IMG/VR virus record: IMGVR_UViG_2681813145_000006
Length of the DNA stretch: 41,316 nt
Source of the DNA: a virus
Taxonomy: Duplodnaviria > Heunggongvirae > Uroviricota > Caudoviricetes
Strand: one strand, 5' to 3'
In this document: one piece after another, positions 1 through 41,316 of the stretch
How positions within the stretch are numbered: the stretch's first letter is position 1
Layout: each line of letters starts with the position of its first letter
The notes under the pieces: generated by a model
What the model was told of the DNA's origin: nothing
Seen by the model: the letters and a program-made list of their open reading frames with translations, nothing else
The model's database searches: none
Position numbers and translations under genes: made by a program

Positions 1-582
1 TTACCCTATAGGTGCTACTGGCCATTCAATATCCGGTGCAGTTGTTGTATTAACACGGTTCAGCAACACCCGATACTTCTTCCAGGCTTCCAGCAACGAG
101 ATTTCTTCCTCCGTTGCGATTTCCAGATCTACAGCATCCTGAAGCGGCGCTATATGCTCACTGGCTACCTGCATCAGGCTGTTTTTTGTTTCTTCCGCCT
201 CCCGGATCCGGAACAGTTTTTCTGCTTCCGTATCCTTCACCCAGACTGTACCGTTCCACTTCTGAAACTCCCCTTCCGGGGATAACCAGGTGACATTTTC
301 CGGTAATGAGCCGAGTTCAGAAATAAATAACGCGTCGCCGGAAGCCACGTCATAGACCGTTTTACCACGATGGTCTTCAACGAGATGCCACGATGCCTCA
401 TCACTGTTGAAAACAGCCACGAAGCCTGCCGGAATATCTGGCGGTGCAATATCGGTACTGTTTGCAGGCAGACCTGTATGAGGCGGAATATATGCGTCAC
501 CTTCACCAATAAATTCATTAGTTCCGGCCAGCAGGTTATAAATTTTTATGGTCCGTGCTTGTTCACTCATTCTGAATGCCAT
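1..582 (-). CDS. tfa: Tail fiber assembly protein (lambda Tfa-like), 193 aa
   Basis: Complete ORF; ATG at 580-582 overlaps the stf stop by 1 nt (TAATG); size and position 3' of stf match lambda tfa. Confidence 0.8.
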
Positions 583-3500
583 TATGCGAGCCTCACAATA
601 TAGTTAAATGCGATGTTTTTGACGGTGTTTTCCGCGTTACCAGCAGCGTTAACGGTGATGGTGTGTCCATGTGAGCCAATCGCAACCGAGTGCGTATGCG
701 CACCAATACCTACAGTATGTGCATGTGCGCCAGAACTTGCTGCAGTACCAGACAGCGAGTGGGTATGAGCACCTGCTGACTGTGTCTGAATACGTTGATA
801 ATACGATCTACTGGAAGAAGTCCCCGGGCTTACTTGATACTGTGAATCCTTGACATAAGTGAACCCACCGCCATCATAAAATGCTAACGCAGAACCGCCG
901 CCTCCTGGCCAACGAATACCATTACCATGAGTATGAGCACCGGCAGACCCCGTAGAGCCACTCAGACTGTGCGTATGCGCCCCGGTGTTATTCGTGGATT
1001 TAGTGCCGTAATCAAACGACGATGTGGTTTTCGTCCCCAAATCCGTACTGGATGCGCTGGCGCTGTGGGTGTGCGATTTAATGCCGTCCTGTTCCTGAGA
1101 CAATACGGCACGACCACTGGCAGGTTTGCCCTTAATCGTCCAGCCACGCATATCAGGGATCACGCCTGACGGATAAGCGGCTGCAAGTTTCGGGTAGGCA
1201 GATTTGTCAAAAGTCTGCCCCTGCATCAGGGCATAACCAGACGGAACGGTATCTGATGGCCACGGGATTGGTGCGCCGACTGGGTAGCTTTCTGGTGGAA
1301 GATTTTTCGAGGTATAAACTTCTGCCCAGTCTTCCTCAAAACCATAGCCATCTCTTGAGGAACGGTAGAACAGACCTCCATTTCTGTAATGCGCCTTCAT
1401 CTGCAGGGTCCGGCAACTTCCGACTCCGGTATAGAAGTTAACCAGAATATAGCTGTCGCCAGAGCGGGTGACATTGTAAGCGCCTGATTCGGCATTCCAG
1501 GGAACGCCACCATCCGCATCGGCATATGTATCCGTTGCCCTTCTGGCAAAAGCAGCCACATGCGCGGCGGTTAAAGTAATATCTTTGGAACCATCAAACT
1601 CAACACCAGAAACCAGTCTTGGCGTTTGCAGCTTTGTTGCTGTTAATGCATTACCGTTCAGACTTGCGGACAGTTTGGTTCCAATAATCAGTTCGCCGGT
1701 TGCGTTATCAATAGCAAACGGTCTTAATGTATTCCAGCCACCATAAACATCACCTTGATTGGTAAGCAGCAGGTAAGTTTTAGCGCCATCATTACGCCAT
1801 AATGCACCATACTCCCCACCTATCATTCGAATCTGATTACCACCACGCGCTACAATTTCGTCTGTGGCAAAAAGTTTTTTGCACGACAAGTTATCGTTAA
1901 CGATTAACGAATGAGACTCATAAAAACCACGGCCACTCTTAAAATCAAGGATAACGTCCGCCGCGATACATTCAGTCGCTGGATTTGTTGCCCCAAACTT
2001 ATAGGTCGTATCATTAACAACGAGATCAGCACCAGGTGCGGATATTGACAGGCCATCTTCAATAAACGCAAAAACAGGGAAAGCAGCACCATCAACATAG
2101 AACACAGAGCGCAAATCATCGCCCTTATTACTCATCATTATTGAGTGGATGGCTCGTTCATTGTTTTGATATTGCCAGAACATTCCATAAGCATAACGCC
2201 CCCTGTCAGTCCAGCCACCAGGCATAACAAACCCGTTAAACTCGCAGTTATTCATCGGATCGCCTGCGGTTCGCGTTGCCGTGGTGATAATGACCCTTGA
2301 TGCCAGTTCGCTTACTGAGCCAGCAGAACGCATAACAACAACAGGGTAATATCTTCCAGATATTGCACCTGCAGGAGCGTTAACCCGCACATAACGCATA
2401 CCACGCTTATCAGCAAAGTCTGTTTTACTGACCGCGTTAATGTTGTTCAGGAAGCGTCCCTTATCGGGTATATCAGCGCCGTTCTGGTCTTTCTGCAGAC
2501 GTTTCTCTGCATTGTCATAGGCTGATTTTACTGCCTTTGGCGTTGCCGCCAGCGTTTCAGACGAACTGTTGGTCGCACTGCTGAGCTGTACTATCCCCTT
2601 TTTCGTCGTGCTCGCATCCTCAAGCGCCACGGCGGATGCAATATCCTCTGCCCGTTTTGCCGCTGTCTCAGCGCGCGTTGCTGCGGATTCCGCCGTACTT
2701 TTGCTCTGAGCTGCTGCCGTCGCACTGCCAGCTGCCTCTGTCGCCTTCGTGGATGCCGTCGTGGCGCTGCTCTTCGCTGCTGACGCCTGTCTGGTCGCCT
2801 CATCTTTTGAAGCAGACGCAGATGATGCCGATGACGCTGCCGAACTGGCGGACGATGCGGCTGCCGTTTTTGAGGATTCTGCACGGGTTTCCGACGCTTT
2901 CGCATTCGTTTCGGATGTCTTCGCTGCGGAAGCAGACCTCGCTGCTGCGCTGGCCTGTACAGCGGCTTCGCCAGCCTTCGTTGTGGCTGTTGAAGCGGAC
3001 GATGCAGCACTTTCTGCCGATTTTCCGGCGGCGGTGGCACTGGCTGAGGCCTGCCCGGCACTTGTTGACGCGGCACTGGCAGACGACGCAGCCGCTGTTT
3101 TTGAGCCTGCCGCAGCTGAGGCACTCTGTCCCGCTGCCGTTTCAGAAGCCTTGGCGTTCGTCTCGGACGTTTTTGCCGCCTTCGCAGAATTTGCTGTCGC
3201 CGTTGCCGAGGAAGCTGCGCTGCTGGCGCTCGAGGCTGCGCTCGTTTCTGATGATTTTGCCGCCTCTTTTGAAGCCGACGCATCCCGGGCTGAGGTGGCA
3301 GCTTCTGACGCTTTCGTGGTCGCGGTGGATGCTGAAGTGGCTGCTGATTGTTGTGACGCTGCCGCATTCGTTTCTGACGTTTTTGCCGCAGCGGCACTGG
3401 TGGCCGCCGCGCTTTTTGAGGACTCTGCAGCGGCAGCACTTTTTGATGCTTCAGTGGCCTTTGCTGATGCCGTTCCTGCGCTGGAAGACGCTGACTGAGC

Positions 3501-3995
3501 CGACGAAGCGGCCTGTCCGGCTGACGTGCTGGCTGCGCGTGCTGAGCCTGCAGCATCAGTCGCATGGGTTGCCGCCTCACGGGCAGATGTGCCGGCATCG
3601 CCGGCTGACTTCTTCGCGGCTGCCGTGTTCTGTGCCACTGCGGACGCGTTACGCGCCACCTCTTCCACCATCAGTTCAAAACGGCGCAGTGCCTCTGGCC
3701 GGACATCATCCTCCGTCATTGCACCGAGGAAATCATTCAGTGTGCCCGGCTTTGAGTCCTCATATACGGTGATAATCCCGGCGTGTGACGGCGGGAATCC
3801 CTCCACCAACAGACTGACGCTGTACTGACCATACTCGACGTCCATTGTGTAACGCCCGGCTTCATCCGGGTTTTCTGAGGCCACTGTGTTCACCACCACC
3901 GTGGTGCTGTTGCGCCTGGCCTTTAGCTGAATGGTGCAGTTTTGTATCGGCTTACCTGCGCCATCTTTCAGTACACCTGAAATCCGTACTGCCAT
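582..3995 (-). CDS. stf: Side tail fiber protein (lambda Stf-like), 1137 aa, with a long Ala/Ser/Thr-rich repeat tract
   Basis: ATG at 3993-3995; N-terminus [12 protein letters not shown]...[19 protein letters not shown] and C-terminal His-rich GAHTHSLSG / GIGAHTHSV motifs resemble lambda Stf as recalled. Confidence 0.85.
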
Positions 3996-4004
3996 ATTCC
4001 CCCC

Positions 4005-4033
4005 ACAAAAAAGCCCGCCTGAACCGGCGGGCT
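4005..4033 (-). terminator. Rho-independent terminator between lom and stf
   Basis: Perfect 8-bp stem AGCCCGCC/GGCGGGCT (4012-4019 / 4026-4033), 6-nt loop, A-run on plus strand 4005-4011 gives a U-tract on the minus transcript. Confidence 0.6.
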
Positions 4034-4059
4034 GTCATAACACTGTGTTACCTGGCTAA

Positions 4060-4659
4060 TCAGAATTTATAACCGACACCAACGATGAAACTGTTGGTAC
4101 GCCAGTCACCGCTGCCGGAGCCTTCATAAGCGACGTCAACGGCCACGGATTCGGTCGGGTTAAACTGCACGCCAGCTCCCCACGCCAGAGACGTGTTGCT
4201 GTGGCGACCGTCATCACTTCCGGTCAGCACATCGTGCGTTTTCCCCTTGTTGTCAGTTACGCGGATATAATCCCCGGAGAAAGTCGACACACGGCTGTAA
4301 GCCATACCCGCCATCGCATACGCGCTGAACCATTCATTCACGCGCACAGACGGCCCCGCCATCACGCTGAACCAGCGATTACGCACGGAATCCTCATGCC
4401 AGCGGGTATCGCTGTAATGCGTTTTTTGCTCATCTTCAGCGTTGGCATAACTGAATGACGTAATCAGCCCCAGCGTGTCCGTAAACTCATAACGGTATTT
4501 CACGTTAATCCCGTTCAGATTTTCGCTGCCGGGAGCGTTCGTACGGGCATGAAGATACCCTGCGCTCAGTGTGGCCTGCTGCTCAGACGCCCATGCAGGC
4601 GCACCGGATACGGCCAGACAGATGGCTGCGGACAAAATGGCTGCACAAACTTTACGCAT
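4060..4659 (-). CDS. lom: Outer membrane protein Lom (Ail/Lom family), 199 aa
   Basis: ATG at 4657-4659 preceded by GAGG; signal peptide then beta-barrel-like sequence ending in ...GYKF; position between J and stf as in lambda. Confidence 0.85.
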   Translation of the reverse strand: MRKVCAAILSAAICLAVSGAPAWASEQQATLSAGYLHARTNAPGSENLNGINVKYRYEFTDTLGLITSFSYANAEDEQKTHYSDTRWHEDSVRNRWFSVMAGPSVRVNEWFSAYAMAGMAYSRVSTFSGDYIRVTDNKGKTHDVLTGSDDGRHSNTSLAWGAGVQFNPTESVAVDVAYEGSGSGDWRTNSFIVGVGYKF

Positions 4660-4683
4660 AATTACCTCTCGCTTTTCTGCAAT

Positions 4684-4708
4684 AAAAAAGGCGCCATTTC
4701 TGGCGCCC
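4684..4708 (-). terminator. Rho-independent terminator downstream of J
   Basis: 7-bp stem GGCGCCA/TGGCGCC (4690-4696 / 4701-4707), loop TTTC, A-run 4684-4689 gives a U-tract on the minus transcript. Confidence 0.6.
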
Positions 4709-4726
4709 GTATATGGGTTATAAAAT

Positions 4727-7700
4727 TCAGCTGATACTGATGCCTGCGGTGGCTTTCTTCATCACCACAACCAGCAAATCGCTGATACTTGCTGTGGGAT
4801 ACCAGTCATTTACCAGCCATGCTGACACCGAAAACTCCAGCGTCATGTGGCCGTGACCAGCTGGCATATCAATAACACCACTGTAAATCAGCGTATTATC
4901 CAGCGCGGTACGGTTATAAATTTCAGCACCATTTTTCTTCACTATCAGGCGGCATGAGGAGTAAATATCAGTATGCTCTCTCTCATGTTTAGCACCGCTG
5001 AATGCCACCGCCGGAATAACAATCTGCCGGTCAAACGGCTGATCGTCATAAATCCTGACGGTAATGGTCCCTGATGGCCACCGTTCCGGTGCACGGGAGT
5101 CCCGGGGGAAAGCTTTGCCCACTGTTTTAACGAGATCGCCTTCAATCTGGTTCGCGGACAGTTTTCCCAGAACCCGACAGTTCTCGTTAATCGTGACGTT
5201 GTTGAGCGTCCCGGAGTTCGCATTCACGTTACCGCTGATATCGGCATTTTTCGCCGTCAGCCGCCCATCCGGTGTCAGGGAAAATGCCGGTGGATTTCCA
5301 CCACTGGTAATGGTGGGGGCCGTCAGGCGTTTCAGGAACACGTCGTTCATGAATATCTGATTGCCCTGCGCCACAAACATCGGCGTTTCATTCCCGTTTG
5401 CCGGGTCAATAAACGCGATACGGTTAGCGGCAACCAGAAACTGGCTCAGTTTGCCTTCCTCCGTGTCCTCCATACTGAGGCCAATACCCGCGACATAATG
5501 TTTGCCGTCTTTGGTCTGCTCAATTTTGACAGCCCACATGGCATTCCATTTATCGTTGGCATCCTTCCACTCTTTCGAAAACTGCTCCAGTTTGCTGGCG
5601 TTATCCTCCGTCAGGTCGACTTTTTCCAGCAGCTCTTTACCAAGATGGGATTCGGTTATCTTGCCTTTGAAAAAATCCAGGTAACCTTCCGCATCATCGC
5701 TCGCCCGACCGACGGCCTCCACGAATGCCGATTTGCCAACGGTGTTCACACTGCGGATATAAAAGTAATAATCATGGCCCGGTTTGATATTGATACTGGC
5801 GGCTATCCAGTACAGCCCCGTGCCAAGGTAGCGGGCTGTGGTTTCAACCTGCCTGATATCGGTAATCCGCGTTTCCGAGAACCAGAACTCAAATTGTACC
5901 GTCGGATCATAAACCGCAAGATGCGGCGTGGCGGTTATCTGAAAATAGCCCGGTGTCAGCTCAATCCGAGACGGCGCTGCCGGTGCGGCAATCCGGAACG
6001 ATACCGATGCCGGCTCGCCCTGCTGTCCCCACGCATTTACAGCCCGGACAGTCAGCCTGTAGTTCCCCAGCGCCAGTTGCGTGAAGCGGTATGTGGTTTC
6101 CGTCGTCCGGGCCGTGCTGACCAGCCGCTCACTGCCGTCATCCGCTGTTACGGTCAGACGGAGCAGGAAGCTCACGCCCTTCACCACCTTCGGCGTGTCC
6201 CAGCGCGCCAGCACCTGATATTCCCCGCTGTCTGCGGTGACTTCGGCGGTCAGGTGCTGCACCGCTGGCGGCGTGACACCATTCACCGTGCCGCTCTGGT
6301 CGCCGTCAAAGTGCGCCCCGTTATCCACGATGGCCTCTTTTTCCGGTACATGCTGCACGGCAGTGATGGCATACGTGCCGTCATCGTTCTCACGGATACT
6401 CACACAGCGGAACAGGCGCTGGCGCAACGTCGGCAACTTCAGCCCCCACACGCTGTATTCAGCAACGCCGTCAGGAACCCGGCTCACTTTCACCTTCACG
6501 CCGTCGGTGACGGACTGAACCTCCACGCTGACCGGATTGCCATTTCCGTCAACCAGGCTTATCAGCGTGGTGCCGGAGGATGGCAGCGTGATTTCACGGT
6601 CGAGCGTCAGCGTCCGGGTCTGGCTGTTCACCGCCAGCACGCGACCACCGGTGCTGATACCGGCATAGTCATCATCGCAGATTTCAATGACATCGCCCGG
6701 CACATGGCGAAGCCCTTCAGCACCCACGCTGAAGTCCACGGTCTGCGTTTCCAGCAGCTCCGTTTTAATCAGCCACAGCCCGGCTCGGTGTGCCTGCCCC
6801 CGGCTGGTACAGCCAAAGGCATCCATTTTCGTGACGTTACGACCGTAACGGGCAATGGCCTGCGTATCCTCCACAAGCTCTGTCGCCGTCTCCCAGCCGT
6901 TATTCGGGTCAATCCAGTTCACCTCAACGGCATTATGGCGGTCCTTCAGGGCGCTGAAGCTGTAGCGGAACGGCGCACCATCATCCGGCATCACCACATT
7001 ACTGCGGTTATAGGTCCACACCTTATCTGATGGCCGGTCCTGCACGAACGTCAGCGTCTGCCCGTTCCATACCGGCATACAGCGCATCGCCGAGCAGAAA
7101 TCACTGAGCACATCCCACGCCTTGCGCTGTGTGGTCAGGTACGCATTACAGGTGATGCGCGGCTCCGTGCCGCCAAAGCCGTCCGGCACTGACTGGTCGC
7201 AGTACTGGCCGATGACATACAGCGCCCATTTATCCACATCCGCCGCACCAAGACGTTTCCCCATGCCGTAGCGCGGATGGGTCAGCATATCCCACAGACA
7301 CCAGGCCATGTTGTTGCTGTATGCCGGTTTAAACGTTCCGTCCCAGATACCGCTGTATTGCCGCGTCTGCGGGTTATAATTCGACGGCACCTGCAGAATA
7401 CGCCCGCGCAGATGATAATTACGGCTCACCTGCTGGCTGCCGAACTGCTCCGAGTCCACCTGCACGCCGACCAGTGCCGTGTTCGGGTAGCACTGTTTCA
7501 CATCGATGATTTCGGTGTATGACGACCAGAGCGTTTTGTTCTGCAGCTGGTCTGTGGTGCTGTCCGGCGTCATCCTGCGCATCCGTATATTGAACGGGCG
7601 CGGCGGCAGGTTACCCACCACCACCGAGGCCAGATACTGCGAGGTGGTTTTGCCCTTAATGGTGATGTCTTTTTCCGTCACCCAGCCACCATTACGCTGT

Positions 7701-8122
7701 ATCTGAACCAGCAGGCGGACTTCCGACGGATTCCTGTCCCCCTTTGAGGTGGTTTCCACCAGTGCCTGCACGCCGAAGGTAAAACGCAGTCGGTCAATGT
7801 TTGCCGACGTGATGGTCCGGGTGATCGGCGTGTCGTATTTCACTTCCGTACCCAGCACCGTCTCGGAGCCGGAGGATTCAAATCCCTCCGGCGGTGTCTG
7901 CTCCTGCTCACCGGCCCGGAACACCACCGTGACGCCGGAGATGTTGGTATTCCCCTCACTGTCCAGCACTGGCGTACTGTTCAGCAGCACGCTTTTTAAT
8001 CCATCCACCGGACCTTCAATCGGCCCTTCGCTGATGGCATCAATCACACTCAGCAGCTGCGTGGATTTCAGGTTGTCCTTCGCTTCGCGCGGGGTATGCC
8101 CCTTACTGCTGCCTTTACCCAT
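4727..8122 (-). CDS. J: Tail tip / host specificity protein J, 1131 aa
   Basis: ATG at 8120-8122; length matches lambda J (1132 aa); N-terminus [18 protein letters not shown]...; follows I in the lambda order. Confidence 0.9.
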
Positions 8123-8182
8123 TCGTCATGCTCCATAAACGATAAAACCGCCCGGAGGCGGTTTCACATAAAACGTTTTTCA

Positions 8183-8824
8183 TCAGCGACCAATCACCAC
8201 AACCTGACCACCATCACCTTCATCTGCTGTGCTGATCTCCTGAGATACCACACGTGATCCCACGCGCATTTCACCGTACAGAACGGGCAGAACATTGCCC
8301 TGGGCAACCATATTATCCAGTGAAGAAAAATAGGTGTTCTGTTTGCCGTTATCCGTTGTCTGTGTGCGGGGGGTTTTGGGTTTAGGGGCCAGCATCTGTG
8401 CAACACCGCCAAGCGTCATACTGGCACCGAGAGAAAACAGCAGATTACTCGCCATAATTCCTACCCCCGGCATCCATATAGCAACCGCCATAACAGCCGC
8501 CCCCAGCACAGCCTGAAACACACCGCCACTTTTGGCTCCTGCCAGACGCGGCACGATATGGATCACAGCACCATTTGCCAGCGGTTCATTAAGACGGGCT
8601 GATAATTCCGTTTCACCTGTATCACGCCCGGCAATGCGTACCTGATACCAGCCGTCGCTCAGCTTCTGACGAAACGCCGGGATCTGCATGGCCAGCGCCC
8701 GGATGGCTTCGGCCCCCGTTTTCACACGCAGATCGATGCGGCGGACAAATCGTTGTAAATCCCCGTAAAGGCAGATGCGTGCCATGCCTGGTGACGCCAG
8801 AGGGAGTGTGTGCGTCGCTGCCAT
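8183..8824 (-). CDS. I: Tail assembly protein I, 213 aa
   Basis: ATG at 8822-8824; overlaps the end of K by about 100 nt, as I recall for lambda K/I; C-terminus ...ISTADEGDGGQVVVIGR. Confidence 0.75.
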   Translation of the reverse strand: MAATHTLPLASPGMARICLYGDLQRFVRRIDLRVKTGAEAIRALAMQIPAFRQKLSDGWYQVRIAGRDTGETELSARLNEPLANGAVIHIVPRLAGAKSGGVFQAVLGAAVMAVAIWMPGVGIMASNLLFSLGASMTLGGVAQMLAPKPKTPRTQTTDNGKQNTYFSSLDNMVAQGNVLPVLYGEMRVGSRVVSQEISTADEGDGGQVVVIGR

Positions 8825-9321
8825 TTGTCGGTATACCTCTCTCGTTTGCTCAGTTGTTCAGGAATATGGTGCAGCAGCTCGCCGTCACCACAGTAAATGG
8901 CGGCATGATTCGGCACCGATGAACCAAAACAGCACAGCAGCACATCGCCCGGCTGCGCCGCTGACAACGGCACCTGATACAGCCCTGTGGCCTCCAGATT
9001 ATCCAGATAGAGATTCTGACCGTGACGCCACCAGTTATCCCCGCGATGAAAATCCGGCATCTCAATTCCCGCCAGATGGTAAGCGTCCCGGAACAGCGTG
9101 TAACAGTCCGTCACCCCGTGCTCAAAGCGCCGCCCGGTGAGATGCGGCACACAGCGGAATTTATGAATCGCCCCCCGGCAGACCAGCCACCACGGCAAAT
9201 CACTCTGTACCTGCAGCCGCCGGTCGGCCTCACTCAGCCAGGGCAGACCACCGGGGTGGCTGTGGACCAGCGCCACAATCTCACCCTGCATTTCTGCCTG
9301 CAGCCAGTCTTCCGGCGACAT
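8722..9321 (-). CDS. K: Tail assembly protein K (MPN/JAB motif HSHP plus NlpC/P60-like region), 199 aa from ATG at 9319-9321
   Basis: The 199-aa form starting MSPEDWLQ reproduces the lambda length and the 148-nt L-K spacing I recall; the frame stays open upstream to an ATG at 9463-9465 (MTETES..., 247 aa), which is an alternative start. Confidence 0.7.
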   Translation of the reverse strand: MSPEDWLQAEMQGEIVALVHSHPGGLPWLSEADRRLQVQSDLPWWLVCRGAIHKFRCVPHLTGRRFEHGVTDCYTLFRDAYHLAGIEMPDFHRGDNWWRHGQNLYLDNLEATGLYQVPLSAAQPGDVLLCCFGSSVPNHAAIYCGDGELLHHIPEQLSKRERYTDKWQRRTHSLWRHQAWHASAFTGIYNDLSAASICV

Positions 9322-9469
9322 ACGGAAATACGCCTCCGGCTCACCGGAGATATTCACGCAGGGGAAATATCTTTCCCCCTCCGGCGTGCTTACCACGAAG
9401 CCGCACGACTCCGCTGGCGCACATCGCCGGGCGTGCGCCAGAATCGCTGATTCTGTCTCTGTCATGGGT

Positions 9470-10168
9470 TTACTGCGAAAGTTTGTTAATGGAAAGGTAG
9501 CCGCCAAAATTGCCGACGTTATTGCGGAACTTGCAACCACTCAGGCATTTGCTGCACTTATCCTTCGTGATATCGGACGTTGGCTGGTCATATTCATCCG
9601 CGACCGCCGGGCCATCATAACCGCACTCATCGCCGCGGTAGATCCAGGTGCAGGTGTTGGCCAGCATGATGCGCCCCGGAAAAACAGCGCCATCCGTTTC
9701 CGTCGGTGTGGACAGCACAAAAGAGGCACTGACCGCGCTCAGTTCGCTGCACTGTTCGATGCGCCAGCGGCTGATCACCTCCTGCTCCGGATCGGCGTCA
9801 CTGTTTCCGTTGACGAAGTTCACCGCATCCAGAAAACGGGCGTAAACCTTACGCCGGACCACCGTTCCGCCGACCAGACTCTGCAGATCTTCCGCCATCC
9901 CGGTGACCATGCCGTACAGATTAGAGACTTTAAGCGTTGGCCTTGCACTGGCTCCTTTGCCGTTCATCTCAAATCCGCTTCCCTGAATGGGATAAGCCTG
10001 ATACTGCCGCCCCTGCCAGGTGACTGGTTCACCTTTTTCGTTCTGCTCATTACAGAAGAAATAACGATCTCCGCCGACCTCTGTCAGATCAATTTCCCAG
10101 AGCACGACCAGCGCGGATTGCTCCGTTTTAGTGCACTCATTGAGTGTTTCCTGCTGTATATCCTGCAT
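9470..10168 (-). CDS. L: Minor tail protein L, 232 aa
   Basis: ATG at 10166-10168; length identical to lambda L; synteny M-L-K-I-J. Confidence 0.85.
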   Translation of the reverse strand: MQDIQQETLNECTKTEQSALVVLWEIDLTEVGGDRYFFCNEQNEKGEPVTWQGRQYQAYPIQGSGFEMNGKGASARPTLKVSNLYGMVTGMAEDLQSLVGGTVVRRKVYARFLDAVNFVNGNSDADPEQEVISRWRIEQCSELSAVSASFVLSTPTETDGAVFPGRIMLANTCTWIYRGDECGYDGPAVADEYDQPTSDITKDKCSKCLSGCKFRNNVGNFGGYLSINKLSQ

Positions 10169-10524
10169 CAGTGAGGGACCTCTTCAAAGGTACAGTTAAA
10201 ATCGGTATACATGGCATTATCCGAAATGCTCCACTCCCTGCAGACAACCCGGACAGTCCTGTTGTGTTTTGGCGGACGCCACAAAAAAGCACGAATCCCG
10301 GCATGACGGGATAAAAAACTGTCCAGCGCGGCACGGGAATATTCATCTGTGACACGAAATACCGGTTTAAACGTTTTCAGATCCGCATTCAGACCACCAG
10401 CCCGTCGCTGTTCATATCCGTCACCAAACTTTACCGTAATAACTGATGGCTTTCGTGTCGTCTCCATCCCCTCACGGGGGATCCAGTTAAAAACTTCAGG
10501 CTCAGGCACTGTACAATCCTCCAT
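10168..10524 (-). CDS. M: Minor tail protein M, about 118 aa
   Basis: The listed ORF begins at a TTG; the first in-frame ATG (10522-10524, MEDCTVPEPEVFNW...) fits lambda M (F-x-W...PSV...FGDGY); overlaps the H stop by 23 nt. Confidence 0.65.
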   Translation of the reverse strand: MEDCTVPEPEVFNWIPREGMETTRKPSVITVKFGDGYEQRRAGGLNADLKTFKPVFRVTDEYSRAALDSFLSRHAGIRAFLWRPPKHNRTVRVVCREWSISDNAMYTDFNCTFEEVPH

Positions 10525-13500
10525 CCCGACGCGATGACTGCATAATTGACACAACCCTGCTGTCGATCAGATCCACCAGTCCCCTGGCTGAGCGCGCATC
10601 TATCTCGCCATTGCTCCCTTGATTCTGAATGCTGATGTGATACACGGGAGAATAAACAAATCCACCACCACCATTCACATTTCCAATGGCCCTGACCCCA
10701 AGAGAGCCGTCCGCTGCCCGTGTCAGTGGCATGATTGCTTCAGGCCCGGCCTCGCCCATCAACCCGGCACCTTTCGCAAAAGCAAAATACGTCGGTGTAT
10801 CCACAATAGTGTTACTGTAAGCACTCAGATTTGCCGATGTGTAAACACCACCTTTTGCGTTTGCCACTGCCCCCGAAATCCATCCGCCGACCGTACCAAG
10901 CCACCCTCCGGCACCGGAGAGTGATTTCAGTCCGTTAACAATGGCTGCATTCATCAGAATTTTTGAAACTTCCCGGAGAACTGAACTCCCCCAGTTCCTC
11001 CAGTCCACAACATTCCCGGCCAGTGCATCGGAAATATTTGATACCAGCCCGTCCATCGTGGAAACGACAGCATCTGCCGCCTGTGAAGCATAATCGGTGG
11101 CACTGTCTGCCCAGTTGGTCAGTCCCTCCTGGAGTCCGGCATTCCAGTTATTACGTAAAGCATCGGCCTTTGCATAATAATCCTGCTGATCGCTGAGACG
11201 CTCTTCCAGATATTTTTTATTCAGTTCTTTCTCCTGTTTCCACAGGGCTTCTTCAATTTCTCCGGCCTGATACTGTCTCAGCAGCTCGTTATTTTTCTGC
11301 TCAAACGCCTGCCGGATACTCCACATTTCCTGGAGTCGTTCACGCATCCGTGAGCCTTCACCATATCCCAGCAACTGCGCTTCGTCAGATGCCCGGGCAC
11401 TGGCATTACTGTCCGCCAGACTGCTCTCATACGCAGCAAGCTGCTCACGAATCTTTTTCTGGTCGATGAGTGCTGCATTCTGCAAAAGCGTTTTTTTCTG
11501 CGCTTCTGACAGGGTTGATAATTCGCCCTGACTGACCTGATATTTCATCTTAGCCAGTTCAGTATTCTGCCCTGCCAGTGCTATTTGTTCTTTTTGCTGT
11601 TTAATCAGCCGTTTATAAATATCTTCTGTTTTTTCCGCTTCGGTCTTTTTATACGCTTTGGGTTTATTTGCCTGGTTATTTCGCCAGGCATCCAGTGAGT
11701 TATTGATATAATTCTGTCTGGCTGTCTGATACGCCTCTCCCACAAAGCCGAGATCATCCGCAGCATAACCCAGGCGGGCACGCTCACGGGCTTCCCCCTT
11801 CAGGCGGGACAGAGCCAGTTCGCGCTCGCTGTTATTCAGTGCGGTCTGCTGTTTATCATCCAGGGTTGCCTGTGGTAGCCGTAACGGTACATTCACCAGC
11901 CCCTGTCGCTGCAGAAGTAATTCATTACCGAGCCCGAGAAGGCGATTAAACTCGGTATGCTGCCCATTCATGATCAACAGGGACTGATACGCTTTGTTTT
12001 GTTCCGCGGCCTGTTGACGGATCAACGCCACCCGTCGCTCCTCCAGCCCGGCAAGCACATCCTGAATGGATTGCGCTTTGCCCTGCATTTGTGTGAGACG
12101 GGACTGTTCAACTGCCAGTTGATTTGTTGCTTCTGCAAGCCCTTCTGTGACAGTTTTTACCGACGTCATGTGGTTAATCATAAAACCGTTATCGGTTGTC
12201 CAGCCCGGGTTTGCCAGCACATACTGATAGCCAGCAATTTTTTCCTGTAAGGATTTAATCTTACTTTTCTGCTCGTCAATTAACCTGTTTTGCTCATCAA
12301 GTGCCTGCCGCGTCTTTTCCTCATTATCTGACGCTTCAGGAAGCGACATTGCCGACGTTTTCTGGCGAATTTCGTCGATTGTTGCGGCATACTGGCGTGC
12401 AGATTCTCTGGCCTGCTCCTGATTCTGATACATCGTGTACCAGGCCGTCGCCCCCAGCATGACGAGTCCCGGCACACCACCAACCAACCCCAGCGCACCA
12501 CTTAACAGACGACTCCCCACTGACGTGACAGTATTCAGCGTTGTCTGTGCAGCTGTTCTGGCCGCAATATTACGGGTAAGTGACGCCTGGGCAGCTGTCA
12601 GCTTCGCTTCTGCTGCGGCCTGCCTTTCGGTACCGCGAGCAGCAACAACCGCCTGTTGCGCACGATAAACCGCCGCACGCGCCCTGGCGGTTGCTATCTG
12701 TGTCCCCCGAAGTTGCGCTTCAGCAAGAGCCACTTCGTTTCTGGCTGCAGTAATTAATCCAGCAGTTGCAGATCCAGCAGACGACGCCATATTGCCAAAA
12801 TATCGGGCTACCCCGACGGCAACCAGTGCGCCAGCTGCAGCAGCCACGGTATCAATATTGTCTGCAACACCATTCAACACCCCGGTGAGTGTCTTTGTCA
12901 CTCCGCTTGCCTCGTTCGCACCACCAACCCAGGCCATAAAGGCGTTTTCAACTTTGGTTGCAGAGGATGAAACAGTATCAGGCATTGCTGCATATTCATC
13001 ACGCAACGCCCCAAGCTGACTAATCAGTGCAGGAACAACCTTATCGGCGGTCAGTTTTCCGTTATCCGCCATGGCCTTCAGATCCTTACGGGCAACACCC
13101 ATTCCCGCAGCCAGCGCACGAATAACACGATCGCCGTTCTCATTCACAGAGTTAAATTCTTCACCGCGCAGCACTCCCTGCGCCAGTGCCTGACTGAACT
13201 GCGTGATCACCGAACTGGCTTCTGCTGTACTGGCACCGGATAATTTCAGGCCCGTGGAGATCGCCTCGGTGACTTTCAGTACCTCCTCAGAACTGTAGCC
13301 ATACTCCCGCATGGAAGCTGCAGAGCGGGCAAAAAGGCTGGCGTTATCAGAAAACGCCGTTCCCGTTCTCTGGCTGATTGCCATTAATTCACGTTGTGAT
13401 ACCTGAAAATCATCACTGGACTGTGAAGCCTGCTTCAGACGGGCATTTACTGAATTCCACTCATCGGCGAGAGAAATAAGATGACCGGTAGCAAAAGCTC

Positions 13501-13735
13501 CGGCAAATGCCCCCGCCATATTCAGTGCCGAAGATTTAGCTGTATTTATCTGATCCGTCACTTCTGCCAGTGCACGCCGCATTTCACGGGATGCAGCAGC
13601 GGACTGCCGGCCTCCGTTCTGCATGGTACGGTAGTAATCCTGCCCCATACGCGAAGCCCGGGAGATCTCTGACTGGAATGACCGGGAATTTGCCGAGATT
13701 TTAATAATCAGTTCACGTAATGTCGCCACACTCAT
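10502..13735 (-). CDS. H: Tail tape measure protein H, 1077 aa
   Basis: ATG at 13733-13735 preceded by GGAGA; long coiled-coil-rich protein between GT and M. Confidence 0.85.
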   Translation of the reverse strand: MSVATLRELIIKISANSRSFQSEISRASRMGQDYYRTMQNGGRQSAAASREMRRALAEVTDQINTAKSSALNMAGAFAGAFATGHLISLADEWNSVNARLKQASQSSDDFQVSQRELMAISQRTGTAFSDNASLFARSAASMREYGYSSEEVLKVTEAISTGLKLSGASTAEASSVITQFSQALAQGVLRGEEFNSVNENGDRVIRALAAGMGVARKDLKAMADNGKLTADKVVPALISQLGALRDEYAAMPDTVSSSATKVENAFMAWVGGANEASGVTKTLTGVLNGVADNIDTVAAAAGALVAVGVARYFGNMASSAGSATAGLITAARNEVALAEAQLRGTQIATARARAAVYRAQQAVVAARGTERQAAAEAKLTAAQASLTRNIAARTAAQTTLNTVTSVGSRLLSGALGLVGGVPGLVMLGATAWYTMYQNQEQARESARQYAATIDEIRQKTSAMSLPEASDNEEKTRQALDEQNRLIDEQKSKIKSLQEKIAGYQYVLANPGWTTDNGFMINHMTSVKTVTEGLAEATNQLAVEQSRLTQMQGKAQSIQDVLAGLEERRVALIRQQAAEQNKAYQSLLIMNGQHTEFNRLLGLGNELLLQRQGLVNVPLRLPQATLDDKQQTALNNSERELALSRLKGEARERARLGYAADDLGFVGEAYQTARQNYINNSLDAWRNNQANKPKAYKKTEAEKTEDIYKRLIKQQKEQIALAGQNTELAKMKYQVSQGELSTLSEAQKKTLLQNAALIDQKKIREQLAAYESSLADSNASARASDEAQLLGYGEGSRMRERLQEMWSIRQAFEQKNNELLRQYQAGEIEEALWKQEKELNKKYLEERLSDQQDYYAKADALRNNWNAGLQEGLTNWADSATDYASQAADAVVSTMDGLVSNISDALAGNVVDWRNWGSSVLREVSKILMNAAIVNGLKSLSGAGGWLGTVGGWISGAVANAKGGVYTSANLSAYSNTIVDTPTYFAFAKGAGLMGEAGPEAIMPLTRAADGSLGVRAIGNVNGGGGFVYSPVYHISIQNQGSNGEIDARSARGLVDLIDSRVVSIMQSSRRDGGLYSA

Positions 13736-13775
13736 TCTCCGGACGAAAAAAAACCGCCGAAGCGGTTATGTTGAC

Positions 13776-14081
13776 TCACTGAGACACTATTAAAAGCGCG
13801 TTTTCCAGTCCGGCAAATGGATCTGATACGCCTTCTGTCTGCTCCTTCTCCCACTGAAGAAGCGCATCATTCAGTGGCACTTTGACCCCCTGCGCACCGT
13901 AAACAGCTGAAACAATCTGGGCAGCCCGGATATCAGCCCGTTCGTCCCCCAGCGGACTGAACCTGTCAAATTCTGCCCACATCATGATTTCTGATGCTGA
14001 CATTTCCCGGCGTAACTCTGACAATGTGCGCCCCATCCTGAGCGCCAGCATCATCAGAAAACGCATCCCCGGAAGCGCTAC
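13776..14081 (-). CDS. T: T segment of the tail assembly chaperone GT, reached by a -1 frameshift from G
   Basis: ORF in the -1 frame relative to G; stays open from the slippery run at 14081-14089 through 13776; reads ...GEVKKK-VALPGMRFLMM... Confidence 0.6.
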   Translation of the reverse strand, partial: VALPGMRFLMMLALRMGRTLSELRREMSASEIMMWAEFDRFSPLGDERADIRAAQIVSAVYGAQGVKVPLNDALLQWEKEQTEGVSDPFAGLENALLIVSQ

Positions 14082-14464
14082 TTTTTTTTAACCTCGCCGG
14101 CATCACTGATCAGTTCCAGAGACTGCCGAAGAAGCCGCGCATGCACCGGACCATACACGGCAATCACCTGTTCACGATCATCCTCTGAAAATACAGGTTG
14201 CAGTCCGGTATCACACAGAACATCAATGAACAGTTCAACATCTGCCTCCAGATTTCGGCGGGCGCGCTCCGCAACGGATAACGGTGTCTCATCATCTTTT
14301 GCTTTAACGATCTCCTGCCAGCGCAACCAGGCTTCTGCAGAAGGTTCCCGTAATACAACCGTTGCTCCCTCCCATTCAGGCACATCAACAGTTTTATGGC
14401 GAAACCCCGACATCGTTGCCAGTGCCAGATTGCGGATATTTTTAGTCATCACATCTATCCTCAT
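14078..14464 (-). CDS. G: Tail assembly chaperone G, 128 aa
   Basis: ATG at 14462-14464 overlaps the V stop (TAATG); ends GEVKKK* on an A AAA AAG slippery heptamer. Confidence 0.7.
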   Translation of the reverse strand: MRIDVMTKNIRNLALATMSGFRHKTVDVPEWEGATVVLREPSAEAWLRWQEIVKAKDDETPLSVAERARRNLEADVELFIDVLCDTGLQPVFSEDDREQVIAVYGPVHARLLRQSLELISDAGEVKKK

Positions 14465-15168
14465 TAACTGACGGTAACAGTGCAGGAAGTGGAGGTCACC
14501 TTGTTAACAGGGCTTGCTGAATCAGAAATCTCGCAGGTATACGCACCGGCATCACCTGATGCTGCTGATGCCTTACTGAATGTTGCCGCCGTCTGTCCGG
14601 AAACAGGAGAACTACCTTTCTTCCAGACATAAGAATAAGGCGGCACACCACCGGCAGCCTCAACCACCATTTCGAGTTTCGCTCCGGCAGAAACCTGCAG
14701 CGTGCTGTTTAAATCGACCTTCACTTTCAGCGGCTCTGTCGTCAGCACAGGTTTACCTTTCAGGCGCAGGGAAAACGTTGCAGCCACAACACCATTGGTT
14801 CCTGCAGACCAGGTATGCTGACGCACCTCTGCCATAAAGGTAAATCCGTTTCCTGACGGAAAAATAACTTTAAAGCCATACGTGGTGTCATTGTCATAGG
14901 CACTGCGCAACGCGTTCTGGGCAGCATTGAGGTAAAAGTTGCCTGACATGGAAATCTCTGACGCGGCACCAAGACCGTTAATATTTTCCTGCTCAACAGA
15001 ACACAGCGTGGTGACATCAATATCCTGCTTTTGTCCTGCGGTAAACTGCACCTCTTTGATTGTACAGCTCAGACCAAGATAGCTGGCAGAATCCAGGGTT
15101 TCTGCTGTTACCGGTGCAGACGAAATCATAATTTTCGTCAGTTGCGAACGCTCAAAATTAGAGGACAT
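14464..15168 (-). CDS. Major tail protein with C-terminal Ig-like domain, 234 aa
   Basis: Start set at ATG 15166-15168 (MSSNFERSQ...) preceded by AGGAGA; the longer listed ORF would begin inside a terminator hairpin; position between tail terminator and G. Confidence 0.7.
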   Translation of the reverse strand: MSSNFERSQLTKIMISSAPVTAETLDSASYLGLSCTIKEVQFTAGQKQDIDVTTLCSVEQENINGLGAASEISMSGNFYLNAAQNALRSAYDNDTTYGFKVIFPSGNGFTFMAEVRQHTWSAGTNGVVAATFSLRLKGKPVLTTEPLKVKVDLNSTLQVSAGAKLEMVVEAAGGVPPYSYVWKKGSSPVSGQTAATFSKASAASGDAGAYTCEISDSASPVNKVTSTSCTVTVS

Positions 15169-15180
15169 ACTCGTCTCCTG

Positions 15181-15208
15181 AAAATAAAAAACCCGCCAGC
15201 GGCGGGTG
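15181..15208 (-). terminator. Terminator-like hairpin between the tail terminator gene and the major tail gene
   Basis: 7-bp stem ACCCGCC/GGCGGGT (15191-15197 / 15201-15207), 3-nt loop, A-run 15181-15190 gives a U-tract on the minus transcript. Confidence 0.5.
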
Positions 15209-15227
15209 GGTAAAATCATTAACGACC

Positions 15228-15572
15228 TCAGGCTATTACCTGAAATTCAAGCGTGGCTCTGCTCAGACGGGAATCAGGATCATAACCCTGAGTTTTAGAA
15301 ATAACGGAGGGTGCAAGTTGCCTTACCGCATCAAGCGCCTGCTCACGGATATCATCTGCGTCATCAGGTACTGTTGCCCAGACATCGATCTGCACGGTAA
15401 TTCTGGATTCAGCCTGACCATCAAGCACATCAGACGCAGTGTCAGACACCACAGAAAATACCAGCCATGGCGGAGATACCGCAGGCTTTCCCTCCGTCAG
15501 CGGGACCACATAAGGATAAACCTGTCCTCCGGCCAGTTGAGACAGCAGGGAATACAGTGTGGTCTCTCTCAT
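15228..15572 (-). CDS. Tail terminator protein (gpU-position), 114 aa
   Basis: ATG at 15570-15572 overlaps the upstream stop (ATGA); call is by position between tail completion and major tail genes. Confidence 0.6.
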   Translation of the reverse strand: MRETTLYSLLSQLAGGQVYPYVVPLTEGKPAVSPPWLVFSVVSDTASDVLDGQAESRITVQIDVWATVPDDADDIREQALDAVRQLAPSVISKTQGYDPDSRLSRATLEFQVIA

Positions 15573-16015
15573 TTACTTAAGACCTCATCAATAGCCTGAT
15601 TCATTCGCTGTATGGCAATCTGTGCTGCCAGTTCCTCTGTCGTATCGAAAGCCGGGCGAATGAACGGATGCGCGGGCATGTTTATCGTTCCCAGCTCCAC
15701 AAAGCGCCAGTAAAACGCATTTCGGGGATCACTGGCTTTCATGCTGTTATCACTGTTTCCGGTCCGCAGGTTCCGTCCACGAATGTGGACACCCGAGATA
15801 ATTTCCCCCCGACGCTTTGAACGCTGAGTGAGAACAACCACATTTTTCTTCAGTTTCCCGGTTCGCTCCGGCGCACGTTCAACAACTGCATCCCGCATAA
15901 CTTCAGCACCGGCACGGGTGGCATCGCGCAGTACCTTATTGTTTTCTGCCCTGCTGAGCGTCTCCAGATCCCGTGCAATATCCGCCAGACCTGAAAAATC
16001 AAGACTGAAATCCAT
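15569..16015 (-). CDS. Tail completion protein (HK97 gp10-like, gpZ-position), 148 aa
   Basis: ATG at 16013-16015 overlaps the upstream stop (TGATG); synteny in the neck module. Confidence 0.6.
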   Translation of the reverse strand: MDFSLDFSGLADIARDLETLSRAENNKVLRDATRAGAEVMRDAVVERAPERTGKLKKNVVVLTQRSKRRGEIISGVHIRGRNLRTGNSDNSMKASDPRNAFYWRFVELGTINMPAHPFIRPAFDTTEELAAQIAIQRMNQAIDEVLSK

Positions 16016-16353
16016 CACACATTCCCCTTCTGAGAACAGAGTATCTCAAGCCGTGTGGCACGAGCATCCGGTATCGGCGGACCGTCTATACTCAGAATCG
16101 CGCCTTTGAATGCACCAGTCAGCACTTTCAGACATGAAGTTGCTGTTACATCTCGCCGGAATCTCATCCAGACCCTCACTGTAGCCTGAGCAGTTTCTGC
16201 GCCTCCGGATATTCTCTCCCTGCCACTGATCCCCTTAACTTCTGCCCATATGGTTGCCCCCTCCGTCATTGTTTCCACAGGGTGCCCTGACGGAGACCGA
16301 ACGGTGGTGGCATTCAGAATAACCACACGATCACGTAATCTTCCTGCCTGCAT
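16015..16353 (-). CDS. Head-tail adaptor / head closure protein, 112 aa
   Basis: ATG at 16351-16353 preceded by AGGAGG; size and position typical of siphovirus head closure proteins. Confidence 0.6.
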   Translation of the reverse strand: MQAGRLRDRVVILNATTVRSPSGHPVETMTEGATIWAEVKGISGRERISGGAETAQATVRVWMRFRRDVTATSCLKVLTGAFKGAILSIDGPPIPDARATRLEILCSQKGNV

Positions 16354-16361
16354 GAATCCTC

Positions 16362-16667
16362 CTATGTTCCGGGATGAAATCGATACATCCGCAGTCCGGT
16401 ATAGAAAAAATCAGGCACTGCATCCTGCATTTCCCTGTTCTCGTACCAGTAGCCAACCAGTTGCATAAGACGCAGTTTTATCAGAGGTGTTATTACAAGC
16501 CCGGTCGTATCCTGCTCAGAAACAGTTTCATCGTAAAGCGTCCGGTTTAAAAACTTTTCAGCCTCTTCCCTGGCAGCAGCCAGATACATCATAAGAAGAG
16601 AATTCTCCTGTTCATTGTCATCATCAATCCGGCACTGAACACAAAGCTCTTCCAGAGTGGGCATCAT
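16362..16667 (-). CDS. Head-tail connector protein (gp6-like), 101 aa
   Basis: ATG at 16665-16667 preceded by GAGG; position after the capsid gene. Confidence 0.55.
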   Translation of the reverse strand: MMPTLEELCVQCRIDDDNEQENSLLMMYLAAAREEAEKFLNRTLYDETVSEQDTTGLVITPLIKLRLMQLVGYWYENREMQDAVPDFFYTGLRMYRFHPGT

Positions 16668-16678
16668 TTGGGCAACCT

Positions 16679-16867
16679 CTATGAATGCTGTTTTTTAGAC
16701 TTATCAGCCCCCCGCGCAACAGGTGTTCTCTTATCAGAGACAATCCCAGCTGCAGTGGCAATTTCGCGTACCCGTTCGGGTAATTCTTTATCTTCATACT
16801 CACCGGCCCGAATAATCTCAACACGCATACCGTCCGGTGACCATTTCAGATCTTGTTTCAGGATCAT
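16679..16867 (-). CDS. Hypothetical small protein, 62 aa
   Basis: ATG at 16865-16867; lies between the capsid gene and the connector gene; weak SD. Confidence 0.35.
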   Translation of the reverse strand: MILKQDLKWSPDGMRVEIIRAGEYEDKELPERVREIATAAGIVSDKRTPVARGADKSKKQHS

Positions 16868-16917
16868 GATTCTTTCACCTGTCAGAACAGGGGCGCACTT
16901 CTGCGCCCCCTGAATGA

Positions 16918-18123
16918 TTACGCTGCTGCAATCTTCAGCAGTTTGATGGCCTGCGAATCGACCAGCATCCCGCCGGTGCGCTTGGTGGTATAAAAACCGA
17001 CAAACGGTTTATTGGTGTACGGGTCACGCAGAATGCGGGTGCCGATACGGTCAACGATGGTGTAACCCCGTTTGAAGTTACCAAATGCAATGGCTTTCGC
17101 ATCAGCGGCGATATCCGGCATCTGTTCGTTTTCAGCGATACCGTAACCCGCCAGAGAGGACGGCTGCCCCAGTTCCAGCCCCGGACGCCACAGATAGTTA
17201 CCCTCGCTGTCTTTAAGCAGACGGATGGCAAACAGGCTGTTGTTGTTCATCATGAACTTCGCGCCAGTGCGGTGTGCCTTACGCAGCGTGTAAATCAGTT
17301 TGATAATGGCATCTGCGGTCACTGCCGTCGCTTCGCCGGATACAATATGCTGAAGTTTGCCGAACGCCCGGACCTTGTCGGTTTCATCAGTGGACTCATA
17401 CGCCAGGAACCCTTTCGGCTTCTTGGTACCATCGCCGGTGGTAAAGGCAATTTCTTCCTGTTCGGCAAATTCGGTTGCCAGCTCGCTGTTGATCCAGGCC
17501 TCCACGTTGAAGAAAGCATCATCCAGCATTTTCTGGGTGGCCTGCGGGTTACCGTAGATTTCCCCCATGAAAGGTTCAATCAGTCCCAGTTTTGAGGTGG
17601 CAGTCTGGGAGCGCGCGTCAGTCTCGCCAACCCATCCGGAAGCCGTGCCGCCCAGATTCACCAGTTTTTTGTAGTCGGAACCGCCAACGGTGATCACCGT
17701 GGCTTCCTGGCGCATCACCACTTCATCTTTCAGCAGATTGAGAATGTTGCGATCCAGTTCTTCCGGCACGGCATAGCCGCCGTCTTCATCGGTGCCCACC
17801 TGTAATGCCTTACGCTCCAGATCGCGCAGACCATCTTCACGGCCTTTACGCAGGAAGCCCACAAACGCTTCTTTATGCTCGGTGGCCAGTTTATTTTGCG
17901 CACCACCTGCCGGACGTTTCAGCTCAAGCAGCTCTTTTTCAAGATCGCTTTTGAGATTTTCCAGCTCGCTGAGTTTTCCGTTCAGGGTTTCCACCTGCCC
18001 GGCAAGTTTGCCTTTTTCCTGCTCAATCGCCTCAACGCGCTTGTCGTTCTTTGCTTTGAAGTCGTCAAACTTCTGCTGCAGCTCCTGCGCGACCTGTTCG
18101 ACATCTTTAATATCAACCGCCAT
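16918..18123 (-). CDS. Major capsid protein, HK97 family, with N-terminal coiled-coil delta domain, 401 aa
   Basis: ATG at 18121-18123 preceded by AGGAGA; coiled-coil N-terminus; follows the protease gene. Confidence 0.85.
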   Translation of the reverse strand: MAVDIKDVEQVAQELQQKFDDFKAKNDKRVEAIEQEKGKLAGQVETLNGKLSELENLKSDLEKELLELKRPAGGAQNKLATEHKEAFVGFLRKGREDGLRDLERKALQVGTDEDGGYAVPEELDRNILNLLKDEVVMRQEATVITVGGSDYKKLVNLGGTASGWVGETDARSQTATSKLGLIEPFMGEIYGNPQATQKMLDDAFFNVEAWINSELATEFAEQEEIAFTTGDGTKKPKGFLAYESTDETDKVRAFGKLQHIVSGEATAVTADAIIKLIYTLRKAHRTGAKFMMNNNSLFAIRLLKDSEGNYLWRPGLELGQPSSLAGYGIAENEQMPDIAADAKAIAFGNFKRGYTIVDRIGTRILRDPYTNKPFVGFYTTKRTGGMLVDSQAIKLLKIAAA

Positions 18124-18137
18124 CGTATTTCTCCTGA

Positions 18138-18788
18138 TTAGAAGTTCAGATTTTTCAGTGCATTCAGTGCAGAGCCCACATCCTCAGCGTCGCGCAGGGA
18201 CAGTGCGCCATAGCCCCCGGCCATGAATGCTTTGGCCTGGGTACGGGAGAGTCCGACATCACGCAGGACTCTTTCGATTTTTTTCTGTTCGGGGATTTCC
18301 CCGCGGGCCAGTGCGTTCTTGACGTCGCTGATCCGCGCCTCGTCGTTAGACGGGAACGTCACCAGGCTGACTTCCCAGAGGTCGATTTCTTTCAGCAGAA
18401 AGGCTTCTTTGCTCCGGTCGTATTCCCAGTCTTTCAGGACGTACCCAATAGAAAGGCCGGTTAACGAACCGGCCTTCATGTGTGCATGTGCGCGTTTTGC
18501 GAGGGGATCATCATCAATAAGCAACCGTCCCCTGACGTAAAGCCCGACATCGTCTTCCTTCATTTCGGTGTAAACACCGATGGGTTCATCCATGCGGTGC
18601 TGCCAGAGCAGCGCAGGTAACGCTTTTCTGTCACTCCACGCCCGCAGGGAAGCAGCAAATGCCCCGGACATCACCACATCATCGTGGCTGTCCTTTACAC
18701 CAAAGACGGAGCCATACCCTTCAAACTCACCGGAGTCACTGACAGATTTCAGACTCAGCGGTACATCAAGACGTTGTTTCGTCTGCAT
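18138..18788 (-). CDS. Prohead maturation protease, HK97 family, about 216 aa
   Basis: Start set at ATG 18786-18788 (GAAGGA SD) rather than the longer ORF start at 18824; sits between portal and capsid genes. Confidence 0.75.
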   Translation of the reverse strand: MQTKQRLDVPLSLKSVSDSGEFEGYGSVFGVKDSHDDVVMSGAFAASLRAWSDRKALPALLWQHRMDEPIGVYTEMKEDDVGLYVRGRLLIDDDPLAKRAHAHMKAGSLTGLSIGYVLKDWEYDRSKEAFLLKEIDLWEVSLVTFPSNDEARISDVKNALARGEIPEQKKIERVLRDVGLSRTQAKAFMAGGYGALSLRDAEDVGSALNALKNLNF

Positions 18789-20007
18789 TGGCGTTATCCT
18801 TCTGCTTACCGGCTTTACTGCCATCGGAGGGTTTCGTGGTCATGTTCATCGGGGTGAGATAGACATCACCACCGGGACGCGGATTCATATCTTCCAGGTC
18901 GCGGCAGTCATTAGGAGAGTAAATTCCCCAGTTGATCCCGGTGGCGTAGGCTTCAAAACGGGACTTCATATCCCCGCGCAGTAACGCCCCGGCGTTAAAT
19001 TTGGCGTAATAAACGCCCTGCTTACTTTTTCGTACCAGTCCGGTGTTGATCCGCTGCTCAATGCGGGTCAGATACGGCACCAGTGAATAGTTGATAAATC
19101 CCAGCCCCAGCTCTTCGATATTGTTGAAGGTGGCGCGATCGGTGTTCTGCACCATGTGCAACGGCACCCGAAACAGACGACAGATTTCTTCAAGCTGAAA
19201 CTTGCGGGTTTCCAGGAACTGGCTGTCCTCGGCGTTCAGCGCCATCGACTTCCAGTCCAGCCCCATCTCAAGGATCATCGGGCGGTGAGCATTGCCAAGC
19301 CCGGTGTGACGCTCCTCAAAATCTTTCTTCAGGCGCTCGTAAGCCTGATCTGACAGCGTCTGCTCTGTACGCAACACACCGGACGTCACCGCACCATTGC
19401 TGAACAGTCTGGCCCCGTGCTCTTCGGTCGCTGCCGCCAGCGATATTGCCTCGCGGGCATAGGCGATGGGATTCAGCCCCACCAGTCCGTCCAGCGTCAG
19501 CGTGCGCACATGCCAGATATCCTCCTGGCTCAGTACATCCGTGGAGCCGTCCGGGAATGTGACCTGATAGACCGGCTCCCAGCTACTGTTAAGCTTCGGT
19601 ACCACACAGCCAGGATCGACGGGCAGCAGTTCAGCCACTTCGCCAAATGCTTTCACTTTGTAGGCGTAAAAGTTTCCCCTCAGGCACAGACAGGTGACCA
19701 CCAGCTCCCAGAACTCCTGCGGCGTCATATATCCATTGGGATGCGTGGAGATCAGCTTATGCAGACGTTCGCCGGTGGCTCTCTGTTTCAGGCTGCCGTT
19801 CAGGTGATACAGATTGCAGGGCAACATCCCGACCGACTCTGCCAGCACCCTGACGCAGGAAAAAACCGCCGTCAGTCGCATGGCCCGCTGGCTGCTGATC
19901 TGCTTTCCGGTATAGGTGTCGTATGACAGCCCGATAGCATCCGCCAGCTCTGCTGGCGTGGTCACCGGCGCGTCACTTTTTCGTTGAAATAATCCCGAAA
20001 AGAACAC
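18766..20007 (-). CDS. Portal protein, HK97 family, 413 aa
   Basis: GTG start at 20005-20007 preceded by GGAGG; no in-frame ATG nearby; follows terminase large subunit. Confidence 0.8.
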   Translation of the reverse strand: MFFSGLFQRKSDAPVTTPAELADAIGLSYDTYTGKQISSQRAMRLTAVFSCVRVLAESVGMLPCNLYHLNGSLKQRATGERLHKLISTHPNGYMTPQEFWELVVTCLCLRGNFYAYKVKAFGEVAELLPVDPGCVVPKLNSSWEPVYQVTFPDGSTDVLSQEDIWHVRTLTLDGLVGLNPIAYAREAISLAAATEEHGARLFSNGAVTSGVLRTEQTLSDQAYERLKKDFEERHTGLGNAHRPMILEMGLDWKSMALNAEDSQFLETRKFQLEEICRLFRVPLHMVQNTDRATFNNIEELGLGFINYSLVPYLTRIEQRINTGLVRKSKQGVYYAKFNAGALLRGDMKSRFEAYATGINWGIYSPNDCRDLEDMNPRPGGDVYLTPMNMTTKPSDGSKAGKQKDNANADETTS

Positions 20008-20189
20008 TATTTACCTCCGCCGACAGACGGCTGTGTACGGTCGAGATATCGCGCCACCAGCCACGACCAGAACAGGCACAGCGCCCCGGCAACAACAAAA
20101 CCCGCCGGGGGATAAATCAGCCAGGCACCATACGCCAGCAAAAGCGCACCCAGCACGCCCACCAGTGGCGCGAGAATTATCAGAAACAT
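20007..20189 (-). CDS. Small two-helix membrane protein, 60 aa
   Basis: ATG at 20187-20189 preceded by GAGG; two hydrophobic segments; between terminase and portal genes. Confidence 0.4.
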
Positions 20190-20200
20190 AATGACCTCGG

Positions 20201-21958
20201 TTAAAGCGAGCGGATGCCCACGCTGACCAGATGTTCAGACAGATCCGGCTCCGGTTCACCACCATTGACCAGCATCCGGCTCATTGCTGTAAACATCGCA
20301 ACAGGGCCGTCGATTTTGGCTTCCAGCGTGGATTTATTCGGGAAGATATTGTCGTTTTTGTCCGGTTTTACCGTAACGTTAGACATCATCCAGTTCATGA
20401 CCGGATGATTGCTGTGATGGAAACGTCCGGCATAGACCAGTGATTCCGTTTCCTTCATGGCCTCTGACAGATTGCGAACCGTCTGCGGAACCTCCACCAG
20501 CGGTATCCCTTCTTCAGCCAGTGCTAGGCTGAACTGCATCGCGCTCCACGGGTCAAATCCCAGTTCCCTGAGGTTTTCACCACCAATCCATTCCAGTAAG
20601 TCACTTTTTATCTGAGCATGATCGATAACATCACCATCCGTCAGAATCAGCTTATCCATCTCCGCCCACTTCCGGTAAAGTTCTGCCTGCTGCCGCGAGC
20701 ATCGTTCCAGCCGTCCTTCCGGGAGCCAGAATTTAAAATCGGCATGAACATGCCCGTTATCCGTTCGCCAGAGTTTTGCCGCCGCACAGATATCAATCTT
20801 ATGAGCAAGGTCAACGCCGACCCACATGGGATACGTTTTCAGCTCATGTCGCGGGGCAATGTATTCGCACTTCTCCCACTTAATCATGTCCATCCAGGCA
20901 GACTCTGCTGTTACCCACACATTCATGTGTTTGGTAAAAAAATTCACCCGCGCAGAGACCTGTTCTTTCGCTTTTTTCGCCAGACGACGCAGATCATCCC
21001 AGCGTTTACAGATGCCCAGGCCAGGATTCGCTTTCTGCCAGACCGTTTCATCAAACGGATCATCTCCCTCATCGAGGGTGTAAATAATCGCAAAGTAGGA
21101 GTCGTCTTTTACAGCGCCCTCCACGTCGCTGTTATAGCCACGCAATACCTTGATGGCATAATCACGCTGCTCGTAACAAATCCCTTCCTTGTTAAACCCT
21201 GCCGTGGTGATACCAAATAAAAGGGACTGCAGACGGGCACCGGTTGCCGTTTCCAGAACGTCCCACACGTCACGGGTTTTATGTGCATGCAGCTCATCAA
21301 TAATGGCGCAGTGGATGTTCAGACCATCCAGGTTGTTTGCATCCGAAGAAAGCGGTTCAAATTTTGATGCGCTCTGCTCCTGGTAAATCGCCAGCTTGTT
21401 GAAATCAAACAACCGCCCGAGTGTCGACCGGGCTTTTCTGACCATATTTTTGGCGTCTTCAAACACGATTCTGGCCTGGTCACGCGTGGTTGCGGCTGAA
21501 TACACCTCAGCACCGCCTTCACCATCTGCCCCCGTCATATACAGACCGATACCCGATGACAGGGTTGATTTTGCGTTTTTACGGGCAACTTCGTTGTATG
21601 CTGTCCGGAACCGGCGCACCATCACCGGGCGCCCGCTGCCATCGCTGCGCATGACAACTTCCCCGGTCTCTTCATTGACCAGCGGAATGACAAAACCAAA
21701 AATATTAATGAGGATAAATACATGCCAGTCCATCAACTCAATAGGCTGGCCTGCCAGCGCCCCTTTTACATGAGGCACAAATTTGTAGAAATTCAGGATG
21801 TGCTGCGCACGTGGTTCACTGAAATAAATCCCCCGCTCTTCGCCGTACTTTAGATCATCAAGAAAACGCTGGCAGGCCAGGCGGACAAATTCGCCAGCAA
21901 CAATTTCTCCTGCAACAACACGTTCGGCGTAGCGGATCCCGTCAGCCACTTTTGCCAT
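20201..21958 (-). CDS. Terminase large subunit, 585 aa
   Basis: ATG at 21956-21958 overlaps the small-subunit stop (ATGA); size and position. Confidence 0.85.
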
Positions 21959-22440
21959 CAGTCTCTCGCTTTTAAAAGCTCCGCCAGCGGATCAACATCA
22001 TCCGGTCCGGCAATATTTACTTTAGCCCGGCTTGCCGGTGACATACCAAACTCTGCAAGCATTGCCCGGATCCGCTTCCAGGCATCCGCTTTCATTGCCG
22101 CCGCGGGGTGCGCCTTAATCAGTACATCACCGCTCTGCGTTTCCGTGCGGTAGGTATACCCCTCAACATCGAGTGTTTCGCAGTGATGCCGATATTCGGT
22201 ATAGGCTTCCACCAGCAACTCGAGTGCACGCGCATCAAGCTGAGAAATGATCCCTTCCGCATTCAGCTCTTCCGCCATTCGCCTGAACCAGTACTTCCCC
22301 TGTGCCCCTAAATGCTGCGGAATTTTAGGGAGACCTTTTTCATCCTTTTTAGCGGTTTTTTTTGAGTCTTTAACGGGGCGCTTTGAGGGGTTGCCTCGTA
22401 TCAAATGCAGGCGTGGCGGGGTTTTCGGAGGTCCTGACAT
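21958..22440 (-). CDS. Terminase small subunit, 160 aa
   Basis: ATG at 22438-22440; basic N-terminus MSGPPKTPPRLHLIRGNPSKR; directly upstream of the large subunit. Confidence 0.75.
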   Translation of the reverse strand: MSGPPKTPPRLHLIRGNPSKRPVKDSKKTAKKDEKGLPKIPQHLGAQGKYWFRRMAEELNAEGIISQLDARALELLVEAYTEYRHHCETLDVEGYTYRTETQSGDVLIKAHPAAAMKADAWKRIRAMLAEFGMSPASRAKVNIAGPDDVDPLAELLKARD

Positions 22441-22587
22441 AATCGGTCTTACCTATCAATCGTTTGTTCACATTTCCAAAAAAAGTTTTCGAACCTGCGG
22501 CGATGTGAGGAAGGGTCAGGCGGCGGTACTGAGCAGCCAGGGCGGCAGAGATTTGCCCCGCCCCTCCCCTACAGATGAGAACTGTTA
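22441..22587. other. Candidate cos / packaging initiation region
   Basis: 147-bp non-coding gap between the HNH gene and the terminase small subunit, where HK97-type phages carry cos; contains the GC-rich tract GGCGGCGGTACTGAGCAGCCAGGGCGGCAG. Confidence 0.3.
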
Positions 22588-22938
22588 TCAATTGATGCGT
22601 TCGCGCGCTGTTTTTGCTTTATGGCAGGGCCAGCACAGACTCTGCAGGTTACTGTCTGCATCCGTGCCACCATGAGCTTTCGGAATGATGTGGTCCACAG
22701 TTCTGGCTTCAACAGCTCTCCCATTGCGCAGGCAGTTCTGACACAGATGATTATCACGCTTCAGTATGCGCGCACGTATGGCATCCCATTTCGAGCCATA
22801 GCCACGCTGGTGGCGGCTCAGTCCGCGCTGGTGCTGCACCCAGCCTTCACCCCAATGTTTATCGCAGTAGCCCGAACTGTCTGTTGTTGTGCCTGCGCAG
22901 CCTCGCTTACGACATGCGCGGGGGATTCGTGATGGCAT
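22588..22938 (-). CDS. HNH homing endonuclease, 116 aa
   Basis: ATG at 22936-22938; motifs CQNCLRNGR...DHIIPKAHGGTD...NLQSLCWPCHKAKT; HK97 gp74-like position next to cos. Confidence 0.85.
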   Translation of the reverse strand: MPSRIPRACRKRGCAGTTTDSSGYCDKHWGEGWVQHQRGLSRHQRGYGSKWDAIRARILKRDNHLCQNCLRNGRAVEARTVDHIIPKAHGGTDADSNLQSLCWPCHKAKTARERIN

Positions 22939-23359
22939 GGAACTTCGTTCTCCAGCGATTAAAACGTTTCTCTCTCGGGGATAACATGTATTGCATTCAG
23001 TCCCGCCGCCACAGCGTGCTGATTATGTTCATTGACAAGCTGCATTGTTTCATCAAGCAATTCACGACAGCGATTTGCATTCGTTTCGATGCTCAGCACC
23101 AGTGAATGACCCCCACACAACCGCCCATCCAATAAAAATGGAGAGTCAGCAGAAACAATTTCCGATTTTATGGGGTCAGTTCAACGGAAGGGCTGCTGTA
23201 ATGCTGTGGACAATACTCCTTTTGTCGCTTACTGGTTGAATATCCTGGTTTTTATGCGCTTTATCCATTGTTAAAATACAACCTCAGCCCTCCAGTGATC
23301 GGACACTGTGTGAACAATGAATAAGAGCCTTGGCTAACGGCTCCGCAAAAGGAATGACA

Positions 23360-23569
23360 ATGACAAGCTTTAATATAAATTTAAATGTAACAACAAAGGT
23401 TGAAACCATTTCTGACGTAGCTTTAGAAATTTCCCGTTTAAAAGTTACGATTGGAATATTATTGGCTAAACTACCTCCAGAACAGCGTGATTCATTCATT
23501 GCAGATCTAAAAGGCGTCGGGCTTAATGAAGAGGCCAGCTTATATAGTAATTTCAACCCAAAGATATAA
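23360..23569 (+). CDS. Hypothetical small protein, 69 aa, antisense to the late operon
   Basis: ATG at 23360 with AAGGA 6 nt upstream; AT-rich; followed by its own plus-strand terminator; no signal peptide; family not recognised. Confidence 0.5.
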   Translation: MTSFNINLNVTTKVETISDVALEISRLKVTIGILLAKLPPEQRDSFIADLKGVGLNEEASLYSNFNPKI

Positions 23570-23593
23570 TCTGAATCCATCGTTTACAGGAGC

Positions 23594-23625
23594 GGGGAGG
23601 GAGCAACCTCCCCCCTTTTCTTTAT
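23594..23625 (+). terminator. Rho-independent terminator of the small plus-strand gene
   Basis: 7-bp stem GGGGAGG/CCTCCCC (23594-23600 / 23607-23613) followed by CCTTTTCTTTAT. Confidence 0.6.
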
Positions 23626-23802
23626 CTGGTGTATGTAATATTTCCTTTTAAGTAAAACGCTCCCGTATTATCAACTGCGCCCTCAGGTTTTTTATTGAGA
23701 ATTTTTAATAATTTTGACTTCATAGCAATATTAAAAATCTTTGGGAAAAGAAACATATTTCCTCCTGAATAAATATGCGAGGATGAATTGAGTTCACTTT
23801 AT

Positions 23803-23988
23803 CTAACCTCGCTGCATACACTGCCGGATGCCATCAATCAGTTGGCAGGCCTGAGAAGCAGCGTCAAAAAACTGGCGTGCCTTATCCAGGCTAACGCATC
23901 CCGCCAATAAAAAAGGCACCAGTATCGCTACCAGTGCCCATTTCGCCGCCGTTCGCGGCATTCTGTGTGTCCAGTGTTTTCTGCTCAT
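23803..23988 (-). CDS. Small lipoprotein, 61 aa (possible o-spanin-like lysis accessory or exclusion protein)
   Basis: ATG at 23986-23988 preceded by AGGTG; lipobox LLAGC after a hydrophobic signal; immediately 3' of the endolysin gene; not proline-rich like Rz1. Confidence 0.45.
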   Translation of the reverse strand: MSRKHWTHRMPRTAAKWALVAILVPFLLAGCVSLDKARQFFDAASQACQLIDGIRQCMQRG

Positions 23989-24002
23989 AACACACCTGGT
24001 TA

Positions 24003-24380
24003 TCAGCGTTTCAACTGAAAGTGAGGTCCGTCTTTCAGTGTTTTCCAGTCCCCGCCCCATTCGATGGCAGTTCCCAGCTCTGCGGCAGCCTGCTTAAATG
24101 CCTGCGCGATTTTCTCGTACAGAGGCCAGTCCCATGACACCAGGCTGCCAATGTAGGCCACAACATCCACTGCATCACCGGTCAGGTGGCGGCTGTTCAT
24201 GGTCTGGCTTTTCCCTTCCGCGACCAGCTGTTTCTGGCGATACTTACTGCGCAGGCCTTCCGTAATACCGAAATCAACCTCCGTCAGCTCCAGCGCACGG
24301 CGAACTACAGCAACCAGCTGTGGTTTAACGCCCTCCAGATTCTTTTCGCTGCGACGACTAAATCTGAATTTACCCGACAT
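24003..24380 (-). CDS. Endolysin, peptidase M15 family (L-alanyl-D-glutamate peptidase-like), 125 aa
   Basis: ATG at 24378-24380 preceded by GAGGTG; motifs SRHLTGDAVDVVAY and EWGGDW typical of M15 peptidases. Confidence 0.7.
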   Translation of the reverse strand: MSGKFRFSRRSEKNLEGVKPQLVAVVRRALELTEVDFGITEGLRSKYRQKQLVAEGKSQTMNSRHLTGDAVDVVAYIGSLVSWDWPLYEKIAQAFKQAAAELGTAIEWGGDWKTLKDGPHFQLKR

Positions 24381-24382
24381 AT

Positions 24383-24658
24383 TCACCTCAACAATGGAAA
24401 AATTTTTGTGACGTTCCCGCGCGCGCGTATCACCAGCACGCAGAACAGCAGATTAAAAAACACTTCCAGCCAGCCCGTTGCTAACGGGCGACCACACAGA
24501 TAGCTGAGGGGCGCAAAGGCATACAACAGCATCAGCAGCCAGGCCAGCCATGACATCAATGGTTTGTGTCTGGAGTCACGACGACGATAAAAAAAGAGCG
24601 TCAGCACGATAACCGTGCATAACGCCACATTCAGCAATCCGGGAAGGTTACTTAACAT
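24383..24658 (-). CDS. Lysis-cassette membrane protein with three hydrophobic helices, 91 aa (holin partner or antiholin-like)
   Basis: ATG at 24656-24658 preceded by GGAGGAGG; three hydrophobic segments; overlaps the holin stop by 11 nt. Confidence 0.45.
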   Translation of the reverse strand: MLSNLPGLLNVALCTVIVLTLFFYRRRDSRHKPLMSWLAWLLMLLYAFAPLSYLCGRPLATGWLEVFFNLLFCVLVIRARGNVTKIFPLLR

Positions 24659-25040
24659 TGCCGCCTCCTCCGCCCCGCAGGCGGGAGAACAGACCGGACA
24701 CCAGTGATGCAATATCCTGCTGGTGGATGAACGAGAGAATCTTCACCGACACCACTGACACCAGCACTGCACACAGTGCGTCGACAGGCGCACCGTCAAA
24801 CTCTGTATGCTTTACCAGCCAGGATGCCAGAACCTCTGCACCCAGCACACCGATAATAAACGACACAAGAAAATGCGCCGCCACACGCCAGGCTGAAAGC
24901 GCCTGCGGCATTGTTGCCACAAACAACGCTCCCGCAAACGCACCAAACACAATCCCGAAATCCGTTCCGGTAAACAGCCCGAATACCGTCGCCCCACCGA
25001 GCGCCGCAGCCGTGCCGGAACCGGATAAGGGTTCAGACAT
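24648..25040 (-). CDS. Putative holin, 130 aa
   Basis: Start set at ATG 25038-25040 (MSEPLSGSG...) preceded by AGGAGA; hydrophobic helices then charged C-terminus; first gene of the lysis cassette. Confidence 0.55.
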   Translation of the reverse strand: MSEPLSGSGTAAALGGATVFGLFTGTDFGIVFGAFAGALFVATMPQALSAWRVAAHFLVSFIIGVLGAEVLASWLVKHTEFDGAPVDALCAVLVSVVSVKILSFIHQQDIASLVSGLFSRLRGGGGGNVK

Positions 25041-25057
25041 ACTTTTTTCTCCTGTAA

Positions 25058-25081
25058 ATAAAAAAGGGCCACCAGCGGCCC
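25058..25081 (-). terminator. Rho-independent terminator immediately upstream of the holin gene
   Basis: 5-bp GC stem GGGCC/GGCCC (25066-25070 / 25077-25081), A-run 25058-25065 gives a U-tract on the minus transcript. Confidence 0.5.
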
Positions 25082-25212
25082 GTAAAAAACACCCCGTCAA
25101 AGACACCCGCAGATGCCTTTTGTGTGGTGTTATCTGATGCGATGTACGCCGGACGTGGCGCGGATATGAAAAAGGCCCGCCGTAGCGAGCCATAAAGAAA
25201 CAAAATTCTGAA

Positions 25213-25236
25213 TAAAAAAACCGCCTAGTACGGCGG
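25213..25236 (-). terminator. Rho-independent terminator downstream of the AT-rich cargo operon
   Basis: Stem CCGCC/GGCGG (25221-25225 / 25232-25236), A-run 25213-25220 gives a U-tract on the minus transcript. Confidence 0.5.
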
Positions 25237-25331
25237 ATAAAATGATCAAAAGAACCCGTTATTCGTTATAATAAATAAAAAACCATCAACATGGCGACTC
25301 GACTCAAGAAACGAATTTACTAACTTAAATG

Positions 25332-25841
25332 TTATTTGCGTTTATTGACAGGTAATATAGAATTAGCAGCATCTTTCTCTCTCTCTTGGAACGAGTTATG
25401 TCTTTTAACCATATCAGGACCAATGAGACTATAAATTACTGTCAACAGTTGCCATAAAGTTAAAAAAACCAAAATGGCATATGACGCGCCCCTAAAAATG
25501 TCCTTGTGATCTATAAAAAACGGTATCTGTTTTACTAATGGCGCAACAACGCCAATAATTAAAACTGATGCTAAAATAGCAGTAGAATGTACAATTGGTG
25601 TAAATAACCTTGTAATCCCACTGCCATTAGATTCACTCGCTGAACTGCCACCTCTAAATGATTTTTTTAATCGTTCAGGATAGATTATCGCAAACCAAGC
25701 TCCCACAACTGCAAAGATAATGGATGCTGTAGTTCGCAGGGCCTCATAAAGAGGCCACTGGGATGAGAAGGGAACATTCTTCCCAAAATAGGCAGAAAAA
25801 ATCAGAACGACCATAAGAAAAATTCCACCTAAGATTTTCAT
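25332..25841 (-). CDS. Four-helix integral membrane protein, 169 aa, second gene of the AT-rich cargo cassette
   Basis: ATG at 25839-25841 directly after the upstream stop (TAGATG) with GGGA SD; four hydrophobic segments; family not recognised. Confidence 0.65.
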   Translation of the reverse strand: MKILGGIFLMVVLIFSAYFGKNVPFSSQWPLYEALRTTASIIFAVVGAWFAIIYPERLKKSFRGGSSASESNGSGITRLFTPIVHSTAILASVLIIGVVAPLVKQIPFFIDHKDIFRGASYAILVFLTLWQLLTVIYSLIGPDMVKRHNSFQEREKDAANSILPVNKRK

Positions 25842-26694
25842 CTACATTCCCGCCTCGCGTAATATGAGCTCCCTTTTGCCTACAAGTTCAGAAAGAAGAG
25901 ATTCCGAGGACACAAACTCGGCGTCCTGTCGCTCCAAATTCAAGTGGAATTTGGTTCGTGCTAATGAACGACTGAGCCAATATGTCGTTGGATCTCCTTT
26001 AAATACAAAACCATAATCACAAGAGTTTGTATCGCTATGTTTATTCCAATCATCAATCATCCCCTCGATGTCATCAATATCAACATTCGGAGAAAGTTCA
26101 TATTTAATTTTTGTTGAGGTATTTGCAGTTTGTGGATGGCTAATATTCATATTAATCAATAGTTTTTGCCACAGGCTAAACTCGTCAGGTTTTGACACAT
26201 CAAGTTCAACAACCTTTTCAATTTTAGAAACAATATTAGCATTCTGCCTAATAACTTCATGTTTACCAGGATTTCTTACTAAACCAGCTACGAACTGTGG
26301 ATAGTGTTTTTTCTTTGGCAGCACATCATCTGTTGGGTTAATTTTATAGCCCTTGATAACCACCTCATGCGTGCCATCTTCCTTCTCCACACTTTCCGCC
26401 ACAACGTGGCTTGATGACTGTTTTAAAAAATGATAGAGATAGCATTGCATCGCCTTCTGTCCCGTCAAAGCATGGTTAAACTTGATGCTAGCCACTAAAT
26501 CCATGGATGGAATAAACCAAAAGTAAGTAGCAAAACCAGGAATACTTCCCTTCTGGATTGAATTAAGTATTACTGTTGGGTCCGTACCAAATTCTGTATC
26601 TTCCTGAACCGATGGAACACTTTGATCTGTAGAAGGAACCTCATTCCAGAGCAACAAAACCACATTGTCACCAGCACGTTTCATATCCAGAAGA
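25842..26694 (-). pseudogene. C-terminal part (about 284 codons) of an unrecognised cargo gene split by IS1
   Basis: Frame is open from the IS1 boundary to the stop at 25842-25844; the listed ORF start at 26706-26708 is a TTG inside the IS1 end; first native ATG is 26682-26684 (MKRAGD...). Confidence 0.7.
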
Positions 26695-26709
26695 GGTAAT
26701 GACTCCAAC

Positions 26710-27213
26710 TTATTGATAGTGTTTTATGTTCAGATAATGCCCGATGACTTTGTCATGCAGCTCCACCGATTTTGAGAACGACAGCGACTTCCGTCCCAGC
26801 CGTGCCAGGTGCTGCCTCAGATTCAGGTTATGCCGCTCAATTCGCTGCGTATATCGCTTGCTGATTACGTGCAGCTTTCCCTTCAGGCGGGATTCATACA
26901 GCGGCCAGCCATCCGTCATCCATATCACCACGTCAAAGGGTGACAGCAGGCTCATAAGACGCCCCAGCGTCGCCATAGTGCGCTCACCGAATACGTGCGC
27001 AACAACCGTCTTCCGGAGACTGTCATACGCGTAAAACAGCCAGCGCTGGCGCGATTTAGCCCCGACATAGCCCCACTGTTCGTCCATTTCCGCGCAGACG
27101 ATGACGTCACTGCCCGGCTGTATGCGCGAGGTTACCGACTGCGGCCTGAGTTTTTTAAGTGACGTAAAATCGTGTTGAGGCCAACGCCCATAATGCGGGC
27201 AGTTGCCCGGCAT
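26710..27213 (-). CDS. insB: IS1 transposase InsB frame (expressed as the InsAB' frameshift fusion)
   Basis: 167-aa ORF inside IS1; the A6C slippery run lies at 27150-27156 on the plus strand. Confidence 0.85.
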
Positions 27214-27407
27214 CCAACGCCATTCATGGCCATATCAATGATTTTCTGGTGCGTACCGGGTTGAGAAGCGGTGTAAGTGAACTGCAGTTGCCATGTTTTA
27301 CGGCAGTGAGAGCAGAGATAGCGCTGATGTCCGGCGGTGCTTTTGCCGTTACGCACCACCCCGTCAGTAGCTGAACAGGAGGGACAGCTGATAGAAACAG
27401 AAGCCAC
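27132..27407 (-). CDS. insA: IS1 protein InsA, 91 aa
   Basis: ORF inside IS1 with GTG start at 27405-27407; Cys-rich N-terminus [10 protein letters not shown]. Confidence 0.85.
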
Positions 27408-27462
27408 TGGAGCACCTCAAAAACACCATCATACACTAAATCAGTAAGTTGGCAGCATCACC

Positions 27463-27659
27463 TCCAGAAGATAAGCAGGTAAAACCTCATCATTTGCTTC
27501 ATATGTCTTTGTCTGTTTGAGTTTTTTCCCTTCTGCCCATAAAGCAAGATCTGTGAGCAACTCGTCACAACCACCAAATGCAGGGCTTACAACACCGTAA
27601 CGGTAGTAACCACATTTTTGAATTTTATAGAACGTAATCGTTACAGTTTCAGAAACCAT
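27463..27659 (-). pseudogene. N-terminal part (about 65 codons) of the same IS1-split cargo gene
   Basis: ATG at 27657-27659; the frame runs into IS1 and joins 25842-26694 in frame when IS1 plus one duplication copy (777 bp) is removed. Confidence 0.7.
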
Positions 27660-27830
27660 AAACTCTTATCCAAATGAAGTAGGGAAGAGTCTAATTTAAT
27701 ACCAATTCATTTAAAGTGGTTACTGGTTATTTGATCATATTGATAGTGTACAAACATACAGTATCATATCCACATCCTGCATCAAAGCAGGAATCACCTA
27801 TTGTTAGATACCATACATACTGTTTTTACG

Positions 27831-27859
27831 ATCAACAAAAGCCCACTCGGAGGCGGGCT
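27831..27859 (-). terminator. tR'-like terminator downstream of the late promoter
   Basis: Hairpin AGCCC...GGGCT (27840-27859) followed on the minus transcript by TTTTGTTGATCG. Confidence 0.45.
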
Positions 27860-27906
27860 GTAAAAATTCCTCTAACGTCAGGCATAAAACGCCCATCGTT
27901 AGGGCG

Positions 27907-27934
27907 AATTTAACACAGATTCGGGAAAAATCAA
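27907..27934 (-). promoter_or_regulatory. Late promoter pR'-like (-35 TTGATT, 16-nt spacer, -10 TAAATT)
   Basis: On the minus strand, -35 is the complement of 27929-27934 and -10 the complement of 27907-27912; sits just 3' of the Q-like gene, as pR' does in lambda. Confidence 0.5.
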
Positions 27935-27939
27935 CGATA

Positions 27940-28761
27940 CTATCGCGTTACCCTCTTTAACTGCCGCTCCGCCCATGCCTCTTCAATGTCAAACCGAACC
28001 ACCAACGTATCGTAAAAGCGTTTCACTGATTTTTTCCACGTATCAAGCGTGATAGCACTCGTCACTTTGCGTATGGCATTAAATGCCTCCGTTGATGGTA
28101 GTCTTTCATAGCCACGACCACCACAACGCTGGCAGTCTCTGATAACAGGCATACCACGTTTTACCGACTCTTCACGATGAATGGCGACACCACGCCCACG
28201 GCAATCCTTACAGGCGGTGGAAACCTCACCCTTTCCGCCACACTCCGGACACGCAACTTTTACCACCTCCCTGACTTTTTTCCATTCTTCCCAGTAAGAC
28301 GGATACACACCTTTCGTACACTTTGCCCATACCGGCGGCTTACCATCCGGATACTGGACCTTGTTTGTAAAAACTATGCTTTCAATAAATTTTTCCCCAT
28401 AGCAACAAGGGCACTGCTTTTTACTCGCTGCGCTGCGGGCATAATCCTCAAAAGCGTACGAAGCCATAATGCGCATCACTACCGGTTTTATTTCTGCCGG
28501 AAGTTTTCTCAACGCCGCCACACGATCGCACCGACTGAGTGCATAATCTGCCAGTAATTCTGTTGCCCGCGCCCTGTCATTCATACTGATGCCCATTTTC
28601 CCCAGGAACGCAGAAAAACCCATCTCAGCCCGATTCTGTGTCATGCCCTGCGCGGCCATCACATCAGTGATACTCAGCGCATCTTTTGACGTTGAGGCCG
28701 ATGCATCGGTCAGGCCAGGGGATTTTGGGGAGTAGTATTTCGGTAAATCTTCCAGTTTCAT
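27940..28761 (-). CDS. Putative late-gene antiterminator (Q-like) with CxxC zinc-finger repeats, 273 aa
   Basis: ATG at 28759-28761; motifs CPCCYGEKF, CPECGGKG, CKDCRGRG, CQRCGGRG; located between rusA and the pR'-like promoter. Confidence 0.55.
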   Translation of the reverse strand: MKLEDLPKYYSPKSPGLTDASASTSKDALSITDVMAAQGMTQNRAEMGFSAFLGKMGISMNDRARATELLADYALSRCDRVAALRKLPAEIKPVVMRIMASYAFEDYARSAASKKQCPCCYGEKFIESIVFTNKVQYPDGKPPVWAKCTKGVYPSYWEEWKKVREVVKVACPECGGKGEVSTACKDCRGRGVAIHREESVKRGMPVIRDCQRCGGRGYERLPSTEAFNAIRKVTSAITLDTWKKSVKRFYDTLVVRFDIEEAWAERQLKRVTR

Positions 28762-28775
28762 TTTTTGACCTGCTC

Positions 28776-29132
28776 TTAATGCATTATGGGGTAAATCTTC
28801 ACCCCCAGACGTCCACCAGATACTGGCTGACCACGAACGATATTGATTTCATCAAACTGCTCATCGTCCATTAACACTCCCGCATGCGTCAGCGCATCCA
28901 GCGGTGCTTTCAGGATATTGTCCAGGTCGCGACGACGCTTATCCGGTGGCTCTGCAATCACCTTTATCGCCAGCCTTCCGGACAGGCTTAATTTCAGCCG
29001 CTGCTGGCGAACAATAAGCGCCACAGCCCGGCGATAACGCTTTCCCTCCTCCGAGATAAAATATGTGCTGCCACGGCGTCGCCAGTAAGTGTTCACCGTC
29101 GGCGGGTAAGGTAAAACCAAATCTATGAGCAT
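28776..29132 (-). CDS. rusA: Holliday junction resolvase RusA, 118 aa
   Basis: ATG at 29130-29132 preceded by AGAGGTG; size and position in the nin-like region. Confidence 0.75.
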   Translation of the reverse strand: MLIDLVLPYPPTVNTYWRRRGSTYFISEEGKRYRRAVALIVRQQRLKLSLSGRLAIKVIAEPPDKRRRDLDNILKAPLDALTHAGVLMDDEQFDEINIVRGQPVSGGRLGVKIYPIMH

Positions 29133-29144
29133 CAGTCACCTCTT

Positions 29145-30122
29145 TTACCCAAGCACGCCAGTTGCAAAGGCGTGATCAAGAAAACGAAAAATTAAATCAA
29201 CCTGAGAACCATGCTTTTCTTCGAACGCCAGAGGATCCGCATGAAGCTCGTTGTGATGCTCCCGACACAGCGGTAGCGTGAAAATATCGTGAGATTTTGT
29301 CCCCATTCCGCCCTGACCATGACCAATCAGGTGATGGGGATCGTCGGCTGGCTTACCACAACACGCACACGGCTGTGTCTTCACCCAGCGTGTGTATTTC
29401 TCGTTAACCCAGCGGCGACGTTTAGGTCGTTTCATGAAAGATTCCGGAGACTCAGGATCAACGGCAATGCTGACCACCGTCTTTTCCTGTGGTGGGTTCT
29501 GTTGCTGGTGGGCGTGAGGCAGCGGCGCAAGATTTTTTGTGCGCTGTTTCAGTATGCTGGTGGCGGTCTGCTCTCCCGGTACGATGTCGCTTTCACGGTA
29601 CATTGAGCGGATTTTTTCCGCACGCAACCCCAGCGAACGACGTAATACCGCTTCCGGTAGCGCGTCCGCCACCTGATTGCGGACCGCCCACCAGGATAAT
29701 TCAGCCAGAGATAATTCACGCTCCTGCGTACCGCTTATTGCGTGACCGATGACGTCAATCATCCATGCTGACAGGTTTTGATGAGCAAGTTGCTCGAGTG
29801 ATTCGGATGTCTGGTCACGCAACTGGTTGTCGCAGTGCCAGCACAACACCATTGCGCCGGTACCATAACGGTGAATGACGGTTTCGCTGTGATGATAATC
29901 GCCGTGTGGCCACTGGCAGGATTTAATATGGCGCAACAGCCAGTCAGACAATGCACCAGCACCACCAGCAGCACGAATCACCCGTGCGTTACTGAAAAAC
30001 GGCAGCAATGTTTTGTCTTCCACCAGCGGCTGGCGAACGGCAGGAACGACCCCGGACGGCAGATTACGCATGCTTTTCGGTTCAGGCTCCACCAGCACTC
30101 GAGGGTTATGAAATACTTGCAT
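29145..30122 (-). CDS. DUF968-like protein with C-terminal His/Cys motif, about 326 aa
   Basis: Start set at ATG 30120-30122 (MQVFHNPRV...); the listed ORF extends to 30266 but that stretch is low-complexity and overlaps the upstream gene; C-terminal motif CACCGKP...HHLIGHGQGG...CREHHNELH. Confidence 0.55.
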   Translation of the reverse strand: MQVFHNPRVLVEPEPKSMRNLPSGVVPAVRQPLVEDKTLLPFFSNARVIRAAGGAGALSDWLLRHIKSCQWPHGDYHHSETVIHRYGTGAMVLCWHCDNQLRDQTSESLEQLAHQNLSAWMIDVIGHAISGTQERELSLAELSWWAVRNQVADALPEAVLRRSLGLRAEKIRSMYRESDIVPGEQTATSILKQRTKNLAPLPHAHQQQNPPQEKTVVSIAVDPESPESFMKRPKRRRWVNEKYTRWVKTQPCACCGKPADDPHHLIGHGQGGMGTKSHDIFTLPLCREHHNELHADPLAFEEKHGSQVDLIFRFLDHAFATGVLG

Positions 30123-30195
30123 GGATTCACAGCCCGGCCTAAGGACCACAAGCCCGAGTTCCGGTACCAGAACAGGTCGAAGTAATATCCGCACG

Positions 30196-30468
30196 TTACC
30201 TCCAGATCCGTTGCTGGTATGTGCGGGATGGGCGCGGTGGGCGTTCGGAATAAGGGAGCCTGACATAGATTATCCAGTGACGATAATCGAGGCTGAGGGC
30301 TTTCTTAATCTCGTATCCGCGTCTGCTGTAGTTATGAATTAGCCATTCGGCCTGTTCTTCAGTACATGGTGGGTGTTGGTACCAGTCGGTTTTAAATGCG
30401 TGTGAACGCCGCTCATGCCGGATGGCAAGGTCGGTATCAGAATTGTGAAATTTGGTTTTGTGCGCCAT
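30196..30468 (-). CDS. Hypothetical protein, 90 aa
   Basis: ATG at 30466-30468; lies between the Hok gene and the DUF968 gene. Confidence 0.45.
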   Translation of the reverse strand: MAHKTKFHNSDTDLAIRHERRSHAFKTDWYQHPPCTEEQAEWLIHNYSRRGYEIKKALSLDYRHWIIYVRLPYSERPPRPSRTYQQRIWR

Positions 30469-30540
30469 CTGTTTTCTCTGCTGGCGCAGCAGGTGTCAGG
30501 TGTTCAGGCTGACGTGCGAATTGTAAACCAGAATGCCAGG

Positions 30541-30567
30541 AAAAAACAAAACCCGCCGAAGCGGGTT
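30541..30567 (-). terminator. Rho-independent terminator 3' of the Hok locus
   Basis: Stem ACCCGC/GCGGGT (30551-30556 / 30561-30566), loop CGAA, A-run 30541-30550 gives a U-tract on the minus transcript. Confidence 0.6.
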
Positions 30568-30635
30568 AAGTGCGGGTGCGTTGAGGATGCCTGACTCATC
30601 AGAGGTGGCGAGGGATTTCTCCCTCGCCAGGTCTC

Positions 30636-30791
30636 TTACTCCTCAGGTTCGTAAGCTGTGAAGACAGCGACCTCCGTCTGGCCGGTTCGGATTCGTACCT
30701 CGCAGAGGTCTTTCCTCGTTACCAGTGCCGTCACAATGACGGTTAAACAGATGACGATCAGGGCGATTAACATCGCCTTTTGCTGCTTCAT
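30636..30791 (-). CDS. hokD: Hok/Gef family membrane toxin, 51 aa (HokD/RelF-like)
   Basis: ATG at 30789-30791 preceded by AAGGAGAA; MKQQKAMLIALIVICLTVIVTALVTRKDLCEVRIRTGQTEVAVFTAYEPEE has the Hok pattern; the listed ORF carries a 19-codon in-frame upstream extension. Confidence 0.75.
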   Translation of the reverse strand: MKQQKAMLIALIVICLTVIVTALVTRKDLCEVRIRTGQTEVAVFTAYEPEE

Positions 30792-31028
30792 AGCCTGCTT
30801 CTCCTTGCCTTTCGGCACGTAAGAGGCTAACCTAGATTTGCCGTTCATAGATTGAGCCTCAGATTAATGTTAAGCGTCTTGCCGGACGCGTAATGTTAAC
30901 TGGGGCTTTTCTCTATCTGCCTTTCAGTGTTCATGCCTGAGACAGATAGCCTCAAGCACCCGCAGCCATTCTACTTAACTCACGTCACCTCGCCAATATG
31001 AAATCAATCAGAAAGGTGATCCATAAAA

Positions 31029-31715
31029 TCACTCCTTCTCTTCTTTTCCGTAGTGGAGTTGGCCAATTTTGATAAGAGGGCGTCCCTGAGATTTGCGGTG
31101 TAGATTGGTATCGCGCAGAGAATACACACAGCCACAATATTCCTGCTGATAGAATTTTTCGCGCTTGCTGATTTCAATCATACGGGACGAGCCGCCCTGC
31201 TTGCGCCAGTTATAATCCCAGTACACCATACCCGGATAATGCGCAACAGCTCGCCGCCCACACTCGTTAACCTGCTGCATATTTTTCCAGCGTGAAATGC
31301 CCAGTGAACTGCTGATCACACTGAAACCATTTTCAGCAGCGTACAACGCTGTCCGCTCAAAACGCATGTCAAAACACATGGTACAACGGATCCCCCTCTC
31401 AGGCTCCCATTCCATTCCTTTGGCACGTTCAAACCAGTTGTCGGTGTCGTAATCAGCATCGATAAACGGCACGCCGTGTTGTTCAGCAAAGCGAATATTT
31501 TCATCCTTACGAATTAAATACTCTTTCTGAGGATGAATGTTCGGGTTGTAGAAAAAGATGGTGTAGTCGATTCCCGAGGCCTGAAGCGCCTCCATCACTT
31601 CACCGGAACATGGAGCACAGCAAGAGTGCAGTAGTAGTTTGTTTGCCCCGTTTGGGAGCTCCAATTTAGGCCGTTTGAAATCAGCAATAGTCATAAATAT
31701 TTTTATTGGGGTCAT
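31029..31715 (-). CDS. queH: Epoxyqueuosine reductase QueH-like protein (DUF208), 228 aa
   Basis: Motif [11 protein letters not shown] near the N-terminus and several further conserved Cys; an alternative ATG lies at 31692-31694. Confidence 0.65.
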
Positions 31716-31868
31716 GAAAATAGCACAGAGTGTAGCATCAGAGCAGGGCTATCGGGAATATATGTCTAAATCTGGTAATATCTGGTTTTGACGCAAAGCG
31801 GACAACCACGCTGGCTCTACCCTGCGCCATGAAAATGTCAATTCACATCTGAACTAATGCTCTTTAAT

Positions 31869-32294
31869 CTAGTAACGTCTAAAATACCTAACATTTCCTT
31901 GATAAAATGCCAGTACACGCTGCATAGCTTCGCTCTTCCGGCACTCGCGACAGATTATATTCAGGCGCCTGTCGTAGCGGCGTATTTCGCCGTCTGGTAA
32001 CGACCAGATAAGGTCCGGATCAACCACTGCAGGTTTCTTCACCTTTGCCCTTGAGAGTTTTTTGCGGGCATTTTGCCAGTCCTTACGCGCCTGTTCAGAC
32101 GGGAATAACCCGTAGCCAGAATTGTATACATCGCCACTGGCAACCAGCTCTCTGGCGAGAACACTCATCAGATATCTTGTCGCACCTGTTTTCGCTTCCA
32201 GTTGTCGTAACGTCTCGCGCCCGCTCAGGCGCACGAGTTCAACAACCTGCCTCTTAATTTTTTCCCGCTCTTCTTGTGTAAATACTTTTGCCAC
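31869..32294 (-). CDS. Hypothetical basic protein, 141 aa
   Basis: GTG start at 32292-32294 preceded by AGGAGGG; lies downstream of the replication gene. Confidence 0.45.
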   Translation of the reverse strand: MAKVFTQEEREKIKRQVVELVRLSGRETLRQLEAKTGATRYLMSVLARELVASGDVYNSGYGLFPSEQARKDWQNARKKLSRAKVKKPAVVDPDLIWSLPDGEIRRYDRRLNIICRECRKSEAMQRVLAFYQGNVRYFRRY

Positions 32295-32334
32295 AAGCCC
32301 TCCTGAAAATTACCTCATGACCAGAAATTAACAC

Positions 32335-33405
32335 TTACCCCCTGAAGCCCGGCGGAATTTCGTTATCCGGTTCAGAAATATGATTCACACAACGCTGGTT
32401 GTTCGTGCCGCTTACCGGGAGCAACCAGGGGTTCTCAAAATTCCGGTCCGGTCCAAAAAACGTCGTCGCTCGCTGAACAAATTCCGTTCCCGTTTTCCCG
32501 GTAGCCGCCAGGTATCTTGCGTAACGCCTCACACCATCCAGCATGGCCTCTGGTGGCACCCCCTCGCGTAATCTGGCCTTCCAGGCACTGAAAGCGGATT
32601 TCTTCGGGTTTGCCCCAGCACGCAACGGGTATTCCCGCCAGACCTGTTCGAACACATCCGGATAATCTACTCGTCCCACAGGCTGCCCGGTGTTTTCCGG
32701 GACTACCCGATCGGCTTCCCGCTGAATGGCGGAATCGGCTTCAGGCTGCTGCAGTTGGTGTGATTGCTCCGGCCTTGCGGTCATCACCTGCTGCACAGCG
32801 CCCGAATCGGCTTTCAGCGCATACGCTGAATCGGCTTCCGGTGTCGTGCCTGCTGGCTGACCAGGATTGACGGTCTGAACATCCCCTGCCTGGTTCGTGG
32901 CGTTTTTTACGCCATGGACCATAGTGTTTTGATCTTCTTGATCTGTATCTTTATCTGTATCTTTATCTGTCGTGACTCGTCGTGACATGTGCGTGACATT
33001 TCGTGACGCGCCGTGACAATCGCCATTTTGTTCCTGCTTTCTTTCCCTCTCTCGCTGCGCCCTCTTGCGCTCTGCAGGAGATTTTGCGGTTTGCGAAATA
33101 TTGCCGTTGTCCTCTTTAAGCACCTGGCGTTTTTCCCATCCAGTGATTAAATCACCATCAAGTACCCGCCCCTGCATCGTCTGCAAAATTGAATCAATTA
33201 CCTCTTCTGTCACGTCGAGCGCACTTGCCAAATCTTCTGTCGTGACATCAATGTGACCTCGCGTGACATTTCGTGACGCGCTCACCAGGAGGTGGATATA
33301 CACTGCCATCACTGTTGCAATTGGCTGCCCTGACACCCTGGCAATTGTTCGCCACTTAGGGTCATTTGGCATGTCATGCCATAATCTGAGCCAGGCGTTA
33401 GCCAT
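32335..33405 (-). CDS. Putative replication initiation protein, 356 aa, with iterons inside its coding sequence
   Basis: ATG at 33403-33405 preceded by GAGGTG; two CGTGAC repeat clusters lie within the gene. Confidence 0.5.
   Translation of the reverse strand: MANAWLRLWHDMPNDPKWRTIARVSGQPIATVMAVYIHLLVSASRNVTRGHIDVTTEDLASALDVTEEVIDSILQTMQGRVLDGDLITGWEKRQVLKEDNGNISQTAKSPAERKRAQRERERKQEQNGDCHGASRNVTHMSRRVTTDKDTDKDTDQEDQNTMVHGVKNATNQAGDVQTVNPGQPAGTTPEADSAYALKADSGAVQQVMTARPEQSHQLQQPEADSAIQREADRVVPENTGQPVGRVDYPDVFEQVWREYPLRAGANPKKSAFSAWKARLREGVPPEAMLDGVRRYARYLAATGKTGTEFVQRATTFFGPDRNFENPWLLPVSGTNNQRCVNHISEPDNEIPPGFRG
32941..33017. repeat. Iteron cluster 1: two 12-bp tandem repeats ATCTGTATCTTT followed by five CGTGAC motifs at about 10-bp spacing
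   Basis: CGTGAC at 32971, 32981, 32992, 33002 and 33012. Confidence 0.7.
33241..33281. repeat. Iteron cluster 2: four (C/T)GTGAC motifs at about 10-bp spacing, including a 21-bp exact copy of cluster 1
   Basis: Motifs at 33241, 33252, 33262 and 33272; GCGTGACATTTCGTGACGCGC occurs at 32991-33011 and 33261-33281. Confidence 0.7.
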
Positions 33406-33476
33406 ACTCACCTCTTCTGATACCGAATCTTTTTACTCACGAGTTGCCGGAAGCGATTCGATATGGCTATTGTCAG

Positions 33477-33902
33477 TCAATGTACTGCCACAGCATTTCC
33501 TGCCGGGCCACCACGGTTCATCTGATTGAAACCGGCGATTGCCACTGCGACAAAATCATCAGCGTCTCTCACCAATCGCTCCCGCGTCTCCACCAGCTCC
33601 CGAAAATAAGCTGAACTGTGGCTGCGCATTCTGGCCACCAGCAAAGGTGGCATTGCCTTTTCGATCGCTGGTAACAACGCCTGAATTTTTTCAACTGCAT
33701 CAGGGGTGTCTTTCTCTACCCAGCGGAAAATTTTCTGGGTATTGCGAGCCAAGGCTTCCGGATGGCTGTCGTCATACAGTTCCGGGAACGTCATTCCCAG
33801 CTCGAAATACGCTTTGGTAATTTTCGCAGCCGGTACTTTTTCGCCGTCCGGATGCGCCCAGGCATTCATCGCCATGCGGATGTGTTCATGCTTGATTTTC
33901 AT
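33477..33902 (-). CDS. YdaT-like protein (putative CII-like regulator), 141 aa
   Basis: ATG at 33900-33902 preceded by AGGAG; second gene of the rightward early operon; the name is by size and synteny with Rac ydaS-ydaT. Confidence 0.5.
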   Translation of the reverse strand: MKIKHEHIRMAMNAWAHPDGEKVPAAKITKAYFELGMTFPELYDDSHPEALARNTQKIFRWVEKDTPDAVEKIQALLPAIEKAMPPLLVARMRSHSSAYFRELVETRERLVRDADDFVAVAIAGFNQMNRGGPAGNAVAVH

Positions 33903-33905
33903 GAA

Positions 33906-34166
33906 TCAACTCCTAGAAAGTGGTTGTGTTAACATTTTGGTATCTTCCAGCTCGGGCCAAATATTCATCCAATCAAAAGGCCTTAGTTGCTGACGTGTAA
34001 CTTCACCATTACTGCCTCGCTCAATAAGGACACATAACGATGCCCCTAACACTTGACCTTTACTCAATGCCTTTCTTAGATAACCGATGCTGGTACCACA
34101 CTCGCATGCAAACATACGCTGTTCATCTGACGAAAGAGAATTGAGAAATATTCTTAATTCTTCCAT
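33906..34166 (-). CDS. Cro/DicC-like HTH regulator, 86 aa
   Basis: ATG at 34164-34166 preceded by AAGGAG; divergent from the repressor gene. Confidence 0.55.
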   Translation of the reverse strand: MEELRIFLNSLSSDEQRMFACECGTSIGYLRKALSKGQVLGASLCVLIERGSNGEVTRQQLRPFDWMNIWPELEDTKMLTQPLSRS

Positions 34167-34176
34167 AGCTACTCCT

Positions 34177-34268
34177 TAGTAAACACAGCAAAGAATACCC
34201 ATAGGTAAACAAAAGTCAATACCCACAGGTTGTTTACCTTGCAGTAATCGCATCTATTATTTACCTAT
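34177..34268. promoter_or_regulatory. Immunity-region operators and divergent promoters
   Basis: Repeated half-sites TAGTAAACA (34177), TAGGTAAACA (34202), inverted TGTTTACCT (34231) and TTTACCTAT (34260) in the 100-bp gap between divergent regulator genes. Confidence 0.5.
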
Positions 34269-34686
34269 GGACAAATATGAATTTAGACGACAGCAACTCA
34301 TCAAAATTCGTGATGAGAAATGCGATGGTAAAGCGGTTAACGTGGCCAGAAAGATCGGGCGCGAGCCTTCTTATGTATCAAGAATGTTGTACCCAGAGGG
34401 GAAAAAGGGAAAAAAACGGATCGCTGATGATATGGTGGAGATTATCGAAGAGTCCTTTGGGTTACCCCGGGGATGGATGGATGGTATCGTTTCATCATCA
34501 ACGAACACAGCCTCCAGTTATGAAACAAGGGTTCTAACGCCACGACAACGTATTTTTTTAGATCTCTTAGACGAGCTCCCTGACAGTGAAGCGGATAACT
34601 TATTAAAAACTCTTGAAGAGAAAAAACAGAAGTACAATGCAATTTACGAAGAGTTAGCACGAAAGAAAAAACAAAAAGCCTCTTAA
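34267..34686 (+). CDS. DicA/CI-like repressor (HTH, XRE family), 139 aa
   Basis: ATG at 34267; HTH around AVNVARKIGREPSYVSRML; C-terminal helical tail resembling DicA as recalled. Confidence 0.6.
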   Translation: MDKYEFRRQQLIKIRDEKCDGKAVNVARKIGREPSYVSRMLYPEGKKGKKRIADDMVEIIEESFGLPRGWMDGIVSSSTNTASSYETRVLTPRQRIFLDLLDELPDSEADNLLKTLEEKKQKYNAIYEELARKKKQKAS

Positions 34687-34776
34687 ACCAGCATAAATCC
34701 GGTAGCGCCTTCCTCCGGGTTTGTGCTTCACTTTATCCCATCTCATTTTTTTACACACAGAATGTACTAAAAGTAC

Positions 34777-34805
34777 TTTACAACAATGAACGCAAAGTAC
34801 ATTAT
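34777..34805 (+). promoter_or_regulatory. Candidate promoter of the dicB-type operon with AAAGTAC operator-like repeats
   Basis: -35 TTTACA (34777-34782), 17-nt spacer, -10 CATTAT (34800-34805); AAAGTAC-type motifs at 34763, 34772 and 34796. Confidence 0.4.
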
Positions 34806-34983
34806 ATGCCTGCCACCCACCCCGCCCCACAGAATGCAGGGCAATACTTCGAGTTACCAGGCAGTGGTCAGGGGTTAAGTAGCCAGCCCGAGGCGTAAGA
34901 ACATGACGGCAGGGTTCAACTTTAATAACTATGCAGCAGGTTTTTGTTCCGCTACCCCGGCGTTAAGGGGAAATGAGGTCAGC

Positions 34984-35139
34984 ATGGATACTATCAATCT
35001 TGGCAACAGCGAATCTCTGGTATGTGGCGTGTTCCCCAACCAGGACGGTACGTTCACCGCAATGACGTATACCAAAAGCAAAACGTTTAAAACCGAATCT
35101 GGAGCGCGTCGCTGGCTGGAAAGAAATTCAGGTGGGTGA
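34984..35139 (+). CDS. ydfA: YdfA-like small protein, 51 aa
   Basis: ATG at 34984 preceded by GAGG; first gene of the operon that ends with DicF and DicB; name assigned by length and synteny, not sequence recall. Confidence 0.5.
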   Translation: MDTINLGNSESLVCGVFPNQDGTFTAMTYTKSKTFKTESGARRWLERNSGG

Positions 35140-35140
35140 T

Positions 35141-35269
35141 ATGGATTTCGACACAATCATGGAAAAGGCTTACGAAGAATACTTCGAAGGCCTTGCCGAA
35201 GGCGAAGAAGCTCTCAGCTTCAGTGAGTTTAAACAGGCGCTTTCCAGCTCGGCAAAATCTAACGGCTGA
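35141..35269 (+). CDS. ydfB: YdfB-like small acidic protein, 42 aa
   Basis: ATG at 35141 preceded by AGGTGGG; below the 60-aa cutoff of the ORF track; name by length and synteny. Confidence 0.5.
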   Translation: MDFDTIMEKAYEEYFEGLAEGEEALSFSEFKQALSSSAKSNG

Positions 35270-35298
35270 TAAGCGAAGCAACACCGCGAGGAATCAGT

Positions 35299-35517
35299 AT
35301 GCAGAAACGAGAACCCGTCATCATCGCGCCAGATTATACCGATGATGAACTTTATGAGTGGATGCGCCAGAAAATTAATGCAGCGCAGGATCTGAAATGG
35401 GCCAATGAAGCCAGGGCTAAGCAGGCTGAAAATCTGTCCGCTCTGGAGCAGGATATCACCAGGCTGGAAAAAGCAGCGGCATTAAGCATTGCCAGAATGA
35501 TTACATACCCGCGTTAA
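35299..35517 (+). CDS. ydfC: YdfC-like protein, 72 aa
   Basis: ATG at 35299 preceded by GAGGAA; name by length and synteny. Confidence 0.55.
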   Translation: MQKREPVIIAPDYTDDELYEWMRQKINAAQDLKWANEARAKQAENLSALEQDITRLEKAAALSIARMITYPR

Positions 35518-35857
35518 TAGCTAACCAACGAAGCTAAGGTTGGTAATTAAGGAGTTCTCCACGGGTGAGGTGGAGTGCGTGCGCCGGACACGGGTGAGCA
35601 TCCGGCACTGACAGTTTACTGAAAGGATATTTCCATGAAAAGTCAGACCATAACGCGAAAGCGCACGGCGAGGTAGCTGGTTCATAGATAGCCTGTCGTT
35701 AAATTTTCGTCGGCCGTGCGCTTCCGGTTGTGGCACTCCGCGAAATGGCGCGGCGGTAAGTATGGCGGGGTTATTCCTTCCCCGTTGAGGACACCTGGTT
35801 GTCAGGTTGACCATACGCTTAAGTGACAACCCCGCTGCAACGCCCTCTGTTATCAAT

Positions 35858-35910
35858 TTTCTGGTGACGTTTGGCGGTATCAGTTTTACTCCGTGACTGC
35901 TCTGCCGCCC
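35858..35910 (+). ncRNA. dicF: DicF small RNA, 53 nt (ftsZ-targeting)
   Basis: TTTCTGGTGACGTTTGGCGGTATCAGTTTTACTCCGTGACTGCTCTGCCGCCC followed by TTTTT matches the DicF sequence as I recall it; lies between ydfC-like and dicB-like genes. Confidence 0.8.
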
Positions 35911-36084
35911 TTTTTAAAGTGAATTTTGTGATGCGGTGAATGCGGCTAAGCGCACGCGGAACAGTTAAAACCAAAAACAGTGTTATGGGTGGATTCTCTG
36001 TATCCGGCGTTAATTGTTAACTGGTTAACGTCACCTGGAGGCACCAGGCACCGCATCACAAAACTCATTGTTGAGGGCGCGATA

Positions 36085-36273
36085 ATGAAAACGTTATTAC
36101 CAAACGTTAATACGTCTGAAGGTTGTTTTGAAATTGGTGTCACTATCAGTAATCCTGTATTTACTGAAGATGCCATTAACAAAAGAAAACACGAACGGGA
36201 GTTATTAAATAAAGTATGCATTGTTTCAATGCTGGCCCGTTTACGTCTGATGCCAAAAGGATGTGCACAATGA
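36085..36273 (+). CDS. dicB: Cell division inhibitor DicB, 62 aa
   Basis: ATG at 36085 preceded by GAGGG; MKTLLPNVNTSEGCFEIGVTISNPVFTEDAINKRK...MPKGCAQ matches DicB as recalled; downstream of DicF. Confidence 0.75.
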   Translation: MKTLLPNVNTSEGCFEIGVTISNPVFTEDAINKRKHERELLNKVCIVSMLARLRLMPKGCAQ

Positions 36274-36461
36274 ATCCAGTATTTGCACTTATTCTGACGG
36301 TTTTTCTTGTTTCCGGAGAGCCAGTTGATATTGCAGTCAGTGTTCACAGAACAATGCAGGAATGTATGGCAGCAGCAACCGAACAGAAAATTCCAGGCAA
36401 CTGTTATCCGGTCGATAAAGTTATTCACCAGGATAATAACGAAATCCCGGCAGGTCTTTAA
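36270..36461 (+). CDS. ydfD: YdfD-like small membrane protein, 63 aa
   Basis: ATG at 36270 overlaps the dicB stop (ATGA), AAGGA SD; one hydrophobic helix; name by length and synteny. Confidence 0.55.
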   Translation: MNPVFALILTVFLVSGEPVDIAVSVHRTMQECMAAATEQKIPGNCYPVDKVIHQDNNEIPAGL

Positions 36462-36554
36462 AACAGCACCGTAATAAATATCCAGTTTCATTCTTATATG
36501 TCAGCAATGGCAGAGATTTGTTCACCCTTAAATCTGTGATGAGGTTTACCAATA

Positions 36555-38996
36555 ATGAGCACTGATAAAGAAGAATTTGCACTATATTGCGAAGCAAAAA
36601 ATGACAAAGTAAGAAAACGCCTAGGAATTAAAGGTGGTTTTTACTGGACTACAGCAAAAAAATTATCTGTTGCAATCTCCCGCTGCATTACCGCAATGGA
36701 TGACAACGATTATGATGAAGACGACTTTAAAAAACCCGTCCGCGTCAATTTGCCCGTTGTTGACGACCTTCCGCCAGAAGGCGTGTTTGATACTGAATTC
36801 TGCAACCGCTATGAAAAAGGCGGGAAAGATGGCATCACAATGACATTTATCGGCCCTTCCCCCTCTGTTCAGGACAAACCAGCCAGCACTGACAATACCA
36901 ACATCAACGGCGAAGACATGGCTGAGATTGAGGAGAGCATGCTTCTGCCTGTCTCCGGTCAGGAACTGCCCATTCGTTGGCTTGCTCAACACGGCAGCGA
37001 AAAACCAGTAACGCACGTTTCACGCGACGAACTCCAGGCATTACACATTGCACGGGCTGAAGAACTACCGGCTGTTACTGCCCTGGCTATTTCGCATAAA
37101 ACCAGTCTGCTCGACTCGCTGGAGATTCGCGACCTCCACAAACTGGTTCGTGACACTGACAAAGTTTTCCCTAATCCTGGTAATTCAGACCTGGGACTAA
37201 TAACTGCTTTTTTCGAAGCATACCTGGACGCTGACTACACTGATCGGGGTCTGCTGACAAAAGAGTGGATGAAAGGAAATCGTGTTTCACGCATCACCCG
37301 CACGGCTTCCGGTGCTAATGCTGGCGGTGGGAACAAAACCGATCGCAATCCGAATTTAGTACACACCCTCGACACACTGGATGTGGAGATTGCAGCAGCC
37401 ACACTTCCGATGGATTTTAATATTTATGAAATTCCGGGCAGCGTTTATCGTCGCGCAAAAGAAGTAGTCCTGAACAAAGAAAGTCCGTTCAAAGAATGGT
37501 CCGCAGCACTTCGTGCAACCCCGGGTATTCTGGACTATTCCCGCGCCGCTATTTTTGCACTTATCCGAAGCGCACACCCTGAATTTTATCACTACCCGGG
37601 ACGCCTTCAGGGGTATATCAACGCCTATTTGACGGAAACTGATCACGAGAACCCCAGCAAGGAAACTCTCACAGCTGCCCGGCATACGCCGGAAAAAGAT
37701 ATCCTGGAAGAAATTAACCGCGAGGTGGTTACTGAGCGTGAAACAGAAGAAGAAAAACCACAACCATCTGACGCAATGGCAGGTGAACAGGCAACAACTG
37801 AAACAATGGAACCGGATACAACTGAACATGGCCAAAACGCGCAGTCGCTGGATGCTCAGTCGCAGGTGAGTTCCGCTAACCAAGTAAAAGTCACCGCTGA
37901 CGAAGTAAACAAAATTATGCAGGCAGCCAATATCAGCCAGCCTGACGCCGATAAGTTACTTGCTGTATCGCGTGGTGAATTTGTTGAGGGGATTAGCGAC
38001 CCTAATGATCCGAAATGGGTCAAGGGGATCCAGACTCGCGATTCTGTGAACCAGAACCAGCATGAATCGGAACGGAACGACCAAAAAGCGGAACAAAATA
38101 GCCCAAATGCGTTACAAAACGAGCCAGAAACGAAACAATCCGAACCAGTAGCGCAACAGGAACCGGAAAAAGTCTGCACCGCCTGCGGTCAGAGCGGTGG
38201 CGGCAACTGCCCTGATTGTGGCGCGGTGATGGGCGACGCAACATACCAGGAAACATTCGATGAAGAGAATCAGGTTGAAGTTCAGGAAAATGATCCGGAG
38301 GAAATGGAAGGCGCTGAACATCCACACAAGGAGAACCCTGGCGGCAATCAGCATCACGCCAGCGATAATAAAACTGGCGAGACGGCAGATCACTCAATTA
38401 AGGTGACCGGTCATCACGAAATCACATCCACCAGCAGGACGTGTGACCATCTAATGATCGACCTTGAAACCATGGGAAAAAATCCTGATGCCCCGATCAT
38501 CTCAATAGGTGCAATATTTTTCGATCCGCAAACCGGAGATATGGGACCGGAATTTAGTAAGACTATCGATCTGGAAACTGCTGGCGGAGTCATTGATCGG
38601 GACACCATTAAATGGTGGCTTAAGCAATCACGCGAAGCGCAATCTGCCATTATGACCGATGAAATCCCGTTAGATGATGCACTGTTACAATTGCGGGAAT
38701 TTATCGACGAAAACTCCGGTGAATTTTTTGTTCAGGTCTGGGGAAATGGAGCCAACTTCGACAACACGATTTTGCGCCGTTCATACGAACGGCAGGGGAT
38801 CCCCTGCCCGTGGCGTTACTACAACGATCGCGATGTACGCACAATCGTTGAGCTGGGGAAAGCCATAGACTTCGATGCCAGAACGGCTATTCCATTCGAA
38901 GGTGAGCGCCATAATGCACTTGATGACGCTCGTTACCAGGCAAAATACGTTTCAGCTATCTGGCAAAAACTGATCCCGAGTCAGGCTGATTTTTAA
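36555..38996 (+). CDS. Large RecE-like prophage protein with C-terminal DEDDh (DnaQ-like) 3'-5' exonuclease domain, 813 aa
   Basis: ATG at 36555; long N-terminal and central region that I recall as shared with RecE; C-terminal motifs [20 protein letters not shown] and HNALDDARY. Confidence 0.7.
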
Positions 38997-39054
38997 TGTT
39001 CAACCCTAATTGCCGCTAACCGTATATAGTTAGCGGCGGTTATGAGATATAGCT

Positions 39055-39258
39055 ATGAGCAGCTTATTTTTAACCGAAGATGAATTGCTAATATTAACGG
39101 GCTGCAAATATGCAAGCCACCAGCGAAAATGGTTAATGGAAAACGGGCTTCCGTTCTATACCAATCGTAGTGGCAAACCGATTGTCAGCCGGGATCTATT
39201 TACCTGCAATAAAACTTTACCACCACGCGAGGTAGAGCCGAATTTTGGTGCGATCTGA
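39055..39258 (+). CDS. xis: Excisionase-like small protein, 67 aa
   Basis: ATG at 39055; stop overlaps the int start (ATGA); position immediately 5' of the integrase gene. Confidence 0.5.
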   Translation: MSSLFLTEDELLILTGCKYASHQRKWLMENGLPFYTNRSGKPIVSRDLFTCNKTLPPREVEPNFGAI

Positions 39259-40283
39259 TGGGAAGACGAAGGAAAAATCCTGAACACGAAAAATTACCTC
39301 CAAATGTATACCCAAATAAATATAGTTATGTATGGAAACCAACATCCAGAGAATCTGTCACACTAACCGCCATCAAGGATGGTTTAGCTGCTTTATGGAA
39401 AAAGTATGAGGAAACTGTAAATAATCGCGATCGTGCAATGACATTCGGTCGCTTGTGGGAAAAATTCCTCGCCAGCGCCTATTACAGTGACCTTAGTCCA
39501 AGAACACAAAAAGATTATCTGCAACATCAAAAAAAGTTGCTTGCCGTATTCGGTAAGGTACCAGCGGATTCCATAAAACCAGAACACATCCGTCGATACA
39601 TGGACAAAAGAGGGGAGCAGAGTAAAACGCAAGCCAACCATGAAAAAAGCAGTATGTCCCGTGTTTACAGTTGGGGGTATGAGCGAGGGTACGTGAAGGC
39701 TAACCCATGTGCAGGTGTAAGTAAATTCAAGGCCAAAAACCGCGAACGATATGTAACCGACAAAGAATACCAGGCAGTATTAAGCGTTGCACCTCTTCCT
39801 GTTTTTATCGCAATGGAAATTGCCTATCTGTGTGCAGCGAGGGTTTCCGATGTGTTATCGCTGAAATGGGAACAGATTGGAAACGACGGGATATTCATCC
39901 AGCAAGGGAAAACCGGAAAAAAACAGATAAAAGCATGGAGTCCACGATTACAGGCAGCGATCGAAAAAGCAAAACAGTTACCAAAATCTGCCTATGTGAT
40001 CAGCAATCAATACGGCAACCGATATATGTACAAAGGCTTTAACGAAATGTGGGTAGATGCAAGAAATCGTGCTGGAAAAATTTCAGGTATTTTAACCGAC
40101 TTCACCTTTCATGATCTGAAGGCGAAAGGAATTTCAGACTATGAAGGAAGCAGCCGGGATAAGCAACTTTTCTCTGGTCACAAAACCGAAGGGCAAGTGC
40201 TAATCTATGACAGGAAGGTTAAAGTTTCACCAACACTTGATGTCCCGTTACCTGAAAATATTCCAAGAAAATATTCCAAGTAA
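39258..40283 (+). CDS. int: Tyrosine-type phage integrase, 341 aa
   Basis: ATG at 39258; C-terminal catalytic region FHDLKAKG...SGHKTEGQVLIYDR; adjacent to a tRNA gene. Confidence 0.85.
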   Translation: MGRRRKNPEHEKLPPNVYPNKYSYVWKPTSRESVTLTAIKDGLAALWKKYEETVNNRDRAMTFGRLWEKFLASAYYSDLSPRTQKDYLQHQKKLLAVFGKVPADSIKPEHIRRYMDKRGEQSKTQANHEKSSMSRVYSWGYERGYVKANPCAGVSKFKAKNRERYVTDKEYQAVLSVAPLPVFIAMEIAYLCAARVSDVLSLKWEQIGNDGIFIQQGKTGKKQIKAWSPRLQAAIEKAKQLPKSAYVISNQYGNRYMYKGFNEMWVDARNRAGKISGILTDFTFHDLKAKGISDYEGSSRDKQLFSGHKTEGQVLIYDRKVKVSPTLDVPLPENIPRKYSK

Positions 40284-40335
40284 TTCCAAGTGTGATTTTT
40301 GTCACTGACTTAATGATGTGTAAGTGATTGAATTT

Positions 40336-40425
40336 TGGCGGAGAGAGGGGGATTTGAACCCCCGGTGGAGTTGCCCCCACTCCGGTTTTCGAGACCGGTC
40401 CGTTCAGCCGCTCCGGCATCTCTCC
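40336..40425 (-). tRNA. serU: tRNA-Ser, anticodon CGA (serU-like), 90 nt
   Basis: Minus-strand sequence GGAGAGATGCCGGAGCGGCTGAACGGACCGGTCTCGAAAACCGG...GGTTCAAATCCCCCTCTCTCCGCCA; anticodon loop CUCGAAA; long variable arm; encoded CCA. Confidence 0.9.
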
Positions 40426-40518
40426 GTTCAGATGGTTGCCATGATGTCAGGAAATTTGGCATTTTAACAGTCCCTGTCCGTGCAATTTTGTTCAAGTGAC
40501 GAGTTTGCGAGCAAAACG

Positions 40519-41316
40519 ATGATTAAGTGGCCCTGGAAAGTACAAGAATCAGCACATCAAACTGCCCTTCCCTGGCAGGAAGCACTATCGATCCCCCTTT
40601 TAACGGGTCTGACGGAACAGGAACAAAGCAAATTAGTCACTCTTGCCGAACGTTTTTTACAGCAAAAGCGGCTTGTTCCTTTACAGGGCTTTGAACTGGA
40701 TTCATTAAGAAGCTGCCGGATAGCACTTCTATTTTGCCTGCCCGTTCTGGAGTTAGGACTGGAATGGCTGGATGGTTTTCATGAAGTCTTAATTTATCCT
40801 GCGCCATTTGTGGTCGATGATGAATGGGAAGACGATATCGGTCTGGTGCATAACCAACGTATTGTTCAGTCAGGTCAGAGCTGGCAGCAAGGGCCTATCG
40901 TTTTGAACTGGTTGGATATACAAGATTCTTTTGATGCATCTGGTTTTAACCTGATTATTCATGAAGTCGCTCATAAGCTGGACACCCGTAACGGCGATCG
41001 CGCCAGCGGAGTTCCCTTTATTTCGTTGCGTGAGGTTGCTGGCTGGGAACACGATCTTCATGCTGCAATGAACAACATTCAGGAAGAAATCGAATTAGTT
41101 GGTGAGAATGCGGCGAGCATTGATGCTTATGCTGCCAGTGATCCTGCTGAATGTTTTGCCGTACTTTCTGAATATTTCTTTAGCGCCCCAGAACTTTTTG
41201 CTCCTCGTTTCCCTTCATTGTGGCAACGTTTCTGTCAATTTTATCAACAAGATCCTTTGCAGAGACTGCATCACGCTAATGATACAGACTCGTTTTCGGC
41301 GACGAATGTTCATTAA
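40519..41316 (+). CDS. mtfA: Mlc titration factor MtfA (host gene), 265 aa
   Basis: ATG at 40519 ([14 protein letters not shown]...); metallopeptidase motif HEVAHKLD; the listed ORF start at 40480 is not an ATG. Confidence 0.85.

Follow-up and report, generated by a model that had tools for sequence, protein, structure and literature searches.

A self-contained antisense gene in the late operon of an HK97-like Escherichia coli prophage, and the promoter-leader cassette that it shares with other lambdoid phages

The antisense gene and the block that carries it

The window, that is, the whole stretch of 41,316 nucleotides analyzed here, belongs to an HK97-like lambdoid prophage of E. coli in which the late genes all lie on the minus strand, in the order Q antiterminator, holins, M15 endolysin, a small lipoprotein gene, HNH, TerS (P27 family), TerL, portal, protease and capsid. 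A small gene that runs the other way is situated where the lysis genes give way to HNH and terminase. A preliminary description of this DNA had reported an AT-rich ORF of 69 aa in opposite orientation to every surrounding late gene, and this was borne out on all counts: the ORF is present at 23360-23569, where RefSeq has the same CDS (WP_000200355.1, hypothetical protein); its neighbors, including portal, TerL, TerS, HNH, M15 endolysin, holins and Q, are all on the minus strand; and the GC content is 33-44% across ~23150-23800 versus ~55% in the flanks. The 71-aa form found in databases (P0001) arises because of a second in-frame ATG at 23354. The features of the locus are as follows.

22959..23171, minus strand: 5'-truncated remnant of a backbone gene, the intact form of which encodes 98 aa in UMNF18
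23207..23811, no strand assigned: AT-rich moron module of ~605-640 nt (blastn junctions, GC 33-44%)
23236..23277, plus strand: predicted promoter region, with a weak -35 (TTTTTA, 23249-23254), a 17-bp spacer and an extended -10 (TGTTAAAAT, 23269-23277)
23283..23359, plus strand: structured 5' leader (R1 covariance model, pair counts, RNAalifold)
23360..23569, plus strand: CDS of a 69-aa cytoplasmic three-helix protein of the Srb / phrog_6806 family (homology, predicted structure)
23594..23625, plus strand: intrinsic terminator, GGGGAGG-GAGCAA-CCTCCCC followed by CCTTTTCTTT (terminator scan, folding)
23622..23766, minus strand: 44-aa ORF (23756 to 23622) with a perfect AGGAGG Shine-Dalgarno (SD) sequence (23766 to 23761, 4-nt spacer)

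The limits of the inserted block become apparent from prophages with the same backbone that lack it. In UMNF18 and STEC309 (L011 and L012), blastn homology to the window extends to 23171 and resumes at 23812, with ~174 nt of unrelated sequence in place of the block; the 20-mer at 23187-23206 of the window directly adjoins the right flank in UMNF18, and the inserted block can therefore be placed at ~23207-23811. The backbone gene remnant at 22959..23171 has lost its first ~28 codons, shows stop codons in the upstream frame, and ends at the very position where the homology to UMNF18 and STEC309 stops; judging from these alignments, it represents the scar on the left side where the module came in. 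The same block occurs elsewhere: the loci L002 and L007 share 23184-23981 with the window, the block itself being 93-95% identical, in a different backbone with another type of terminase (strain WY517-2), where the block is adjoined by enterotoxin and EplA genes, and a further copy is 79% identical (L009). The full block is present in only 18 of 5426 complete E. coli genomes.

The signals for expression that had been proposed for the gene likewise withstood scrutiny. The extended -10 element at 23269-23277 is correctly identified (TGn followed by TAAAAT), and it aligns with the TAnnnT hexamer that is the best-conserved promoter feature in 53 copies of the cassette described below; a consensus promoter scan of the window did not list this site because its -35 (TTTTTA) is poor. 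The predicted transcript start is at ~23284. The ribosome binding site, AAGGA, lies at 23349-23353, 6 nt ahead of the ATG. The terminator consists of a 7-bp GC-rich stem (23594-23613), which is present in both the MFE and the centroid folds, and the subsequent CCTTTTCTTT; the terminator scan reports it on the plus strand only. Morons, in the sense of Juhala and Hendrix, are recognized as additional DNA that separates genes lying side by side in related phages, with a deviating base composition and with a promoter and a terminator of their own, and the block shows the first of these features in the comparison with UMNF18, the second in its GC content (33-44% vs ~55%), and the third at the level of sequence. 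By these signs, the antisense gene is genuine and self-contained, a moron carried by an E. coli prophage.

Three aspects of the locus were absent from the preliminary description, namely, the homology to HK022 Srb, the promoter-leader cassette shared with other phages, and the accompanying 44-aa ORF on the late strand. This last ORF lies inside the mobile block and is retained, as 41-44 aa, in L002, L007 and L009, at 79-93% DNA identity; its product is found on 508 contigs as an 'uncharacterised protein', and RefSeq gives no annotation for it in the window. At 79% DNA identity, the amino acid divergence is ~30%, so that the coding status of this ORF is not secure. It is a possible, uncertain candidate for a partner of the moron, a suggestion made because Tab and Tai, the prophage defense proteins discussed below, both have late-strand counter-genes.

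The 69-aa protein and the strand that encodes it

The gene overlaps a 98-aa ORF on the minus strand (23580 to 23284), the third codon positions of which coincide with those of the 69-aa ORF, and the substitution pattern alone therefore cannot tell the two apart. Hence the alternative that the real gene is the 98-aa ORF, which does exist on the late strand and in the orientation of the late operon, with the 69-aa ORF being its shadow. We consider this extremely improbable. The minus-strand ORF is open only in copies that are at least 93% identical, is reduced to 32 aa in L009, and amounts to 0-59 aa in other homologs, so that it decays with divergence, whereas the plus-strand ORF is maintained at 65-73 aa in all 24 of the distinct homologs examined; the plus-strand ORF is the one called by PGAP, by PHROGs, and by the depositors of the HK022 and ES18 genomes; and the offset of its SD sequence and start codon from the leader is constant. 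In the plus frame, pairwise dN/dS values of 0.02-0.20 are indicative of purifying selection. On this comparative evidence, the coding strand is the plus strand.

The preliminary description held that the product lacks a signal peptide, and did not recognize it. The former stands, given the non-hydrophobic N-terminus (MTSFNINLNVTTK). The protein belongs to phrog_6806 (E 2.6e-31, a full-length match in which residues 1-69 align to a profile of 70 positions) and is a distant homolog of HK022 Srb. In a profile-profile alignment with hhalign, the family matches HK022 gp23 (NP_037683.1), annotated in its record as 'srb protein; moron gene product', with a probability of 96.6% (E 6e-10), and we conclude from this similarity that the window protein is a distant relative of Srb. 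An exhaustive HMMER search of 1.84 billion representative proteins recovered eight clusters, all of 71-73 aa. The proposal had been open to refutation should the ORF turn out to be a fragment of a larger known gene; given that all eight cluster representatives are of this length (8/8), the product is a stand-alone small protein, not a fragment. The residues E23, K28, G32, K37, R43, G54, F65 and P67 are invariant in the family.

The profile search and the structure prediction that had been suggested as checks thus produced, respectively, the phrog_6806/Srb homology and a three-helix bundle. The AlphaFold model (pLDDT 86.5) comprises helices at residues 17-36, 40-52 and 56-63, preceded by an unstructured N-terminus of 16 residues, and includes no transmembrane segment. 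Searches of Pfam (E<=10), NCBIfam and PADLOC with the 69-aa protein gave only noise, fold searches with the predicted structure gave no informative match, and a literature search found no paper on Srb function. Two matches from a PDB profile search were discarded, 3jqh as a spurious low-complexity match with no individually significant stretch, and aRelB as weak (E 0.17). A word-indexed search recovered only two close relatives, and, separately, a scan of genome contigs gave one match, actinobacterial and doubtful. The protein does not conform to a type I toxin-antitoxin module either: it is soluble and helical, has no transmembrane segment, and no antisense promoter was identified.

A promoter and a structured leader shared by unrelated small genes

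Among homologs of the gene that are only 35-55% identical at the protein level, the upstream regions are more alike than the proteins. As far as can be judged from their distribution, the 76-nt leader, together with the ~75 nt that precede the transcript start, forms a conserved, portable cassette that is not confined to the Srb-type gene. The pattern used to retrieve leaders, CAGCCCNNCANNGNNNGGACNCTG, has one match in the window versus 0.02 expected, and it matches at least 120 viral contigs, compared with only seven loci for the phrog_6806-type protein family in the same collection. At 124 leader-bearing loci, the ORFs that start 73-83 nt after CAGCCC fall into 20 clusters unrelated by BLASTP, and the spacing between the leader and the SD sequence and ATG is fixed throughout (124/124). 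By this clustering, one promoter and leader precedes at least 20 unrelated families of small ORFs. The cargos, mostly 56-104 aa long across these 124 loci, include phrog_6806 (the window gene and HK022 Srb), phrog_21164, 36400, 1853, 10490 and 25324, as well as DUF1883 and a 154-aa retropepsin-like protein; a PADLOC scan of the cargos produced no match to any defense family. Late-strand ORFs starting with MTLEQRVEALE face many of the cassettes and were considered as counterparts of the cargos, but their correspondence to the cargo family is not strict.

Relative to the closest large ORF, the cassette runs antisense in 72 of 79 cases upstream and in 73 of 77 downstream, as it does in the window, where the flanking late genes are all on the minus strand. 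Its slots, at least eight of them distinct, include gaps between tail genes resembling those of lambda (M, L, K and I types), the site following the tape-measure gene, the space between morons for glycosyltransferases, the vicinity of a SAR endolysin, and lysis-packaging junctions, and it is found in HK022, ES18, HK633, mEp043, mEp213, SPN3UB, Oslo and other phages. Among complete E. coli genomes, 225 of 5426 (~4%) carry it, without an annotation beneath. A covariance model, R1, which was built from canonical leaders alone, with window-type copies excluded, recognizes the window leader with 40.8 bits (E ~4e-9) across model positions 1-80, the match ending at the ATG; the leaders of HK022 gene 23 and ES18 gp25 score 92.7 and 82.2 bits, and that of HK633 falls within 82-93 bits. 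The R1 search found no leader upstream of the P0004 homolog at L015, and the leader and the cargo are, therefore, separable in both directions. A crude terminator finder placed a terminator after 13 of 85 cargos, a result on which we do not rely. The 3' hairpin GCGGCC...GGCCGC, common after many cargos, is not a part of the cassette, because it lies inside the coding sequence of the neighboring late gene.

The leader is defined by a 5' UCAGCC, a hairpin P2, a hairpin P3 with a GGCUGA loop, and an SD sequence and ATG ~75 nt downstream. The window leader conforms to this definition, departing from it in the loop, GGCUAA, and in the P3 stem, GAGCC/GGCUC instead of the canonical GAGG/CCUC. Its elements are the following.

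23284-23289, plus strand: 5' arm of helix P1, TCAGCC
23293-23297 and 23304-23308, plus strand: arms CAGTG and CACTG of hairpin P2, with the loop ATCGGA
23325-23329 and 23339-23343, plus strand: arms GAGCC and GGCTC of hairpin P3, with the loop TTGGCTAAC
23332-23337, plus strand: 3' arm of helix P1, GGCTAA, within the P3 loop

Across 50 distinct leaders, 93.5% of the cells of the proposed structure are standard pairs, as against 25-48% when the partners are slid by 1-3 columns. In P2, which pairs columns 9-15 with 22-28, the unconstrained pair 14-23 is UA in 33 leaders, CG in 13 and UG in 4, and in P3, double changes are seen in four of the six pairs, all of these covariation counts being inflated by a first retrieval pattern that fixed many leader positions and by the close relatedness of many loci. 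RNAalifold predicts, in addition, the long-range helix P1 between the 5' UCAGCC and the GGCUGA of the P3 loop; with its partner located inside that loop, P1 would have to form a pseudoknot with P3 or else the two are alternative folds. P1 is nearly invariant. A targeted search for variants of its 5' arm recovered ten C7->U copies that retain a U.G pair and one true compensatory change, in L157, where C6-G51 is replaced by U-A, along with a few uncompensated variants (L158 and L150); the GGCUAA of the window and the variants in L032 and L040 are uncompensated as well. Numerous cells of P2 and P3 are G.U, which the opposite strand would render as A.C mismatches, and the structure is therefore to be read on the cargo-sense RNA. 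The minimum free energy of the window leader is no better than that of shuffled sequence (z +0.62), so the support for the structure is comparative, not thermodynamic. No Rfam family matched the leader in the window (E<=10) or in four canonical loci (E<=1). An upstream mini-ORF in the leader, MADYL*, was rejected: its ATG is changed to ATA, ACG or CTG in several copies, and neither the stop nor the frame is conserved. As a side observation, the NNNGGA of the P2 loop and the AAGGA of the SD sequence bring to mind dual GGA sites of the CsrA type, the GGAC having been fixed by the retrieval pattern.

Upstream of the leader, conservation in the canonical copies starts at approximately -75. These copies open with a hairpin, AAAAGCCGC...GCGGCT, followed by a T-run on the late strand; the stem covaries (GCCGC/GCGGC vs GCCAC/GTGGC), and in ES18, it was annotated by Casjens as the terminator of the late-strand gene 24. 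The window copy lacks this opening hairpin. The hairpin is followed by TACTG-N9-CAGG and by a dyad of constant spacing, CAGG-N18-CCTG, that spans the -35 and the spacer, and the canonical transcript start is predicted at the T/C ahead of AGCCC. A LexA box in the promoter was considered and rejected, the spacing being CTG-N9-CAG rather than N10, with the window copy lacking the site (TACTGGTTGAATATCCTGG), and readings of the promoter as sigma-54, sigma-32, sigma-E or of the MerR-type spacing did not fit on inspection by eye.

To the extent that this can be judged from Rfam 15, from RefSeq and phage annotations, and from the searchable literature, where a search with the motif strings of the cassette found no relevant paper, the platform is undescribed, although an earlier mention in the HK97/HK022 and ES18 genome papers is possible. 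The same cannot be said of the window gene itself, the relatives of which in the HK022 and ES18 records are already labeled as morons.

Possible functions and comparison with known systems

The explanation that accounts best for these observations, and the one we consider likely, is that the gene is an autonomous moron on a portable promoter-leader cassette at the lysis-packaging junction, expressed in the lysogen and damped by late transcription. The architecture itself, a moron with a cassette, is highly probable. The module would have arrived, as its own transcription unit, at the junction of lysis and packaging genes in a lambdoid prophage of the HK97 type. The extended -10 sigma-70 promoter at 23269-23277 would start transcription near 23284; the 76-nt leader would fold into two hairpins, possibly with pairing of the 5' end to the loop of the second one; and the terminator would end the transcript short of the lysis genes, which it would otherwise enter in antisense. 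More generally, lambdoid phages of enterobacteria seem to use this cassette to carry small ORFs antisense in their late operons. With the late operon silent in the lysogen, the cassette promoter could fire, and upon induction, convergent Q-antiterminated late transcription would read through the cassette and damp it, in the manner of a 'non-contiguous operon'. The structured 5' end most likely would stabilize the mRNA or gate its translation, and the protein most likely binds another protein.

Both ends of this expression scheme are modeled on other prophages. In phi80, Tai is governed by the logic of a 'non-contiguous operon', TaiEcA being present in the lysogen and reduced on Q expression (PMC11364771); Tab of JBD26, of 83 aa, has its own promoter, and its gene lies between those for terminase but on the other strand (PMC10884400); and STMMW_20121 of ST64B, also antisense to lytic genes and with its own promoter, is transcribed in almost all tested conditions (PMC7067206). 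By analogy with these three genes, we infer expression in the lysogen that is independent of Q, and a shut-off by convergent late transcription would follow the same model. The likeliest role for the protein would be to shield the lysogen from other phages or to benefit it in some other way; a role in defense, drawn from the same analogy, is a tentative suggestion with the balance tilted somewhat against it.

Several other readings of the cassette have to be weighed against lysogen expression of a beneficial small protein. The cargos could be anti-defense or early takeover factors, akin to acr products and made at once on infection to disarm host immunity: many diverse, fast-swapping, small soluble proteins under one conserved promoter with the dyad CAGG-N18-CCTG would suit such a role, and none of the cargos matches a known defense family. 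The cassette, however, is not accompanied by a conserved Aca-like regulator gene, no similarity was found between the window protein and any known anti-defense protein, and the prophage defenses Tab and Tai are documented to lie antisense in late operons, which together make this reading improbable. A slim chance attaches to the proposition that the RNA is the functional product, with the leader or transcript acting as a small or antisense RNA on late or host mRNAs and the ORFs being secondary. Strong purifying selection on the cargo ORFs, the fixed distance of the SD sequence and ATG from the leader at all 124 loci, and the predicted end of the window transcript before it overlaps any late gene all argue against it, even though no cargo is as conserved as the leader, the structure of which is conserved as well, and an antisense RNA in a late region, STnc6030 of BTP1, can confer phage resistance.

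Tum and the Gifsy antirepressors switch prophages on under stress control, and the cargos, being small and soluble, could be likened to them, as modulators of induction, all the more so because the canonical TACTG-N9-CAGG resembles a LexA box. The distance from CTG to CAG is, however, 9 nt, against 10 nt in LexA boxes of E. coli, not even this motif is present in the window copy, and the LexA-like site lies upstream of the -10 and -35 rather than over them; such a role thus appears very unlikely.

Taken alone, the window gene, as an autonomous, lysogen-expressed moron, would be an ordinary one, and the interest lies in the cassette that it shares, which spans the late operons of lambdoid phages of both E. 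coli and Salmonella and, unannotated and absent from Rfam, occurs even in such long-studied laboratory phages as HK022 and ES18. These two phages can be cultured, and function and regulation are therefore directly testable. Should the leader prove to be a regulatory RNA, many so far hidden small proteins expressed in lysogens would be subject to control at one shared point. It also provides a simple sequence tag for finding further ones. A broader and rather doubtful possibility is that the ~160 nt of promoter and pseudoknot-capable 5' UTR represent a new cis-regulatory platform that places small prophage proteins, numerous, quickly exchanged and candidates for effectors of defense or counter-defense, under one signal of the host or phage state. 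Were this true, the cassette would offer a guilt-by-association handle on dozens of new small effectors, much as aca genes served for anti-CRISPRs.

The closest known counterparts are srb (gene 23) of HK022 and gp25 of ES18, which have the same promoter-leader cassette as the window, are antisense to late genes, and were labeled as morons by their depositors. They differ in location, gene 23 of HK022 lying between the tail genes I and J and gp25 of ES18 between M and L, whereas the window gene is at the lysis-packaging junction. The window copy, moreover, represents a divergent subtype, with the P3 stem GAGCC/GGCUC, a better -10 with a true TGn extension, a terminator of its own, and no late-strand terminator upstream.

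The likeness to lambda bor that had been pointed out at the outset is apt with regard to position, after the lysis genes and before the packaging genes, and to antisense orientation; bor is a moron expressed from the prophage. The accompanying caveat that the product is not Bor holds as well, with no signal peptide, no lipobox, and no Pfam match at E<=10 beyond noise. Bor, of the Bor/Iss type, is a lipoprotein with a signal peptide, neither of which applies to the window protein, and the two are not homologous.

In layout, the locus also recalls Tai (phi80 orf63) and Tab (JBD26 gp31), prophage defenses that block tail assembly, that are encoded opposite to the late operon next to packaging genes, under their own promoters, and expressed in the lysogen, and that are faced by the late-strand counter-genes Ati and anti-Tab. 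The window, too, has an antisense gene with its own predicted promoter that interrupts a Q-dependent late operon near the packaging genes. With respect to size, Tab, at 83 aa, is small like the window protein, whereas FLAG-tagged TaiEcA, at 26.1 kDa, is much larger than 69 aa; kinship in sequence with either protein is not claimed here. The PADLOC scan in which the window protein had no match used the 2023 release, which predates both Tai and Tab.

Acr loci and the gene cassettes of integrons are the familiar cases in which many unrelated small cargo genes are served by one conserved flanking element, and the cassette resembles them in exactly this respect. Unlike them, it has no aca gene, no attC or integrase, and no sign of site-specific recombination; the element shared among its cargos is, instead, a promoter combined with a structured 5' UTR.

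Surroundings of the canonical cassettes

In the canonical cassettes, the stretch between -45 and -15, counted from where the leader begins, carries a dyad, CAGG-N18-CCTG, which keeps constant spacing, overlies the -35 element and the spacer, and may be an operator for some regulator. The motif TACTG-N9-CAGG lies upstream of this -35/spacer region. We considered and rejected a LexA box as the identity of the upstream element because the spacing is incorrect.

Facing the cassettes at many loci (for example, L025, L026, L050, L060, L140 and gene 24 of ES18, at L142 2924-3184) is a late-strand ORF that starts with MTLEQRVEALE and has a variable C-terminus; it runs toward the cargo, the 3' end of which it often overlaps. 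With the conserved late-strand terminator that sits past the cassette promoter, the transcript of this ORF would be antisense to the entire cassette.

On a single phage contig, L029, two copies of the cassette with different cargos are separated by about 2 kb:

L029, about 2299-2322 and 4351-4374 (-): cassettes; one cargo is an Srb-like protein of 73 aa, the other a protein of 154 aa that resembles an aspartyl protease

Another phage contig, L063, combines a variant cassette and two tRNA genes with an Rfam match to the STnc100 sRNA (1236-1425, 132 bits).

The lysis-HNH slot and a second AT-rich island

Antisense morons seem to have a hotspot in the lysis-HNH slot. In E. coli UMNF18 (L011 3981-4250), this slot is occupied by another antisense gene, WP_000159741.1 (89 aa), which lacks the conserved leader: R1, the covariance model of the canonical leader, found no match there. 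The module itself recurs in E. coli WY517-2 (L002 4177-4455) on a different phage backbone, adjoining genes of the enterotoxin A/B type and the gene for the subtilase toxin EplA; here, a change of frame at the C-terminus, which reads through the terminator, brings the ORF to 92 aa.

The window also contains a further AT-rich region:

about 25200-26700: second AT-rich island, flanked by Q and the holins and containing an interrupted gene

The disrupted gene encodes a hypothetical protein of 346 aa and is split by an insertion (768 bp, 26695-27462, with a 9-bp target duplication). Strain KKo009 carries a prophage that is identical except that it lacks this insertion, whose ORF 26710-27213 presumably encodes an IS1 InsB-like transposase.

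Late-strand genes and ORFs flanking the antisense gene

22959-23171 (-): remnant, truncated at the 5' end, of a backbone gene (98 aa) of which UMNF18 and STEC309 have intact copies
23622-23766 (-, late strand): unannotated 44-aa ORF with a perfect AGGAGG Shine-Dalgarno
23803-23988 (-, late strand): small lipoprotein gene with lipobox LLAGC, directly past the endolysin

The remnant has lost about 28 initial codons and the ribosome binding site at the start of the moron block. The lipoprotein is probably of the spanin type; a terminator-like hairpin with a T-run (23939-23914) lies within its signal-peptide codons. Moving together with the antisense gene, the 44-aa ORF may be its partner, a relationship that would resemble those of anti-Tab and Ati, the late-strand counter-genes of the prophage defenses Tab and Tai.

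Follow-up and report, generated by a model that had tools for sequence, protein, structure and literature searches.

A candidate anti-phage operon of the PDC-M18 family, inactivated by IS1, in the Q-to-lysis slot of a lambdoid E. coli prophage

The AT-rich cassette analyzed here is an IS1-inactivated copy of the catalogued candidate anti-phage system PDC-M18. It is a mobile two-gene operon that a lambdoid E. coli prophage carries as cargo between Q and the lysis genes; the whole stretch of DNA that was analyzed (41,316 nucleotides) is referred to as the window. Gene A encodes a protein for which we propose a cytoplasmic location and a RexA/RdgC-like fold, and gene B encodes a small protein with four transmembrane (TM) helices. 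We hold with moderate confidence that this mobile operon, dead in the window through IS1, most likely shares its mode of action with lambda RexAB and other Rex-type exclusion systems.

The cassette consists of two genes on the minus strand, as are all features described below, between the genes for a Q-type late antiterminator (27940–28761) and a putative holin (24648–25040). The Q gene is a 273-aa ORF directly upstream of the cassette, with a match to Pfam PF03589 (Antiterm, E 4e-52). Its counterpart in E. coli KKo009, an IS1-free strain that is 100% / 99.98% identical to the window apart from the IS1, carries the annotation "antitermination protein". A putative late promoter pR′ (TTGATT, 16 nt, TAAATT) was read by eye at 27903–27934, where it scores under the promoter-scan threshold; we take its hexamers to look like those of lambda pR′. 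Between this site and the cassette, the hairpin scan found two terminator-like, tR′-like hairpins (27906–27890 and 27859–27840). Gene A (PDC-M18A) is in two parts. The 5′ part (27463–27659, start at 27659) holds codons 1–65 plus 2 nt, and the 3′ part (25842–26685) includes the TAG stop at 25842–25844, which abuts the ATG of gene B (TAGATG, 25844–25839). Gene B (PDC-M18B, 25332–25841) is intact and encodes 169 aa. Three terminator-like hairpins, each followed by a T-run, lie between gene B and the holin start, at 25056–25236 (25236–25221, 25191–25174, and 25081–25066). The holin gene, the first of the lysis cassette, has its start (25040) mapped from the KKo009 annotation, which lists holins and an M15 endolysin downstream of the cassette.

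The cassette has a GC content of 0.38 versus 0.51 for the whole window (by part: gene A, 0.395; gene B, 0.373; IS1, 0.534; window, 0.509; Q–rusA, 0.506; lysis genes, 0.55). The first-pass annotation had described a low-GC two-gene cassette between the late promoter region and the lysis genes, with a 169-aa gene B of four hydrophobic helices starting at the gene A stop and two terminators behind it. The coordinates and GC values bear out the cassette, the ORF, hydropathy, and junction bear out gene B, and the two terminators are found as the outer hairpins of the three, with that at 25191–25174 as an addition.

The IS1 within gene A (26695–27462) has all the marks of the element, namely a length of 768 bp, terminal inverted repeats, the ORFs insA (27132–27407) and insB (26710–27213), and a 9-bp target-site duplication, TCTTCTGGA, present as a direct repeat on both flanks (26686–26694 and 27463–27471). 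It is oriented as gene A. Removal of the IS1 and one TCTTCTGGA copy gives an in-frame gene A ORF of 346 aa; the reconstruction across the IS1 proposed in the first-pass annotation is thus recovered as an in-frame ORF, though at this length rather than about 353 aa. The exact sequence of the repaired protein is found intact on 917 public contigs, and identical intact copies occupy the same slot in 33 of 5426 complete E. coli genomes, so that the IS1-free copies that had been looked for do exist. WP_029392429.1 with WP_024233158.1 is an example of the intact pair, which in KKo009 lies within NZ_CP091673 2606336–2608200. The split gene A runs into the IS1 to give a 72-aa chimeric product (WP_048236369.1, SK78_01089), which is found on one contig only. 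The insertion, after codon 65 of gene A, is recent, strain-private, and inactivating. Of the two PDC-M18 genes, B is intact in the window and A is interrupted at 26695–27462, and the system of the window cannot act because gene A is split.

A second, independent IS disruption of the pair, by an IS3-family element, is found in CP053730. Two such disruptions, the tight coupling of the genes, the better conservation of B than of A, and the retention of the pair in a degraded Providencia prophage remnant speak for an addiction (toxin–antitoxin-like) module stabilizing the mobile element, with B as a membrane toxin that A would regulate or counteract. We regard such a module as very improbable, since A is destroyed here yet B is intact, a state that a classical toxin/antidote arrangement should not tolerate. 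Moreover, the B protein of RexABpp, a system of the same architecture, is silent without excess A (PMC12894663).

The assignment to PDC-M18 rests on matches over the full length of both proteins. Repaired A matches the PDC-M18A HMMs with E 1.6e-196 (PDLC04496, residues 76–346) and E 1.1e-138 (PDLC04494, residues 1–343), and B matches the PDC-M18B HMMs with E 3.4e-75 (PDLC04500) and 8.7e-68. The order, strand, and adjacency of the two genes also agree with the catalogued system, from which the window differs in that gene A is split by the IS1. PDC-M18 is one of 145 untested PADLOC candidates nominated by "guilt-by-embedding", an approach that started from genes lying inside BREX, DISARM, or type I RM systems (Payne et al., bioRxiv 10.1101/2024.01.29.577857; PADLOC-DB v2). 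At 50% identity the family falls into at least 764 clusters; it is also system #4 of the P4 satellite defense hotspot (PMC11754643; PMC9122126).

The experimental record of the family should be noted. Rousset et al. (2022) noted the family as a possible distant RexAB homolog and cloned a P4-hotspot member, "RexA + 4TM", as pFR81 (PMC9122126). This construct was listed with the additional systems that were tested and not with the seven validated ones, and it showed no activity against eight phages in MG1655 (PMC9122126). The pFR81 proteins match the PADLOC PDC-M18 HMMs, which confirms that they belong to the same family, and are 21% (A) and 25% (B) identical to those of the window. The sole experimental test of the family, made on this distant member, is therefore negative. 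The first-pass annotation had presented the cassette as an undescribed, candidate new system, and this part of its claim falls, as the system is already catalogued and a member has already been cloned and tested. Its other part, a self-contained cargo module of a soluble and a small 4-TM protein as a candidate for defense or exclusion, remains the leading hypothesis.

The two genes travel together. In all 48 viral loci that could be tested, the gene that immediately follows A is B. A is 27–100% identical in these loci, and the A–B gap is −4 to +10 nt when over-extended ORF calls are set aside; the conservation of the pair, a point on which the first-pass annotation had hung its reading, is thereby established. 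Adjacent locus tags for A and B are likewise found in Pectobacterium, Hafnia, Yersinia, Serratia, Pantoea, Providencia, and Xenorhabdus. The flanks are very varied, with about 280 flanking proteins falling into 172 clusters. In Mu-like/B3-like phages the pair is downstream of the repressor (in Ps59, for example, the order is repressor, two genes, A, B), and at locus L050 it directly follows a CI-like HTH+S24 repressor. A repressor of the same type precedes the pair in Halomonas, where GmrSD, HEPN, and Vsr/Dcm come next. Almost every copy is found in a prophage, a satellite, or a defense-type neighborhood.

Some of these positions would suit a phage late or lysis function, such as lysis timing, antiholin-like control, or a late membrane function expressed from pR′ under Q. 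In E. coli the pair stands between Q and the holin, as does the pair of the Providencia prophage remnant, at 49% identity. In Mu-like phages it closely precedes the endolysin, and B is small and multi-TM. However, the pair is also found in P4 psu-int hotspots, among tail genes, beside CI-like repressors, and, in Vibrio, alone on the chromosome among housekeeping genes, and it is present in only 33 of the 5426 E. coli genomes. It also has LexA boxes, described below, in a conserved upstream region of its own, is bracketed by terminators, and resembles no holin, antiholin, or spanin family. A late or lysis function accordingly has, in our judgment, a very low probability.

Lambda RexA is the best structural match of A, and A was found to share its fold. 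With Foldseek, A had no significant match in the PDB, and RexA was not among the results. Neither A nor B matches any family in Pfam or NCBIfam, only families of unknown function were returned from PHROGs, and the A profile has no match among PDB sequences. These searches reveal no homology of A to lysis or structural proteins, which the first-pass annotation had named as one finding that would refute its reading. A has no match to Pfam PF15969 or PADLOC RexA at E ≤ 1, nor do 55 A homologs at E ≤ 5, with models that do recognize lambda RexA; a Pfam search of the 55 homologs found no RexA and no DUF4747. All that this search returned were scattered weak matches, among them Beta-lactamase in 5 of the 55 homologs (best E 2e-4); we take them to be spurious, as Foldseek gives AmpC a TM of 0.07.

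Profile alignment of A with RexA by hhalign gave probabilities of 3% (55 sequences) and 1.2% (200 sequences); the 200-sequence alignment is colinear end to end and is not significant. These local runs, made without secondary structure, score PP_5643, the A protein of RexABpp, against RexA at 0.1%, where its authors' HHpred gave 98%. The negatives of local hhalign are therefore weak, because the same runs missed PP_5643 versus RexA.

In B, hydropathy places the hydrophobic segments at residues 1–23, 35–55, 88–106, and 122–140, and the AF2 model has four long helices (pLDDT 71). Homologs of B form 355 clusters with 35 invariant columns, mostly around a QWPLxEALRTTASIIFAVVGAW...YPER motif, and the TM2–TM3 loop is the least conserved part of the protein. 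A Foldseek search of B against BFVD gave nothing significant; at rank 11 is a 165-aa Sbash protein (E 0.75, TM 0.41). B matches neither Pfam RexB nor PADLOC RexB, and hhalign against a 19-sequence RexB profile gave a probability of 0.1%. As an observation on both proteins, a sequence-level link to Rex proteins is missing, which counts against a Rex reading.

Terminator-like hairpins flank the cassette and insulate the module, which carries a regulatory region of its own, from the phage late operon. On the minus strand from the tR′-like hairpins to gene A, the sigma-70 promoter scan called none. A degenerate LexA (SOS) box, TACTGTATGTTTGTACACTA, is located at 27744–27763, with the core CTGT-N8-ACAC and one mismatch in the invariant CAG, and TTGATG-16-TACTGT overlapping this box is a candidate promoter of A. 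The remnant of a second box, ATGATCAAATAACCAG, with three core mismatches, is placed at 27723–27738 by alignment to relatives. Since 16 one-mismatch LexA sites were found in the window versus 13.7 expected, the first box alone is not above chance. At its homologous position, relatives have a perfect CTGT-N8-ACAG. Of 53 loci, 21 have this perfect core within the 250 nt that precede A, versus 0.16 expected and 1 of 52 in a control region, and the boxes of the relatives are at conserved positions, about 100 nt upstream of A, in 15 distinct sequences. Enterobacterial relatives have one or two LexA boxes upstream of A, and expression there is therefore probably SOS-inducible, under LexA. Judged from the alignments, the boxes are degenerate in the E. 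coli lineage, including the window. Many clades of the family have no LexA boxes and are in repressor operons instead.

The LexA boxes also bring in another explanation, an SOS accessory module. A would then be an RdgC-like DNA-binding protein modulating RecA, recombination, or replication restart once DNA is damaged, with B as its membrane partner or as a TisB-like SOS-induced growth-arrest effector. The boxes conserved in enterobacterial relatives are in line with such a module, as are the lack of an anti-phage phenotype of the homolog pFR81 (PMC9122126) and the solitary Vibrio copy. We nevertheless consider it unlikely. The prophage, satellite, and defense-type settings of nearly all copies, the PADLOC nomination from copies embedded in BREX, DISARM, or RM systems, and the clades with repressor operons in place of LexA boxes do not agree with it. 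Furthermore, RexA, the closest structural relative, and PDC-M53/RexABpp, of identical architecture, are exclusion systems.

In the Rex-type reading that we prefer, A is probably a DNA-binding dimer that would sense an infecting or replicating phage. Triggered A would activate B, a highly conserved protein predicted to have its four TM helices in the inner membrane and to be translationally coupled to A on a shared mRNA. B would then compromise the membrane potential or integrity, and the resulting depolarization may be the basis of an anti-phage activity in which growth is arrested and the infection is aborted. Superinfection exclusion (Sie-type) at the envelope is a different possibility, in which B, helped by A, would block the entry of incoming phage DNA without aborting the cell. 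A membrane protein with a cytoplasmic partner in a prophage fits this, and exclusion genes are known in repressor-adjacent accessory slots of B3-like Pseudomonas phages (PMC9936078). The pair itself was considered as the exclusion genes of the B3-like phages Ps56/Fc02 and rejected, as those are 9/10 and olg1. Exclusion at the envelope seems quite unlikely to us, given that the DNA-clamping fold of A (RexA/RdgC) better fits an intracellular sensor, and that the validated system of the same architecture acts by membrane damage and growth arrest (PMC12894663).

The copy in the window is pseudogenized and teaches little. The family is more useful, being widespread and found in the Stx-type Q-lysis slot, in the P4 hotspot, and in repressor operons, all of them classic places for cargo. 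Because A matches RexA best, the sister candidate PDC-M53 is validated as a Rex-type defense, and the enterobacterial LexA boxes are conserved, a Rex-type abortive system, possibly SOS-gated, is a directly testable hypothesis for an anonymous PADLOC candidate. Such a system may also explain why the homolog gave no phenotype with a wild-type phage panel under non-inducing conditions.

Among known systems, E. coli RdgC, a recombination-associated DNA-binding protein, has no sequence similarity to A; it has a housekeeping role, lacks a membrane partner, and is not carried by phages as cargo. In the actinophage Rex-like pairs Sbash gp30/gp31 and CarolAnn gp44/gp43, a cytoplasmic partner (about 370 aa) and a 4-TM partner (about 165 aa) likewise go together, and the prophages carry these pairs as cargo next to the lysis cassette. 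The 165-aa Sbash protein matched, not significantly, by the B model has the length of gp31. A and B show no sequence similarity to Sbash gp30/31; gp30 has a reported DUF4747 motif, whereas A has no Pfam match, DUF4747 included, and the TM2–TM3 loop is functionally critical in gp31, whereas it is the poorly conserved loop in B.

Lambda RexAB shares with the pair a partner of RexB size with four TM helices, encoded immediately downstream of A. The differences are in sequence, size, and location. A and B have no detectable sequence or profile similarity to RexAB, the conserved motif of B has no counterpart in RexB, and RexA has 279 aa versus 346 aa in A. Lambda rexAB is in the immunity region, co-transcribed with cI, whereas the pair of the window is in the Q-lysis slot and some relatives are repressor-adjacent. 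Transcription of rexAB is from pRM/pLIT, whereas enterobacterial relatives of the pair have LexA boxes; LexA repression would be the opposite logic to that of rexAB, expressed with cI in lysogens, an observation that goes against a Rex reading. In RexABpp of P. putida prophage P1 (PP_5643/PP_5644; Rosendahl et al. 2026), PADLOC PDC-M53, the families are distinct. PP_5643/5644 match PDC-M53A/B only, which rules out RexABpp as a PDC-M18 system; the A and B profiles and the PDC-M18 HMMs score about 0 bits against them, and the PDC-M53 models have no match to A or B. The architecture of the two systems is nevertheless identical, and RexABpp, for its part, is experimentally validated (PMC12894663), whereas PDC-M18 is a candidate.

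The cassette lies on the minus strand between the Q antiterminator gene (Pfam PF03589, E 4e-52) on its 5' side and holins plus an M15 endolysin on its 3' side. The latter are named from the annotation of the IS1-free E. coli strain KKo009, which matches the window at 100% and 99.98% identity on the two sides of the IS1. Gene B, for the four-TM membrane protein, is an intact 169-aa ORF (25332–25841). Gene A, for the soluble protein, starts at 27659 and is broken after codon 65 by an IS1 of 768 bp (26695–27462) that has terminal inverted repeats and the insA/insB ORFs. The element lies between two copies of a 9-bp target duplication, TCTTCTGGA. Once the IS1 and one copy of the repeat are taken out, the reading frame is continuous again, as the first-pass annotation had reconstructed, and encodes 346 aa rather than about 353 aa. 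The TAG stop of A directly abuts the ATG of B (TAGATG). The GC contents of A (0.395) and B (0.373) are lower than those of the window (0.509), the Q–rusA region (0.506), and the lysis genes (0.55). The earlier description of an AT-rich cassette between the late promoter region and the lysis genes, with a 169-aa second gene starting at the stop of the first, therefore agrees with the sequence. A terminator scan recovered both terminators previously placed after B, a third one between them, and two further hairpins between the putative late promoter pR' and gene A. Bracketed by these terminator-like hairpins, the cassette forms a transcription unit of its own, insulated from the late operon of pR' and Q. 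The anatomy as described is nearly certain.

Two neighboring regions should be noted. A second AT-rich stretch (23200–23800, GC approximately 0.37) just 3' of the lysis cassette may be another cargo slot. It has small ORFs on both strands, such as those of 79 aa (23330–23569, plus) and 98 aa (23284–23580, minus), which are hypothetical in the KKo009 record. On the 5' side of the DUF968, RusA, and Q genes, a homolog of the epoxyqueuosine reductase QueH (31029–31715, minus) and the type I toxin gene hokD (approximately 30636–30791, minus) are present, both calls being transferred from the identical KKo009 annotation.

Neither A nor B has a match in Pfam or NCBIfam, and their PHROGs matches are limited to families of unknown function. 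In the PADLOC HMM library, two PDC-M18A models match A (E 1.6e-196 and 1.1e-138), and the best PDC-M18B match to B has E 3.4e-75. The 145 PDC systems are putative phage defence candidates, each selected for having one or more copies inside a locus of the BREX, DISARM, or type I RM kind (bioRxiv 10.1101/2024.01.29.577857). PDC-M18 has been equated with system #4 of the psu-int hotspot of P4 satellites (PMC11754643). A pair from this hotspot, pFR81 or "RexA + 4TM", was cloned by Rousset et al. in 2022, listed with further systems that were tested but are not in the validated set, and flagged as possibly RexAB-like (PMC9122126). HMM searches assign the pFR81 proteins to PDC-M18A and PDC-M18B; they share only 21% and 25% identity with A and B here. 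Judging from these sequence matches, the cassette is a candidate defence system, as had been proposed, but one already catalogued as PDC-M18; the proposal that it was undescribed does not hold. The best-scoring PDC-M18A model, PDLC04496, covers only the last 271 residues of A (76–346), as though it came from N-terminally truncated annotations, and a guessed 271-aa version of A with a TTG start was absent from the protein collection. Weak Pfam Beta-lactamase matches were found in 5 of 55 A homologs (best E 2e-4), and many class C β-lactamases appear in the Foldseek list for A at a TM score of approximately 0.07. This local similarity is probably spurious.

Intact copies, which the first-pass annotation had proposed to look for, are present in 33 of 5426 complete E. 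coli genomes as an IS1-free cassette (≥99.5% identity), all chromosomal and annotated as two hypothetical proteins. Among public contigs, the exact 346-aa A occurs on 917 and the exact B on at least 1000. The 72-aa chimeric product of the IS1 junction (WP_048236369.1, SK78_01089) is known from a single contig, so the insertion is recent and private to the strain. Since A is split by the IS1, the copy in the window is a pseudogene and the module is dead in this strain. B remains intact beside the destroyed A, which argues against an addiction module, a function we regard as highly improbable. An IS3-family element in the cassette of E. coli CP61_Sichuan (NZ_CP053730.1, 2835696–2838507) is a second, independent disruption, which could reflect counter-selection or a preference of IS elements for AT-rich targets.

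A profile search with A over 1.84 billion representatives gave 764 clusters at 50% identity, all of approximately 335–375 aa. The gene pair co-occurs, another point raised previously: B lies directly 3' of A on the same strand in 48 of 49 viral contigs with an A homolog (27–100% identity), the 49th ending before the position of B, and the genes typically overlap by 4 nt or abut. B is more conserved than A (mean column identity 51% versus 40%; 355 versus 71 homolog clusters at 90% identity), with 35 invariant columns centered on QWPLxEALRTTASIIFAVVGAW...YPER around TM2. Invariant polar or charged residues in and near TM2 are Q28, W29, P30, E33, R36, T38, Y54, P55, and R57; the TM2–TM3 loop is variable with low pLDDT. 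Superinfection exclusion by the pair at the envelope is a distinctly unlikely alternative.

The surroundings of the pair vary greatly, approximately 280 neighboring proteins falling into 172 clusters. The pair occupies the Q–holin slot in E. coli and in a Providencia stuartii prophage remnant near uvrC (49% identity). Elsewhere it is found among tail genes; 3' of the repressor and co-oriented with it in Mu-like/B3-like phages such as Pseudomonas phage Ps59, which has the order repressor, two genes, A, B, and holin; right after a CI-like HTH+S24 repressor in locus L050 and in Halomonas, the latter with GmrSD, HEPN, and Vsr/Dcm further on; and alone on a Vibrio chromosome. From these variable flanks and settings, the pair behaves as a self-standing accessory module rather than as part of the lysis or structural machinery. 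A role in the late or lysis programme, as the Q–holin slot might imply, is very unlikely, since the module has regulation of its own and occurs in many settings away from lysis genes. The P. stuartii remnant (L083–L085), beside uvrC/pgsA, is heavily degraded, with little left besides Q, A, B, and holin/lysozyme, and has an AIPR (Abi-like) gene nearby. The Providencia protein occurs in 98 collection blocks, suggesting that the pair was kept after prophage decay.

Approximately 130 nt 5' of A are conserved with the pair across differing insertion contexts. All loci whose A is 48–76% identical to that of the window carry a perfect LexA box, either box 1 (TACTGT-N8-ACAGT) or box 2 (CTGTTnAAATnAnCAG), at 76–105 nt 5' of the A ATG (L008–L023, L035, L038, L045, L046, and L083). 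Box 1 is at 98–105 nt in all except L046 and the Providencia locus L083, which have only a perfect box 2 at 76–79 nt; in the others, box 2 usually accompanies box 1, often approximately 25 bp apart. Perfect CTGT-N8-ACAG within 250 nt 5' of A was found in 21 of 53 loci versus 0.16 expected, with 15 distinct box sequences, and in 1 of 52 loci in the control region (nt −500 to −251). The half-sites are kept while the spacers drift, a pattern typical of a working operator, and SOS regulation of the ancestral enterobacterial module is therefore very probable. These conserved boxes in enterobacterial relatives are an addition of the present analysis, made at the sequence level. In the E. coli lineage including the window, where the box region is at 27723–27763 (minus), box 1 is CTGT-N8-ACAC and box 2 is degenerate. 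The site of the window, taken alone, is no better than chance, and LexA control has probably weakened in this copy. No LexA boxes were found in the Pseudomonas and beta-proteobacterial clade, where the pair is located in repressor operons. An SOS accessory or RdgC-like function in DNA metabolism is an unlikely explanation of the pair, though less so than the other alternatives.

We give somewhat better than even weight to a Rex-type exclusion module. A would be a sensor of the RexA/RdgC fold, probably DNA-binding, that activates the translationally coupled four-TM effector B, and activated B would collapse membrane integrity to abort infection. Several observations count against this model. 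The probable LexA control of the enterobacterial relatives is opposite in regulatory logic to the co-expression of lambda rexAB with cI. A and B appear unrelated to Rex proteins in sequence: the lambda proteins, but not A or B, are recognised by the RexA model of Pfam and the RexA/RexB models of PADLOC, hhalign probabilities are 1–3% for A versus RexA and 0.1% for B versus RexB, and no link to the Rex-like pair gp30/gp31 of mycobacteriophage Sbash was found. In these tests the pair does not fall within the RexAB sequence family. The one negative test was on a distant homolog, without induction and against wild-type phages, a challenge that even lambda RexAB would mostly fail.

Structure tells more than sequence here. 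AlphaFold2 gives a confident model for A (pLDDT 89.9, pTM 0.81), and a Foldseek search of the PDB with it missed RexA; the fold search with the B model was uninformative. Its non-significant rank 11 in BFVD is an uncharacterised 165-aa Sbash protein (A0A0A7RXT6, E 0.75, TM 0.41), of exactly the length of RexB-like gp31 (L090, 6012–6509) and possibly gp31 itself. A non-significant 200-sequence hhalign of A with RexA is colinear over 262 columns, with IPGF[AP]TYFW paired with SLGFPSFLF of RexA, and B has the same size and four-TM spacing as RexB. The present analysis also adds structural support for a link of A to RexA, independent of the 2022 flag.

RexABpp (PP_5643/PP_5644) of Pseudomonas putida prophage P1 is a defence system of two genes in which A binds DNA and triggers a membrane defect that depends on B; it was reported without mention of PADLOC (PMC12894663; Sci Rep 2026). 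Its HHpred probability to RexA was 98% according to its authors (PMC12894663), whereas our local hhalign gave 0.1% for PP_5643, so that the negative profile results for A are weak evidence. The RexABpp locus (L092, 573–2134, P. putida KT2440) does not belong to PDC-M18. It matches PDC-M53A and PDC-M53B (E 8e-157 and 3e-72), which, as a further addition here, identifies it by HMM match as the sister PADLOC candidate PDC-M53. Overall, it is reasonably supported that the A–B pair works like RexAB, and PDC-M53 and PDC-M18 look like two sequence-unrelated families sharing one Rex-like plan.

Follow-up and report, generated by a model that had tools for sequence, protein, structure and literature searches.

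A probably intact hok/mok/sok toxin-antitoxin module among the early-right genes of a lambdoid prophage, a member of the hokD/hokW subfamily

The DNA analysed here, referred to as the window, is the whole 41,316-nt stretch of virus record IMGVR_UViG_2681813145_000006. A complete unit of the hok/sok type was located on its minus strand at positions 30541-30996. The hok toxin ORF (30636-30791) encodes a peptide of 51 amino acids, MKQQKAMLIALIVICLTVIVTALVTRKDLCEVRIRTGQTEVAVFTAYEPEE. A preliminary description, made by reading the sequence alone, had recognised a 51-aa Hok-type peptide at this position, and this was borne out by the Pfam model HOK_GEF (PF01848; E = 1.2e-23, 82.9 bits against a cut-off of 22). 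The ORF also matched PHROG 251, 'MokW-like host killing' (E = 2.8e-33), and a tblastn comparison found the peptide to be 100% identical to HokD/RelF of E. coli K-12. The NCBIfam models for Hok and HokA scored below their curated cut-offs (48.5 versus 73 and 40.2 versus 89) and therefore lend no support to the subfamily naming. For comparison, 133 related units were collected from genomes and viral contigs, and 33 diverse representatives from Escherichia, Shigella, Kluyvera, Citrobacter, Pseudocitrobacter, Pantoea, Erwinia, Kalamiella and Photorhabdus were aligned. The hok Shine-Dalgarno sequence AAGGAG (30801-30806), read from the sequence, is kept in this alignment. A TACG motif at the Tyr47 codon (30650-30653) is, by homology to K-12 hokD, a predicted site of TadA A-to-I editing that would change Tyr to Cys. 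Editing of the corresponding tyrosine codon has been reported for K-12 hokD (PMC5630033), and TACGAA at this codon is invariant in all 33 relatives.

A generic promoter scan of 30450-31100 returned a single sigma-70-like site, which lies upstream of the leader at 30968-30996 on the minus strand and consists of a -35 element TTGGCG (30991-30996), a 17-nt spacer and a -10 element TAGAAT (30968-30973), with 9 of 12 positions matching the consensus. The Rfam leader match described below begins 7 nt downstream of this promoter. Taken from the start of that match to the T-run of the terminator, the full-length hok mRNA would comprise approximately 421 nt (30541-30961, minus strand), and its 5' end possibly lies up to 3 nt further upstream, at 30964. 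The predicted fold of the 421-nt transcript has a free energy of -175.1 kcal/mol, compared to -127.1 +/- 6.7 kcal/mol for shuffled sequences (z = -7.1), and none of 100 shuffles folded as well. Three structures that had been noticed by eye were recovered by the scans and folds, namely an intrinsic terminator at 30541-30567 (AACCCGC-TTCG-GCGGGTT followed by TTGTTTTTT), a 10-bp hairpin directly after the stop codon at 30606-30629 (TGGCGAGGGA-GAAA-TCCCTCGCCA) and a long imperfect inverted repeat near the 5' end, placed at about 30913-30950 and folding as an imperfect hairpin of 13 pairs at 30913-30949 in the minimum-free-energy structure. Peptide, leader and trailer features were thus all found where the preliminary description had placed them, and its reading as a Hok-family toxin locus is supported.

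In the minimum-free-energy fold of the full-length transcript, the 5' sequence GGGUGCUUGAGG is paired with the 3' sequence CCUCAACGCACCC through 12 base pairs. This helix joins the tac box, the translational activator element at the mRNA 5' end (GGGTGCTTGAGG, 30950-30961), to the fbi box, the fold-back inhibitory element (CCTCAACGCACCC, 30574-30586), whose complementarity to tac runs on to 30571. An exact inverted repeat (9 of 9 positions) connects 30571-30579 with 30956-30964, and the complementarity of the two ends therefore reaches 3 nt further upstream, to 30964. Folding of the mRNA 3' end back onto the 5' leader, which the preliminary description had named as a known property of Hok mRNAs, is accordingly predicted at this locus by the fold and supported by covariation in relatives. 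The tac stem encloses the 5' hairpin (30913-30949). Further along the leader lie the ucb or anti-Shine-Dalgarno box AAGCCCC (30902-30908), nearly invariant in the alignment of 33 relatives, the Sok-target hairpin (30863-30900), identified by folding and in the Rfam alignment and carrying an insertion of approximately 18 nt relative to hokC-type loci and to the Rfam consensus, the invariant mok Shine-Dalgarno sequence GAGG (30857-30860) and the downstream complementary box dcb, AGCCTC (30823-30828). In the full-length fold, ucb residues C57-C60 are paired with the mok Shine-Dalgarno sequence, which is thereby hidden. When the 3' end was removed in silico (fold of 30590-30961), tac paired with ucb instead of fbi, and the mok Shine-Dalgarno region GAGGCU paired with AGCCUC of dcb. 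The closed full-length fold and the open trimmed fold match the scheme described for R1 hok mRNA (PMC9841398). In that system, mutations in the stem of the truncated mRNA were interpreted as opening the RNA to 3' exonucleases (PMC9841398). By analogy, the hairpin at 30606-30629 is probably the counterpart of the terminal stem-loop of truncated R1 mRNA and would protect the 3' end of the processed transcript.

The mok reading frame (30636-30848, minus strand) begins 8 nt downstream of GAGG and reads MNGKSRLASYVPKGKEKQA followed by Hok. The mok AUG precedes the hok AUG by 57 nt, which puts the two in the same frame, and the in-frame extension of 19 codons to an ATG at 30846-30848 that had been pointed out earlier gives, together with Hok, an ORF of 70 aa. 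By its position this extension is a homologue of mok, and it aligns with mok as annotated in phage Rac as well as with mokC of K-12. The upstream frame thus has its own Shine-Dalgarno sequence and stays open through the hok start, an arrangement in which translation of hok would be coupled to that of mok.

On the opposite strand, a sok promoter was assigned at 30805-30833 by homology to sokW and sokC, with a -35 element TTGCCT (30805-30810), a 17-nt spacer and a -10 element TAACCT (30828-30833). The generic promoter scan did not find this site because its -10 element matches the consensus at merely 3 of 6 positions. Its sequence is identical to the sokW promoter of Sakai prophage 5 (Sp5), with identity running from the -10 element through the hok AUG, and the -35 core is invariant in the alignment of 33 relatives. 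In Sp5, the change of TAACCTA to GAGCCGG (primers YO-421/422) abolished the antitoxin effect (PMC8621323). The predicted Sok antisense RNA spans approximately 72 nt (~30840-30911, plus strand) and would consist of a long hairpin that is preceded by a single-stranded 5' tail of 9 nt and followed by a U-tract ending near 30911 (-31.1 kcal/mol, z = -5.4). Its start near 30840 was placed from the -10 spacing and from the geometry of K-12 sokC, which begins 9 nt inside mokC, and its length agrees with that of sokW, a 71-nt RNA complementary to the hokW leader (PMC8621323). The candidate gene is cis-encoded over the mok start and appears to have both a promoter and a terminator of its own. An antisense RNA arising from 30790-30900 had been proposed in the preliminary description; a Sok gene is indeed predicted, and its range is better given as ~30840-30911 on the plus strand.

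The covariance-model search that had been suggested for hok mRNA and Sok returned Rfam family RF01794, 'sok', at 30786-30961 with 111.9 bits, above the gathering score of 59, and on the minus strand, the hok-sense strand. In a control with K-12, RF01794 matched the mokC/hokC strand (118.3 bits), and the annotated sokC ncRNA is encoded by the other strand. The tac/ucb stem of the hok leader makes up the consensus structure of the model, which stops at the hok AUG. A permissive search found no plus-strand Rfam match at E values up to 1. As the match falls on the hok-sense strand, it marks the hok leader and the Sok target, not Sok. A reading of the match as the antitoxin gene itself was rejected on the evidence of the K-12 control and the permissive search.

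Conservation of the predicted RNA structure was assessed in the 33 aligned relatives, with the 3' partner slid by 1-3 columns as a control in the tac/fbi test. For the 12 tac/fbi pairs, 86% of cells were able to pair, compared to 32-62% when slid. One of these pairs is U-A in 18 sequences, C-G in 10 and U-G in 3, and in Photorhabdus the two strands of the helix read GGGCGCUUGAGA and UCUCAAGCGCCC. When the whole structure was projected on the relatives, 81% of cells paired versus approximately 40% after sliding. In both tests the percentage paired is inflated by the derivation of the structure from the fold of the window itself. Pairs with changes on both sides numbered 51 in the whole structure versus 20-29 when slid, and the covariation score of the observed structure was reached by none of 500 shuffles. 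The 5' hairpin at 30913-30949 (helix 3) had 87.6% of cells paired and four pairs with double changes, and compensatory changes were also present in the hairpin at 30606-30629 (helices 16-17). In a set of 72 distinct sequences whose Hok is at least 90% identical, entropy was close to zero throughout the hok ORF and the cores of both promoters, and it peaked at mRNA positions 101-130 (window 30832-30861). This peak coincides with the mok start and first codons, which are also the Sok 5' tail and adjoining stem. Because Sok and its target are encoded on opposite strands of the same DNA, complementarity of each Sok to its own target is automatic in the variable patch. The variability of the patch may result from relaxed constraint or, in genomes with multiple copies, from selection for copy-specific recognition.

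The distance between the mok and hok start codons was counted in 119 distinct units, a biased sample in which the viral matches were the best 80 of 576. A spacing of 57 nt, which places mok in frame with hok, was found in 85 units. Ten units had 58 nt and an out-of-frame Mok of 55-69 aa, and a further ten had 56 nt and a 19-codon Mok whose UGA stop codon overlaps the hok AUG (AUGA). Rarer spacings were 53 or 54 nt (five loci of the Erwinia group, from Erwinia and Kalamiella) and 66 nt (a single unit of Photorhabdus khanii). No mok start was recognised in the remaining eight units, which include K-12-type units without a leader. Several of the units with 56-nt and 58-nt spacing encode a Hok peptide identical to that of the window. 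For R1, what counts was reported to be the translation of mok as far as the hok start, and not the Mok product (PMC9841398). A variable mok frame combined with an identical Hok agrees, at the level of sequence comparison, with this conclusion.

A region of 511 nt containing the locus recurs with 100% identity on the chromosomes of many E. coli strains, at loci that are labelled in RefSeq as 'hokD: type I toxin-antitoxin system toxin HokD' and stand beside 'epoxyqueuosine reductase QueH'. Matches were present in 4951 of 5426 complete E. coli genomes, with a median of 2 places per genome and a maximum of 10. In addition, 78 phage records matched, including mEp460, Evi, Tritos and many Stx phages, among them VT2-Sakai (Sp5) with 92.4% identity; in phage records the locus goes by names that include MokW, HokD, 'host killer protein' and gef. 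An annotated lambdoid prophage runs colinear with the window (98.8% over 28803-33907), the genes following in the order Cro/CI-type regulator, YdaT-family protein, replisome organizer, DUF977, QueH, hok, small ORF, DUF968, RusA and Q. The hok locus lies among the early-right genes, between those for replication and Q, and is co-oriented with this block. The QueH gene upstream of hok (Pfam E = 1.1e-65) ends at 31029 and leaves the whole leader intact.

The closest locus with an experimental record is hokW-sokW of Sp5, the Stx2 phage VT2-Sakai of E. coli O157:H7 (Takada et al. 2021, PMC8621323), which belongs to the same subfamily and likewise resides in a lambdoid prophage. The identity of 92.4% extends over the transcription unit. 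The hok -10 element, tac and fbi are identical to those of the window, and mok is in frame in both, orf74 of Sp5 comprising 213 nt. Both loci also share the insertion of approximately 18 nt in the Sok-target hairpin, which accounts for a Sok of approximately 71 nt in each. HokW differs from the Hok of the window at 4 of 51 residues, all C-terminal (92% identity). Mok codons 2-6, which correspond to the Sok 5' tail, differ at many positions (AACGGCAAATC versus CTGAACACATG). Downstream of fbi the Sp5 sequence diverges, such that the terminator hairpin of the window has no aligned counterpart there, and the neighbouring genes are other small ORFs instead of queH.

The hokD (relF) locus of the cryptic Qin prophage of K-12, in contrast, is truncated. 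It encodes a Hok peptide identical to that of the window, shows 97.7% DNA identity over a stretch that begins 14 nt ahead of the hok AUG and includes the terminator (30542-30805), and is placed in the same way with respect to the DUF968 gene (ydfU), a Q-like gene and the ydfA-dicF-dicB block. Homology is confined to 30542-30805 because relBE replaces the leader in K-12, and the hok promoter, tac, ucb, mok and sok, all present in the window, are missing. The earlier remark that the toxin of the window is adjacent to a queH-like gene rather than a relBE pair is therefore correct, as both the Pfam match to QueH and the K-12 alignment attest. To judge from this alignment, the window copy is the complete form of a locus that is kept in K-12 merely as a stump.

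The hok/mok/sok (parB) locus of plasmid R1 has the same elements in the same order as the window (promoter, tac, 5' hairpin, ucb, Sok target, mok Shine-Dalgarno and AUG, dcb, hok Shine-Dalgarno and ORF, protective hairpin, fbi and terminator), and the same two conformations are predicted. The Hok peptides are 42% identical, and Sok is longer in the window than in R1. An IncFII plasmid locus encodes a Hok peptide that matches what we take to be the R1 Hok sequence. This plasmid locus was rejected as R1 itself and is instead an R1-type variant, since its mok spacing is 57 nt and that of R1 is 58 nt (PMC9841398); the R1-type plasmid locus matches RF01794 with 87.2 bits. In R1, mok (AUG at 116, hok AUG at 174) is out of frame and encodes 70 aa (PMC9841398), unlike the in-frame mok of the window. 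As the replicon is a prophage and not a plasmid, the plasmid-stabilising role of the R1 locus need not apply here. The chromosomal hokC/mokC/sokC (gef) locus of K-12, which does not lie in a prophage, resembles the window in having an in-frame mok of 19 codons located 57 nt upstream and sharing the hok stop codon, in its tac box and in the start of sokC inside mokC on the opposite strand. Its Hok is approximately 82% identical to that of the window, and the hairpin insertion is absent. A K-12-like hokC representative had no fbi box within 2 mismatches, and its sequence diverges after the hok stop; in K-12, IS186A ends approximately 20 nt beyond the hokC stop.

Every sequence-level feature defining the hok/sok family that could be tested was found at the locus, and the HokD/HokW-like peptide, together with the position upstream of Q in the early-right region of a lambdoid prophage, agrees with membership of the hokD/hokW subfamily. 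The locus is thus, with high confidence, an intact hok/mok/sok type I toxin-antitoxin module of this subfamily, carried among the early-right genes of a Qin/Rac-like lambdoid prophage of E. coli. Alternatively, the window copy might be an inactive relic, as several hok loci on the K-12 chromosome are; it would then be at most transcribed and unable to kill or to be regulated. In favour of this, K-12 hokD has lost its entire leader, and a mok start could not be recognised in eight of the 119 units. Such a fate is nevertheless improbable for a locus in which both promoters, tac, ucb, the mok Shine-Dalgarno sequence and AUG, dcb, the hok Shine-Dalgarno sequence and ORF, the 3' hairpin, fbi and the terminator are all intact and in which the ORF and promoter cores are almost invariant in 72 close relatives. 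Furthermore, the identical HokD peptide of K-12 was toxic in a preprint assay (10.1101/2025.08.07.668861) and the 92%-identical hokW-sokW is functional (PMC8621323). Near-identical loci thus already answer both checks named in the preliminary description, for an antisense transcript and for toxicity. It is similarly doubtful that the real gene is the single 70-aa ORF (30636-30848), with Hok made solely in a long form and no separate coupling of mok and hok. The two AUG codons are in frame in the window, in Sp5 and in the 85 units with 57-nt spacing, and phage records do annotate the long ORF ('gef homolog orf74', 'MokW protein'). Yet hok has a separate, strong and conserved Shine-Dalgarno sequence (AAGGAG) ahead of its AUG, and mok is out of frame in close relatives with identical Hok and a spacing of 58 or 56 nt, which indicates that the N-terminal extension is dispensable. 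The 51-aa hokW ORF alone is toxic (pBAD24-hokW, whose primer YO-357 begins at ATGAAGCAG; PMC8621323), and the R1 result, in which translation to the hok start and not the Mok product counts (PMC9841398), points in the same direction.

Two further readings concern the RNAs and are both extremely improbable. The name 'sok antitoxin' of RF01794 and its strong score on the minus strand would suggest an antitoxin RNA encoded at 30786-30961 on the same strand as hok; against this stand the opposite orientation of K-12 sokC relative to the RF01794-matched strand, the nature of the model as a hok leader and the lack of a plus-strand match in the permissive search. At the other end of the unit, the trailer (30546-30627) matched RF01394, isrK, weakly (27.8 bits, with E = 1e-4 when 141 nt were searched), as might be expected if it were an independent IsrK-like Hfq-binding small RNA and not the hok 3' UTR. 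This match falls far short of the gathering score of 50, nothing but a hairpin and a terminator is aligned, the promoter scan revealed no promoter-like site between the hok stop and the trailer, and the region contains fbi, which covaries with the mRNA 5' end.

For the intact hok/mok/sok module, a model of regulation can be built on the sequence elements, the two predicted conformations, the covariation in relatives and the fact that both peptide and sok promoter are identical to those of tested loci. The 3' processing, the need for RNase III and Hfq, the instability of Sok and the membrane as target of Hok are adopted from R1 hok/sok and Sp5 hokW-sokW and would hold here by analogy. The promoter at 30968-30996 would be constitutive and give rise to a stable mRNA of approximately 421 nt in which 5' tac is paired with 3' fbi. 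In this closed form, ucb would cover the mok Shine-Dalgarno sequence and thus permit neither translation nor binding of Sok. Slow 3' exonucleolytic trimming to the hairpin at 30606-30629 would remove fbi, whereupon tac would pair with ucb and the mok Shine-Dalgarno sequence would move to dcb. Ribosomes could then start at the mok AUG (30846-30848), and their passage through the hok initiation region would let Hok be made. Short-lived Sok (~30840-30911, plus strand) would pair with the mok start region of the trimmed mRNA, block translation and lead to cleavage by RNase III. Once Sok falls, Hok (51 aa, and possibly also the in-frame form of 70 aa) would insert in the inner membrane and depolarise it.

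The role of the module may be to aid prophage-induced lysis and phage release, as for hokW-sokW, and/or to stabilise the prophage, and is less certain than its identity. In Sp5, hokW is toxic and sokW is an antisense antitoxin that depends on RNase III and Hfq; after mitomycin C treatment, sokW vanishes and HokW appears in a RecA-dependent manner, growth arrest is advanced by approximately 40 minutes by hokW-sokW, and its deletion halves phage release (PMC8621323). In earlier work, the chromosomal hokA, hokB and hokC loci did not mediate post-segregational killing (cited in 10.1101/2025.08.07.668861), and the role of the window locus is uncertain for this reason. Because the locus is co-oriented with the early-right block, read-through upon induction would run head-on into the sok promoter, and we infer that this could contribute to the loss of Sok. 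With mok in frame, each ribosome starting at the mok AUG would make an extended, positively charged Hok of 70 aa. It is conceivable, albeit rather unlikely, that this isoform acts as a further functional toxin whose potency or timing differs from that of the 51-aa form, that the three spacings tune the toxin dose and, separately, that the hypervariable Sok 5' tail lets each of several copies in one genome answer only to its own antitoxin. If so, the 57-nt fusion, the long out-of-frame Mok of 58-nt units and the 19-codon Mok of 56-nt units would set the toxin delivery of each copy.

The locus is already known and an ordinary member of one of the best-studied antisense-RNA systems, given that identical DNA has been annotated and a 92%-identical locus characterised. 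Its value for discovery is accordingly small, and its practical value lies in annotation. Genome pipelines leave Sok, mok and the elements of the RNA switch unannotated, and coordinates for all of these are now available; annotators are also cautioned that an Rfam 'sok' match marks the hok leader strand. The window copy displays the complete hokD-type unit that is absent from K-12. Within the family, the variable mok frame and the hypervariable Sok tail provide inexpensive comparative support for the view that mok translation, not the Mok peptide, matters.

The window lies in a prophage that is Qin-like because its ydfA-dicF-dicB block is 95.8% identical to that of K-12 Qin, and the DicF small RNA in this block (35859-35910, + strand) gives a full-length Rfam match of 76.7 bits. 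Toward the two ends of the window, a full-length match to IS009 RNA (RF02111; 41-239, - strand; 224.5 bits) and a tRNA-Ser gene with anticodon CGA (40336-40425, - strand) were detected; the latter is close to the window end, and the boundary or attachment site of the prophage may be there or close by. Directly upstream of hok, within the prophage early region, a full-length epoxyqueuosine reductase gene, queH (31029-31715, - strand; Pfam E = 1.1e-65), is assigned to PHROG 3217, a family of unknown function. Among lambdoid phages, QueH is an unusual cargo; no further queuosine genes were noticed in its vicinity.

The hok trailer gives a sub-threshold Rfam match to the small RNA isrK, which on the - strand (30546-30627) spans the hok 3' hairpin, the fbi element and the terminator. 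At 27.8 bits, this match falls short of the gathering score of 50, and isrK identity was rejected in favor of what looks like a generic two-hairpin resemblance. An ORF of 59 aa (30415-30594, + strand) occupies the strand opposite the hok 3' UTR and terminator; it is labeled 'hypothetical protein' in RefSeq, and a similar ORF is named 'mobile element protein' in some phage records. The 59-aa ORF is probably a false gene prediction that covers the structured trailer. Within the coding region, the sequence TACGAA at Hok Tyr47 (30648-30653, - strand) shows no change across 33 diverse relatives, not even at the synonymous third position. The motif edited by TadA is TACG. For K-12 hokD, Tyr to Cys editing was reported at the residue that corresponds to Tyr47 (PMC5630033).

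E. coli-like hok sequences also appeared in tiny contigs or in records of unrelated hosts, namely Acinetobacter idrijaensis (L021, a 275-nt contig), Xanthomonas pisi (L026, a 431-nt contig), a Candidatus Scatousia MAG (L059) and Actinobacillus phage vB_Apl-pPE4 (H28). With 91-96% DNA identity and 96-100% peptide identity to the window, these copies probably reflect E. coli contamination or host mis-assignment in the assemblies.

The Rfam search placed RF01794 ('sok antitoxin') on the hok/mok sense strand (30786-30961, - strand). The K-12 locus used as a control behaved in the same way, the model matching the mokC/hokC strand (L140, 402-554) opposite the annotated sokC. Automatic annotation from RF01794 would thus put 'sok' on the wrong strand.

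The distance between the mok and hok AUG codons (30789-30848 in the window) differs between otherwise near-identical loci, including L002, L009, L014, L139 and L101. A spacing of 57 nt keeps mok in frame with hok, 58 nt yields a long out-of-frame Mok, and 56 nt yields a 19-codon Mok whose UGA stop overlaps the hok AUG (AUGA). The 57-nt in-frame arrangement is also found in the R1-type plasmid hok/sok locus of pMTY1886_IncFII (L005, 433-760), and frame variation is therefore present in the plasmid lineage too. The Hok peptide of this plasmid matches the R1 Hok sequence used as the query, whereas the R1 leader is longer (numbering of PMC9841398). Among 72 close relatives, a hypervariable patch (30832-30861) reaches an entropy of 0.82 per column, compared to approximately 0 in the hok ORF. 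The patch coincides with mok codons 1-6 and the 5' tail of the predicted Sok, and it may serve as a copy-specificity determinant.

What the first reader, a model, noticed from the sequence alone, without database searches (positions are those of the whole stretch)
31029..31868. Prophage-encoded QueH-like epoxyqueuosine reductase
The 228-aa protein has the DUF208 signature [11 protein letters not shown] and further conserved Cys. The QueH family catalyses the last step of queuosine tRNA modification, a job normally done by QueG in this host. It lies as cargo between the replication genes and Hok, with a possible extended -10 element upstream. It could change tRNA modification in the lysogen or relate to 7-deazaguanine chemistry.
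Basis: partly seen in the sequence, partly recalled or inferred. Interest (0 to 1): 0.55.

Follow-up and report, generated by a model that had tools for sequence, protein, structure and literature searches.

The report
Prophage-carried QueH tRNA-queuosine reductase gene
A lambda-like prophage of E. coli carries an intact, selectively maintained copy of queH, the vitamin-B12-independent enzyme for the last step of queuosine tRNA modification; databases already name the gene, but no paper I could search discusses its presence on a phage.

Summary
A minus-strand ORF at 31029..31715 matches Pfam QueH/DUF208 over the full profile (E 1e-65). It keeps every family-invariant residue, including the seven Cys. 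Its predicted fold matches T. maritima QueH (TM 0.85). The true start is probably the ATG at 31694 (221 aa, not 228).

The gene is a ~0.8 kb cassette in a variable cargo slot between the DUF977 gene and hok/sok. The host element is a lambdoid prophage integrated at tRNA-Ser next to mtfA. Its nearest non-phage relatives (88-92% identity) are chromosomal queH genes of Scandinavium, Kluyvera and Enterobacter.

The cassette also kept the native upstream TGCTACACT motif (extended -10-like), which is conserved before chromosomal queH across Enterobacterales. Prophage alleles show dN/dS of 0.05-0.09.

queH occurs in 995 of 5426 complete E. coli genomes, and all 5426 have the B12-dependent queG. No 7-deazaguanine DNA-modification genes are present in the prophage.

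Most likely it is a working, cobalamin-independent epoxyqueuosine reductase acting on host tRNA, redundant with QueG.

RefSeq already names it QueH, so the identity is not new. The phage carriage seems unstudied, which makes it modestly interesting.

The parts
31029..31694 (-). queH coding sequence, 221 aa from the conserved ATG. The longer 228-aa reading starts at 31715.
   Evidence: PF02677 E 1.1e-65, full length. PDB 7lc5 QueH E 8e-22. Fold TM 0.85. All invariant family columns kept. Start-codon argument. PGAP annotates the 221-aa form.
31729..31737 (-). Putative native promoter: extended -10-like TGC-TACACT, 34 nt before the ATG at 31694.
   Evidence: Identical or nearly identical in all five prophage alleles compared, including ST70, whose homology to the other alleles starts only ~52 nt before the ATG. 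TACA(C/A)T, often preceded by TGC, sits 31-37 nt before the ATG of chromosomal queH in Erwinia, Scandinavium, Kluyvera, Enterobacter and Symbiopectobacterium; Providencia and Photorhabdus have TATACT/TATAAT at the same distance. Not called by the consensus scan. No transcript data.
31695..31728 (-). Short A/U-rich leader without a Shine-Dalgarno motif.
   Evidence: Read directly from the sequence. Scandinavium and Kluyvera chromosomal queH also lack an SD.
30982..31777 (.). Approximate queH cassette: the DNA absent from related lambdoid phages that have DUF977/LygF and hok but no queH.
   Evidence: Phages without queH match the window only from about 31777-31887 upward and from 30981 downward. 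The minimal unit shared by all alleles runs from ~52 nt upstream of the ATG to just past the stop codon.
31869..32294 (-). DUF977 (LygF/Ren-like) gene, the conserved upstream flank.
   Evidence: PF06163 E 4e-28; annotations.
32335..33411 (-). O-like replication initiator / replisome organiser.
   Evidence: Annotated as 'phage replisome organizer' and 'replication initiation O-like protein' in near-identical records. No Pfam hit.
30636..30961 (-). mok/hok toxin gene with its sok-overlapping leader, the downstream flank.
   Evidence: Rfam RF01794 sok, 111.9 bits, at 30786..30961. hokD annotated. A promoter-like site at 30996..30968 lies just after the queH stop.

Best explanation
The gene encodes a functional QueH, the cobalamin-independent iron-sulfur epoxyqueuosine reductase. 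It converts epoxyqueuosine (oQ34) to queuosine (Q34) on the host's tRNA-Asp, -Asn, -His and -Tyr.

A lambdoid phage captured it from a chromosomal queH of an Enterobacteriaceae relative (Scandinavium, Kluyvera or Enterobacter-like). It came as a compact ~0.8 kb cassette that kept its own -10 promoter element and leader. It sits in a variable cargo slot of the early-right region.

It can therefore be transcribed in two ways: from its own promoter in the lysogen, and by read-through from the phage early operon after induction.

Every E. coli already has QueG, which needs vitamin B12, and E. coli must import B12. So the prophage gene makes the last step of Q synthesis independent of B12 supply.

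Shown here: family membership, intact ligands, fold, purifying selection, origin, cassette structure and co-occurrence with queG. Inferred: enzymatic activity in E. coli, promoter activity, and the B12-independence benefit.
For: Membership:
- PF02677 over the full profile.
- 31% identity and E 8e-22 to the crystallised T. maritima QueH.
- AlphaFold model (pLDDT 79.8, pTM 0.80) superposes on 7lc5/7lc7 with target-normalised TM 0.84-0.85 and rmsd 2.5 A.
- All 18 columns invariant across 32 diverse QueH sequences are kept. These include C25, C26, C29, C104, C107, C187 and C189 in 221-aa numbering.
- CCAPC is the family norm (70 of 75 representatives). The Asp13 of T. maritima is the outlier.

Orthology with housekeeping genes:
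- 88-92% identity to queH of Scandinavium, Kluyvera and Enterobacter, with no phage neighbours detected.
- 80-86% identity to Erwinia (purL-queH-glrK), Providencia and Photorhabdus chromosomal queH.

Selection: dN/dS is 0.046-0.094 between prophage alleles, with dS up to 0.45.

Prevalence: queH is present in 995 of 5426 complete E. coli genomes, 985 of them near full length. The exact protein is on at least 1000 contigs. It is also in the isolated phage HannyBb.

Cassette and promoter.

Redundancy: queG is in 5426 of 5426 genomes. QueG is cobalamin-dependent in E. coli (PMC4646009; PMC11841063).

Precedent: S. aureus has both QueG and QueH, with differing expression (PMC13443448). From my own knowledge of Zallot et al. 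2017 (paper not held), Acinetobacter baylyi needs both genes deleted to lose Q.
Against: - No biochemical or transcript evidence was available here.
- The generic sigma-70 scan did not call a promoter upstream of queH, and no terminator follows it.
- NCBIfam gave no hit, so the RefSeq name does not rest on a curated NCBIfam equivalog model.
- The NAU/NAC codon usage of the prophage (0.58 NAU) is unremarkable as far as I recall E. coli usage, so no codon signal supports a translational benefit for the phage.
- Whether oQ and Q differ functionally in decoding is not established, so the fitness benefit is uncertain.
Confidence: 0.8

Rival explanations
1. The gene is a lytic-cycle auxiliary gene. 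It matters mainly after induction, when it is transcribed with the early-right operon. It would then raise Q (and lower oQ) in host tRNA to favour translation of phage late proteins, with little or no role in the lysogen.
For: It has the same orientation as, and sits inside, the cro-O-DUF977...Q early-right operon, with no terminator on either side. In Shewanella glacialimarina, phage infection raises Q and lowers oQ through queG induction (bioRxiv 10.64898/2026.03.05.709803; review PMC13191261). Some tail genes are strongly NAU-biased, for example 14078..14464 with 16 NAU and 0 NAC.
Against: Retention of the native -10 element, even in the allele that shares only 52 nt upstream, suggests phage-independent transcription. 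Overall prophage NAU usage is ordinary and head genes are NAC-balanced. tRNA turnover and modification within one lytic cycle may be too slow to matter (inference). This reading is compatible with the main explanation rather than exclusive of it.
Confidence: 0.25
2. The protein takes part in 7-deazaguanine modification of phage DNA, or otherwise acts on a deazaguanine substrate other than tRNA oQ, as an anti-restriction measure.
For: Phages are known to use preQ0-derived bases in DNA (PMC6884629). The gene sits in a slot that elsewhere holds defence or cargo genes, such as Kiwa directly downstream in strain 7/2.
Against: No DpdA/TGT-like transglycosylase and no FolE, QueD, QueE or QueC is annotated anywhere in the prophage. 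No PADLOC match. The protein is 88-92% identical to chromosomal queH genes and keeps all invariant residues under strong purifying selection. No epoxide-bearing deazaguanine is known in DNA (own knowledge).
Confidence: 0.03
3. The gene is a selectively neutral hitch-hiker. It was captured by illegitimate recombination, is redundant with QueG, and contributes nothing to phage or host.
For: queG is universal in E. coli, so the function is formally redundant. The slot is a recombination hot spot with interchangeable content. This prophage shows decay elsewhere, namely an IS1 insertion, and the integrase is annotated as frameshifted in the near-identical KKo009 copy.
Against: dN/dS is 0.05-0.09 over dS up to 0.45 among alleles sitting on different phage backbones. 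The 40 E. coli copies sampled across the ranking are all annotated as QueH, with none listed as a pseudogene. The gene persists in about 18% of complete genomes and in a viable phage.
Confidence: 0.1

Closest known systems
QueH (DUF208, PF02677, COG1636): cobalamin-independent epoxyqueuosine reductase; crystal structures of Thermotoga maritima QueH (7LC5, 7LC7, 9DEU)
   Same: Full-length profile match, same predicted fold, and the same Cys pattern (CC..C / RCxxC / CGC) and other invariant residues.
   Different: Only 31% identical to the crystallised enzyme. It has Cys where T. maritima has Asp13, but Cys is the family norm. It has N- and C-terminal extensions shared with proteobacterial QueH. 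It is encoded on a prophage rather than in a chromosomal housekeeping context.
Chromosomal queH of Enterobacterales (Scandinavium, Kluyvera, Enterobacter, Erwinia, Providencia, Photorhabdus)
   Same: 80-92% protein identity, same length, same N-terminus ([13 protein letters not shown]...), and the same upstream TACA(C/A)T -10-like element at the same distance.
   Different: Those copies lie among ordinary chromosomal genes (for example purL-queH-glrK in Erwinia, tmcA-DUF441-queH in Providencia). The window copy is flanked by phage replication genes and hok/sok.
QueG (YjeS), the cobalamin- and Fe-S-dependent epoxyqueuosine reductase of E. coli
   Same: Same reaction (oQ34 to Q34), and co-resident in every queH-positive E. 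coli.
   Different: Not homologous, and it needs vitamin B12 (PMC4646009). It is a core gene in 5426 of 5426 genomes, against accessory queH in 995 of 5426.
Phage 'morons' / lysogenic-conversion cargo genes of lambdoid phages
   Same: A discrete insertion between conserved phage genes, absent from close relatives, with a candidate promoter of its own, in a slot holding alternative cargo.
   Different: No terminator of its own was detected. GC content (47.5%) is close to that of the prophage (50.9%). Promoter activity is untested.

Membership tests
QueH / DUF208 (PF02677) | Full-length match to the family profile above the curated threshold | tested here: met
   E 1.1e-65, 221.5 bits against a 23.5 cut-off, profile 1-174/175.
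QueH / DUF208 (PF02677) | Conserved cysteines that bind the metal centres (CC(A)P(C/D), RCxxC, CGC) | tested here: met
   C25, C26, C29, C104, C107, C187 and C189 (221-aa numbering) are invariant across 32 diverse members and present here. Column counts over 85 representatives plus T. maritima are. PDB holds C9S and D13N mutants at the first motif.
QueH / DUF208 (PF02677) | Fold of T. maritima QueH (adenine-nucleotide alpha-hydrolase-like core) | tested here: met
   The top five Foldseek PDB hits are all QueH entries, with TM (target) 0.82-0.85 and rmsd 2.5-4.1 A. The next hits are TtuA/LarE-type AANH proteins at TM below 0.4. The model is predicted, with pLDDT 79.8.
QueH / DUF208 (PF02677) | Reduces epoxyqueuosine to queuosine in tRNA without cobalamin | not testable with these tools
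   Needs complementation of a queG mutant with LC-MS, or an enzyme assay.
QueH / DUF208 (PF02677) | Host genome supplies the substrate pathway (tgt, queA and preQ1 synthesis) | not tested
   Established knowledge for E. coli (for example PMC9508795). Only queG was counted here (5426 of 5426).
Phage moron (autonomously expressed cargo gene) | Insertion between conserved genes, absent from closely related phages | tested here: met
   Related phages carry DUF977/LygF and hok without queH, or with another gene in the slot. Downstream neighbours vary.
Phage moron (autonomously expressed cargo gene) | Own promoter | tested here: inconclusive
   A conserved TGCTACACT is shared with chromosomal queH genes, but the consensus scan does not call it and there are no transcript data.
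Phage moron (autonomously expressed cargo gene) | Own terminator | tested here: not met
   No terminator-like site lies between the queH stop and the hok promoter. The only one found is after hok, at 30567..30550.
Phage 7-deazaguanine DNA modification systems (DpdA-type) | DpdA/TGT-like DNA transglycosylase in the same genome | tested here: not met
   None among the annotated genes of the whole prophage, none among the ORFs scanned against Pfam, and no PADLOC hit for queH.
Phage 7-deazaguanine DNA modification systems (DpdA-type) | preQ0 synthesis genes (folE, queD, queE, queC) | tested here: not met
   None annotated in the prophage.

The most novel reading that the evidence does not exclude
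The prophage queH is a true lysogenic-conversion gene. It would uncouple maturation of queuosine-tRNA from vitamin B12 supply. E. coli lysogens would then keep fully modified Q-tRNA where B12 is scarce (the competitive gut) or where the BtuB receptor has been lost under phage or colicin pressure. That would change translation and fitness. If so, it would be the first tRNA-queuosine-specific enzyme shown to be supplied by a phage; an earlier survey found none in viruses (PMC6884629).
Probability: 0.4. Interest if true: 0.55.

Novelty: already known. Interest (0 to 1): 0.3.

Why it matters
About one in five complete E. coli genomes carries this phage-borne second epoxyqueuosine reductase. Carriers include O157:H7 (strain Z1767), a strain named ST-131 and APEC O18.

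If it is active, Q versus oQ status in these strains no longer reports B12 availability. That matters for work on queuosine-dependent translation, biofilm and virulence phenotypes, and queuine supply to the animal host.

It would also add tRNA wobble-base maturation to the functions that temperate phages bring to their hosts.

The identity of the gene is not new. What is open is whether the gene is expressed, and what it does for the host and the phage.

Tried and rejected
1. Is CCAPC (Cys where T. maritima has Asp13, a residue mutated in PDB 9dco) a deviation that might signal a changed function? Rejected. Cys is the family norm, in 70 of 75 representatives.

2. Is there a preQ1 riboswitch or other known RNA element upstream of queH? 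The Rfam e-value scan of 30300..32400 found only sok and sub-threshold noise.

3. Is QueH a known defence-system component? No PADLOC hit.

4. Is there NAU/NAC codon bias in prophage genes that would show a Q-dependent translation signal? The overall NAU fraction is 0.58, which is unremarkable as far as I recall E. coli usage.

5. Does queH replace a decayed queG? Rejected. queG is at 80% coverage or more in all 5426 genomes. Point mutations were not screened.

6. Is QueH widespread in isolated phages? Only HannyBb is convincing. Other hits in the phage collection are short gut-virome contigs, or records that look like bacterial chromosome. The 80 IMG/VR loci returned are all the identical E. 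coli prophage allele.

7. The key papers (Zallot 2017; Li 2021; Frey 1988) are not held. Statements about them rest on citing papers or on my own knowledge.

8. Literature searches for prophage or phage QueH found no study of it.

Full report
**Observation.** The window contains a minus-strand ORF at 31029..31715 (228 aa from the first ATG) with the sequence [11 protein letters not shown]. The protein matches Pfam PF02677 (QueH, formerly DUF208) with E 1.1e-65 and 221.5 bits, against a gathering threshold of 23.5. The match covers profile positions 1-174 of 175. It also matches PHROG 3217, which is labelled 'unknown function', at E 1.9e-138. Its only significant relatives in the PDB are the Thermotoga maritima QueH entries 7lc5, 7lc7, 9deu, 9dco and 9d86, at E about 1e-21. 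NCBIfam returned nothing.

**Family features.** I aligned the protein with 85 representatives of 50%-identity clusters, found by an exhaustive HMMER search (4774 hits at E<=1e-3), plus the T. maritima sequence.
- The cysteines of the three motifs (CCAPC, RCxxC, CGC) are the consensus residues in their columns, and the window protein has all of them.
- The Cys that follows CCAP replaces Asp13 of T. maritima, a residue that depositors mutated in 9dco. This Cys is the family norm (70 of 75 non-gap sequences), so it is not a deviation.
- In a cleaner alignment of 32 diverse full-length members, 18 columns are invariant: C25, C26, C29, N52, E58, Y59, R62, E99, R103, C104, C107, R111, K137, Q184, C187, G188, C189 and S192 (221-aa numbering). 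The window protein carries every one.
- An AlphaFold2 model (pLDDT 79.8, pTM 0.80) has the QueH crystal structures as its five best PDB matches, with target-normalised TM 0.82-0.85 and rmsd 2.5 A for 7lc5. The next hits are generic AANH-fold enzymes at much lower TM.

Membership in the QueH family is therefore met on every feature that sequence tools can test. Catalysis itself cannot be tested here.

**Start codon.** The first ATG (31715) is not conserved. The divergent allele in strain ST70 has ATT there. Chromosomal homologues (Erwinia, Scandinavium and others) start with [13 protein letters not shown], which aligns to the second ATG at 31694. PGAP also uses that start (221 aa, WP_000150294.1). 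The protein is thus most likely 221 aa.

**Context.** The window is almost entirely a lambdoid prophage.
- It has lambda-like tail genes and HK97-type head genes, then a lysis cassette, Q antiterminator, RusA, DUF968, hok/sok, queH, DUF977, an O-like replication gene, YdaT, a cro/cI-type immunity region, dicB, an exonuclease and an integrase.
- It ends at tRNA-Ser(CGA) next to mtfA.
- queH lies in the early-right transcription unit, in the same orientation as its neighbours, between the DUF977 gene (31869..32294) and mok/hok (30636..30848). Rfam finds sok at 30786..30961.
- No gene for 7-deazaguanine DNA modification (DpdA/TGT-like, FolE, QueC, QueD, QueE) is annotated anywhere in the prophage. 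QueH matches no PADLOC defence model.

**A cassette in a variable slot.** Related lambdoid phages that lack queH match the window only from about 31777-31887 upward (the DUF977/LygF side) and from 30981 downward (the hok side). In phage mEp460_ev081 the same slot holds an oppositely oriented 449-aa ORF.

Among queH-bearing prophages the neighbours change:
- a Kiwa KwaB-like defence gene, preceded by a hypothetical gene, follows queH in strain 7/2;
- a DUF1971 gene follows it in ST70;
- a truncated methyltransferase precedes it in NCTC10537 and in phage HannyBb.

Among 61 IMG/VR loci carrying the identical allele, the downstream homology ends at several different points. The unit common to all alleles runs from about 52 nt upstream of the ATG to just past the stop codon.

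**Origin.** The nearest relatives outside E. coli-type prophages are queH genes of Scandinavium (92%), Kluyvera (91%), Enterobacter (88-90%) and Symbiopectobacterium (87%). In the loci tested (Scandinavium, Kluyvera, Enterobacter, Symbiopectobacterium), none of the window's phage proteins has a neighbour match. Erwinia, Providencia and Photorhabdus copies (80-86%) lie among ordinary chromosomal genes, for example purL-queH-glrK and tmcA-DUF441-queH. This QueH subfamily is unusually conserved overall, at 75-80% identity even in Sphingomonas and Stenotrophomonas. That argues for a strongly constrained, conserved function.

**Promoter.** Upstream of the ATG, all prophage alleles share CTCTGATGCTACACT. 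TG is at 31737-31736 and TACACT at 31734..31729, 34 nt before the ATG.
- Scandinavium has almost the same string (GCTCTGATGCTACAAT).
- TGCTACA(C/A)T or TACACT recurs 31-37 nt before the start codon of chromosomal queH in Kluyvera, Enterobacter, Symbiopectobacterium and four Erwinia.
- Providencia and Photorhabdus have TATACT and TATAAT at the same distance.

This looks like the native extended -10 promoter of queH, carried over with the gene. It is comparative evidence only. The generic consensus scan did not call it, and no terminator follows the gene. The other TG-n-TATTTT next to the first ATG is not conserved.

**Selection and prevalence.** Pairwise dN/dS between five prophage alleles on different backbones is 0.046-0.094, with dS up to 0.45. 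The gene has therefore been kept functional while phage-borne.
- queH is found in 995 of 5426 complete E. coli genomes, 985 at near full length and nearly all chromosomal. The 40 hits sampled across the ranking are all annotated QueH.
- The exact protein occurs on at least 1000 contigs, and its 90% cluster has 2308 members, including Shigella, Klebsiella and Enterobacter.
- It is present in E. albertii in the same phage context.
- It is present in the isolated phage HannyBb, where it is annotated 'hypothetical protein'.
- queG, the cobalamin-dependent enzyme for the same step, is in all 5426 genomes. Every queH-positive strain therefore has both.

**Mechanism.** The best-supported reading is that the prophage supplies a working, cobalamin-independent epoxyqueuosine reductase. 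It would act on host tRNA with GUN anticodons, redundantly with QueG.
- QueG requires cobalamin (PMC4646009; PMC11841063).
- Frey et al. 1988, cited, described the cobamide dependence of this step in E. coli and Salmonella. That paper is not held.
- That E. coli cannot make B12 de novo is my own knowledge.

The obvious consequence is that Q maturation becomes independent of B12. Organisms with both enzymes are known: S. aureus (PMC13443448) and, from my recollection of Zallot et al. 2017, Acinetobacter baylyi.

Expression is expected from the gene's own promoter in the lysogen and by read-through from the early operon after induction. The second route fits the reports that Q rises and oQ falls during phage infection of Shewanella. 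I found no codon-usage signal in the prophage that would point to a phage-side translational benefit (NAU fraction 0.58).

**Rivals.**
- A purely lytic auxiliary role is compatible with the main reading, but it does not explain the retained native promoter.
- A role in DNA deazaguanine chemistry lacks every partner gene.
- Neutral hitch-hiking is contradicted by the strong purifying selection.

**Novelty.** RefSeq/PGAP and UniRef already name this exact protein QueH, so the identification is already known. What appears unaddressed is the phage carriage. Six full-text searches found no paper on prophage or phage QueH. The 2019 survey of deazaguanine genes in viruses stated that no QueA, QueG or QueH homologues were found (PMC6884629). 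PHROGs lists the family as of unknown function. This makes the finding a sound, ordinary annotation with a modestly interesting and easily testable biological question attached.

Noticed in passing
window 25332..27462: Two low-GC genes (37-40% GC) between the Q antiterminator and the lysis genes match the PADLOC candidate defence system PDC-M18 (B: 25332..25841, E 3e-75; A: 25842..26708, E 9e-197). In this window an IS1 (26695..27462, 768 bp) is inserted into the 5' part of the A gene. The A gene is intact (346 aa) in the otherwise near-identical prophage of strain KKo009.
   Followed up: partly
window 33914..34569: The cro/repressor immunity segment is the only stretch, apart from the IS1, that does not match the otherwise 99.9-100% identical prophage of strain KKo009. 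This suggests an immunity-region swap between near-identical prophages.
   Followed up: no
L015 (E. coli 7/2) 1653..3292; L013 (ST70) 2537..2875; L012 (mEp460_ev081) 2324..3673: The slot just downstream of DUF977/queH holds different cargo in different prophages: a Kiwa KwaB-like gene preceded by a hypothetical gene, a DUF1971 protein, or an opposite-strand 449-aa ORF. It behaves like a cargo/defence hot spot of lambdoid early-right regions.
   Followed up: partly
window 14078..14464 and 15228..15572: Two small tail-region genes use almost only U-ending His/Asn/Asp/Tyr codons (16 NAU and 0 NAC; 13 and 2), while head genes are balanced. This was not tested statistically, and its relevance to Q-dependent decoding is unknown.
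   Followed up: no
window 36555..38996: An 813-aa early-left protein combines an exodeoxyribonuclease VIII (RecE-like) domain with a C-terminal Rv2179c-like 3'-5' exoribonuclease domain.
   Followed up: no
L011 (CAKLQH020000001.1, 'Acinetobacter phage MD-2021a', 328 kb): This record in the phage collection carries queH among soxR, tadA, cynX and similar genes. It looks like bacterial chromosome, not phage. Several other 'phage' records with QueH hits (Staphylococcus and Listeria 'Kay' records, short gut-virome contigs) may likewise be bacterial DNA, so phage-borne QueH outside enterobacterial lambdoids is unproven.
   Followed up: partly
window 30546..30627: A weak, sub-threshold Rfam hit to isrK (27.8 bits against a gathering score of 50) overlaps the terminator hairpin after hok (30567..30550). 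It is probably just the hok mRNA 3' end.
   Followed up: no
window 39258..40283; L002 17948..18998: The integrase next to tRNA-Ser is annotated as frameshifted in the near-identical KKo009 prophage. Together with the IS1, this suggests the prophage may be partly defective. The frameshift was not verified in the window itself.
   Followed up: no

Follow-up and report, generated by a model that had tools for sequence, protein, structure and literature searches.

A probable replication origin carrying two iteron arrays inside the initiator gene of a lambdoid prophage

The iterons of plasmids, about 17-22 bp in length, are located outside the coding sequence of rep, and a second cluster constitutes a copy-control element. 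Control functions of second iteron clusters are established in iteron plasmids, for example the 'handcuffing' of P1 and F. In phage lambda, a palindrome is located beyond the AT tract of the origin. The iterons and the AT tract of ori-lambda lie in the middle of gene O (PMC7466680), and among Stx phages the difference between 4 and 6 iterons translates into 13 extra residues in O (PMC7466680). Likewise, oriL of SPP1 contains direct repeats together with an unwinding element rich in AT inside gene 38, and G38P binds two separate repeat regions (PMC6316719).

We analysed a stretch of viral DNA of 41,316 nucleotides (the window, to which all positions refer), for which a first-pass annotation had proposed a candidate origin inside a replication gene. 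This proposal gained support from the match of the gene product to initiators, the order of a repeat array followed by an AT-rich run, maintenance of the repeats at the DNA level, and co-variation. Judged on these sequence features, positions 32891-33281 are probably the replication origin of a lambdoid E. coli prophage, situated inside the coding sequence of its own initiator. The best reading is that a first array, in the part of the gene encoding a linker, forms a lambda-like core origin with the adjoining AT-rich run, and that a second array, in a part encoding a loop, would serve the same protein. The features are the following.

32335-33405, minus strand: initiator gene, 356 aa from ATG in the ORF list; the longest ORF starts from GTG at 33411
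32338-32400, minus strand: codons of the last 21 residues, NQRCVNHISEPDNEIPPGFRG, which resemble the C-terminal tail of host DnaT
32891-32921, no strand assigned: hairpin-capable inverted repeat beyond the AT run, with the core TGGCGT-A5-ACGCCA
32922-32970, minus strand: AT-rich run, the proposed DNA unwinding element, directly after the last linker iteron; 49 bp, 29% GC
32971-33017, minus strand: linker iteron array (cluster 1 of the first-pass annotation), the proposed core origin binding sites, with five direct GTCACG cores
32991-33011, no strand assigned: first copy of the exact 21-mer GCGTGACATTTCGTGACGCGC, comprising two iterons and flanks and encoding ASRNVT
33028-33078, minus strand: coding region of the basic helix between the arrays, AERKRAQRERERKQEQ, aa 110-126, a helix in the model
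33209-33214, plus strand: lone inverted core, reading GTCACG on the plus strand and lying 32 nt past the last iteron of the loop array
33241-33277, minus strand: loop iteron array (cluster 2 of the first-pass annotation), the proposed second binding array, encoding ASRNVTRGHIDVT
33261-33281, no strand assigned: second copy of the exact 21-mer, also encoding ASRNVT

The initiator was matched in full by phrog_3729 ('replication initiation protein', E 2.4e-257, alignment starting at residue 3) and more weakly by the PHROG replisome-organizer families phrog_4880 (2.7e-6) and phrog_5968 (1.8e-4), and its NCBI name is 'phage replisome organizer'. A Pfam scan at E <= 0.1 returned just a sub-threshold HTH_Crp_2 match, with no Phage_rep_O, no replisome-organizer N-terminal model, and no PF17948, and NCBIfam gave no usable domain match. 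By these matches, the initiator is probably a protein of the phage 'replisome organizer' type; it is not a homologue of lambda O, because the corresponding Pfam match is absent. An AlphaFold2 model, read through its secondary structure and pLDDT and weak overall (pTM 0.29), divides the protein into an N-terminal DNA-binding domain (aa 1 to ~95), a basic helix (110-126), a disordered linker (128-244), a helical C-terminal domain (245-320), and a DnaT-like tail. In a Foldseek comparison of this model with the PDB, winged-helix structures were the sole matches, all non-significant (E > 1).

The linker cores lie at nt 388, 398, 408, 419, and 429 of the gene on the coding strand, corresponding to CGTGAC on the plus strand at 32971, 32981, 32992, 33002, and 33012 with spacings of 10/11/10/10. 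All five motifs claimed at 10-11-bp spacing for 32971-33017 were found to be exact and at these coordinates, and Tandem Repeats Finder reported a 10-bp unit repeated 4.9 times at 32969-33018. The array encodes aa 130-147, at the start of the predicted disordered segment 128-244 that forms the inter-domain linker. Relatives from about 20 genera carry three to five GTCACG cores at the same place, and 59 of the 120 phased-triplet matches in viral contigs fell at the linker-array offset in genes of the initiator family. The adjoining AT run holds (GATAAAGATACA) 2.9 times on the coding strand, encoding DKDTDKDTD, together with two GATC sites; the 12-bp tandem repeats described for cluster 1 were confirmed by Tandem Repeats Finder (period 12, 2.9 copies, 32936-32970). 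With a GC content of 0.30 in 32920-32959 against 0.55-0.65 over most of the gene, it is the lowest-GC stretch of the gene, and in relatives of every specificity group the iterons are succeeded by a (GATAAA/GATACA)n run. The single-stranded DNA of the hairpin beyond it was predicted to fold with -8.7 kcal/mol (z -4.0), and the equivalent segments of two relatives with 47-52% identical proteins (L173 and L174) fold with z of -3.8 and -6.5. A resemblance of the AT run to the oriC 13-mer GATCTnTTnTTTT was rejected, as the number of matches with up to 2 mismatches (18 in the window against 13 expected, just one of them in the AT run) was no better than chance. Neither DnaA boxes nor the IHF consensus was found in 32300-33500, which is neutral for a lambda-like origin.

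This part of the locus resembles ori-lambda in several respects. The predicted origin lies in the initiator gene, in the part connecting the origin-binding N-terminal domain with the recruiting C-terminal domain, and a palindrome (here 32891-32921) is found past the AT tract. Iteron number also alters protein length, as in the Stx phages; here, additional cores go together with longer proteins in P0003, P0022, and L003. Direct repeats are followed by an AT-rich tract in the direction of the gene (PMC7466680). The first-pass annotation had described the whole as the lambda O/ori arrangement, which holds for array 1 in the linker followed by the AT run. It does not extend to array 2, which has no counterpart in ori-lambda, and hence the lambda arrangement fits array 1 only. 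Moreover, the initiator has no sequence relationship to lambda O, and the cores here are 6 bp long, spaced by 10-11 bp, and devoid of internal dyad symmetry, unlike the longer lambda iterons (19-bp units). SPP1 oriL is similar in that repeats and an AT-rich element are within the gene of the origin-binding protein itself. Under the mechanism that we propose, the N-terminal domain of the initiator would bind the 6-bp core (T)GTCACG. With cores following one another head-to-tail at intervals of 10-11 bp, successive protomers would all face the same side of the helix. The five-copy linker array and the adjoining 49-bp AT run would make up the core origin. There, an oligomer on the array could destabilise the AT-rich DNA, and the replicative helicase of the host could be brought in.

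The loop array has no equivalent in lambda, where the coding region of the DNA-binding domain contains no second array. Its cores read GTCACG, GTCACG, GTCACA, and GTCACG at nt 128, 138, 148, and 159 of the gene, that is, CGTGAC on the plus strand at 33241, 33262, and 33272 and the one-mismatch TGTGAC at 33252-33257, with spacings of 11/10/10. An array is thus present where four further motifs had been claimed, but it consists of three exact copies and one variant. It codes for a low-confidence loop from helix 3 to helix 4 of the N-terminal domain (pLDDT <50 at aa 47-51), and 16 of 22 sequences compared have their cores at 128/138/148/159 as well. The distance of about 270 bp given earlier for the two clusters was measured as an array-to-array offset of 260-270 bp, a range that arises because array 1 has one more unit. 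The lone core in the opposite orientation encodes D-V-T with GTG for Val, and YGTGAC occurs at this position (nt 191) in 15/22 sequences examined. The duplication of the 21-mer at 32991 and 33261 proved exact in both places, with 0 matches in 100 shuffles. The longest word common to the loop and linker arrays was 17-21 nt in five of 20 genes (those of the window, L003, L004, L005, and L019, the last four sharing 17-18-mers), compared with 6-10 nt for a control segment. The outcome of a Rayleigh test for helical phasing between the arrays depended on the period (p 0.02 at 10.0 bp, 0.34 at 10.5 bp).

About 20 genera share the two-array layout, with fixed loop positions and a linker spacing of 10-11 bp. 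When array positions were compared across loci via fixed protein anchors, the motif class was alike in both arrays (GTCACG in 22 loci, CGAACG(C) in 4, and GTAACG(C) in 4) and essentially absent from the rest of the gene; in five relatives (L028, L030, L035, L037, and L046), the three tested motifs were absent from both positions. The lineages with another motif (CGAACGC or GTAACGC) switched both arrays together. For example, the GTAACGCA pair was predicted from protein P0091 alone and then confirmed in the DNA at nt 151/162/172 and 423/433/444. Among more distant relatives, L079 has the linker array only and L126 just two upstream copies; the occurrence of the linker array alone indicates that the basic design does not require the loop array. 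Another subfamily (L115 and L103) also has a first array upstream, by about 300 nt, which corresponds to a different place in the protein; this suggests a distance-dependent architectural role.

We weighed two roles for the loop array. Most likely, the four-copy array, about 230 bp upstream, would be bound by the same protein and would cooperate with the linker array, the intervening DNA being looped or wrapped into one nucleoprotein complex. Both arrays are encoded in protein segments, a surface loop and a disordered linker, that tolerate almost any sequence, so that the same DNA could supply codons and binding sites. One protein with two repeat regions, as predicted for this initiator, is reminiscent of SPP1 G38P, whose sites are however two origins about 13 kb apart instead of two arrays about 230 bp apart in one gene. 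The P1 incC/incA and F ori2/incC systems likewise combine one initiator with two direct-repeat arrays, one of them at the origin by an AT-rich region, but here both arrays are inside the ORF. These second plasmid clusters are, by analogy, a precedent for a less likely yet still credible alternative, in which the linker array and the AT run alone constitute the origin and the loop array is a negative-control locus (titration, 'handcuffing', or an autorepression roadblock). The GC content around the loop array is 0.40-0.53 without a strongly AT-rich neighbour, a protein bound 128 nt into the ORF would meet RNA polymerase, and the more distant relatives manage on the linker array alone, all in line with negative control. 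On the other hand, copy-number restraint would be of little gain to lytic phage replication, the equal orientation and concerted evolution of the arrays fit cooperation equally well, and the upstream placement in L115 and L103 points to the distance-dependent architecture.

The genes following the initiator are DUF977, QueH, Hok, DUF968, RusA, and Q, in agreement with the earlier remark that no DnaC-like or helicase gene is adjacent, and no loader gene occurs from the initiator up to gene Q in the window. The window thus differs from lambda in having no P-like gene and from SPP1, in which the loader G39P and the helicase G40P are phage-encoded, in encoding neither. In relatives, the gene after the initiator is lambda-P-like (L003 and L004), DnaC/IstB-like (L173 and L174, which have the same C-terminal domain as the initiator of the window), or a primase-helicase (L013). 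The last 21 residues of the initiator, which align in a phmmer search against PDB sequences with residues 159-179 of DnaT (9zbt_D, 2ru8_A, and 6aep_A) and share SEPDxxIPPGFRG with it, are close to the host protein, whereas the rest of the initiator has no DnaT match; the NCBIfam DnaT model NF002770 hit the tail only, with 19.2 bits against a cut-off of 201. Many mosaic relatives contain the full DnaT-like ssDNA-binding domain PF17948. Papers on the DnaT structure (PMC13377028, PMC4132743) make no statement on the job of the C-terminal tail. We infer unwinding at the AT run, cooperation of the arrays, and a route of helicase recruitment in which the C-terminal domain and the DnaT-like tail would recruit host DnaB/DnaC or the host primosome. 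The missing loader and the tail together suggest how a phage initiator might tap the helicase-loading machinery of the host.

The same gene order could also mean that the region is an origin by descent but inactive in this prophage, its module having no helicase-loader gene of the kind that relatives possess. DUF977 directly follows the initiator in the window, where a DnaC/IstB-like gene stands in L173 and L174 and a lambda-P-like gene in L003 and L004. We regard inactivity as unlikely, since phages recorded as isolated (Tritos, Evi, vB_EcoS-689R5, and others) have the initiator at 98-99% identity and show the same order, the initiator and then a 141-aa DUF977-type ORF. In addition, all nine cores are intact here, as are the AT run and the ORF, DnaC is available from E. 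coli, and of 5426 complete E. coli genomes 2078, including O157:H7 strains, contain an intact copy of the module of N-terminal domain and origin, mostly with >=99% identity. A plasmid search for a minimal replicon with the initiator yielded 11 records, the majority being mis-labelled chromosomes or prophages carried by large plasmids.

By sequence comparison, this is probably an origin of a familiar kind, in a gene family that is very common but had no prior origin annotation. The gene is annotated as 'hypothetical protein' or 'phage replisome organizer', with no origin feature under the matches. Full-text literature searches on the motif and on replisome organizer or DnaT-like origins yielded no description of an origin for this initiator family, and the 'Eru' papers on replication regions of non-lambdoid Stx phages mention neither iterons nor the initiator gene. 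The location of the origin would offer a handle to study and manipulate replication of a very common prophage class in E. coli and many other Proteobacteria.

Which protein reads the iterons can be approached through linkage and co-variation, and both suggest that the initiator is most likely the binder. It is the sole protein family common to all 17 GTCACG-type loci within 3 kb, the best other neighbour families reaching 9/17 and 8/17, and C-terminal domains and downstream genes differ among these loci. The motif class changes along with the subtype of the N-terminal domain (loop plus basic helix). Whereas the N-terminal helices are nearly identical between specificity groups, the loop is wholly different (SRNVTRGH, NATERGRTQ, or GNAGVTQSNA). 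Of the two protein segments that set the groups apart systematically, one is the basic helix, immediately preceded by a 9-aa indel. At least three naturally swapped specificities (GTCACG, CGAACGC, and GTAACGC) are at hand for dissecting origin recognition.

A more speculative idea, to which we give little credence, is that the loop encoded by the upstream array may itself determine iteron recognition, site and reader being the same DNA. A change in the iterons would then rewrite the recognition loop in one step, and the switch in origin specificity would be completed through concerted evolution (gene conversion) between this array and the linker array. Consistent with such self-encoded recognition are the abundance of Arg, Asn, Gln, His, and Thr in the loop, its divergence between groups whose N-terminal helices hardly differ, and the presence of the same motif in both arrays. 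The basic helix and the 9-aa indel (aa ~100-126) are also group-specific, which does not single out the loop, and the model confidence of the loop is low. The loop peptide co-varies trivially with the iterons because the iterons encode it.

The contact between initiator and iterons is one that we infer from sequence, and the repeats could instead bind another protein (a phage regulator such as the CII/YdaT-like or DUF977 product, or a host factor) for transcription control, packaging, or recombination. The junction with other C-terminal modules in mosaic relatives coincides with the end of the AT run, making the region at least a recombination joint. Nevertheless, we consider another binder very improbable. 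No other family accompanies the GTCACG arrays, given the 9/17 and 8/17 of the best neighbours, and the motif class switches with the subtype of the N-terminal domain. One host factor is unlikely to serve hosts that extend from Enterobacteriaceae to Burkholderiales and Pseudomonadales. An array of iterons and then an AT run is also the classical layout of an origin (PMC7466680, PMC6316719).

Finally, the codons indicate the level at which the repeats are maintained. The linker cores read CH / SR / VT / SR / VT in three different frames (peptide CHGASRNVTHMSRRVT), and the 10-11-bp unit is generally read in all three frames as VT, SR, and CH/GH; it is therefore not a peptide repeat. In the loop peptide of 20 loci, Val is encoded by GTC in 40/40 cases (background 17%), Thr by ACG in 39/40 (23%), Gly by GGT in 20/20 (21%), and Ser by TCA in 19/20 (15%), while the Arg codon of the spacer is free (CGA 8, CGT 4, CGC 7, and CGG 1). 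From this codon record, selection on the repeats is seen to act at the DNA level and not at the protein level. A protein-level need (peptide repetition, or a metal site formed by Cys/His in CHGASRNVTHMSRRVT) or a chance by-product of codon usage, to which the recurrence of ASRNVT and (D/R)VTT peptides in both places and Cys-His-rich variants such as P0003 might point, is extremely unlikely and, as far as sequence can do so, ruled out by the reading frames of a unit that is not a multiple of three and by the fixed synonymous positions of the cores, while non-core positions and several residues vary, G or R replaces C at the 'CH' positions in many relatives, and the enrichment over the flanks is too marked. 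Specifically, GTCACG was counted 146 times over the gene's first 480 nt in 21 loci (from Escherichia, Aquitalea, Bordetella, Pseudomonas, Acidovorax, Serratia, Chromobacterium, and others), where the flanks predict 1.7, an enrichment of about 85-fold. The result is a dual coding in which a putative protein-binding array is laid over codons in all three frames and becomes visible as frozen synonymous sites. Within the 41-kb window itself, 9 of the 24 CGTGAC/GTCACG sites fall in 32971-33277, and the first 480 nt of the gene contain 8 sites where about 0.09 would be predicted from the rest of the window.

All of the repeats lie within the initiator gene, whose ORF runs from an ATG and extends to a GTG at 33411. 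From end to end, phrog_3729 ('replication initiation protein') matches its product (E 2e-257), which bears the NCBI name 'phage replisome organizer'. A Pfam scan of the initiator found no Pfam domain, and it is therefore not a lambda O homologue; it has no homology to the lambda O family and does not belong to it, and its sequence weakly supports membership of the G38P family. The window represents a complete prophage of the lambdoid type, and its early region resembles that of Rac:

34267-34686, plus strand, DicA-like repressor
33906-34166, minus strand, Cro/YdaS-like gene
33477-33902, minus strand, CII/YdaT-like gene
32335-33405, minus strand, initiator gene
31869-32294, DUF977 gene next to the initiator, labelled 'Ren-like exclusion protein' by PHROGs

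After the initiator the gene order is DUF977, QueH, Hok, DUF968, RusA and Q, and the statement of the first-pass annotation that no helicase or loader gene is adjacent holds for this early region from DUF977 to Q. A QueH (epoxyqueuosine reductase) homologue (31029-31715) and a Hok/Gef toxin gene (30636-30848), both on the minus strand, come after the replication module and before the late-control genes DUF968, RusA and Q; QueH is an odd passenger for a lambdoid early region. The initiator gene recurs at 98-99% identity in phages recorded as isolates (among them Tritos, Evi and vB_EcoS-689R5). Of 5426 complete E. coli genomes, 2078 contain its 5' 540 bp.

The earlier description of the repeats as two clusters with regular spacing and a duplicated 21-mer was accurate; the positions, the repeat units and the exact 21-mer pair were found again:

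32922-32970, AT run of 49 bp adjoining the linker array
32971-33017, linker array, CGTGAC on the plus strand at 32971, 32981, 32992, 33002 and 33012
33209-33214, one extra core in reverse orientation
33241-33277, loop array, CGTGAC on the plus strand at 33241, 33262 and 33272, and the one-mismatch TGTGAC at 33252

Nine of the 24 copies of the CGTGAC hexamer in the 41 kb are packed into 307 bp, and the first 480 nt of the gene hold eight hexamers against about 0.09 expected from the rest of the window. The 21-mer GCGTGACATTTCGTGACGCGC occurs exactly at 32991 and 33261, and not once in shuffled sequence. Tandem Repeats Finder reports a 10-bp unit repeated 4.9 times (32969-33018) and a 12-bp unit repeated 2.9 times (32936-32970). 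Right after the last linker core begin the 12-bp repeats, whose coding-strand sequence is GATAAAGATACA (peptide DKDTDKDTD); no other stretch of the gene is as low in GC (0.30). A hairpin-capable inverted repeat at 32891-32921 (DNA fold z -4.0) borders the AT run on its far side. It is kept in two related loci, L173 (z -3.8) and L174 (z -6.5), with nearly no synonymous change between them; in ori-lambda, a palindrome beyond the AT tract occupies the matching position.

Seen on the coding strand, the core reads GTCACG. Because one unit spans 10-11 bp, the frame shifts from each core to the next, and the cores are translated as Val-Thr, x-Ser-Arg or Cys/Gly-His. The encoded peptides are ASRNVTRGHIDVT (aa 43-55) for the loop array and CHGASRNVTHMSRRVT (aa 130-146) for the linker array. 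An AlphaFold2 model from 13 homologues (pTM 0.29), which is of good quality in the N-terminal domain and in parts of the C-terminal domain but not elsewhere, gives:

aa 2-14, 16-25 and 29-45, helices
aa 46-55, low-confidence loop
aa 56-63 and 67-77, helices
aa 110-126, basic helix
aa 128-244, linker, pLDDT mostly below 50, read as disordered
aa 250-316, helical C-terminal domain

The loop array falls in the low-confidence loop and the linker array in the disordered linker, so that both occupy the least constrained parts of the protein sequence. The disordered-linker coding region also holds four copies of an 8-mer (ATCGGCTT on the plus strand, AAGCCGAT on the coding strand; 32710-32717, 32734-32741, 32806-32813 and 32830-32837), arranged as two pairs, each exactly 24 nt apart; every copy is in frame and read as (E/K)-A-D, with GCC for Ala. 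Just one further copy exists in the 41-kb window. A pair with the same spacing occurs in L173 and L174 (proteins 47-52% identical), and the 96-nt unit bearing one pair is missing from the 324-aa variants (P0005). The 8-mer may be a DNA site of a second type, or else a short, acidic motif of the peptide.

Codon use at the repeats distinguishes between selection on DNA and on protein.

Codon use in the conserved loop peptide of 20 loci, with the same genes as background
Val, GTC: 40/40 in the loop, background 17%
Thr, ACG: 39/40, background 23%
Gly, GGT: 20/20, background 21%
Ser, TCA: 19/20, background 15%
His, CAC: 19/19, background 51%

The Arg codon whose third base lies in the spacer varies freely (CGA 8, CGT 4, CGC 7, CGG 1). 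A peptide-level cause of the repeats is ruled out by the frozen core codons against this free spacer codon, together with the three-frame reading. Selection here is, as far as codon use can tell, acting on the DNA rather than the protein.

The two arrays also change together. The loci share descent, so that the counts in these statistics overstate the number of independent events; GTCACG occupies both arrays in 22 loci, CGAACG(C) in four and GTAACG(C) in four, and five loci have none of the three motifs. Copies outside the arrays are almost absent from these genes, and lineages with an alternative motif carry it in both arrays. For the lineage of the related protein P0091, GTAACGCA-type cores in both arrays were predicted from the protein alignment alone and then confirmed in the L173 DNA (nt 151/162/172 and 423/433/444/454, then GATAAAGATACAGATACAG). 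Identical words of 17-21 nt in both arrays of the window, L003, L004, L005 and L019 suggest concerted evolution. At least three independent motif switches, and synonymous sites frozen across hosts of differing GC content, do not hinge on the kinship of the loci.

A scan with one genome per species gave 51 loci, and the same layout recurs in about 20 genera of Gamma- and Betaproteobacteria: four loop cores at gene nt 128/138/148/159, a gap of mostly 227-229 nt, and three to five linker cores spaced 10-11 bp, followed at once by a (GATAAA/GATACA)n run. The first 480 nt of 21 loci contain 146 GTCACG against 1.7 expected from the flanks. Among viral contigs, three phased cores were matched 120 times, 82 of them in initiator-family genes at the two offsets expected; most others, in organizer-like ORFs that are more distant, occupy the position of the linker and here too have purine/AT repeats after them, and a few, in very short ORFs, are possibly intergenic. 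The latter include phased GTCACG triplets in L068, L077, L083 and L122, which may be origins of unrelated elements using the same core. The loop array is missing in more distant relatives. In a more distant subfamily (WFRWHHG...; L115, 4818-5688, and L103), two GTCACG arrays about 300 nt apart have the common word GTCACGyAATGTCACGGTwGGTCACG, and the first lies elsewhere in the N-terminal domain (peptide LSRNVTVGH), so it appears that the DNA distance recurs and not the protein position.

The initiator is the sole protein family that all 17 GTCACG-type loci share within 3 kb (next best 9/17 and 8/17); C-terminal domains and downstream genes vary. The motif class tracks the N-terminal domain subtype, with differences mainly in the loop, the basic helix and its preceding 9-aa indel. 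These two observations make the N-terminal part of the initiator the most economical candidate for binding the cores. A further reading, of low probability, is that the loop for which the upstream array codes itself helps to read the iterons.

We propose that initiator protomers would occupy the phased linker cores on one helical face, and that the complex would destabilise the adjoining AT run (32922-32970), where the host helicase could be loaded. The loop array would be a second, co-evolving site set for the initiator. We favour cooperation of the two arrays by looping or wrapping about 230 bp; the outcome of a statistical test of helical phasing between them varied with the helical period assumed. 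Alternatively, the loop array may be a control element, acting by handcuffing or by blocking the initiator's own transcription. The proposed origin follows the same logic as ori-lambda, with iterons and an AT tract midway through O (PMC7466680), and SPP1 oriL, with direct repeats as well as an AT-rich unwinding element within gene 38 (PMC6316719). Phage origins in which iterons and an AT run are placed inside the gene for the initiator are a well-known type of element. Judged by the literature searched, what appears new is the identification of a probable origin for this very widespread initiator family, a core of only 6 bp phased at 10-11 bp, a second array in the coding region of the DNA-binding domain, and its lock-step change with the first.

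The gene directly after the initiator differs among relatives:

L003 (4046-4507) and L004, lambda-P-like gene
L173 (2487-3236) and L174 (2451-3194), DnaC/IstB-like gene
L013 (4049-5929), primase-helicase

L173 and L174 have the C-terminal domain type of the window, which contains none of these three kinds of gene. The initiator ends in the 21 residues NQRCVNHISEPDNEIPPGFRG (32338-32400, minus strand), a close match to the extreme C terminus of E. coli DnaT (residues 159-179); the rest of the protein showed no DnaT match. This tail may mimic a host primosome contact in a module without its own loader. We speculate that the initiator works via host DnaB/DnaC or the host primosome; the DnaT structure papers (PMC13377028, PMC4132743) give no function for the tail. 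Prophages annotated as encoding a 'DnaT-like ssDNA-binding domain-containing protein' (E. coli genome matches H58-H64, some O157:H7) are 85-99% identical to the window over the N-terminal domain, the two arrays and the AT run, and exactly where that run ends (about 32935-32948 in the window) they go over to a different C-terminal module. This marks the (GATAAA)n run as a mosaic joint, with origin-recognition modules on one side and helicase-recruitment modules on the other.

Follow-up and report, generated by a model that had tools for sequence, protein, structure and literature searches.

The question raised by this locus is what kind of enzyme is made from a gene that begins like recE and ends differently, and what that enzyme would do for its phage. 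We analysed the gene within the whole 41,316-nucleotide stretch of DNA in which it lies (IMG/VR record IMGVR_UViG_2681813145_000006, hereafter the window); the host element is a lambdoid E. coli prophage at tRNA-Ser/mtfA. The encoded protein matches RefSeq WP_021530550.1 ('exonuclease') residue for residue, and a reading frame of 813 codons that recurs in many genomes, as annotated genes of 100% identity, is no chance feature. As judged from its sequence, the gene is the front part of RecE joined to a predicted 3'-5' exonuclease domain that replaces the RecE nuclease. The coordinates of the gene, its parts and its neighbours are collected in Table 1.

Table 1. Features of the exonuclease gene and its surroundings, in window positions.
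Feature	Position	Strand	Basis or remark
ydfA-like DUF1391	34903-35139	+	dicB operon
ydfB	35132-35269	+	dicB operon
ydfC	35299-35517	+	dicB operon
DicF sRNA	35859-35910	+	dicB operon
dicB	36085-36273	+	dicB operon
ydfD/DUF1482	36270-36461	+	dicB operon
RecE-N/DEDDh exonuclease gene	36555..38996	+	ATG start, 813 aa, stop included
Folded N-terminal module, aa 1-400, RecE-type	36555..37754	+	includes PF06630
PF06630 Exonuc_VIII, aa 57-189	36723-37121	+	Pfam E 1e-35
Stretch homologous to K-12 RecE residues 50-591	36726..38399	+	58% aa identity, BLASTP
DNA segment 92% identical to K-12 Rac recE	36893..37346	+	5' part Rac-type
Central acidic/Gln-rich linker, aa 441-625	37875..38429	+	alignment; low pLDDT, predicted mostly disordered
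DNA segment 97% identical to Tritos exonuclease gene, 94% to mEp460	37885..38996	+	3' part Qin/Tritos-type
Zinc-ribbon-like CxxC-x7-CxxC, aa 541-556	38175..38222	+	alignment; weak Pfam DZR match
DEDDh domain, Rv2179c-like/DexA-like, aa 632-803	38448..38963	+	PF16473, phrog_255, AlphaFold2, Foldseek
Exo I MIDLETMG, aa 634-641	38454..38477	+	predicted catalytic D636, E638
Exo II WGNGANFDN, aa 729-737	38739..38765	+	predicted catalytic D736
Exo III HNALDDARY, aa 786-794	38910..38936	+	predicted catalytic H786, D791
xis, excisionase DUF4224	39055-39258	+	starts 58 bases past exonuclease stop codon
int, tyrosine integrase	39258-40283	+	after xis
tRNA-Ser, prophage end/attachment site	40339..40425	-	host mtfA next

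An earlier note on this DNA, made without database searches, had proposed that the N-terminal and central ~600 residues are RecE-like, and this was confirmed by BLASTP against RecE (exonuclease VIII) of the Rac prophage of E. coli K-12, which aligned query residues 58-615 at 58% identity and gave no alignment past RecE residue 591 (query 615). The NCBIfam RecE model NF007259 likewise took in query residues 1-615 on model positions 1-602 of 877, the whole-protein score of 940.7 bits not reaching the equivalog cut-off of 1269. What the two proteins have in common is thus the N-terminal and central 590-615 residues, with PF06630, the linker block and the zinc-ribbon motif. The linker is shared with the exonucleases of phages Tritos and mEp460, with the invariant block SRGEF..DPNDPKW.KGIQTRD, and the CxxC-x7-CxxC motif is kept in RecE, Tritos and mEp460 alike. 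In the predicted structure the N-terminal module consists of an alpha/beta domain (aa 1-100) and a helical domain (aa 130-400), and the word 'scaffold', which the note had used, does not suit it, residues 1-400 being predicted to be well folded rather than loose. A structure search with this module returned no informative relative, a homologue search with the N-terminus returned only 99-100% identical fragments, and the function of the N-terminal 590 residues of RecE itself is still termed unknown (PMC11611040).

Past this point the two proteins part: RecE ends in its own 5'-3' PD-(D/E)XK nuclease, whereas the window protein has a DEDDh domain in its place. All three DnaQ-like motifs that had been picked out in the C-terminal ~200 residues are present, within a match to PF16473 (Rv2179c-like 3'-5' exonuclease) at aa 632-803 that covers positions 2-177 of the 177 in the profile (E 7e-68) and, with 228 bits, lies well above the cut-off of 27, and phrog_255, the PHROG that also holds T4 DexA, was matched at E 4e-80. 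The predicted catalytic residues (D636, E638, D736, H786 and D791) align with those of DexA and are invariant in 48 homologues, down to 41% identity over the aligned segment. AlphaFold2 modelled residues 630-810 with a pLDDT of ~90, and a Foldseek search with the C-terminal model returned DEDDh folds only, the best being T4 DexA (8kel, E 9e-12), followed by RNase T (~1e-8) and then a DnaQ domain and Orn, with REXO2 also among the matches. DexA (exonuclease A; PDB 8KEL/8KEN) was also the sole solved relative found by sequence in a PDB search; it shares the DEDDh fold, the catalytic residues and phrog_255 with the window protein, but is a stand-alone protein of 227 residues from a lytic phage, with ~28% identity and extra loops. 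Both DexA and its E. coli homologue EcD degrade DNA (PMC12153337). By profile, residues and modelled fold, the C-terminal domain is a member of the DEDDh 3'-5' exonuclease family, and from this membership its polarity is probably opposite to that of the RecE nuclease. Pairwise alignment and domain search gave no match between this domain and the RecE nuclease, and the similarity breaks at RecE residue ~591, the edge of the RecE nuclease domain, so that 'domain swap', as the note had put it, is a fair description.

The exonuclease gene is the last of the dicB early-left operon (ydfA-ydfB-ydfC-DicF-dicB-ydfD) and stands directly before xis-int. We searched for the partners that a RecE-type enzyme might have here: tblastn of RecT over the 41-kb window gave a best E of 3.2, and tblastn of RecE residues 591-866, as a probe for a nuclease remnant, a best E of 0.62. 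Pfam scans of 20 non-structural open reading frames found no annealase or Gam, Pfam and PGAP annotation gave no single-strand annealing protein (SSAP) in the window, and none of ydfA, ydfB, ydfC, dicB and ydfD had a Pfam match to a Gam/Abc2-type RecBCD inhibitor. The claim that xis and int follow with no RecT-like annealase between them agrees with both tblastn and Pfam, and re-inspection of the window for a recT-like gene found none. Unlike the RecE locus, the window gene is without recT, ralR or racC. The same window also holds another candidate defence cassette, PDC-M18, and in strain 19-5, which carries an identical prophage, the integrase is frameshifted.

The closest relatives of the gene point to a mixed descent. 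With a Rac-type segment in its 5' part and a Qin/Tritos-type segment in its 3' part, the gene is a mosaic of two lineages. The Tritos protein TRITO_27, the mEp460 exonuclease (823 aa) and the K-12 Qin pseudogene ydfE have the same central linker and DEDDh domain, but their first ~440 residues are YdfE-type, whereas those of the window protein are Rac/RecE-type. Tritos and mEp460 are viable phages with the exonuclease gene in the same slot, in a dicB-ydfD-exo-xis-int operon without an annealase, and a 41%-identical homologue on another contig keeps the architecture, the slot and the absence of an annealase. Stand-alone Rv2179c-like exonucleases of prophages of Salmonella and other Enterobacteriaceae (for example P0112, 189 aa) are ~60% identical to the domain and also lie directly before xis-int, but lack the RecE-type N-terminal module. 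An apparent stand-alone version from E. coli (P0074, 183 aa, at locus L015) was rejected, as runs of N in a draft assembly had split a full-length gene.

Lambdoid phages with a nuclease and no annealase have already been described: in Table 1 of PMC12315714 (2025) the Tritos class is scored as nuclease +, SAP -, SSB -, anti-RecBCD - and rich in Chi, with Chi counts from 21/6 to 7/2. The window holds 17 Chi sites (GCTGGTGG) against 1.6 expected, a number reached in 0 of 100 shuffles, and they are split 13 to 4 between the strands, the 13 being on the late-gene strand. Together with an early-left nuclease gene that is homologous to the Tritos nuclease gene and has neither annealase nor SSB beside it in the window, this fits the Tritos-type nuclease-only, Chi-rich class, inhibitors being judged by recognisable families.

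On these grounds we somewhat favour, at a little better than even, the explanation that the protein is a 3'-5' DNA exonuclease that trims ends for a phage relying on host RecBCD and RecA. The gene fills the slot taken by recE-recT in Rac and by exo-bet-gam in lambda, and would be expressed on derepression of the dicB/early-left operon, a timing taken only from operon position. The enzyme would most likely be a metal-dependent 3'-5' exonuclease acting on DNA ends, to judge by its family, and its N-terminal and linker part would probably bring it to the same place or partner as RecE; as the structure search gave no clue to what the N-terminal module does, such 'targeting' is a guess. The absence of an annealase, the absence of a RecBCD inhibitor and the richness in Chi suggest that strand exchange is left to host RecBCD-Chi-RecA, the enzyme probably serving to trim or control 3' ends and not as half of a RecET-type exonuclease/annealase pair. 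Its role, from family membership, is probably other than that of RecET, as the note had proposed. Two points bear on how far this can be taken: the link to RecBCD and Chi is a correlation across phages, and DnaQ-like 3'-5' exonucleases usually inhibit recombination (PMC12315714), so it is not self-evident that this one would promote it.

The alternative that fares best is defence against superinfection, in which a prophage DexA-like nuclease would degrade incoming phage DNA with modified bases such as 5hmC and so shield the lysogen. EcD ('HREX'), an E. coli-encoded DexA-like DEDDh exonuclease proposed to be a defence enzyme of this kind, was reported to cut 5hmC DNA and, supplied on a plasmid, to protect cells against T4 (PMC12153337), and its start, MIDTET as read from primer sequences, is close to the MIDLET of the window protein. 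The domain is found in 75% of complete E. coli genomes, a prevalence that might stem from an advantage to the host, and PDC-M18 shares the window. We nevertheless consider defence unlikely, for a residue reported to read 5hmC in DexA is not conserved: W152, which stacks on 5hmC, is replaced by Tyr in the window protein (PWRYYNDRD against PCKFWNQRD), at a position that is variable across the family (Y, W, F or R, with C and H in other homologues). DexA D169, also reported to read 5hmC, falls by MAFFT in a 14-residue insertion found only in DexA, in a loop whose alignment is uncertain at 28% identity. The Asp that forms the tetramer (DexA D90) is still Asp in the window protein and Ala in EcD, and EcD is a stand-alone protein of ~190 residues, against a fusion of 813. 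The gene also lies deep in a repressed early-left operon, with promoter-like sites around it no more frequent than in shuffled sequence, and the only PADLOC match was insignificant (E 0.03).

The opposite role, anti-defence or evasion, is in our view a distinctly unlikely one. The enzyme might destroy a host immune nucleic acid with a free 3' end (retron msDNA or another single-stranded DNA or RNA signal), or its polarity might let the phage avoid sensors of RecE degradation. Anti-defence genes are common in early-left operons. When expressed from the equivalent Rac locus, RecE, which has been termed anti-restriction, breaks down retron msDNA and sets off retron-Sen2/Eco9 (bioRxiv 10.1101/2020.06.22.160242). 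The window gene, however, is not linked to any known anti-defence family and has no partner gene, and a housekeeping role in the phage would account no less well for the conservation of the stand-alone domain at this position across genera.

A third reading concerns the substrate. PF16473 takes its name from an exoribonuclease, Rv2179c of M. tuberculosis, which makes RNA a conceivable target. An exoribonuclease could trim or degrade transcripts of the operon, DicF for example, or small RNAs of the host, or oligoribonucleotides. The structural matches include RNase T, Orn and REXO2, and the operon itself contains an sRNA gene, DicF. We rate this as improbable, since among solved structures it is a DNA exonuclease, DexA, that comes closest in sequence as well as in fold, with phrog_255 in common, since the domain is fused to the front part of a nuclease of DNA recombination, and since the slot is that of a phage recombination module. 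Hardly credible, finally, is a non-functional relic, a chimera of illegitimate exchange between Rac-type and Qin-type prophages with no selected function: the DNA is a mosaic, many prophage copies are truncated (the K-12 ydfE remnant being cut by IS2) and the strain 19-5 integrase is frameshifted, but many genomes carry the identical, uninterrupted frame, none of the catalytic residues varies, comparison with Tritos and mEp460 gives a dN/dS of 0.18-0.35, the gene occurs in plaque-forming or induced phages and the architecture is kept at 41% identity.

The gene belongs to a class of lambdoid phages for which dependence on host RecBCD and Chi has been proposed. It is also a very common and already annotated E. 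coli prophage gene, and the note had overestimated its rarity: of 5426 complete E. coli genomes, 4053 contain DNA of the exonuclease domain and 1728 true recE-recT, so that in this species the DEDDh form outnumbers true recET about twofold, and the RefSeq entries are called "exonuclease" or "3'-5' exonuclease". Our search of the literature on Rv2179c with phage and on PF16473 found no study of the RecE-N/DEDDh fusion; a paper on Gifsy-1 RNA repair (PMC9879122) was considered and has no bearing on the exonuclease protein. Many records and papers label such proteins "exodeoxyribonuclease VIII / RecE family" or speak of an "ExoVIII-type recombination system", yet the proteins so labelled have neither the RecE nuclease nor an annealase partner and probably digest the opposite strand end. 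The value of the finding is thus mainly that of a correction and a pointer.

The pointer concerns the RecE-type N-terminus, which is found with at least four C-terminal types: the RecE 5'-3' nuclease, the DEDDh 3'-5' nuclease, a probable Rad52-like annealase and a fourth domain. The Rad52-like identity of the third type is suggestive only, coming from sub-threshold sequence matches to Pfam Rad52_Rad22 in 6 of 7 members (best E 0.0023), with no match in PDB sequence and profile searches. That the N-terminal module and linker form a portable delivery platform for interchangeable DNA-end enzymes is an idea we regard as doubtful. The occurrence of the same well-folded module on different end-processing domains offers a concrete route to test the function of the module. 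If the platform idea holds, the DEDDh version would be a distinct and undescribed way of managing DNA ends, one that may shape ends for host RecBCD/Chi-dependent concatemers or clear 3'-ended immune or recombination intermediates, and a comparison of the versions could reveal the role of the long-unexplained N-terminal region of RecE.

The open reading frame described in the earlier note is present exactly as reported there, and all three DnaQ-like motifs attributed to its product were found. Two Pfam domains exceeded threshold in this protein, one at each end (see table), and a PADLOC scan of it gave no significant match. When it was compared with RecE of the Rac prophage of E. coli K-12, residues 58-615 proved 58% identical to RecE residues 50-591, bearing out the proposed RecE likeness of the N-terminal and central ~600 residues, and beyond RecE residue 591 this protein comparison detected no similarity. 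The breakpoint thus falls at the boundary of the RecE nuclease domain. The NCBIfam RecE equivalog model aligned only to residues 1-615 (model positions 1-602 of 877), scoring 940.7 bits, below its 1269-bit cut-off.

An AlphaFold2 model of residues 441-813 was confident at residues ~630-810 (pLDDT about 90) but of low confidence in the linker. Searched against the PDB with Foldseek, the C-terminal model matched T4 DexA best (8KEL/8KEN, E 9e-12), followed by RNase T, a DnaQ domain, Orn/REXO2 and ERI. DexA was also the only solved protein matched to the domain by sequence, and both belong to phrog_255 (E 4e-80 for the domain studied here). Taken together, these matches indicate that the predicted C-terminal fold belongs to the DEDDh type and bears no relation to the RecE/lambda-Exo fold, in agreement with the earlier claim that the domain is not a RecE nuclease. 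Residues D636, E638, D736, H786 and D791 align with the catalytic residues of DexA and were invariant in 48 aligned homologues, with identities down to 41%; by analogy with the family, we infer that the protein is an exonuclease of 3'-5' polarity.

The linker (residues ~440-625) is acidic and Gln-rich. Aligning RecE, this protein and its relatives from the viable phages Tritos and mEp460 revealed two common blocks, SRGEF..DPNDPKW.KGIQTRD and CxxC-x7-CxxC, which surpass all other shared regions in conservation and may constitute a site binding a partner or metal. Both nonetheless fall in AlphaFold2-predicted disorder.

Features of the prophage, of the exonuclease and of its relatives
Feature	Position or members	Strand	Remarks
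RecE-N/DEDDh exonuclease ORF	36555-38996	+	ATG start, 813 codons
PF06630 (Exonuc_VIII)	aa 57-189		Pfam, E 1e-35
PF16473 (Rv2179c-like 3'-5' exonuclease)	aa 632-803		Pfam, E 7e-68, whole profile spanned
Motif MIDLETMG	aa 634-641		
Motif WGNGANFDN	aa 729-737		
Motif HNALDDARY	aa 786-794		
Conserved linker block	37968-38042	+	common to RecE, this protein, Tritos/mEp460
CxxC-x7-CxxC motif	38175-38222	+	common to RecE, this protein, Tritos/mEp460
DicF antisense sRNA	35859-35910	+	Rfam RF00039, 76.7 bits; 5' of dicB, ydfD and exonuclease gene, same operon
QueH homologue	31029-31715	-	epoxyqueuosine reductase
sok RNA	30786-30961		hok/sok module near QueH homologue
IS1 transposase	26710-27213	-	beside PDC-M18-like cassette
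PDC-M18-like cassette	25332-26708	-	two genes, GC about 0.42
IS009 RNA match	41-239	-	Rfam, 224.5 bits
Members with a candidate Rad52-like tail	P0130, P0180, P0198, P0201, P0203, P0229, P0265		loci L009/L010 5001-7445
phrog_26058-type members	P0185, P0195, P0219, P0223, P0230, P0235, P0237, P0258		

The prophage, a lambdoid E. coli element, is inserted at tRNA-Ser adjoining mtfA. Its exonuclease gene is the last of the operon ydfA-ydfB-ydfC-DicF-dicB-ydfD and is directly followed, as had been claimed, by xis (DUF4224) and int. The slot of the gene is filled by racC-recE-recT-ralR in Rac-type phages. Promoter-like sites in the region showed no excess over shuffled sequence. RecT and the RecE C-terminal domain, used as tblastn queries, matched nothing in the 41-kb window, and Pfam scans of its other non-structural ORFs yielded no annealase and no Gam, the matches being holin, IS1, Q, RusA, DUF968, QueH, DUF977, YdaS/YdaT-like, DUF1391, DicB, DUF1482, DUF4224 and integrase. 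With these searches negative, neither a recT-like gene nor a RecE-type nuclease domain came to light, and thus neither of the two outcomes that the earlier note named as refuting its reading was seen. The observation is confirmed and its structural interpretation supported.

Elsewhere in the prophage, a QueH homologue lies near a hok/sok module. The leftmost part of the window holds an Rfam IS009 RNA match, beside ORFs of the tail-fibre region. A low-GC two-gene cassette, adjoining an IS1 copy and located between antiterminator Q and the genes for lysis, corresponds to PDC-M18, a candidate defence system in PADLOC (B at E 3e-75, A at E 9e-197), and has no Pfam or NCBIfam match.

The gene is a common, annotated family member. 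Identical copies occur in many complete E. coli genomes, named "exonuclease" or "3'-5' exonuclease" in RefSeq, and DNA of the DEDDh domain (597 bp, at least 80% coverage) was found at 8111 places in 4053 of 5426 such genomes, compared with 1728 of 5426 for DNA of the RecE nuclease domain together with recT. Viable phages including Tritos, mEp460, HannyBb and vB_EcoS-640R1 encode versions of 813-823 residues in the same dicB-ydfD-exo-xis-int order, without an annealase. The K-12 Qin pseudogene ydfE (locus L006, 5079-5999) matches residues 1-256 of the 823-residue Tritos exonuclease at 99% identity and represents the first 256 codons of a Tritos-type gene truncated by IS2; K-12 thus holds a remnant of this family. 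Database names are inconsistent ("RecE family exodeoxyribonuclease", "exodeoxyribonuclease VIII", "3'-5' exoribonuclease"), and an older publication (PMC2669165) tallied genes of this kind from O157 prophages as belonging to an "Exo VIII-type" recombination system.

Positions 339-792 of the gene share 92% DNA identity with K-12 recE, and positions 1331-2442 share 97% with the Tritos gene and 94% with that of mEp460, whose proteins differ from ours in having a YdfE-type region as their first ~440 residues. By these sequence comparisons the gene is a recombinant of a Rac-type 5' part and a Qin/Tritos-type 3' part, joined within the shared linker. Purifying selection acts on the 3' part (dN/dS 0.18-0.35).

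An exhaustive profile search with residues 1-615 retrieved only 264 clusters at 50% identity. Local phmmer classification of the long members assigned a RecE-type nuclease C-terminus to about 22 clusters and a DEDDh C-terminus to about 17, and two more C-terminal types occur. In one, a ~265-residue domain with the conserved motif DGEAQKKSLTDAIKKALSLLGFSADVWLGLYD, of consensus KKSLTDAxKKALSxLGFxADxxLGLYD, replaces the nuclease; six of its seven members gave a sub-threshold Pfam Rad52_Rad22 match (best E 0.0023), PDB sequences gave none, and the gene occupies the same pre-xis slot, followed by a Sipho_Gp157 gene. This tail may be a fused annealase, and proteins with these further C-termini may be the "RecE-2" proteins reported to be without a nuclease domain (PMC12315714). 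The fourth type corresponds to phrog_26058 (function unknown) and lacks any Pfam domain. Another contig encodes a RecE-N/DEDDh protein of 41% identity, again directly before xis-int and without an annealase, and Salmonella prophages carry a stand-alone 189-residue DEDDh gene at the same position. A seemingly stand-alone 183-residue E. coli form (P0074, locus L015, 737-3127) was rejected as an artefact, N runs in a draft assembly having broken up one full-length gene so that it reads as three ORFs; short database entries named "exoribonuclease" may in some cases have arisen similarly.

Our literature searches found no paper describing the RecE-N/DEDDh fusion as such or testing its function, though its phage class has been described: Tritos is the prototype of phages that are rich in Chi sites and encode a nuclease but neither an annealase nor an SSB nor an anti-RecBCD protein (PMC12315714). 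The window fits this class, as Pfam scans of its early-left genes showed no Gam- or Abc2-type RecBCD inhibitor, and Chi sites (GCTGGTGG) number 17, compared with 1.6 expected from shuffles (none of 100 shuffles reached 17), 13 of them on the minus (late-gene) strand and 4 on the plus strand. According to the same study, DnaQ-like 3'-5' exonucleases usually inhibit recombination. The likeliest reading, which we hold at slightly better than even chances, is that the protein is a metal-dependent 3'-5' DNA exonuclease, expressed upon derepression of the early-left operon, which its RecE-shared N-terminal and linker part probably brings to the site of action and which probably trims or controls 3' DNA ends in this phage, strand exchange being left to the host RecBCD-Chi-RecA pathway.

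A defence role would parallel that of EcD, an E. coli homologue of T4 DexA. The study that solved DexA (PMC12153337, NAR 2025) reported that EcD breaks down 5hmC DNA and confers protection from T4. EcD, however, is a stand-alone protein starting MIDTET, not a RecE-N fusion, and the determinants of 5hmC recognition or dimer state appear, from the alignment, not to be kept: DexA W152 is replaced by Tyr, D169 lies in a DexA-only insertion, and the D90 position remains Asp, where EcD has Ala. These differences and the repressible operon position make such a role unlikely. An anti-defence role, for which the interaction of RecE with retrons offers a precedent, seems slightly less probable still, and we give RNA as the substrate only about a one-in-ten standing among these readings. 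A functionless relic is highly improbable, being contradicted by conservation.

The interest of this gene, whose product would be an end-trimming DNA exonuclease, lies in the mis-annotation of RecE-N/DEDDh proteins as RecE, in the role that a lone nuclease may have in Chi-rich phages, and in the handle that interchangeable C-termini provide on the unexplained N-terminal region of RecE.
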